Positions 1 through 64,000 of a DNA stretch of 64,000 nucleotides are shown here, one piece after another (within the stretch, counting starts at the first letter, position 1; the number at the start of each line of letters is the position of its first letter). This DNA comes from Eledone cirrhosa. Its lineage: Eukaryota. Made by a program: the position numbers and the translations under genes. The notes under the pieces were generated by a model, which worked only from the letters and a program-made list of their open reading frames with translations, was not told the origin of the DNA and made no database searches. The stretch spans positions 13,268,001-13,332,000 of the forward strand of contig OZ024757.1 in NCBI GenBank assembly GCA_964016885.1, read 5' to 3'.

Positions 1-15400: not shown

Positions 15401-18400
15401 TTTACAGAGTGGACTGGGTGCTTTTTATTGTGACACCTACATAACCACTCTACAGTGAGGGTTGGGAGCTTTTTGTCGTGACACCTACATGATGACCACT
15501 TTACAGTGTGGACTGGGTACTTTTTGTTGTGGCACCTACATGACCACTTTACAGTGAGGACTGGGTACATTTTATTTTAACACCTACATAACCACTTTAC
15601 AGTGCGGACTGGGTACTTTTTGTTGTGACACCTACATGACCACTTTACAGTGTGGATTGGATACTTATTGTTGTCACACCTGCATCACCACTTTACAGTG
15701 TGGACTGAGTGCTTTTGTCATGACACCTATATGACCACTTTACAGTGTGGACTGGGTGCATTTTGTCGTGACACCTACATGACCACTCTACATTGAGGGT
15801 TGGGAGCTTTTTGTCGTGATACCTACATGATGACCACTTTACAGTGTGGACTGGGTACTTTTTGGTGTGGCACCTACACGACCACTTTACAGTGTGGACT
15901 GTGTACTTTTTGTTGTGACACCTACATGACCAGTTTACAGTGTGGATTGGGTACTTATTGTTGTCATAGCTACATGACCACTTTACAGTGTGGACTGGGT
16001 ACTTTTTGTTGCGGCACCTACATGACCACTTTACAATGAGAACTGGGTACATTTTATTTTAACACCTACATGACCACTTTACAGTGCGGACTGGATACTT
16101 TGTATTGTGACACCTACATGACCACTTTACAGTGTGGATTGGATACTTATTGTTGTCACACCTGCATGACCACTTTACAGTGTGGACTGAGTGTTTTTGT
16201 CATGACATCTATATGACCACTTTACAGTGTGGACTGGGTGTTTTTGTTGTGATACCTATATGACCCCTTTACAGTGTGGACTGGGTGCTTTTTATCATGA
16301 CAGCTAAATGACCACTTTACAGTGAGGACTGGGTACTTTTTGTTGTGACACTTACATGACCACTTTACAGTGTGGACTGGGTACTTTTTGTCATGACACC
16401 TACATGACCACTTTACAGTGTGGACTGGGTACTTTTTGTCATGACACCTACATGACCACTTTACAGTGTGGACTGGGTACTTTTTGTTGTGACACCTACA
16501 TGACCACTTTACAATGTGTACTGGGTACTTTTTGTCATGACACCTACATGACCACTTTACAGTGTGGACTGGGTACTTTTTGTCGTGACACCTACATGAC
16601 CACTTTACAGTGTGGATGGGTGCTTTTTGTTGTCACACCTACATGACCACTTTACAGTGTGGACTGTGTACTTTTTCTTGTGACACCAACATGACCACTT
16701 TACAGTATGGACTGGGTACTTTTTGTTGTGACACCTACATGACCACTTTACAGTGTGGATTGGGTACTTATTGTTGTCATAGCTACACGACCACATTACA
16801 GTGTGGATTGGGTATTTATTGTTGTCACACCTACATGAGTACTTTACAGTGTGGACTGAGTGCTTTTGTCATGACACCTACATGACCACTTTACAGTGTG
16901 GACTGGGTGCTTTTTGTTGTGACACCTACATGACCACTTTACAGTATGGACTGGGTACTTTTTATTGTGACATCTACATGACCACTTTACAGTGTGGACT
17001 GGGTACTATTTATTGTGACACCTACATGACCACTTTACAGTGTGGATTGGGTACTTTTTATTGTGACACCTACATGACCACTTTACAGTATGGACTGGGT
17101 ACTTTTTGTCGTGACACCTACATGACCACTCTACATCGTGGGTTGGGAGCTTTTTGTCGTGATACCTACATGATGACCACTTTACAGTGTGGACTGGGTA
17201 CTTTTTGGTGTGGCACCTACACGACCACTTTACAGTGTGGACTGTGTACTTTTTGTTGTGACACCTACATGATCAGTTTACAGTGTGGATTGGGTACTTA
17301 TTGTTGTCATAGCTACATGACCACTTTACAGTGTGGACTGGGTGCTTTTTGTTTTGACACCTACTTAACCACCTTACAGTGAGGACTTTTTGCTTTTTGT
17401 TGTTACTCTTACATGACTACTTTACAGTGTGGGCTCGGTGTTTTGTCATGAAACCTACATGACCATTTTACAGTGTGGACTGTGTACTTTTTGTTGTTAC
17501 ACCTAAATGACCACTTTACAGTGTGGGCTGCGTGCTTTTTGTCGTGACGCCTACGTGAGCAGTTTACAGTGTGAACTGGGTGCTTTTTGTTGGGACACCT
17601 ACATGACCACTTTACAGTGTGGACTGAGTGCTTTTGTCATGACACCTATATGATCAGTTTACAGTGTGTACTGGGTCTTTTTGTCATGACACGTACATGA
17701 CCACTCTACAGTGAGGGTTGGGAGCTTTTTGATGTGACACCTACATGACCACTTTACAGTGTGGACTGGGTGCTTTTTGTCGAGACACCCACATGATCAC
17801 TTTGCAGTGTGGGCTGGGTACTTCTTGTCGTGACACCTACATGATCACTTTACTGTGTGGATTGGGTACTTATTGTTGTCTCACCTACATGACCACTTTA
17901 CAGTGTGGACTGAGTGCATTTGTCATGACACCTACATGACCACTTTACAGTGTGGACTGGGTGTTTTTGTTGTGATACCTATATGACGACTTTACAGTGT
18001 GGACTGGGTGCTTTTTGTCATGACAGCTACATGACCACTTTACAGTGAGGACTGGGTACTTTTTGTTGTGACACTTACATGATCACTTTACAGTATGGAC
18101 CGGGTGTTTGTCATGACACCTACATGATCACTTTACAGTGTGGACTGGGTGCTTTTTGTTGTGACACCTACATGACCAGTTTACAATGTGGACTGGGTGC
18201 TTTTCGTTGTAACACCTACATGACCACTGTACAGTGTGGACTGTGTACTTTTTGTTGTGATACCTACATGAACACTTCACTGTGTGGACTAGGTGCTTTT
18301 TGACGTGACACCTAAATGCCCACTTTACAGTGTGGTCTGGGTCCTTTTTGTCATGACGCCTTCATGACTACTCTACAGTGTGGACTGAGAGCTTTTGTAA

Positions 18401-21400
18401 TGACACGTATATGACCACTTTACAGTGTGGACTGAGTGCTTTTGTCATGACACCTATATGACCACTTTACAGTGTGGACTGGGTGTTTTGTTGTAACACT
18501 TACATAATCACTTTACAGTATGGACTGGGTGCTTTGTCATGACACCTACATAATCACTTTACAGTGTGGACTGGGTGCTTTTTGTTGTGACACCTACATG
18601 ACCACTTTACAGTGTGGATTGGGTACTTTTGTCATAGCACTACATTGTCACTTTACAGTGTGGACTGGGTAATTTTTGTTGTGACACCTACATGACCACT
18701 TTATAATGTGTACTCGGTGCTTTTTGTCGTGACACCTACATGACCACTTTACAGTGTGGTCTGGGTGCTTTTTTTGTGATACCTACATGACCAGTTTACA
18801 GTGTGGACTGGGTGCTTTTTGTTGTGACACATATATGACCACTTTACCGTATGGACTGGGTGCTTTTGTCTTATCACCTGCATGACCATTTTATAGTGAG
18901 CACTGGGTGCTTTTTGTTGTCATACCTACATGACCACTTTACAGTGTGGACTGGGTGTTATTGTTGTGACACCTACATGATCACTTTCCAGTGTGGACTG
19001 GGTATTTATTGTTTTCACGCCTACATAACCACTTTACAGTGTGGACTGGGTACTTTTTCTTGTGACACCTACATGACCACTTTACAGTGTGGACTGGGTA
19101 TGTTTTGTTGTCACACCTGCATGACTACATTACAGTGTGGGCTGTGTACTTTTTGTTAATACGCCTTCATGACTACTTTACAGTGTGGCCTGAGTGATTT
19201 TGTTGTGACACCAACATGACCACTTTACAGTGTGGACTGGTTACTTTTTGTTGTGAAACCTACATGACCACTTTACAATGTGGATTGGGTACGTTTTCTC
19301 ATGACACCTACATGACCACTTTACAATGTGGACTGGGTACGTTTTGTCATGACACCTACCTGACCACCTTACAGTGTGGACTATGTTCTTTTTGTTGTGA
19401 CACCTACATGACCACTTTACAGTGTGGGCTGGGTACTTTTTGTCATGACACCTTCATGACTACTTTACAGTGTGGACTGGGAGCTTTTTGATGTGACACC
19501 TACATGACCACATGACCGTGAGGACTGGGTGTTTTTTGTTGTGACACCTACATGACTACTTTACAATGTGGACTGGGTACTTTCTGTTGAGACCTACATG
19601 ACCACTTTACAGTGTGGACTGGGTACTTTTTGTTGTGACACCTACATGACCACTTTACAGTGTGGAATGGGTACTTATTGTTGTCACACCTACATGACCA
19701 CTTTACAGTGTGGACTGGGAGCTTTTTGTTGGGACACCTACATGACCACATGACCGTGAGGACTGGGTGTTTTTGTCGTGACACCTACAGGACCACTTTA
19801 CAATGTGGACTGGGTACGTTTTGTCATGACACCTACATGACCACTTTACAATGTAGACTGGGTACGTTTTGTCATGACACCTACATGACCACTTTACCAT
19901 GTGGACTGGGTGCTTTTTGTCTTTTGACACGTACATCACCACTTTACAATGTGGACTGGGCACGTTTTGTCATGACACCTACATGACCACTTTACAGTGT
20001 GGACTGGGTACCTTTTGTTGTGAGACCTACATGTCCACTTTACAGAGTGGACTGGGTACTTTTTCTTGTGAAACCTACATGATCACTTTATTGTGAGAAC
20101 TGGGTGCTTTTTGTTGTCATACCTACATGACCACTTTACAGTGTGGACTGGGTGCTTCTTGTCGTGACACCTACATGGCCAATTTACAGTGTGGACTGGG
20201 TACATTTTTTTGTGACACCTACATGTCTACTTTACAGTGTGGACTGGGTACTTTTTGTTGTGATACCTACATGACCACTTTACTGCGTGGACTAGGTGCT
20301 TTTTGACGTGACACCTAAATGACCACTTTACAGTGTGGTCTGGGTCCTTTTTGTCATGACGCCTTCATGACTACTCTACAGTGTGGACTGAGAGCTTTTG
20401 TAATGACACCTATATGACCACTTTACAGTGTGGACTGGGTGCTTTTTGTTGTGACACCCACATGACCACTTTGCAGTGTGGACTGGATAATTTGTGTTGT
20501 GACACCTACATGACCACTTTACAGTGTGGATTGAGTCATTATTGTTGTCACACCTACATGACCACTTTACAGTGTGGACTGAGTGCTTTTGTCATGACAC
20601 CTATATGACCACTTTACAGTGTGGACTGGGTGTTTTTGTTGTTGCGCTTACATGATCACTTTACAGTATGGACTGGGTGCTTTGTCATGACACCTACATA
20701 ATCACTTTACAGTGTGGACTGGGTGCTTTTTGTTGTGACACCTACATGACCACCTTACAGTGTGGACTGGGTACTTTTGTTGTAACGCCTACATGAGCAG
20801 TTTACAGTGTGTACTGGGTACTTTTTATTGTGACACCTACATGACTACTTTACTTTGTGGACTGGGTACTTTTTGTTGTGACACCTACATGACCACTTTA
20901 CAGTGTGAACTGGGTGTTTTTGTTGTGAGACCTACATGATCTCTTTACAGTATGGACTGGGTGCTTTGACATGACACCTACATGACCACTTTACAGTGTG
21001 GACTGGGTGATTTTTGTCATAGCACCTACATGACTACTTTACAGTGTGGACTGGGTGCTTTGTGTCATCACACCTACATGACTACTTTGCAGTGAGGACT
21101 GGGTGCTTTTTCCCGTGACACTTACATGACCACTTTACAGTGTGGACTGTGTACTTGTTGTAATGACACCTATATTACCACTTTACAGTGTGGATTTGCT
21201 GCTTTTTGTCGTGACACATATATGACCACTTTACAGTGAGGGCTGTGTACTTTTTGTCATGACACCTACATGACCACTTTACAGTGTGGACTGGGTACTT
21301 TTCGTTATGACACCTACATGACCACTTTTACAGTGTGGACTGGGTAATTGTTGTTGTGACACCTACATGACTGCTTTACAGTGTGGACTGGGTGATTTTT

Positions 21401-24400
21401 GTGATGACACCTATATGACCACTTTACAATGTGGACTGGGTACGTTTTGTCATGATACCTCCATGACCAATACAGTGTGGACTAGGTACTTTTTGTTGTG
21501 ACACCTACATGACCACTTTACAGTGTGGGCTGGGTCTTTTTGTCATGACGCCTTCATGACTACTCTACAGTGTGGACTGAGGGATTTTTGTAGTGACACT
21601 TACATGACCACTTTACAGTATGTATTGTGTACTTTTTTTTGTGACACCTACATGAACACTTTACAGTGTGGACTGGGTACTTTTTGTTGTGACACCTACA
21701 TGACCACTTTACAGTGTGGACTGGCTACTTTTTGTTGTGACACCTACATGTCCACTTTACAGTGTGGGCTGTGCACTTATTATTGTCACACCTACATGAC
21801 CACTCTACAGTGTGGACTGAGAGCTTTTGTCATGACACCTATATGACCACTTTACAGTGTGGACTGGGTGCTTTTTGTTGTGACACCTACATGACCACTC
21901 TACAGTGAGGATTGGGAGCTTTTTGTCGTGACACCTACATGATGACCACTTTACAGTGTGGACTGGGTACTTTTTGTTGTGACACCTGCATGACCACTTT
22001 ACAGTGTGGGCTGTGTACTTTTTATCATGACAACTACATGACCACTTTACAGTGTGGACTGGGTAATTTTTGTCATGACTCCTACATGAACACTTTACAG
22101 CGTGGACTGGGTACTTTTTGTTGTGACACCTACTTGACCATTTACAGTGTGGATTGAGTTCTTTTGTCATGGCACCTATATTATCACTTTACAGTGTGTA
22201 TTGGGTACTTTTGTTGTGACACTACATTGTCACTTTACAGTGTGGACTGGGTACTTTTTGTCGTGACACCTACATGACCACTTTGCAGTGTGGGCTGGTT
22301 ACTTTTTTTTGTGACACCTACATTACCAGTTTACAGTGTGGACTGGGTGCTTTTTGTTGTGACACATACATGACCACTTTACAGTGTGGACTGGGTGCTT
22401 TTGTCTTATCACCTGCATGACCATTTTATAGTGAGGACTGGGTGCTTTTTGTTGTCATACCTACATGACCACTTTACAGTGTGGACTGGGTGTTATTGTT
22501 GTGACACCTACATGATCACTTTACAGCGTGGACTGGGTATTTATTGTTTTCACGCCTACATAACCACATTAGAGTGCGGACTGGGTACTTTTTGTTGTGA
22601 CACCTACATGATCACTTTACAGTGTGGACTGGGTACTTATTGTTGTCTCACCAACATGACCACTTTACAGTGTGACTGGGTACGTTTTGTTGTCACACCT
22701 GCATGACTACATCACAGTGTGGGCTGGGTACTTTTTGTTATGACGCCTTCATGACTACTTTACAGTGTGGCCTGAGTGATTTTGTTGTGACACCAACATG
22801 ACCACTTTACAGTGTGGACTGGGTACTTTTTGTTGTGACACCTACATGACCACTTTACAATGTGGATTGGGTACGTTTTGTCATGACACCTACATGACCA
22901 CTTTACAATGTGGACTGGGTGCTTTTTGTCTTTTGACACGTACATCATCACCTTACAATGTGGACTGGGTACGTTTTGTCATGACACCTACATGACCACT
23001 TTACAATGTGGATTGGGTACGTTTTCTCATGACACCTACATGACCACCTTACAATGTGGACTGGGTACGTTTTGTCATGACACCTACATGACCACTTTAC
23101 AGTGTGGACTATGTTCTTTTTGTTGTGACACCTACATGACCACTTTACAGTGTGGGCTGGGTACTTTTTGTCATGACACCTTCATGACTACTTTACAGTG
23201 TGGACTGGGAGCTTTTTGTTGTGACACCTACATGACCACATGACCGTGAGGACTGGGTGTTTTTTGTTGTGACACCTACATGACTACTTTACAATGTGGA
23301 CTGGGTACTTTCTGTTGAGACCTACATGACCACTTTACAGTGTGGACTGGGTACTTTTTGTTGTGACACCTACATGATCACTTTACAGTGTGGACTGGGT
23401 ACTTATTGTTGTCACACCTACATGACCACATGACCGTGAGGACTGGGTGTTTTTTGTTGTGACACCTACATGACCACTTTACAATGTGGACTGGGTACGT
23501 TTTGTCATGACACCTACATGACCACTTTACAATGTAGACTGGGTACGTTTTGTCATGACACCTACATGACCACTTTACCATGTGGACTGGGTGCTTTTTG
23601 TCTTTTGACACGTACATCACCACTTTACAATGTGGACTGGGCCCGCTTTGTCATGACACCTACATGACCACTTTACAGTGGACTGGGTACCTTTTGTTGT
23701 GAGACCTACATGACCACTTTACAGTGTGGACTGGGTACTTTTTCTTGTGAGACCTACATGATCACTTTATAGTGAGAACTGGGTGCTTTTTGTTGTCATA
23801 CCTACATGACCACTTTACAGTGTGGACTCGGTACTTTTCTTTGTGCCACCGATATGACCACTTTTCAGTGTGGACTGGGTTCTTTTTGTCGTGACACCTA
23901 CATGACCACTTTACAGTGAAGACTGGGTGCTTTTTTCATGACACCTACATGACCACTTTACAGTGAGGACTGGAGGAATTTTGTCATGACACCTACATGA
24001 CCACTCTACAGTGAGCACTGGGTGCTTTTCTGTTGTGACACCTACATAACCACTTTACAGTGTGGAATGGGTGCTTTTTGTTATGATACCTACATGGCCA
24101 CTTTATAGAGTGTACTGGGTTCTTTTTTGTTGTGACACCTACATGACCACTTTACAGTGTGGACTGGGTACTTTTGTTGTGACACCTACATGATCACTTT
24201 ACAGTGTGGACTTGGTAATTTTTGTTGTGATACCTACATGACCACTTTACAGTGAGGACTGGGTACTTTTTTTGTCCCACCTACATGACCACTTTACAGT
24301 GAAGACTGGGTGCTTTTTTCATTACACCTACATGACCACTCTACAATGAGCACTGGGTGCTTTTCTGTTGTGACACCTACATGGCCACTTGACAGTGAGG

Positions 24401-24650
24401 ACTGGGTGCTTTTTGTCATGATACCTACATGACCACTCTACAGTGAGGACTGGGTGCTTTTTGTCACGACACCTACATGACCACTTTACAGTGTGGACGG
24501 GGTACTTTTCTTTGTTCCACTTTCATGACCACTCTACAGTGAGGACTGGGTGCTTTTTGTCATCACACCTACATGACCACTCTACAGTGAGGACTGGCTG
24601 CTTTTTGTCATGACACCTACATGACCACTTTACAGAGTGTACTGTGTGAT
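6401..24650. repeat. 48-bp tandem satellite, consensus GACACCTACATGACCACTTTACAGTGTGGACTGGGTACTTTTTGTTGT, about 380 copies
   Basis: Continuous tandem array with substitutions and 1-3 bp indels. The 16-aa periodicity (DTYMTTLQCGLGTFCC) in the ORF track confirms the 48-bp period. Confidence 0.98.
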
Positions 24651-25064
24651 ATACTTTTCTTTACACATGTTATACACAAATTCATGCTCTTCAGAAAAGT
24701 GACAGGACTATGAATATTGTGCAAGAAAGGTTTCAATGCCTCCAATCTTGCACCTAGTGAAGAGGCCAGTGTTAGGTGTTTTGTCTTTCAGTGTGTACCC
24801 ACAGATTTTGTGAAGACAACCTTTATGAAAGATATCCAGTTGGTTGACATGTGAGCTTTATGGAGTTCAGGATTCTGTTCCATATAAGGATGTGGTCAGT
24901 ACAACAACTTTATAAACCTGTATATTGGTGTCCAGTTTTATGCCCCTCTTATTCCAAAGGCGATGATGGAGCTTGCCAAATGCACTTATGGCTTAACTTA
25001 TATGATTAATTATCTCATGTGTGTGCCTGTGTGTATATATGTATATATATATATATAATGTTTG

Positions 25065-25352
25065 TACCACAAAACATCCAGCCCACACTGTAAAGTGGTC
25101 GTATAGGTGTCACAACAAAATGCACCCAGCCCATACTATAAAGTGGTCATGTAGGAGACATTTCAAAGAGCACCCAGCACTCACTGTAAATGAGGTTGGC
25201 GTTAGGAAGGGCATCCAGTCATAGAAAACCAACCAGAAGCATTCCTATATGAGCGAGACATGGTTACCCAACCCAACTTGCCTCTAATGGGACAAACCTG
25301 TCCAACCCATGCTAGCATGGAAGACAGATGTTAAACGATGATGATGATGGTG
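25065..25352 (+). mobile_element. RTE-LINE/SINE 3' tail carrying about 2.5 satellite monomers (reverse orientation to the array) and ending in (GAT)n
   Basis: CCCACACTGTAAAGTGGTC..AGGTGTCACAACAAAA units are followed by GGTTGGCGTTAGGAAGGGCATCC...AACCCATGCTAGCATGGAAGACAGATGTTAAACGATGATGATG. The same tail is at 32021-32249 and 59942-60150. Confidence 0.85.
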
Positions 25353-25442
25353 ACATGTATATTTGTAGATAAACATATATATAAGTATATATATTTATTA
25401 AAATAACAGATTAAACTTCAATCTGTTATTTTAATAAATATA

Positions 25443-25475
<33 letters not shown>

Positions 25476-25478
<3 letters not shown>

Positions 25479-25815
25479 AGGGACCGGGTGAAAATAGACG
25501 AGATGCAATTTGGGTTTGTACCAGGAAGACGCACCACTGATGCCCTCTTCCTTGTGAGGCAGTTACAGGAAAAGTACCTAGCTAAAAGTAAGCCACTCTA
25601 CTTGGCATTTGTCGACCTTGAGAAAGCCTTTGACAGAGTTCCACGTGCTGTAATCTGGTGGGCTCTTAGAAAACTAGGAGTAGATGAATGGCTTGTGAAA
25701 GCGGTACAAGCCATGTATAGGGGAGCAGTCAGCAAAGTTAAGATTAGCAATGAGTATAGCGAGGAATGCTAGCGTGGAAGACCGGCGTAAAATGGTGATG
25801 ATGATGTGATGATGA
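25476..25815 (+). pseudogene. RTE-clade non-LTR retrotransposon reverse transcriptase fragment joined directly to its (GAT)n 3' tail
   Basis: ORF 25488-25772 QFGFVPGRRTTDALF..RQLQEKY..LYLAFVDLEKAFDRVPR (non-LTR RT motifs), then GCTAGCGTGGAAGACCGGCGTAAAATGGTGATGATG. Confidence 0.9.
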
Positions 25816-25980
25816 TATATATACAGGGTGCGGACGATATTTGTTCGCAAGATTACTGTCTAGGAAAAAGTAACACAGTAGTTTTATTTTTTAATAGTTA
25901 TTGATCCTATAAAATGTGTCAGACGTGGAGTTGTTTTTTCTTCTTCTTCTACAATGTTACACCTTGTTAAATAGTAGATA

Positions 25981-26395
25981 TGTTGTTGTTGTTGGTGTTG
26001 TTGTTGCTGCTGCTGTTGTTGTTGGTGTTGTTGTTGGTGGTGGTGTTGTTGGTGGTGTTGTTGTTGGTGGTGTTGTTGGTGTTGTTGTTGGTGTTGGTGT
26101 TGCTGTTGTTGTTGGTGTTGTAGGTGTTGTTGGTGTTGGTGGTGTTGTTGGTGTTGTTAGTGTTGTTGTTGGTGGTGTTGTTGGTGTTGTTGTTGGTGGT
26201 GGTGGTGTTGTTGGTGTTGTTGGTGTTGTTGTTGGTGTTGTTGGTGATGTTGTTGGTGTTGTTGGTGTTGTTGTTGTTGGTGGTGGTGATGTTGTTGTTG
26301 GTGGTGTTGTTGGTGTTGTTGGTGGTGGTGATGTTGTTGTTGGTGGTGTTGTTGGTGTTGTTGGTGTTGTTAGTGTTGTTGGTGTTGTCGGTGTC
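25981..26395. repeat. (GTT/GGT)n trinucleotide low-complexity tract
   Basis: Seen directly; produces the poly-V/G, poly-L and poly-N/T ORFs. Confidence 0.95.
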
Positions 26396-26674
26396 CAAAG
26401 TCACCTTCCCCACCATGGGACACCCTGCGGGATGAAAAACAAACCTGTCAAAGGGTGGAGGAACTCAGGAGCATCAACGGCCATCCAATATTTTGTGGAA
26501 TGTGAGACTCCTCATCTTCATTAAGACATCTCTCTAGGAGAAGGCCACTCATATAAAACCTGCGACTTTGTTTGCATACAATAATGTAGACCAGTTCTTC
26601 TTTTTGGGCTAATACATTCCATGTGCAAAGCCTTTACTTTCTTAAAAAAAGCTTTGAGCACAGGCATTGCTTTA

Positions 26675-26718
<44 letters not shown>

Positions 26719-27112
26719 GTGTATGTGTGTGTGTATACTTATTGTTGGGATATATATTTTTATCTGTGTGTGTATGTATATGTGTTCATATGTCTATCCT
26801 GTTCATGAAGATTATGAATGGGAGAGGTGACAGTATGCACCTTGGCGGAGTCCAACATTGAATGGCTTCGACTGAACTCTATTTATCCAAACATAAATAC
26901 TAGGGCATTCATATAGAGACATCAGGGCAACCAGAAGCTCTCCATCAATCTCATATTCCTGCAAAACCTACTATAACAAGTCCCATGGAAGGCGGTCACA
27001 TGATTTTATGAGGTCTGCGAGGCAAGAATAACTTTTATAATTTATAAACATTTATTGAATAACTAAATGTGACAATTTTATGAGCAACTATTAAGTTGCC
27101 TCTTTCCCCCAT

Positions 27113-27360
27113 GTGGAGTTATATGGCCTAGTGGTAAGGGTGTTGGACTTACAATAATAATGTCATGGGATTGATTCCTACACTGGGTTGTGTGTTGTAT
27201 TTCTAAGTAAAACACTCTAGTATACTCAGCTGAAAATCAGTACCAGCAATATCTGGTGATAGACTGGTGTCCTCTCCAGTGTTGTGCTCTCAGTCGCTTC
27301 ACTCCATGAAAATGAGATAAGCACCAGCCCAAACGGCTCCTCTGGCTTGACACAGACTTT
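27113..27360 (+). mobile_element. Degenerate tRNA-derived SINE
   Basis: A-box-like TGGCCTAGTGG, decayed B box, and a body resembling the 31876 SINE head (GTGTGTTGT..AAAACACT..ACTCAGCTG). Confidence 0.55.
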
Positions 27361-27903
27361 TAATTAGAGACATTTCTTCAACATTCCTTCACTTCCAATT
27401 ATCTCACCTACTAGCCACTAACCTCCCAGTATCCTCTCTTGATTACCTTGTACCCTTGGGGAACACTATCCTGCCCCCAATACACACATACTTTGGGAAA
27501 CAGTGATCTAGATTGAACATTTTTGTCATTTAAATGTTGTTATGAGATAATCTCTGTATTAAGGAAGGTGTCTTCGATAGACACTTGATACGACCAACAG
27601 CAGACACAAGTTTCTTTATTACCTGGTGTGAATGTCATCCACTTCACACAGTTGAATGTCATCAACCCCACCTAGAGTATTATCTTAGTTAAGTATGTGT
27701 GGGTGGGTAGGGGTGTGTGTGGAGGAGGGTTTGGAATATCTAACACAGACCATTAAAATGTCATAAATTCCTGACCATCATCAGTTAACGTCACACACAC
27801 ACACATATATATAAATACACACACATACATATATATGTATACACACATATGTATATACACATACACATACACACATATATATATATATATATGTATATAT
27901 ACA

Positions 27904-27939
<36 letters not shown>

Positions 27940-28293
27940 CATATGTATATACACATTATACATTACACATATACACATAAATATACATACATATAAACGT
28001 GTGGGTTGATTTGATAAGTTTACAGGGTTAATTCTGTTTCAATACAAAGTTAATATCTTCCCTAAACGATCATCTGTATAAACCCACTAAATACAGAATG
28101 TAACATATTCTCGATGTATTGAGTACTTTATTTGATAATTGTACACCTTCGTTATACAAATAAAGACATATATCTATCTATCTAAATATCTCTCTCTATA
28201 TATGTGTGTGTATGTGGTTATATCTATATGTGTATATATCTATATGTGTATATATCTATATGTGTATATATATACACAGTATATATATATATA

Positions 28294-29108
28294 TCTAAAT
28301 ATATAAAACTGAGGATGTCTGTCTGTGTGTGTGAGTTTGAATCCCTATAACTCGAGAACAACCCAACCGACTGTTTTCAAACTTTACACATGTAATACTT
28401 ATGATTCAGGGAGTGTTCTGAGCAAAATTTAAGTTTTCAATGCCCTAGGGACCGCATTAGGCGATTTAGCGATCTCTCTCTATAATTCTTAGTCTTTCTC
28501 TTTTTAGATAGATACATACATATAACGTCGCGCCCTTATAATATCTGTCTGTATGTCTGGCTGTCTGCATTACGTCACTTCCCTGAGGATGTCTGTCTGA
28601 GTGTGTTTGTGTGTATGTGTGTGTGTGTGTGTGAGTTTGAATCCCTAAAACTCGAGAAGTACCCAACCGACTGTTTTTAAACTTTACGTGTGTTTTACTT
28701 ATGTTTCAGGGAGTGTTATGCACATAAAATTCAACTTTTTGATCTCCTAGGGCTCGCATTAGATGAAAAACTGCGTTTTTTAAAGCTTTTTAGGGTTTTT
28801 TGGGGCGTTACGTCAGATCGATTTCCTTGAAATTGTAACTATGTATTAGTCAGTCTCTTCTTCATACCGCGAGCAAAGAAAATCTAAGTTTTTTATGGCC
28901 TAGGGCCCGCATTAGGTGAAAAACTTCATTTTTCAGCTTTTTAGGGCTTTTTTGAGGCGTTACGTCTAGCCGATTTTCCCGAAATTTCAAGGCATATCAT
29001 GCACATAAAAAAAAAATTATTTTCTTGATACCCCAGGGCCCGCATCAGAGTATTCGGTTTATTTTCTTTACATATTGTCCAGGCATGCAGTTTTTCCACG
29101 ATTAGGTC
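28294..29108 (+). mobile_element. Non-autonomous Helitron (family A), 3'-truncated, with an internal duplication of about 140 bp
   Basis: Starts A|TCTAAATATATAAAACTGAGG and aligns with the complete copy at 43000-43679. Segment 28325-28465 is repeated at 28625-28765. Confidence 0.8.
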
Positions 29109-29122
29109 TGTTATTAATACAA

Positions 29123-29312
29123 AGGGCGGTGGATTGGCAGTATCGGTATCGGATGCAATGTTTTGCAGCATAGTCATGGCCCTTTACGGTCTGAGTTTAA
29201 ATCCCACCGAGGGTAACTTTGCCTTTCATCCTTATCAGGTTAATAAAATAAAGCACTAGTAATGCACTGGGGTAATTGCTTGCCTTGTGCCAAAAATAGA
29301 AACAATTATTAT
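29123..29312 (+). mobile_element. tRNA-derived SINE, abundant family; other copies at 40185-40350, 53468-53578, 58545-58650 (-) and 61655-61847
   Basis: GGCGGTGGATTGGCAG head, GAGTTTAAATCC B-box, conserved AACTTTGCCTTTCATCC..ATAAAATAAAG body and CCTTGTGCCAAAA.TAGAAACAATTAT tail. Confidence 0.85.
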
Positions 29313-29544
29313 TAGTACAAATGAAAGGTTTAAGCAAAATATCTCTGCTTCCACCGTCAGCAGGATCATCTGAAACTGAGAAAAATGTTTGATGCCACTT
29401 AGAGCAAAAGCAGAGACATTTGGCTTAAACTTTTAATCTGTACTAATAATAAATATTTGCTCCATGGTTTTAAACATATATATATATTGATTTAAAACTG
29501 CACTATCCACAAGTGTTTTTTAGCCTTCATATCATGTTCTCCTG

Positions 29545-29611
29545 TTTTATCTGATGAAAAGACAAATATTATTGCATGATGATGTTTGTTTTTGAAATGC
29601 GCATAATAAAA
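29545..29611 (+). ncRNA. Type I hammerhead ribozyme motif
   Basis: ttttat-CTGATGA-stem II (aaagacaaatat/atgtttgttttt)-GAAA-tgcgca-TA-ataaaa. All three stems pair; stem III is palindromic (ATGCGCAT). Confidence 0.85.
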
Positions 29612-29643
29612 TACATGGAACTCCTTTAACCATCTTTTGATCT

Positions 29644-29692
<49 letters not shown>

Positions 29693-29742
29693 AGAGTATT
29701 GAAGTTTGCTTGAAGCATTGTGGAACAATAAGTAAATATCTT

Positions 29743-30091
29743 TAAGTCGTTTGGAAGCCTCGACAATGCAAATGGGTAAATCTCCGGGTAACAAGGTCCG
29801 GTGGTGGAGAGAGATGTAAGTGGGTGTACGTTGAGATGCGTGGTGTGTATAAGATGTGTGAGATGTGTAGAATGAAGGGAAGAGTATAAAGGATAAAATT
29901 AAAATAACAACACAAGAGAGAGTTACCTTGGGAGAGATTTAATAGTCCCTATATATTTCGGATTCACATCATCAACTAGGTTTTTTTACACACCACGCAT
30001 CTCAACGTACACCCACTTACATCTCTCTCTCCACCACCGGACCTTGTTACCCGGAGATTTACCCATTTGCATTGTCGAGGCTTCCAAACGA

Positions 30092-30095
<4 letters not shown>
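29743..30095. repeat. Fold-back inverted repeat (arms of about 107 bp, 29743-29849 / 29987-30095) next to (TA)n
   Basis: TAAGTCGTTTGGAAGCCTCGAC... is the reverse complement of ...GTCGAGGCTTCCAAACGACTTA. Confidence 0.92.
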
Positions 30096-30174
<79 letters not shown>

Positions 30175-30214
30175 GATATTAATAAATGGAAACTATATTT
30201 ATAAAACCATATCT

Positions 30215-30277
30215 ATTTTATTATACATATTTCAAGGATACCATGTTAAATTATGGTATGCTTTCATCAGACAAAAT
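30215..30277 (-). ncRNA. Type I hammerhead ribozyme motif (paralogue at 40965-41030)
   Basis: Minus strand attttgt-CTGATGA-aagcataccat/atggtatcctt-GAAA-tatgta-TA-ataaaat. Confidence 0.8.
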
Positions 30278-30434
30278 ACAATATATACCAGTTTTATAAA
30301 TAAATATTGACATACCCTTTCAAAATGCAACCGTTTGTTTATCTTAGTAAGTCGTTGTGTTAAGGAGAAGGAAAAAGAGAGAGAAAAACCGAGAGAGAGA
30401 AATGTGGAGAAAGAAAGGGAGAGATAAAGAAGAA

Positions 30435-30596
30435 GAAAAAAGAAAAAAGAAAAAAGAAAAAAGAAAAAAGAAAAAAGAAAAAAGAAAAAAGAAAAAAGAA
30501 AAAAGAAAAAAGAAAAAAGAAAAAAGAAAAAAGAAAAAAGAAAAAAGAAAAAAGAAAAAAGAAAAAAGAAAAAAGAAAAAAAGAAAAAAGAAAAAC
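30435..30596. repeat. (GAAAAAA)n simple repeat
   Basis: Seen directly. Confidence 0.95.
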
Positions 30597-31642
30597 AAGA
30601 GAGATATCAAAACACCAGACAGAGAGAAAAAATCAAGAGAGAGAAATATAGAGATAGAGATGGGGAGAGAACGAAAACCTTAAGTCATGTCATATTAAGT
30701 TAAGTTAACAATTGAGATGAAATGAATAAATAAAATTAGAAATATTAATATTCATGAATGGAATATACATATATAATATTAGAAATTAATCATTGTTTAA
30801 CTATGATTAGATATTTAGTTAAAAATTGAGATCAATATATTAAAAATTGGAATTTAAACATTACGAAATATATATATTGCTAGAGAAATTACCTATCATA
30901 TAGCACGTACACACACGTAAAAATACACATAAATATATATATATACACACTCAGAAAATACACATTATATCTACTCCCGTATATAATATATACATACAAA
31001 GCATAAATGATTTTTTTTTATTAATGTTATACATCCCTTGTGTTATTAATATTTAAAATGTAGTATAATTAATTAAGTAATTTGGTTAATATATGAAACC
31101 TGTCGATAAATCATTAGATTCCTTCACCTTTTTCATTTTTTGGGGTTAAATACTCAAGTATAAATAAATTTTCTTCCTAAATATAAATATAAATATAATA
31201 AACTATTCTAGAGAAATATATTGAGAGCTCTTGAAAGGAGAAAATATTTCCTATTTCTTATATTTTTTATATTTTTCATATTTTTTATTTTTTATATTTT
31301 TTTATATTTTATTTGTTTTTTATTAGTTTTGTTTTTATTCTGATAGCTTCTCATAATTTTCGAAAGTTTATCCTTTCAATATCTGGAGTAAAATATACGT
31401 AAGATAAATTTCTATTAAACATATTATTTTAACTTAAAATATTCTATAATATTTTAAAATATTTTAATATTTTAATATTTTAGAATTCTTTTGTTTTTTA
31501 AGTTATATTGATATAATTATATTTCCAAAATATAATCCTTTTGTATTTTATGTACTCAATTATACTATGTAATATATTGATGTATACTTATCTCTATACG
31601 ACTATGTATGTATATATGTGTATTAACATACATATACATGTG

Positions 31643-32249
<607 letters not shown>

Positions 32250-32329
32250 ATAAAACCCTTATCGAGTCCTCTTTGGATTTGAGTTTTTGTATTTATTGTT
32301 ACTCTCTCTATATATATATATAGAGAGAG

Positions 32330-32400
32330 AGTGTCCCCAAAATGTATGCACACTTTTATTAGAATGCTGTTGAATTGTGTATACAATTTTGGGGCACACT
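32330..32400. mobile_element. Tiny TIR relic (possible Tc1/mariner-like MITE)
   Basis: AGTGTCCCCAAAATGTATGCACA ... TGTGTATACAATTTTGGGGCACACT, imperfect terminal inverted repeats. Confidence 0.45.
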
Positions 32401-32418
32401 ATTTGTGTGTGTATATAT

Positions 32419-32477
<59 letters not shown>

Positions 32478-32478
<1 letters not shown>

Positions 32479-32985
32479 TTCGTTTTTTAATTTGTTTTGA
32501 AAGATTTCTCGTCTGAAAGCGTGTGTTGAAACATATTGTTATACTTAGGGAGGGTCATGCTACCAATAAAAACGCACGCACCTGTTGGTTTTAACTTCAA
32601 TTTATTATAAATTTCCAATTGGTTGGTTCAATAACTGTATTGTTGTTCATATATTGTCAAAGCTCTTTCATCACACATTCTGTGACCTCCTCAGTTATTG
32701 ACTTCTTATTTTGTGCCTCTCCTTTGTTCTGACCTACACCATCTTGTTTTTGTGTGTTGTGTGCTGTGTACATGGTTTGTGCATGCGTTACATCCGGGTG
32801 TGTGCGTGTTTTGATTTATTTATTTATGTGTTTATTTACTTGTCACTAGTTGGTTGTTTGTTCTATCTCTGTGTGTCTGTATATCTTCATTTTGTGTTCG
32901 TTTATATTTGTTGCCTCTGTGATTTGTCTGAACATTGCATCTTTTCTGTGTGTGGATATAATTTTTATCTTTATGTTCTCTAATG
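32478..32985 (-). mobile_element. 3' end of a Penelope-like element: GIY-YIG C-terminal relic plus hammerhead-bearing 3' UTR
   Basis: Minus ORF IKIISTHRKDAMFRQITEATNINE matches the 59331 ORF. Hammerhead CTGAGGA-ggtcacag/tgtgat-GAAA-gagcTT at 32656-32702. UTR homologues at 49390-49630 and 51850-52155. Confidence 0.75.
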
Positions 32986-33204
32986 TGCACCTATGTTTCA
33001 TTTTGTCAGGATCTAGCTGGAATTTGTCTCCGTTGCCTCTGCTTTCAAACTTACATTTAAACACTTTCTTGAATTGGAGAATAACATTGGTAGTCATGGT
33101 AGCAGTGAGACGTCAACGTACTGTCTCCAACACTACAAACTACAAGTGACTCAGAGTTACTTCCCTTAGCGTGTGTTAAAATAAAAACACGATGCCTTTC
33201 ATGT

Positions 33205-33606
33205 GGTATGGAGGGCGTTTCAGATCCAACTGGAACTCCTTTCTGCTACCTCTGAAAGTTGTTCTCTAGCTCCAACCTCTATGGTTAGAACTTTGACAAC
33301 TTTGACTTGGAAGTCGGCTTCCCTCAGGTTGTTGGTCAAACTGGCGTATTTTTCAGTCACAAATAAATATGCTTATTTTAATCTACTTTCAAATGGTTCG
33401 GTAAGTTCAACCAAAATCAGCTGTTTTAATGAACTGGAATCGGCTATGATATCTGGCCTCAAACCAGACTTTCTAATGATTTCTGGTTTTGCTGACCCTA
33501 GGAGGTCTGCTGTACACTTCCAGTCATCCACATCCCCCAGAAGATCCAATACCTGTGCCCTGTATGGCATAGCTGTTCCTGGCCAGGATTTGCTGCCTCC
33601 TGCCAT
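33205..33606 (-). pseudogene. Restriction-like endonuclease (RLE) domain relic of a HERO/NeSL-like non-LTR retrotransposon
   Basis: DWKCTADL..LRPDII..KQLILVELTEPFE. After a stop the frame continues EKYASL..IEVGAR..AERSSSWIW, giving the PD-(D/E)xK RLE signature. Confidence 0.75.
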
Positions 33607-33657
33607 TTAATTTTAATATATATATATATATAAATCAAATTTAGTTTAATACATTTA

Positions 33658-33708
33658 ATTGCTGACAATTGTTTCTTACAGACGAATGTCTGGAATCATC
33701 AGGGCATA
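33658..33708 (-). ncRNA. Type I hammerhead ribozyme motif (GUC site)
   Basis: Minus strand tgcc-CTGATGA-ttccagac/gtctgtaa-GAAAC-AATT-GTC-agca. Palindromic stem III; one mismatch in stem I. Confidence 0.65.
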
Positions 33709-34016
33709 CACAATGTTTAAACAGGTAATTAAAATCCTAGTCTTCAGAACATTGATAAAGATACGTAACTATTGTCAGTGTCAGTGACATCATATTGAAA
33801 AGCAGGAGTTACAAAAAGATGTTAGGTTACAACAGTATGTGGAGCAATGGTGAAAAGTGAAATATTGAGCATATTATATATAAAGATATTATTTAAGCTA
33901 ATACATGTGCAAAAGAAGCAAAAGATGGTGTTAGAGAAGATAAAAGATATCATGGCATTGAAAAGCAGGTAATGTTAAGGGTATATAATGCAAAAGTTAA
34001 TAATACATATCGAACA

Positions 34017-35330
34017 TGGCCATTTCCTTGACGGAATCAGAGTTTTGTCCTCTTTTCTACTTATCAGCACTTTTGTCTTAGCTAGGTTCACTCTCAGTCC
34101 TCTTGATTCCAACTGCTGTTTCCATAATTTATCCTCTAGCTCCTCTACTTACTGATTCTACTATAAGAACCAGATCGTCAGCATAGAGAAGTTCCCATGG
34201 GCAGTCAGTCTTAAACTCCTTTGTTATGGCTTGGAGGACTATAAGAGCGGGATGAGGACCGAACCCTGATGTACTCCTACTTGTATCTGGAATTCCTCAC
34301 TAAACTCCATTCCTACCCTGACTTTACTGAGAGTACCTCTGTACATAGCTTGCACTGTCCTCACAAGCCATTCCTCTACACCTAGTTTCCTTAGGGACCA
34401 CCAGATGACAGATCGGGGTACCCTATTAAAGGCCTTCTCTAGGTCAACAAAAGCTAAGTATAGTAGCTTATTATTCTCTAAGAACCTCTCTTGTAGTTGC
34501 CTCACTATGAAGAGGGCATCTGTTGTACTTTTCCCAGGCACAAAACCAAACTGCATCTCATCTAGTTTGACCCTTTCTCTAATTAGTTGTGTTAGTATTC
34601 TTTCTGCCACTTTCATTAGTTTTATGCCCCTATAATTGCTCGTCTCCAGAGCATCCCTTTTACCTTTGTAGCAATAAGTCTTTGAGTATGACACCACCAT
34701 ATATAACTTGATTGATGATGCATGCAACCAGTTATTTTACCTACTCCTCCTTCAGCATCTCAGCAACTATCTCCGACGTTCCAGCTGCCTTACCTTTTTT
34801 AATTTCCTTAATTGACTCTTGGACCCTATATTCGTCAATCTCAATAGCTAGTCCCTCTGTCGGGTTTACCGGGGGTAGTTTCTCTCCCATTCATTCTCCA
34901 CATTCATCAGTCTCTCATAATGACATTTGCAGGCCTCCTTTTTCTGATCATTAGTGACACTAAGTACACCATCATCATTTCGGACACATTTATCTCCAAC
35001 AACATCCTGATTTTCACTGACACACTGCCTTGCAATGCGGAACACCGCACATCTCTGATCTTCCCATCGCAGAATATTGGCAACAATATTCTCAGCCTCC
35101 GTGCGTGCTAAGTACACCTGACGCTTAGCTTCTCTCTTAGCGGCTGTGTATCGGTCTCTACTCCCACCCTATTTCCAAGCATTCCATGCTAGTCTTTTGT
35201 GCCTTATCTACCGTGTTGTTCCACCACCAGGTCACTCTCTGTCTGGTCGGAGCTCTGCTCCAGCCACAAGTTTCTTCAGTAGCCTGCAGTAAGTTGTCAC
35301 GTAAGAAATTCTAGTTATCATCTATTGTTT
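34017..35330 (-). pseudogene. Degenerate RTE LINE ORF (linker region and RT)
   Basis: YKGKRDALETSNYRGIKLM, QFGFVPGKSTTDA, AFVDLEKAFNRVPR, VGVHQGSVL, then CPWELLYADDL downstream. Upstream TWWWNN and YLARTEAE segments. Frameshifts and deletions present. Confidence 0.9.
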
Positions 35331-35342
35331 ATTTTGTAATTT

Positions 35343-35374
<32 letters not shown>

Positions 35375-35540
35375 CATGTTAGTTAGGTGTGTAGCTACAG
35401 TAACAGGCGGTGTGATATATATATATATATATGTGTTAGGTGTGTAGTTACAGTAACAGGCAGTATGCTGTATAAAGCACTCAATACTGTTACGAGGTCC
35501 ATCTCATGTTGTTCTCCACAGTTAAGGCTGCTTTAGGGTG

Positions 35541-35775
35541 TAGAGTGTAAATAGATTAAGTAGAATCCAAGTCAGTGTTGCAACAGATGTACAAACTTTA
35601 TTGATATATTACAATTGTTTTGATATTGATCATCTCAGGGTAGAGTCATGAGGAGATATCAAGGAAGAGTCAGGTCTCGTCATCAGTCCTGAGCTGATCG
35701 ATATTGAAACAATTGTAATATGCCAATCAAATTTGTACATATGCTGCAACACTGACTTTGATTTTACTTACTCTA
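35541..35775. repeat. Imperfect fold-back inverted repeat
   Basis: AAGTCAGTGTTGCAAC..GTACAAA..TTACAATTGTTT..CTCAGG vs CCTGAG..AAACAATTGTAA..TTTGTAC..GCTGCAACACTGACTT. Confidence 0.8.
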
Positions 35776-36044
35776 GCAAAAGTAAAACTATGTACTCAAA
35801 GCTCAAATGTATGTAGAGAATTATATATGATAGTTTATAATTGTCACATATTTTCAGAATTAGCTCTGAATATGGTGAAGTACAAATACATATATATAAT
35901 TTTGTATGTACAGATCTTGATTATACGAATTTTCACCTAAGATTATTCGAATAATTTGATGTACAACTCTCTTGAAACATGTGTAAAGAATTAAAAATGA
36001 TTTAAAAGATAATTTTTCCATCTGTATGTTTGATTATATATATA

Positions 36045-36618
36045 CTAGCTGAGGTACCCAGCTTTGCCCAGGAGAACAGTTAAGGGAAGACGGATAAAAG
36101 AGAAAACAACTGTATTGGATGTGTTGTCTAGTTTACAGTATGAAGTGAGACCATAATGTGTGTGTGTGAGAGAGAGATAAAAAAAAAAACAATAATAAAA
36201 CTTCCTTATTAGGCTGGGGCAGTAAACTGCCGGTTAAATGGTAGCATTGGCTTTGGATTTTAAATGTTGTGAAACAACCATAATCAGTATGATCTTTTTC
36301 AGCTCCAAAGGACCCCATCTGAAACACAGCAATATACCACATAACATTGCTTCTGAAGTGTTTAGCTTCGTTAGTATGGACTGTAAGTAGTATAGAGATA
36401 AAAGCTGGAGGGTTCTCTATGAGTGGATGTCTGACCTTTCTTCCTAAGCAACACATGCTAAGTGTAATATCCATGCTACCAATCGCAACTTTAGGATCAT
36501 TTCTATAATTCTTCGATGGATCATATGAAAACAGCTCTTAGCCAGTTTATTCTGCTTTGGAGAGTCATTTGTGATCGTATCTTTCTCTGTATAATGGCCT
36601 CTTTCTCTCTCTGTCTCC

Positions 36619-36683
<65 letters not shown>

Positions 36684-37344
36684 CCTCTGTCTTTCCCTTT
36701 CTCTTTTTAGGTGTGTGTGTGTGTTCGTTATCTCAGTCATCACAGAAGTGTATGTATACTCACACACACATATACACTCACATATACTCACATACATATA
36801 CTTGTCAGTCAGCACATATGTGTATGTGTGTGTAGATGTGTGTGTGTGATTAACTCTCTGTGCAACTTAGGCCTAACGTACCTAACGAACGCGCACACAC
36901 ACACACACACTCGCAGACACATACTCATTCATATCAAAATGTGACGTCTACACTCTCACATACACTCACACACATATACTTATCAGTCAACACATATGTA
37001 TATGATTGTGTAGATGCGTATGTGTGTTTCATTCTCTGAGGCCTAAAGTACGTAACAAACGCACAAACGCACACACACTCACAGACATACACACTCATAT
37101 ACAAAATGTGACGTCATTGTCGTGGTGGTGGTGGTATACAATGTCCTTTATTATAGTTGACCACTATAGAAAGATTATTTTAGATAAAATGTTATATTAT
37201 TTTAATAAAAATGAAAATAAAAATTACATGTTGACACTCCTGGGGTCTAATACTATTATCTTGTAAAATCTGATTTGATTTAGTTTGAGAATGCATAGGA
37301 AACAGACAAACAGACAGAGACAAAGAATGTTATACATATAGAGA
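36045..37344 (-). mobile_element. Internally deleted Helitron retaining a RepHel N-terminal relic
   Basis: 3' hairpin plus CTAG at 36045-36075 (minus strand) and 5' TC near 37344. ORF 36133-36474 (CC..RKVR..KHFRSN..AVFQMGSFGA..FKIQSQCYHLTGSLLP) is homologous to 38820-39260. Confidence 0.8.
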
Positions 37345-37478
37345 TACACACACATATATAATTGAAATAGAAGGCATTGCTGTAACGCTTTGAGTAAATA
37401 AAATAGTATACTAATAATGAGGCATATAAATCCACTCAATAGAAAAAATGGTTTATACACCCTTTTATCATTACCCTA

Positions 37479-40135
37479 TTAACCTGTTGACTGCCGCGTA
37501 TATTTTACAGTTACATTAACGTCATCAGCTTTTGTTCCTTTGGAGATAACTGGCAACATTTGACAGAAATCTCCTGCAAAAAGAACTGATACTCCTCCCA
37601 TGAGCATGCTATTGTTTTTTATGTCTTGGAGGGTATGGTCAAGTACATCTAGAGCTCCACTATGTGACATAGTGCACTCATTCCAAACAATGAAGCAAGT
37701 TCTTTGGAGAGCTGTTGCCAATGCTGAGCCTTTGGAAATGTTGCATATTGAGATTCTTTCATTACAAGGTAGAGGGAATTTGAACATGGAATCAGCAGTT
37801 CTTCCCCCATTGAGGAAGGTTGCTGCAATACCAGAGGATGCAACAGCTAAGGAAATTTGATTCTGCTGATGGACTGTAGCAAGAAGTAAATTCATTAGGA
37901 ATGTCTTTCCTGTACCATTCAATGGTGTACATATGACAAATAGTTGGTCCAAAAATGGCAATGTTTGTGTTGGGGATCAAACAAACCATTTTCTGACGAA
38001 ACACTTGCAATAATATTATGTCGATGATGGGGTTCTTGACCAGGAAGAAGGTTAGATTTTATTTCCTCCCATTTTGGATTGCAGGTAAAATTGATAGAAA
38101 GATCTGGTTTTCCATACGTCATAGCATCTTGTGTTTGTTCGAGCATATATCGAGGACCACCTGTGAATGATGATGGGAGGATTATGAGTTGCCCCGTGTT
38201 TTGAATATCACCATCTGTCCTCAGAGCATCTTGGAGATGAACATAATTTTCAGTCCTTAACTTTTTTTATTGTTACGAATGTAGAGGAGACGCTCCCTCT
38301 CAACTTTAACATACATATCAGCCAGGTATTGATGAAATAGATCACGATACATGTGTAATTGATTTAAGTGTTCTGGTCCTAACATCAGTAAGAATAGAAG
38401 TCACTTGATGACACCTTTTTGTTTGTAATTGGCTCACCTGTTGCAGGTTCAATCTGTGGAATATTGAAATGATAGCCATCTTGTCAATTCCACAAAATAA
38501 GAGGATACTGGAGAGCATCATAAGAGGGACGAGTCTCTGAAACACATTTAAAGTTGTTATCTCAAGCATGAATGAGAATATCACAATTTACATGGGGATC
38601 ACCTACCATAAGGATGGCTACTTCATTAGATGTGGGGTCATTGACGTACATGTTCACCATGATGTCGTTTGTCAACGCGGATAACAACTTGATAATCCCT
38701 TGAGGTTGTTGTTCAATAACTGTTTTAAAGGCTTGAACCAGAGCATTGTTTTCATGCAACATATTTTGCAATTGCTGAACAATGCTTATATCCAAATTTC
38801 TGAAGTTTTGACACCTCCTTCATGTTTGTTGTTCTACGTCACTCATAAAGTAAATTTGGAGGAACTTTTTTTGTTCATTTGTGGGCAACAGGGAACCAAT
38901 GAGGTGATAGATTTTCCCTTGAACTTTGAATGTTGGCATAAATCCATGTTTAACTATCTCCTTAGATGCACCAAATGATGTCATTTGAAATGCAGAGTTG
39001 TATTGTTTAATATTGTTCAGAAAATGCTTTGACTGGATGGAAGTGCCTTCCAGAATATCTATAAGATGTTGAGGAGGAGCTGATAGTTCTGGCAATCTTA
39101 CTTTACTGCCTGAGCAGCACATGCCCTTTGTTTCACTTGGAAATTTTAAAGCTTTGCAGAAATGACAATTTGAGTTTAGAACACCAACTTGAACAGAATT
39201 ATCATTTTTATAAGAATGGGATGGATCATATCTTAAAGCAGCTCCAGGAGTTGTGAACAACGAATTTGTTGATGGTCTGTTTCTGAGAGCTTTTCTATTG
39301 GACCTATGTCTAATCTGGTGTGTTAAATGTTGTTTTCATGATTCAGTATTAAGTGCTGTAGTGTGCCTTTATTTATCTTGGGAAAGCCTCATCTTCCTTC
39401 TCTCTTGAAACTTCATCTGACATGCTGCAGCATGCTTTTGCACATATGTATATGTATGTTTAGATGTGTGCGTGTGTGTGTGTGTGTGTTTAATAACATA
39501 CCTAATGAACGCGCAAACACACACACTTACAGACACATACATATTCATATAAAAAATGTGACGTTGAAGTCGTTGTGTTGTTTACTTAGTTGTCTATAGT
39601 AGTTTTAGATAAAGTGTTATATTGTTTTAATCAAAATGAAAATAAAAATTATCACATGCATTCTCACATACACTCTCACATGCACTTACACACACATACA
39701 CTCTCACATAGACTCACATACATATACTAAGACATGTTTACCCCCTCAGGGTAAACATTATAAACTTGTCAGTCAGCACATATACATATGTATGTGTAGA
39801 TGTGTGTGTTAAATTCTCTGTGTATGAAGATAATGGATATGCAACTTACTAAGGCCTAACGTACGTAACGAACGCGCAAACACACACACGCTCACAGACA
39901 CATACACACTCATATACAAAATATGACGTCATCATCATGGCGCTGGTATAAAATGTTGTTTACTTATAGAAAGATTATTTTAGATAAAATGTTATTATTT
40001 TAATCCAAATGAAAATAAAAATTACATATTGTTAATCCTGGGGTCTCATTGTAAAATTTGATTCGATTTAGTCGAACCGTTTGAGAATGCATAAGGAAAC
40101 AGACATACAGACAGAGAGACAAAGAATTTGATATA
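37479..40135 (-). mobile_element. Helitron RepHel pseudogene (Zn-finger/Rep plus PIF1-family helicase) with 5' subterminal region
   Basis: CHFCKALKF..MCCSG, YNSAFQMTSFGA, FKVQGKIYHLIGSLLP, GKPDL..FTCNPKW, YTIEW; helicase GTGKTF, VASSGIAA, GGRTA, GDFCQMLPV. Many frameshifts. 39770-40130 is homologous to 36790-37330. Confidence 0.92.
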
Positions 40136-40568
40136 CAGGGTGGTCGAAAGTCTTGTCACGCCAACATAATGTTTTAACTTTCATTATTGGATGCTATGCT
40201 TTGCAGCATAGAGTTACACCCCTTTACGGTCTGAATTCAAATTCCACCGAGGTTAACTTTGTCTTTCATCCTTACGGGGTCGATAAAATAAAGTACCAGT
40301 AATGCACTGCGATAATTGCTGCCCTTGTGCCAAAAGTAGAAACAATTATTTTTTGTTTTAATAATATAATTGTTTCTACTTTTGGCACAAGGCCGGCAAT
40401 TGTTTTAATAATATAATATATATCATACCAGTAATGTACTGGGTATTTGCTGGCCTTGTGCCTAAAGTAGAAACAATTATATATAATTATAATAATAATA
40501 TAATTACATATTATATATTATATAATATACATATATATATCATATAATATATATTATATAATATATAT

Positions 40569-40610
<42 letters not shown>

Positions 40611-40964
40611 ATATATATAATATATATTATACTAGCTCTAGGTTTAAACTATATATTTGATATATATTTATCCTTATCGAGCCTCGTGAAATAAATACGT
40701 TTGTTTATATTTTGTTATTGTGTATGCAAAAATATCTGTTCACGAATATATAATTATGTATATATATATTAAAATATAAACAAGGAGTTTTAGTGATTGT
40801 ACAGACAGAGACAAACAGACATTCTTTGTTTTAGTAATATAGATAATATATATTATATAATATACATATATATTATATGATATATATATATGTATTTTAT
40901 ATAATATATATAATATATATATACGATATTAAATCAATGGAAACTATATTTATAAAACCATATT

Positions 40965-41030
40965 TATTTCATTATATATATTTCAGGGATATCATATTAA
41001 CAATATGTTATGCCTTCTTCAGACAAAATA
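40965..41030 (-). ncRNA. Type I hammerhead ribozyme motif
   Basis: tattttgt-CTGAAGA-aggcataacatatt/aatatgatatccct-GAAA-tatata-TA-atgaaata. Stem II changes relative to the 30215 copy are compensatory. Confidence 0.8.
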
Positions 41031-41443
41031 CAATATAGACAGTTTTATAAATAAATAGATTTGACATACCGTTCAACATCGACTTGTATTTGAAAAGTTG
41101 ATTTGGCAGTTGTAACCCAACAATTTAAATATAACTTTCCACATATAATATATATATATATATTTATTAAAATAACAGATTAAAGTTTAAGCTTAAACTT
41201 TAATCTGTTATTTTAATAAATATTTGCTCTACGGTTCTTATATATTTGATATATATTTATCCTTATCGAGCCCTCTTTGGATTTTAGTCTTCAAATTTAT
41301 TATTATTACTATTATTATTAATATATATATATGTATATTATATAATATATATAGTATATATATATTATAATATAATATATATATATATTATATAATAGAT
41401 ATATACATAATAGATATATACATATTATAATATATATATTATA

Positions 41444-42519
41444 CTAGCAGTAAAACCCGGCGTTGCTCGGGGTCGCTCAGTAGCTGTGTTAAAGTTACAA
41501 TGTTAAGTTTCTTTTTTGGCTTAAAAACTGTAGTGTCTACTGTGCAGACTTGCATGTGGTGTTTTTGATTAATATTCTCTCAACCAACAATATGCCTTAT
41601 GAAGTTAAGAAAACATAACGATAACCCGAATGTTATAACAAAAGAGGATGCTGGGGATAAAAACTGCACTGGTTATTTATTAACAAAGATCGAAAATGTA
41701 AACACTGCAACGCAGAGAAAAACATTAGCGTAACCAAATTATCAGTTATGTCTGTCTGCACGCCTATATCACCTCTCTGCACGACTGTCTGTCTGCACGC
41801 CTGTATCACCTCTCTGCACGACTGTCTGTCTGCACGCCTATATCACCTCTCTGCAGGACTATCTGTCTGCACGCGTATATCACCTCTCTGCACGACTATC
41901 TGTCTGCACGCCTATATCACCTATCTGCACGACTGTCTGTCTGCACGCCTATATCACCTCTCTGCACGACTGTCTGTCTGCACGACTGTCTGTCTGCACG
42001 CCTAACGAAATTTACAGATACATATATTTTAAATAAACTTATATAATTTTTGCTTTTTTTTACGAAATATTTGATTGTTTTACGTAGTCTTTAAATAGAC
42101 TTGTTTTCAAGTAAAAATATTGTTTTAAAAGGCTTTTAAATGGAAATGAAGCAAAACGGAAGCTTAGTGTTCGAACTGATGAATTTTGCAGGTCAATATT
42201 TTGCTGGCTCGACAACTGTTCGTGTATTGTGTTAATGTCATTTTAAACGCTGAGAAAGCCAGCGTAATTTTTTACGTAAGACGCTCAATGTAAACAGAAC
42301 AAAGGGAAATAACTCATCACTTACGCTCAAAAATCGATACATTATATTCGATTTCGTCAGATAGGGCGGGTCAATTTGAAATATTTTTTTTCCGATGTCT
42401 TTGCTAGGGCTCAATGTACAAGTATAGCAATTTCGGTGCAATTCCGTGAGAGATTCTAAGAGGAGATGTGTGCCAAAAATCGAAAGACAGACAGACAACC
42501 TCAGTTTTATATATATAGA
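41444..42519 (-). mobile_element. Complete non-autonomous Helitron
   Basis: Minus strand A|TCTATATATATAAAACTGAGG ... CCCGAGCAACGCCGGG hairpin ... CTAG|T; AT target, no target-site duplication. Confidence 0.9.
41748..42003. repeat. 37-bp minisatellite (about 6.5 copies) inside the Helitron
   Basis: Unit TGTCTGTCTGCACGCCTATATCACCTCTCTGCACGAC. Confidence 0.92.
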
Positions 42520-42541
42520 TAACATATATATATAAAATATA

Positions 42542-42999
42542 TCTATATATTATATAATGTGATGTTGTCTGTGTGTCCTCATTTTTGCAAAGTCTATACA
42601 AATCCACATTTCTACTCCGATTGACTTCAAACTTGCATATATATATTCCTTGCGGTGTAAAGATATTAATTGCAGCTTTTATTTTTCAATTTTCTGTTGT
42701 TAAAGGGGTGTTAGGCGCCGGTTATCCATCTCCGTCGCGCTCTTATAATATCTGTCTGTATGCCTGCTGTCTGCATTACGACGTTCTGACGAACATTGAC
42801 GACGTATTATGTTCGCTATTATCCGTTCATTGCCAGGGAACGTCTTCCTATAAAAATATCGTCTTCCTGTCTTCCTTCGGTTGCAACGTTTTTCGAAATA
42901 TTTACTTCTGCGTTCGCAGATTGATGTTTTTAGTTTCAGAAGATCCCGTTAAGGGGGAAAACAACGATTCTTTGCTTAAACTTTAATCTGTTATTTTAA
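42542..42999 (+). mobile_element. Helitron-like 5' part (family B) continuing into family-X sequence; second B copy at 43680-43930
   Basis: A|TCTATATA.. GATGTTGTCTGTGTGTCCTCATTTTTGCAAAGTC shared with 43680; no CTAG end seen. Confidence 0.65.
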
Positions 43000-43679
43000 T
43001 CTATATATGTATATATATAAAACTGAGGAAGGATGTATGTATGTATGTATTTATGTATGTATGTGTGTGTGTGTGTATGTGTATGTGTGTGTATGTGTGT
43101 GAAACCCGAGAAGTACTCAACCGATTTTTTTCAAACTTTACATGTGTATTACTTAAGTTTCAGGGAGTGTTATGCACATAAAAAAATTCAACTTTTTATC
43201 CTCTATGCCCGCATTAAATGAAAAACTGTGTTTTTTCAGGTTTTTATTGGTTTTTTGAGGCGTTACGTCAGACCGATTTCCTTGAAATCGTAATTATGTA
43301 TTAGTCAGTCTCTTCTTCATACCGTGAGCAAAGAAAATCCAACTTTTTTATGGCCTAGAGCCCGCATTGGGTGAGAAGCTTCATTTTTTTCAGCTTTTTA
43401 GGGCGTTTTGGTGGCGTTACGTCTAGCCGATTTTCCCGAAATTTCAAGGCATATTATGCACATAAAAAAATTCATTTTTTTTATCCTCGGGCCCGCATTA
43501 AGTGAAAACCTGTATTTTTCCTGCTTCATCGAGGAAAATCTTAGATTATCCAGCCATCAGAGTATTCGGTTTATTTTCTTCACATATTGTCCAGGCATGC
43601 AGTTTTTCTATGATTAGATCTGTTGGGGGCCCGTGTTCCAAAATACCTTATCCCGTGCAACGCCGGGTACCACTGCTAG
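43000..43679 (+). mobile_element. Complete non-autonomous Helitron (family A)
   Basis: A|TCTATATA..AAAACTGAGG start; CCCGTGCAACGCCGGG hairpin; CTAG|T end. Confidence 0.9.
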
Positions 43680-44216
43680 TCTATATATATAAAATTGATG
43701 TTGTCTGTGTGTCCTCATTTTTGCAAAGTCCATACAAATCCACATTTCTACTCCGATTGACTTCAAACTTTCACTTATATATTCCTTGCGGTCTAAAGTT
43801 ATTAACTGCCGCTTTTTTTTCAATTTTCTGTTGTTAAAGAGGTGTTAGGCGCCGATCGCGCTCTTATAATATTTGTCTGTATGTCTGGCTGTCTGCATAA
43901 CGTCATTGCTGACGTATTATCTTCGCTACATTCACACACACAGACACGCGCACATATATATATACATATATACTTATATATACACATATATATATATATA
44001 TACATATATACATATACACACACATATATACACATATACATATATATATATATATATACATATACAAACACATATATAGATATACACATATACAAACACA
44101 TATATAGATATACACATATACACATAAAAATATATGTATATATATACACACACACACACATATATTTATATATATATATACATACATACATACACACACA
44201 CATATATATATATATG

Positions 44217-44362
<146 letters not shown>

Positions 44363-44654
44363 ACGCGTGTCTGTCCTGTAAGCTGGGGCATGTATCGCTG
44401 TCAAATATTTGTTAATATTATTTATATATTTTTTTCTTATATTTATTTGCGTGTGTTAATATGTAGTGGAGTGCATTCATGTATGTGTATGTATGTACGT
44501 TGTATGTTTGTGTGAATGTATGTATATGTGTGTGTATATATATGTGTGTGTGTATGTGTAGGCTTGTACACACACATGTGTGTGTGTGTGTATGTATATG
44601 TGTATATGTGTGTATATGTATGTATGTATATATATATATGTATATATGTATGGA

Positions 44655-44686
<32 letters not shown>

Positions 44687-44722
44687 GATATGTACATGTG
44701 TATATATATGTGTGTGTGTATG

Positions 44723-44773
<51 letters not shown>

Positions 44774-44879
44774 ATGAATATATGTATGTGTATATGTGTG
44801 TATATATGTGTATGTGTGTGTAGGTGTACGCTCTTTATATATATATGTATATATATATACATATGTATATATATGTATG

Positions 44880-44911
<32 letters not shown>

Positions 44912-45118
44912 GTGTGTATGTGTATATGTGTATGCGTGCAAATTATATGTGTATATATGTGTGTGTGTGTAAGTATGCTTTTGTGTTTTTTTGTGTGTGT
45001 TTGCATGTGTAGTTTTATTTTATTTTATTTTTCCTTTCCTTCTCCCTTTTCCAGCCTCACTTTCATATAGATTGCATTTTTGTTTTTAGAATCCATATTC
45101 AATAAACAAACCAGGATT

Positions 45119-45178
45119 TTTCATTCTGAGGATTGAAAGCAAAACCTTTTGCTTTTAAGAAACCACTGGTAAATGGAA
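45119..45178 (+). ncRNA. Minimal type I hammerhead ribozyme in the 5' pseudo-LTR (GUA site after 45171)
   Basis: tttcatt-CTGAGGA-ttgaaagcaaaa/ttttgcttttaa-GAAA-ccactg-GTA-aatggaa. Confidence 0.88.
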
Positions 45179-45397
45179 TAATTGCCTTATGTTGTTTATT
45201 ACATAATAATAATAATTAAGCTCTGTTGCTTACATAGAGCACTCTTTTTTCCTGGACTTTTCCGATGGAATTACTTCATTTATACAGCTCCAACCGGGAT
45301 TGATTGCAGCATATTCGATATTACATATACGATTGGCACTTTCCAGCCCGATTAGTTGAGCACTCTACAGTTTTCAGGAATTTAACCAACATACACC

Positions 45398-47532
45398 ATG
45401 GACCTTTATGATTTGGATTATTCTATCAAAAACATACCCACTCCTTCCAACACAACATACACCAAAATCCTCATTGATAAAATCGAGCAAGTCGTTAAAA
45501 GAATGAGATGGAAGGCAATGGTTTACGATGGCTATTCAGTGCTGATACTAAAGATAATTTTGACATTAAATCCCGTAAATATCCACCTAGAATTAAAGAC
45601 ATGGCCAACTTCAAATTAGACCTCGTTAATCTAATTAGTGATATCAAATTTCGTAAGTACAATAATAATTTTCAAACTAAACTTTCTCACGATATCTCTA
45701 ATTTTAGAAATTCTACAAACACTTTCGTTCTTTCTGATAAAACCAAAAACCTCTTTGAAGTTAATAGTAATTTGTATAACCAACTTTTAACTAATAGTAT
45801 TACCAATAAATATCAATTAACTAATAATAATAGCTACAATACTATCAATAAAGAAGCTAAAGAACTAGCTAGTTCTTTACAAATAGATAACCGGATTGAA
45901 AGCTTAGCTAAGCGTAAAGCATATATTACCCTTAAAGACCATAAATTGGACTTTACTAATCGACCTAGTTGTAGACTGATTAACCCGGCTAAATCCGAGG
46001 TTGGCCTTGCTAGTAAGAAAATCTTAAGAAAAATAATTCTCCAAATTAGAACTAACACTGCCCTTTCACAGTGGCTAAATACTTCCTCTGTTATTTCTTG
46101 GTTCAATAATATACAAGGTAAAAATAAGTGTAGATTTACGCAATTTGATATTGTCGATTTTTACCCTTCTATTACCGTTTCCTTATTAACTAAAGCCTTA
46201 GATTTTGCAAGACCCTTCATTAATATCTCCAAATTAGAAGAGGACATTATCTTTCATGCCAGAAAAACTTTACTTTTTACTAATGATAATATTTGGGTTA
46301 AAAAGTCAAACCCTGAAAACTCTTTCGATGTTGCAATGGGTTCTTATGACAGTGCGGATGTGTGCGACTTAGTAGGATTATTCCTTCTCCACACACTCAA
46401 AGAGAAATTTCCGTCCCATAATATCGGTTTATACCGTGATGACGGATTAGCAGTTTCTCATACCACCAATGGCCATAATCTTGATAAATTCCGTAAAGAT
46501 TTAATTAGTACCTTTGCTAACCTTAACCTTAAAATTACTATAGATACGAACCTTACTAATGCTAACTTTCTTGATATTAATCTTGATCTACTTACTGCCT
46601 CTTTTAAACCCTATCATAAACCTAATGAAAATCTTAGGTATATACACAAAGAGTCTTGCCATCCCCCTATAGTTTTTAATAATCTTATTCCTAACATTAG
46701 CCGTAGGATTTCTACTTTATCTTCGTCTATAGACATTTTTAATAAAGCCGCCCCTTATTATAATAAAGCCCTTAAGAACAGCGGTTTTACAGAAAATATT
46801 TCTTATTTACCTACTCCCCCCCCCCCTAAAACTAACCATAATAACAGGAAAAGGAAGATTATTTGGTTCACACCCCCCTTCTCTCTAAATGTCAAAACTA
46901 ATGTAGGAAGGAAATTCCTTGAACTATTAGACAAACATTTTCCTCCTATTCATAGATATTATAAGATTTTTAATAGGAATGTAGTTAAGATCAGCTACTC
47001 TTGTTGTCCATCCATGAAATCCAAAATCACCAGTTCAAACCGTACGAGGATAAATCCAGGATGCAGTTGCAGGAAGCCGGATGAATGCCCATTGCAGGGT
47101 AAATGTAACACAAAATCTGTCGTTTATGAGGCTAAAATAACGCCAGTTATCAACAACCAGCCAGCCAGAAGCGAGCGATATGTCGGTATGACCCAGGACA
47201 GGTTTAAAACCAGATTTTACTCACATGTCGCTTCTTTTAAACACTCAGATAAACGAACATCAACGGCCCTCGCAAGTAAGGTATGGGATCTCAAGGATAG
47301 TAATATCCCGTACTCTATTGATTGGTCTATATTAGACCATTCGAGGGAGTACCAAAGGGGCACAAAGAATTGTTCTTTGTGTACCACAGAAAAGTATAGG
47401 ATTTTGCTAAACTTGAGAGACACTTCCGCTTGCCTTAACTCTAAGACTGAGATCTTCAGATGCTGTCCTCATCTGAAATCGCATCTGATCTGTAACTGGA
47501 TTGACACTCCTACGATAAATCAACCGCCTTGA
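45398..47532 (+). CDS. Naiad PLE protein: reverse transcriptase + CxC-x5-C zinc motif + GIY-YIG endonuclease, about 711 aa with one frameshift near 45530
   Basis: N-terminal YSIKNIP..KRMRWKA (ORF 45398) joins ORF 45508: DKT, CRLINPAKSEVG, QFDIVDFYPSI, AMGSYDSA, GLYRDDGL, NFLDI, CSCRKPDECPLQGKC, VVYEA..YVGMT..FKTRF..H, LNSKTEI. Confidence 0.9.
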
Positions 47533-47814
47533 ACTCCTTCTCTGCTCTTTACTTTTGCTACGGCTTTTATTTTGCTGCTTCTACCTTCTGTACTCTTGTA
47601 TTTAAAAAAAATTTTTCTCCCTTACCTCCCCTTATATTTTTACCTCCTCTTAGCCCCCCCCCATATATTCTTTTTGTTTTGCCCTTCACATACCTATGTG
47701 TATGTGTATGTATTTTTGTGTGTATATATGTATATGTGTACGTATATGTTTGTGTATGTATATATATGTGTATGTATGTATGTATGTGTGTGTATATATG
47801 TGTATGTATATGTG

Positions 47815-47880
<66 letters not shown>

Positions 47881-48805
47881 CGTGTCTGTATGTGTGTATA
47901 TATTTGTATATTTGTGTGTGTATATGTATGTATATGTGGATTAACCAGGGCTTTTTTTCATTCTGTAGATTGAAGGAAACTTTTTTTGCTTTTAAGAAAC
48001 CTCTGGTGAATGGATTAATTGCCTTGTATGGCTTTATTACTTTACTACTATATATACGTTTATGTAAGGTTCATTTGTCTTATCTAATACTGAGCTTTAC
48101 ACATACACACATGTATATGTGTGTGTGTATGTGTATGCATGTGTGTATGTGTACGTGTATGTGTGTATATATATATATATATATTTATATATATGTATGT
48201 GTATATATATATATATGTATGTGTATAAATGTATATGTGTATATGTATGTGTATGTATGTATATGTTGCGTGTGTTTTTATTTATTTTTATGCATGTGTG
48301 GGTTTGTGTGTGGGTGTGTGTGTGTGTATATAATTACATATACATATGTGTGTGTTTATATTGTATACGTGTACGTGTTTGCGTATGTATGTGTATGTAC
48401 GTGTTTATGTATTTGTATATGTATATTTATGTGTGAGAGTGTGTGTATGTGTTTACTATTTCGAACGTATGTATATATGCTTATGTGTGTATTACTTACC
48501 ACGCGTGTCTGTCCTGTTAGCTGGGGCATGTATCGCTGTCAAATATTTGTTAATATTATTTATATATTTTTTTCTTATATTTATTTGCGTGTGTTAATAT
48601 GTAGTGGAGTGCATTCATGTATGTGTATGTATGTACGTTGTATGTTTGTGTGAATGTATGTATATATGTGTGTGTATATATATGTGTGTGTGTATGTGTA
48701 GGCTTGTACACACACATGTGTGTGTGTGTGTGTATGTATATGTGTATATGTGTGTATATGTATGTATGTATATCTATGTATATATATATATGTATATATG
48801 TATGG

Positions 48806-48842
<37 letters not shown>

Positions 48843-48878
48843 GATATGTACATGTGTATATATATGTGTGTGTGTATG

Positions 48879-48926
<48 letters not shown>

Positions 48927-49025
48927 AATATATGTATGTGTATATGTGTGTATATACGTGTATGTGTGTGTAGGTGTACGCTCTTTATATATATATGTAT
49001 ATATATATACATATGTATATATATG

Positions 49026-49065
<40 letters not shown>

Positions 49066-49272
49066 GTGTGTATGTGTATATGTGTATGCGTGCAAATTAT
49101 GTGTGTATATATGTGTGTGTGTGTAAGTATGCTTTTGTGTTTTTTTGTGTGTGTTTGCATGTGTAGTTTTATTTTATTTTATTTTTCCTTTCCTTCTCCC
49201 TTTTCCAGCCTCACTTTCATATAGATTGCATTTTTGTTTTTAGAATCCATATTCAATAAACAAACCAGGATT

Positions 49273-49332
49273 TTTCATTCTGAGGATTGAAAGCAAAACC
49301 TTTTGCTTTTAAGAAACCACTGGTAAATGGAA
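49273..49332 (+). ncRNA. Identical hammerhead ribozyme in the 3' pseudo-LTR
   Basis: Same sequence as 45119-45178. Confidence 0.88.
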
Positions 49333-49389
49333 TAATTGCCTTATGTTGTTTATTACATAATAATAATATATATATATATATATATATAT

Positions 49390-49630
49390 ATTTCGTTTCT
49401 GAATTCGTTTAGCAAGATTCTTTATCTGAAAACGTGTGTTGAAACCGATATTGTTATGCTTTGGGAGAGTCATGTTGCCAATAAGAAACACACTCCGGTT
49501 GGTTGGTTGGTTCCATAACCGGACGGTTGTTCATATATTGTCAAAGTTCTTTCGTCACACATTCTGTGACCTCTTCAGTGACTGGGTATTCTTTTCTTTG
49601 TTTTGTGCCTCTCCTTTCTTCTGTCCTACG
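49390..49630 (-). mobile_element. PLE terminal-repeat fragment with hammerhead (49540-49582)
   Basis: Homologous to 32478-32740. Minus strand gtca-CTGAAGA-ggtcacag/tgtgac-GAAA-gaac-TT-tgac. Confidence 0.75.
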
Positions 49631-49647
49631 CTATATATATATATATA

Positions 49648-51825
49648 TATATTTATTAAAATAACAGATTAATGTTTAAACAAAGAATCGCTGCTTTCAC
49701 CCTTAACGGGATCTTCTGAAACTAAAAAAGTCAATCTGTGAACGCAGAAGTAATTATTTCAAAAAACGTTGCAACCGGAGGAAGACAGGAAGACGATACT
49801 TTGGTTCGTGGAAACGTTCCCTGGCAAAGAACGGACAAAAACGGAGATAATACGTCATTATTTGGAATGGTGAGGACAATTGCACGCAAAGACAAAACCA
49901 CGTAAATTGTATAACTGAAGTCGTAGACTAAAATTCTAACTAGGAAACCGAATGATTCTCGGCTTCAGAGTTAAGAATAAAGTAAATAAAAAACAGAGGT
50001 AATTGAAATTAAATAAATACATACACGCATCCATATACGTACATACACAAGTATACGCGAAAACACTCGCCATTGTTATACAAATACAAGCACGCACACA
50101 AAAAAAAACCCGCACGCACATACAGAACCCACGCATCGCCTGTACCCGCACACATACGAACGTATACGCCAAATACACATAAAAATATATATAAAAATAT
50201 ATATATGTTATTTTTCAATTTGTAAAAAAACCCTCACTTTCTAATATATATATATATAGTAGAATAATCGAGTATCGAAAAATCGGCGCACGAGTTCACG
50301 ATAAACAAAATTCGATATGAGCGGCAGAGTGCTCCATAATTTAGATAAATCAGAGCTATAACTATCGTTAAATTACCGTCACACACAGAACAAGTCTATA
50401 ATCAACCGTACGATCGAAAATTTGCGATCCGGAAGATTCGGGACACTCAGATAAAAAATCTCAATAAATCAATAAATTAAATGAATGTAAAAAGCATACC
50501 CGGACCCGCTAGGAAGATGTTAAATCTAGCTTCTTGGGTTTCTGTAAATCCTTAAACTGTTCTCTATCAGCTCACATAAAAATATATAAGACTTCTAGAT
50601 ATCAGTGGACAGGAAAATTTACTTCTTCAACGAGCTTTGTCCAAACGAATGAAATGGCATAACCCAAGCTAAATACGCACATGGAATTCGGCAAGGGAGA
50701 TAACCTCTACATACGCGAAAAATATTCGGGAAAATGTGGAAATACACATATCGAATAAGAGTGCTCAATAGACATGTTAAAATAAACAGGAGCTATTCAT
50801 CATTTAATAGAATCGACAAAAAATGAACAATAAAATTAACTGGTCAATAGCTAGGTCTAGAACTAAATATAGTAGTAGAATAATCGAGTATCGAAAAATC
50901 GGCGCACGAGTTCACGATAAACAAAATTCGATATGAGCGGCAGAGTGCTCCATAATTTAGATAAATCAGAGTTGTGTGTGTGTGCGTGTATACATATAAT
51001 TAAATAAACGTATATAAATATTTGTTATGGCGTATATATTATATATTCTGGTACATGTGCATTTGGTTATGTGTATACGCGAATTTTGCATCTGTGTGAG
51101 TATGCGGGTTCGTACGTATGTAGGGTGTGTGTATATGTGTACTTTGTGTTTTGGTCGACGTACGTCTACGTACATATGTGTATTTACATATAGGTATGTG
51201 TGTGCGCGCGTTATATACGTATTTATTTATTTATATACGTTTATTTAATTATATGTATACACGCACACACACATATATATATTTTTTAATATATATTTTT
51301 ATGTGTATTTGGTGTATACGTTCGTATGAGTGCGGGTACAGGCGTTGCGTGGGTTCTGTATATGCGTGCATGTTTTTTTTGTGTACGTGCTTGTATTTGT
51401 ATACCTATGGCGAGTGTTTTCGCGTATGCTTGTGTATGTACGTATATGGATGCGTGTATGTATTTATTTAATTTCAATTACCTCTGTATTTTATTTACTT
51501 TATTCTTAACTCCGAAGCCGAGAATCATTCGGTTTCCTAGTTAGAATTTTAGTCTACGACTTCAGTTATACCATTTACGTGGTTTTGACTTTGCGTGCAA
51601 TTGTTCTCACATTATGTTTTTGAAATATTTACTTCTGCGTTCACAGATTGACTTTTTTAGTTTCAGAAGATCCCGTTAAGGGTGAAAGCAGCGATTCTTT
51701 GCTTAAACTTTAATCTGTTATTTTAATAAATATTTGCTCTACGGTTCTTATATATTTGATATATATTTATCCTTATGGAGCCCTCTTTGGATTTTAGTCT
51801 TCAAATTTATTATTATTACTATATA
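49648..51825. mobile_element. Family-X element pair in inverted orientation (49648-50210 minus, about 51255-51825 plus) around a spacer holding a 98-bp direct repeat
   Basis: The arms are reverse complements (e.g. CTAACTAGGAAACCGAATGATTCTCGG). TAGTAGAATAATCGAGTATCG...AATCAGAG occurs at about 50257 and 50873. Confidence 0.8.
51644..51717 (+). ncRNA. Hammerhead-like fold with variant CAGAAGA core (family X)
   Basis: cagattga..agttt-CAGAAGA-tccc gttaa gggt-GAAA-gca gcgattctt tgc-TT-aaact ttaatctg. Copies at 42917, 49665, 55194 and 63848. Confidence 0.6.
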
Positions 51826-52147
51826 TATATATATATATAAAATAAATAAATAAACAGATTAAATAAAAATGGCGTAGACATGCAATACAACAGGGGGAAA
51901 CATAATAGCATCACTGACGAGGTTGCAGATGTGCAACGAAATAACTTTGTTAGACTATATATATGTGTTTATGTCTATATTATATCTGTATTTTTGATCG
52001 TTGGTCAGTCAATGGTAAATACTGAGGACCGAATAAATTAAATTAACTGATATAAATGATACAGAAGCGAAAACCAACCAAACAGTGAGTGTGTTCTGTT
52101 ATTAATTCTGGCAATATTATCACAACAATATGACCCTCCCCAAGTAT

Positions 52148-52196
<49 letters not shown>

Positions 52197-52478
52197 GATA
52201 CATTGTAGGTCGCTTTAACTCGTCTTTTATTATTAAAAAAACTTCTTGCCAATAAACATTAACCCTTTGTGCGCCATTCATCTAACATATACCAAGTAAA
52301 CGGAGCGTTGACAAGAACGATGGCAAATGAATCTTCGAGATAAGCAGTTACCTACCGAGCTGTTAGTTCACGCGGGATTCTCTGCTACACCTTTTCGTAA
52401 TAATACCGAACAACGTACTGCTGGTCACTCCTTCCTCCAAAAGCCGTACAAAGGATCTTTCTCTCTCTCTCTCTCTCT

Positions 52479-52581
<103 letters not shown>

Positions 52582-52589
52582 TGTGTTAT

Positions 52590-52960
52590 AAGAAAAGATT
52601 AAAGAATCGATACTTTCAACATTAACGGGATCTTCTGAAACTAAAGAATTTAATCTGTGAACGCAGAAGTAAATATTTCGAGAAACGTTGCAACCGAAGG
52701 AAAACAGGAAGACGATATTTTGGTTCGTGAAGACGTTCCCTGGCAATGAACGGAAAAAGCGAGGATAATACGTCGTTATGTGGACCGAGAAGAACAATTT
52801 CATGCGAAAACAAGATCAAGTTTATGGTATAAATGGAGTCGTTAGACTAATATTCTATTTAATATAATAGAATGATTTCAAGCCCCAGAGTTTAAGAACG
52901 ATGTAAATAAAATTGAAAACGAAAATAACAGAGGTTATTAAAATAGTAAAAGTAAATAGT
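52590..52960 (-). mobile_element. Diverged family-X repeat copy
   Basis: AACGGGATCTTCTGAAACTAA..GAACGCAGAAGTAAATATTTC..GAAGACGATA shared with 49690-49960. Confidence 0.75.
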
Positions 52961-53039
52961 GAAGATTTAGGCCAGTACATACGTATGCCCCGACGGACAT
53001 ACACATACATACGCACACACCCACAAACACACGCGCATA

Positions 53040-53464
53040 TATATAAACCTTATGCATTTCTACAGTATTTTCACCAAACTTAAGACATAGGTTACTTATG
53101 TACTCCGGATGGTCATGGGCACTTTCATTTTTCCAGATATTGATTATAGGGCCTCCCGGCAGATAACCCCCTTAACCACTTCCTTGGAGAACTGCAGTGC
53201 AAGGCAACAAAATGTCATAACTTCTGGAGTTCGCAACCGATTTTCACAAAACTTGACACATGGGCTACATTTGTCCTACAGATGAATGTGAACTCCCAGA
53301 ATTGGCACATATTGAGTAGGGGACCCCTGGGGGCAGGAATCCCCTTTTGGAAAAAGCCGATGATTTTGTAAAAATATAGTTTTCGAAGCAGCACTGAAGT
53401 ATTGACATAAATGGTATACACAACTGCTATTTAATACCCGAGCAACGCCGGATACCTCTGCTAG
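53040..53464 (+). mobile_element. Non-autonomous Helitron, 5' end eroded
   Basis: CCCGAGCAACGCCGGA hairpin then CTCTGCTAG|T; body similar to 53580-54428. Confidence 0.75.
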
Positions 53465-53579
53465 TATATCCCGCCGAGGTTAACTTTGCCTTTCATCCTT
53501 ATGGGGTCGATAAAATAAAGTACCAGTAATACATTGGTTAATTGGTGGCCTTGTGCCAAAAGTAGAAACAATTATTATA

Positions 53580-54428
53580 TCTATATATATAAAACAGATG
53601 TCTGTCTGTGTAATCGCATGCATTTCTACATTTTACAACCGGTTTGCATCAAATGTCATACATAGGTTTCTGACGCCCTATTACGCGTAGTAGATTATTT
53701 TATTTTTCCGTACATCGATTGTGGGGCCCCCCAGGGGCAGATAATCCCCTTAAGCCTCTTGCTTGGAGTCAGCAGTACTACTGCATAAAGGCCCCACAAT
53801 TCCTGCAGTTTGCCTCCCGTCTTCACCCAAATTAATCTTTTGTTTGCTTATGGTCTACAAATAAATTTGCAGGCATGCACTTGCGCAGAAATTCAGGTAG
53901 GGGACCCCTTGGGGGGTAGTAAACCGACTTGATGAATGTTGAACTTGATATCATCATTGCAACAAAACGTCATAACTGCTTGAGTTGGTGTTTGGTTTTC
54001 ACGAAGCGAGACGTATTGGTTACCCATGGCTTATAAAGGAAGGTGAACACATGAACTTTTACTTGAACTTCTCAAGGGGAACCCTGAGGAGGGGGGGGGG
54101 GGAGCCCCTTCGATTTATCTATTGGAACTCACATTAACATTGTATTAGTACCTTATAACTTTTGAAGTTTACGTTCGATTTTAACTTCACCGGACACATT
54201 GGTTACCCATTGCTTAAAGATGATGTTGAAGACACTGTCTATACGCGGAACAAGCAAGGGACCAGCACTGCCGCAGAGATATTTCAAAGTGAACGTTCAA
54301 AGGCCCTCTTTAAGGTCAACACCTATAAATTGTTACTTTTATAGTCGTGTTTAACGGAAGTCTTTCGGTTCATTTGAACGATTACTCCATTGAGAGTTAT
54401 ACCGGGCAATGCCGGGTACCTCTGCTAG
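53580..54428 (+). mobile_element. Complete non-autonomous Helitron
   Basis: A|TCTATATATATAAAACAG start; CCGGGCAATGCCGGG hairpin; CTAG|T end. Confidence 0.88.
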
Positions 54429-54630
54429 TATATTATATAATATATATATATGTATATTATATAATATATTATATATATATATTATATAATATATATACAT
54501 AATATATATATATAATATATAATATATTATTATTACTATTATATATATATATACACATATATATATAATATATATAGTTATGTAATAAACAACATAAGTT
54601 AATTATTTCATTTACCAGTGGTTTCTTGAA

Positions 54631-54749
<119 letters not shown>

Positions 54750-54856
54750 TCGTTGACAAATATAACAATATGCCCAGACATGCAGATATATTGCCCTTGG
54801 TATGACAGTGTGGTTTTAGCTCAATGTAGTATAACTAGTATACTACAGAGCCGTTA

Positions 54857-55162
54857 TAGTTATATGAATAACCAAAGAGTGCTTAGAAATACATTGTTTT
54901 ATTAGCTAACAGTGTTTCATCCATACCCCATGGCAGGAATCATCAGAGCCTATAAACAAGAGTATATCAATAGTTGCATGCTCCATCATTCCATATAGCG
55001 CTGGCTCTTTAACCTTGTTCTGGTGACACAGCTTGGTGGAGCATGCAACTATTAATATACTCTTGTTTATAGGCTCTGATTCCTGCCATGGGATATGGAT
55101 GAAACACTGTTAGCTAATAAAACAATGTATTTCTAAGCACTCATTGGTTATTCCTATAACTA
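54857..55162. repeat. Fold-back inverted repeat (arms of about 128 bp) containing a hammerhead (54904-54950, minus strand)
   Basis: The arms are reverse complements. Minus strand ggct-CTGATGA-ttcc..ggat-GAAAC-ACT-GTT-agct. Confidence 0.88.
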
Positions 55163-55179
55163 TATATATATATATATAT

Positions 55180-55465
55180 ATTTATTAAAATAACAGATTA
55201 AAGTTTAAGCAAAGAATCGCTGCTTTCACCCTTAACGGGATCTTCTGAAACTAACAAAGTCAATCTGTAAACGCAGAACTGGATATTTCAAAAAACGTTG
55301 CAACCGGAGGAAGACAGGAAGACGATACTTTGGTTCGTGGTAACGTTCGCTGGCAAAGAACGGGAAAAAACGAATAATACGTCATTAATAGGAGCGGTGA
55401 AAAACAATTACGCGCAAAGACAAAACCACGTTTATGGTATAAAAGAGGTCGTAGACTAATGTTCT
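55180..55465 (-). mobile_element. Family-X repeat copy abutting (TA)n
   Basis: Near-identical to 49650-49935 and 63838-64000. Confidence 0.85.
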
Positions 55466-55570
55466 CTTAGGTGGTGCATAGAGACGTTCTCTGGCAATGA
55501 GCGAAAAAACGAAGATAATAAGTCATATGTGGAGCGTGGAGAACAATATATATATATATAGTTATTCCTA

Positions 55571-55611
<41 letters not shown>

Positions 55612-64000: not shown

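Follow-up and report, generated by a model that had tools for sequence, protein, structure and literature searches.

U4 is treated as near-invariant in hammerhead ribozymes, and the motif at positions 51644-51717 (+) of the window, by which we mean the whole 64,000-nt stretch of Eledone cirrhosa DNA analyzed here, raises the question of what becomes of a hammerhead that has lost it: whether A at core position 4 is decay or the state of a lineage, which element carries the motif, and whether such a motif still cuts. Family X, the repeat family to which the motif belongs, has fixed U4A across tens of thousands of copies and has kept the rest of the fold through ~23% flank divergence. It is a natural experiment on how much the core tolerates and on whether Penelope-like elements need a cutting hammerhead; if the motif cleaves, consensus and search descriptors widen, and if it does not, a non-catalytic role of the fold is indicated. 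Judged from sequence, the motif is a genuine U4A variant, shared throughout its lineage, of the hammerhead already known from Penelope elements.

The original prediction described a complete type I hammerhead, and at 51644-51717 every element is indeed present, as judged from sequence, coordinates and folding. Distal stem I (CAGATTGA at 51644-51651, paired with TTAATCTG at 51710-51717) is separated by a 7-nt U-rich bulge from proximal stem I (AGTTT at 51659-51663, AAACT at 51705-51709), which closes on the core C3-A4-G5-A6-A7-G8-A9 at 51664-51670 (C3 51664, A4 51665, G8 51669). U10.1 (51671) and U11.1 (51683) lie on either side of stem II, CCC/GGG with a GTTAA loop (51672-51682); GAA follows at 51684-51686, with G12 at 51684, and stem III pairs AGCA (51687-51690) with TGCT (51700-51703) around a 9-nt loop, leaving U17 at 51704 and the predicted cut between 51704 and 51705. 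The C3-G8 pair, G5, A6, A9, G12, A13, A14, the A15.1-U16.1 pair and H17 are all as in the canonical type I hammerhead. Position 4 is A, where the canonical CUGA U-turn requires U, and 10.1-11.1 is a U-U mismatch instead of the canonical G10.1-C11.1 closing pair, a mismatch described as tolerated in the text of PMC3088659 and common among Hydra-clade hammerheads.

The pairings for three helices around the core, with helix I open, are present in the family X sequence, though they are not its minimum-energy fold, in which the bulge pairs with the core and proximal stem I is unformed (pair probability 0.07). Forming the junction is predicted to cost 3.95 kcal/mol relative to the ensemble; 46 canonical Hydra-type hammerheads have a median of 5.07 and a range that includes this value; in the sister subfamily X2, two of three copies cost more than the main subfamily X1 (6.2 and 9.3 kcal/mol) and one gave no fold. 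Pair 15.2-16.2 is G-C in family X and C-G in Hydra-clade relatives, flipped with pairing kept. Loop III (9 nt) is non-palindromic and would permit folding as a monomer, unlike most Hydra-clade hammerheads. The original prediction also held that the motif is invisible to standard CUGANGA searches. Rfam hammerhead models do miss it (no match at E ≤ 10), but not because of A4, since canonical CUGA hammerheads within the same window are missed as well.

By itself, the heptamer CAGANGA occurs in the window at chance level (20 found, 16 expected). The motif at 51644-51717 is preceded by a partly deleted 3′ UTR/pLTR of a Penelope-like element (51022-51643, +; 81-96% by blastn to the full unit at locus L031, described below) and followed by post-motif sequence including an optional tail of ~88 nt, the start of the next unit’s leader (51718-51819, +; delimited from copy flanks and 3′ ends), and by a (TA)n target from 51820 (+). 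An inverted, 5′-truncated copy with A4 lies at 49649-50208 (-; C3 at 49718), and pieces 49649-50208 and 51022-51823, 94.7% alike, are probably inverted halves of one insertion and thus not independent. Further X1 copies with A4 lie at 42795-43009 (+; C3 at 42937, stem III partly decayed with one mismatch), 55173-55548 (-; C3 at 55247, intact fold) and 63827-64000 (-; C3 at 63901), and a copy of sublineage X1b at 52601-52859 (-; C3 at 52637), in which TGT replaces GGG and breaks stem II, stem III is damaged and the 3′ arm of stem I is absent (52601-52637). A fold-back insertion at 41160-41345 (+) retains nothing but the tail and the sequence lying 3′ of stem III, and a fragment of the family X RT ORF lies at 62367-63607 (+; residues 105-516, 96% identical to the L031 protein by tblastn and blastn). 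The copy at 29300-29491 (-; CAGATGA core, C3 at 29372), with its short inverted partner at 29407-29491, belongs to X2. A4 is thus found in 7/7 window copies that span position 4, several of them damaged; the expectation of A4 in every copy was borne out, and that of a complete fold in every copy was not (52601-52637 and 42937 are damaged). The relative at 29328-29377 does have CAGATGA and a stem III that pairs, but this stem, said to differ, has the same pairs (AGCA/TGCT) and differs in its loops alone, and its GGAA is decay specific to that copy, its subfamily having GAAA. A 200-kb stretch beside the window holds a single partial copy of family X.

Genome-wide, in an animal genome of 3.0 Gb, a 35-nt motif pattern with N at position 4, matched exactly, gave 13,711 matches and its reversed control 0. 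A4 was present in 13,593 of these (~99%), leaving 118 non-A matches, among which T accounted for 36 of the 100 listed; a looser pattern returned 28,565 matches with CAGA and 982 with CTGA, so most genomic copies do not carry CUGA. Contigs under two other organism labels that cover the motif do so at trace depth only and were left out of the analysis. X2, an older subfamily with its own ORF remnants and DNA 71-78% identical to X1, has A4 in 21/21 pattern matches, all picked by a mismatch-limited regular expression and 4 of them from a pattern that fixed the motif. On these counts A4 is evidently the state of the family and not simple decay, as had been proposed.

Several apparent exceptions dissolved on inspection. 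The 982 CTGA matches suggested a sister family with canonical U4; 22/30 loci proved to be fold-back junctions centered on position 4, and the others (a 23rd being a borderline fold-back) were truncated or single mutants. The quasi-palindrome at the center of these fold-backs is TTC-A-GAA, in which CTG stands on the other strand. Other A4 families with an AC...GT stem III gave 1,592 matches against 598 in the control, and the 30 loci looked at, in three families (one of them a single locus), were sporadic mutants or fold-backs of canonical families. A propagating G11.2A lineage was likewise rejected, as its 426 non-G matches are a mixture of A, T and C that fits decay. Fold-back insertions that pivot on core position 4, where C-N-G is the palindrome center (L180-L209, L243), number roughly 700 copies in family X and also occur in a canonical family; they are a trap for motif counts and may provide a mutational route from U4 to A4.

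Among 14 larger stretches of the genome, L031 revealed the autonomous partner. At L031, two motifs 3,259 bp apart flank an ORF in a partial tandem pLTR structure (unit 3.26 kb); the ORF starts 157 nt after the predicted cut site and encodes an RT followed by a GIY-YIG-type endonuclease. At L031, and likewise at a second locus, L036, a frame of ~709 codons is interrupted once, and there is no unbroken ORF among the frames listed. Both proteins contain RLRWR, an RWK-like motif, and SDKTG, the DKG to DKT change, as in the Hydra clade; by eye, L036 also shows CNCRNRADC (a CxCX5C linker), IVY...YIG, and CDLC...E...N...CKH, in which CxxC and CxH flank E and N. Searches of the element protein against Pfam and PDB sequences returned no relevant match, and the domain assignments are therefore based on motifs. 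Of 8,000 candidates that were scored, 567 are homologues, the best (P0001) 57% identical.

The flanks of 30 close copies show inverted truncated partners, the optional tail and (TA)n targets, and 3′ ends of copies fall into two clusters, one ~25 nt and the other ~115 nt beyond the predicted cut. The position of the motif near the 3′ end, as in a pLTR, and the termination of copies at (TA)n were thus rightly anticipated. By homology, the motif is the pseudo-LTR (pLTR) hammerhead of a Penelope-like element with Hydra-clade protein motifs. The earlier alternatives of a Penelope-related or a retrozyme-like family resolve in favor of the former, and family X is not a retrozyme, as it has its own RT-endonuclease ORF. 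Non-LTR retrozymes share with it a type I hammerhead and a Penelope-like link, according to the text of bioRxiv 10.64898/2026.07.22.740005, but are short non-coding tandem repeats without an ORF of their own, whereas family X copies are dispersed. Typical non-LTR retrozymes occur in the same genome as tandem arrays (L005, L006, L027, L258-L263), in which every unit of ~430 nt contains a canonical type I hammerhead. At L039:4549 (-), a different non-LTR element, with an RT frame open over 848 aa, is inserted among family X copies.

Hydra-clade hammerheads (PMC8557442 File S2; Hydra-1_aJap, Penelope-4_HM) resemble family X in being type I near the 3′ end, in having U on either side of a short stem II (NGA-U...U-GAA) and in H17, and their elements share the RWK-like, DKT and CxCX5C motifs and (TA)n targets. 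The 26 Hydra rows of File S2 all have CUGA, an AC...GU stem III and a 0-3 nt loop; family X instead has CAGA, AGCA/UGCU, a 9-nt non-palindromic loop, a CUU site and a stem I extended past the U-rich bulge, and its unit exceeds the <3 kb usual in the clade. The canonical hammerhead reported as universal in the Hydra clade in the text of PMC8557442 is thus replaced in family X by an A4 core.

Position 4 in relatives indicates the direction of change. CUGA is present in all 26 Hydra rows of File S2 (PMC8557442). In metagenomes, a scan with a single protein found nothing, and an alignment-based scan gave 77 loci with related ORFs, from the best 80 of 483; a hammerhead descriptor found motifs in 54/77 (reversed control, 1 match), and the cores at these 54 loci, some of them near-duplicates, comprised 64 CUGA, 1 CCGA, 1 U3-A8 and 0 CAGA. 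A TAGA core inside an ORF is probably spurious. The U3-A8 core, TTGATAA at the Hydra-type locus L151:1938, is a known variant. Given CUGA in all 26 rows and the absence of CAGA from the metagenome relatives, A4 is, as far as these comparisons reach, the derived state.

Natural core variants described in PMC3088659 and PMC4209133 are, like family X, single core departures in an otherwise complete fold. Those named in the text of the two papers are U3-A8, U4C, A6C, insertions and U15.1-A16.1; U4A is absent there, PMC4209133 marks exceptional core changes in figures, and a search of the running text of open PMC and bioRxiv papers found no natural U4A hammerhead. Change at position 4 is tolerated in other cases: a viroid U4C variant works in vivo (text of PMC3088659). 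Family X differs from these published cases in the fixation of its variant, which extends over tens of thousands of copies. Another repeat family of the same genome has a fixed U4C variant, a CCGA core in 5/5 copies seen, with a long stem II and a variable loop (L003:1042(-), L019:1011(+), L027, L038, L202).

Whether the fold mattered after U4 was lost can be judged from X1 and X2. Column majorities were taken from 20 X1 and 21 X2 copies chosen for alignable upstream sequence, and columns with a majority <60%, two of them in the motif, were dropped. No stem or core column was substituted (0/51, with two further U-run indel columns), against 8/21 in loops, bulge and N7 (38%) and 42/185 in flanks (23%; Fisher p ~1e-5 for the contrast with loops and for that with flanks). 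N7, the free position, is the sole core position changed. When 114 copies were projected by BLAST, the result agreed, loops having 6 changes. The 11 core bases that are unpaired or fixed would by themselves all stay invariant at the flank rate with P = 0.06, and no stem pair showed a compensatory change in the one subfamily pair compared. The claimed conservation across subfamilies is thus upheld in its columns and finds no covarying pair beside it; from the contrast with loops and flanks, the fold appears to have stayed under selection after U4A.

G12 and G8 are the catalytic residues of the hammerhead, and in family X both are intact, as is the C3-G8 pair. A4 removes the imino group of the CUGA U-turn, and the CUU site perhaps slows cleavage. 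We favor, with a probability of roughly one half, a slow and probably protein-assisted ribozyme that would cut after U17 (51704). The pLTR transcript would fold in vivo into the type I junction, and G12/G8 chemistry would cut after U17, at a rate lowered by the missing U4 imino contact and, perhaps, by the CUU site; the element protein would probably be needed to assist. Cleavage may free the unit from read-through tandem transcripts, and the template for reverse transcription would be uncut or re-ligated RNA, given that the motif is whole in most copies and is followed in them by downstream sequence. With such a template, a slow ribozyme would cost little.

A parallel is offered by the anole Poseidon element PAc, which, in the text of PMC11167929, has a pLTR hammerhead that cuts only with protein, uses uncut RNA as template (as suggested here for family X), and owes its optional tail to RT starting at two internal sites. 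The two clusters of 3′ ends in family X match this pattern. The PAc hammerhead differs in its canonical core, in its clade and in overlapping the start codon, whereas the family X motif lies 157 nt upstream of the ATG. U4 contacts the A6-N7 phosphate (text of PMC3088659), and, as a point against activity, in a deep mutational scan of a type III construct all CUGA single mutants had low activity, the C3-G8 swap being the exception (text of PMC9901934). The spread of X1b despite its broken stem II and the absence of a covarying pair between X1 and X2 also weigh against activity. At the predicted cut site, fold-back junctions are in no clear excess; near it there are 362 such sites, in family X, and 15 of the first 50 lie at a quasi-palindrome, TTAAA-C-TTTAA, that spans it, so they may be explained by microhomology. 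One might speculate that U4A acts as a brake, the role that dimer dependence plays in other Hydra-clade hammerheads, but another family here combines a long loop III with canonical U4.

The motif may instead no longer cut, its hammerhead-shaped fold being kept as a structural signal, for example for protein binding, for placing the two downstream RT start sites, or for expression of the next unit. We regard this as a tentative but serious possibility. Stems conserved between X1 and X2 are what it would predict, the clustering of 3′ ends at fixed distances from the motif agrees with it, and the weakness of CUGA mutants is compounded by normal in vitro insertion of the anole element with catalytic hammerhead mutants (text of PMC11167929). 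Two departures from the clade norm, A4 and the CUU site, also occur together. Yet a purely structural signal would not readily account for core bases that are free of secondary-structure constraint and stayed unchanged while N7 changed; X1b was copied without stem II, and the protein-binding region mapped in the anole element lies inside the ORF (text of PMC11167929).

Efficient cleavage with A4, in which contacts between loop II and the bulge, or the element protein, restore an active site that lacks the U-turn imino group, seems unlikely. If true, it would broaden the consensus for the core and bring to light retroelement ribozymes of a class passed over by CUGANGA searches.

It is improbable that the motif is a neutral relic, inactivated by U4A and retained in an element that can do without it. 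X1b speaks for this reading, having spread although GGG to TGT breaks two stem II pairs: it has 230 dispersed exact matches, 28/30 loci share a further upstream marker, 7/30 form a composite, and 18/30 share one 3′ variant at their ends, which mostly lie at the usual (TA)n site. Hammerheads are absent from Naiad elements, which thrive all the same (text of PMC8557442), fold-backs that turn CTG into CAG at position 4 offer an easy mutational route, and the comparison is of two subfamilies only. But X1b makes up <1% of copies and looks non-autonomous, because a family ORF lies within 1.5 kb at just 1/30 loci, a locus without the X1b markers, and a relic would hardly hold 51 constrained columns unchanged while flanks and loops diverged. 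Conservation at the DNA level, of a promoter (pLTRs carry promoters; text of PMC6765202) or an endonuclease site with the hammerhead fold incidental, is scarcely credible, as it is precisely N7, loop II, loop III and the bulge that have changed, and the position and layout match hammerheads of related elements.

Another Hydra-type Penelope family is also present in the window, at 45126 and 45398-47472 (+), and has a further motif at 49280 (+). Its protein is ~42% identical, and its hammerhead has the canonical CUGAGGA core and a stem II of 11 bp. Five further canonical CUGA hammerheads of other families lie at 29551 (+), 30270 (-), 41022 (-), 54946 (-) and 61268 (-); Rfam found 0/5 of these. 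Positions 1-6300 and 6300-25000 are adjacent satellite arrays with 38-nt units, of strong GC skew, and 48-nt units, respectively.
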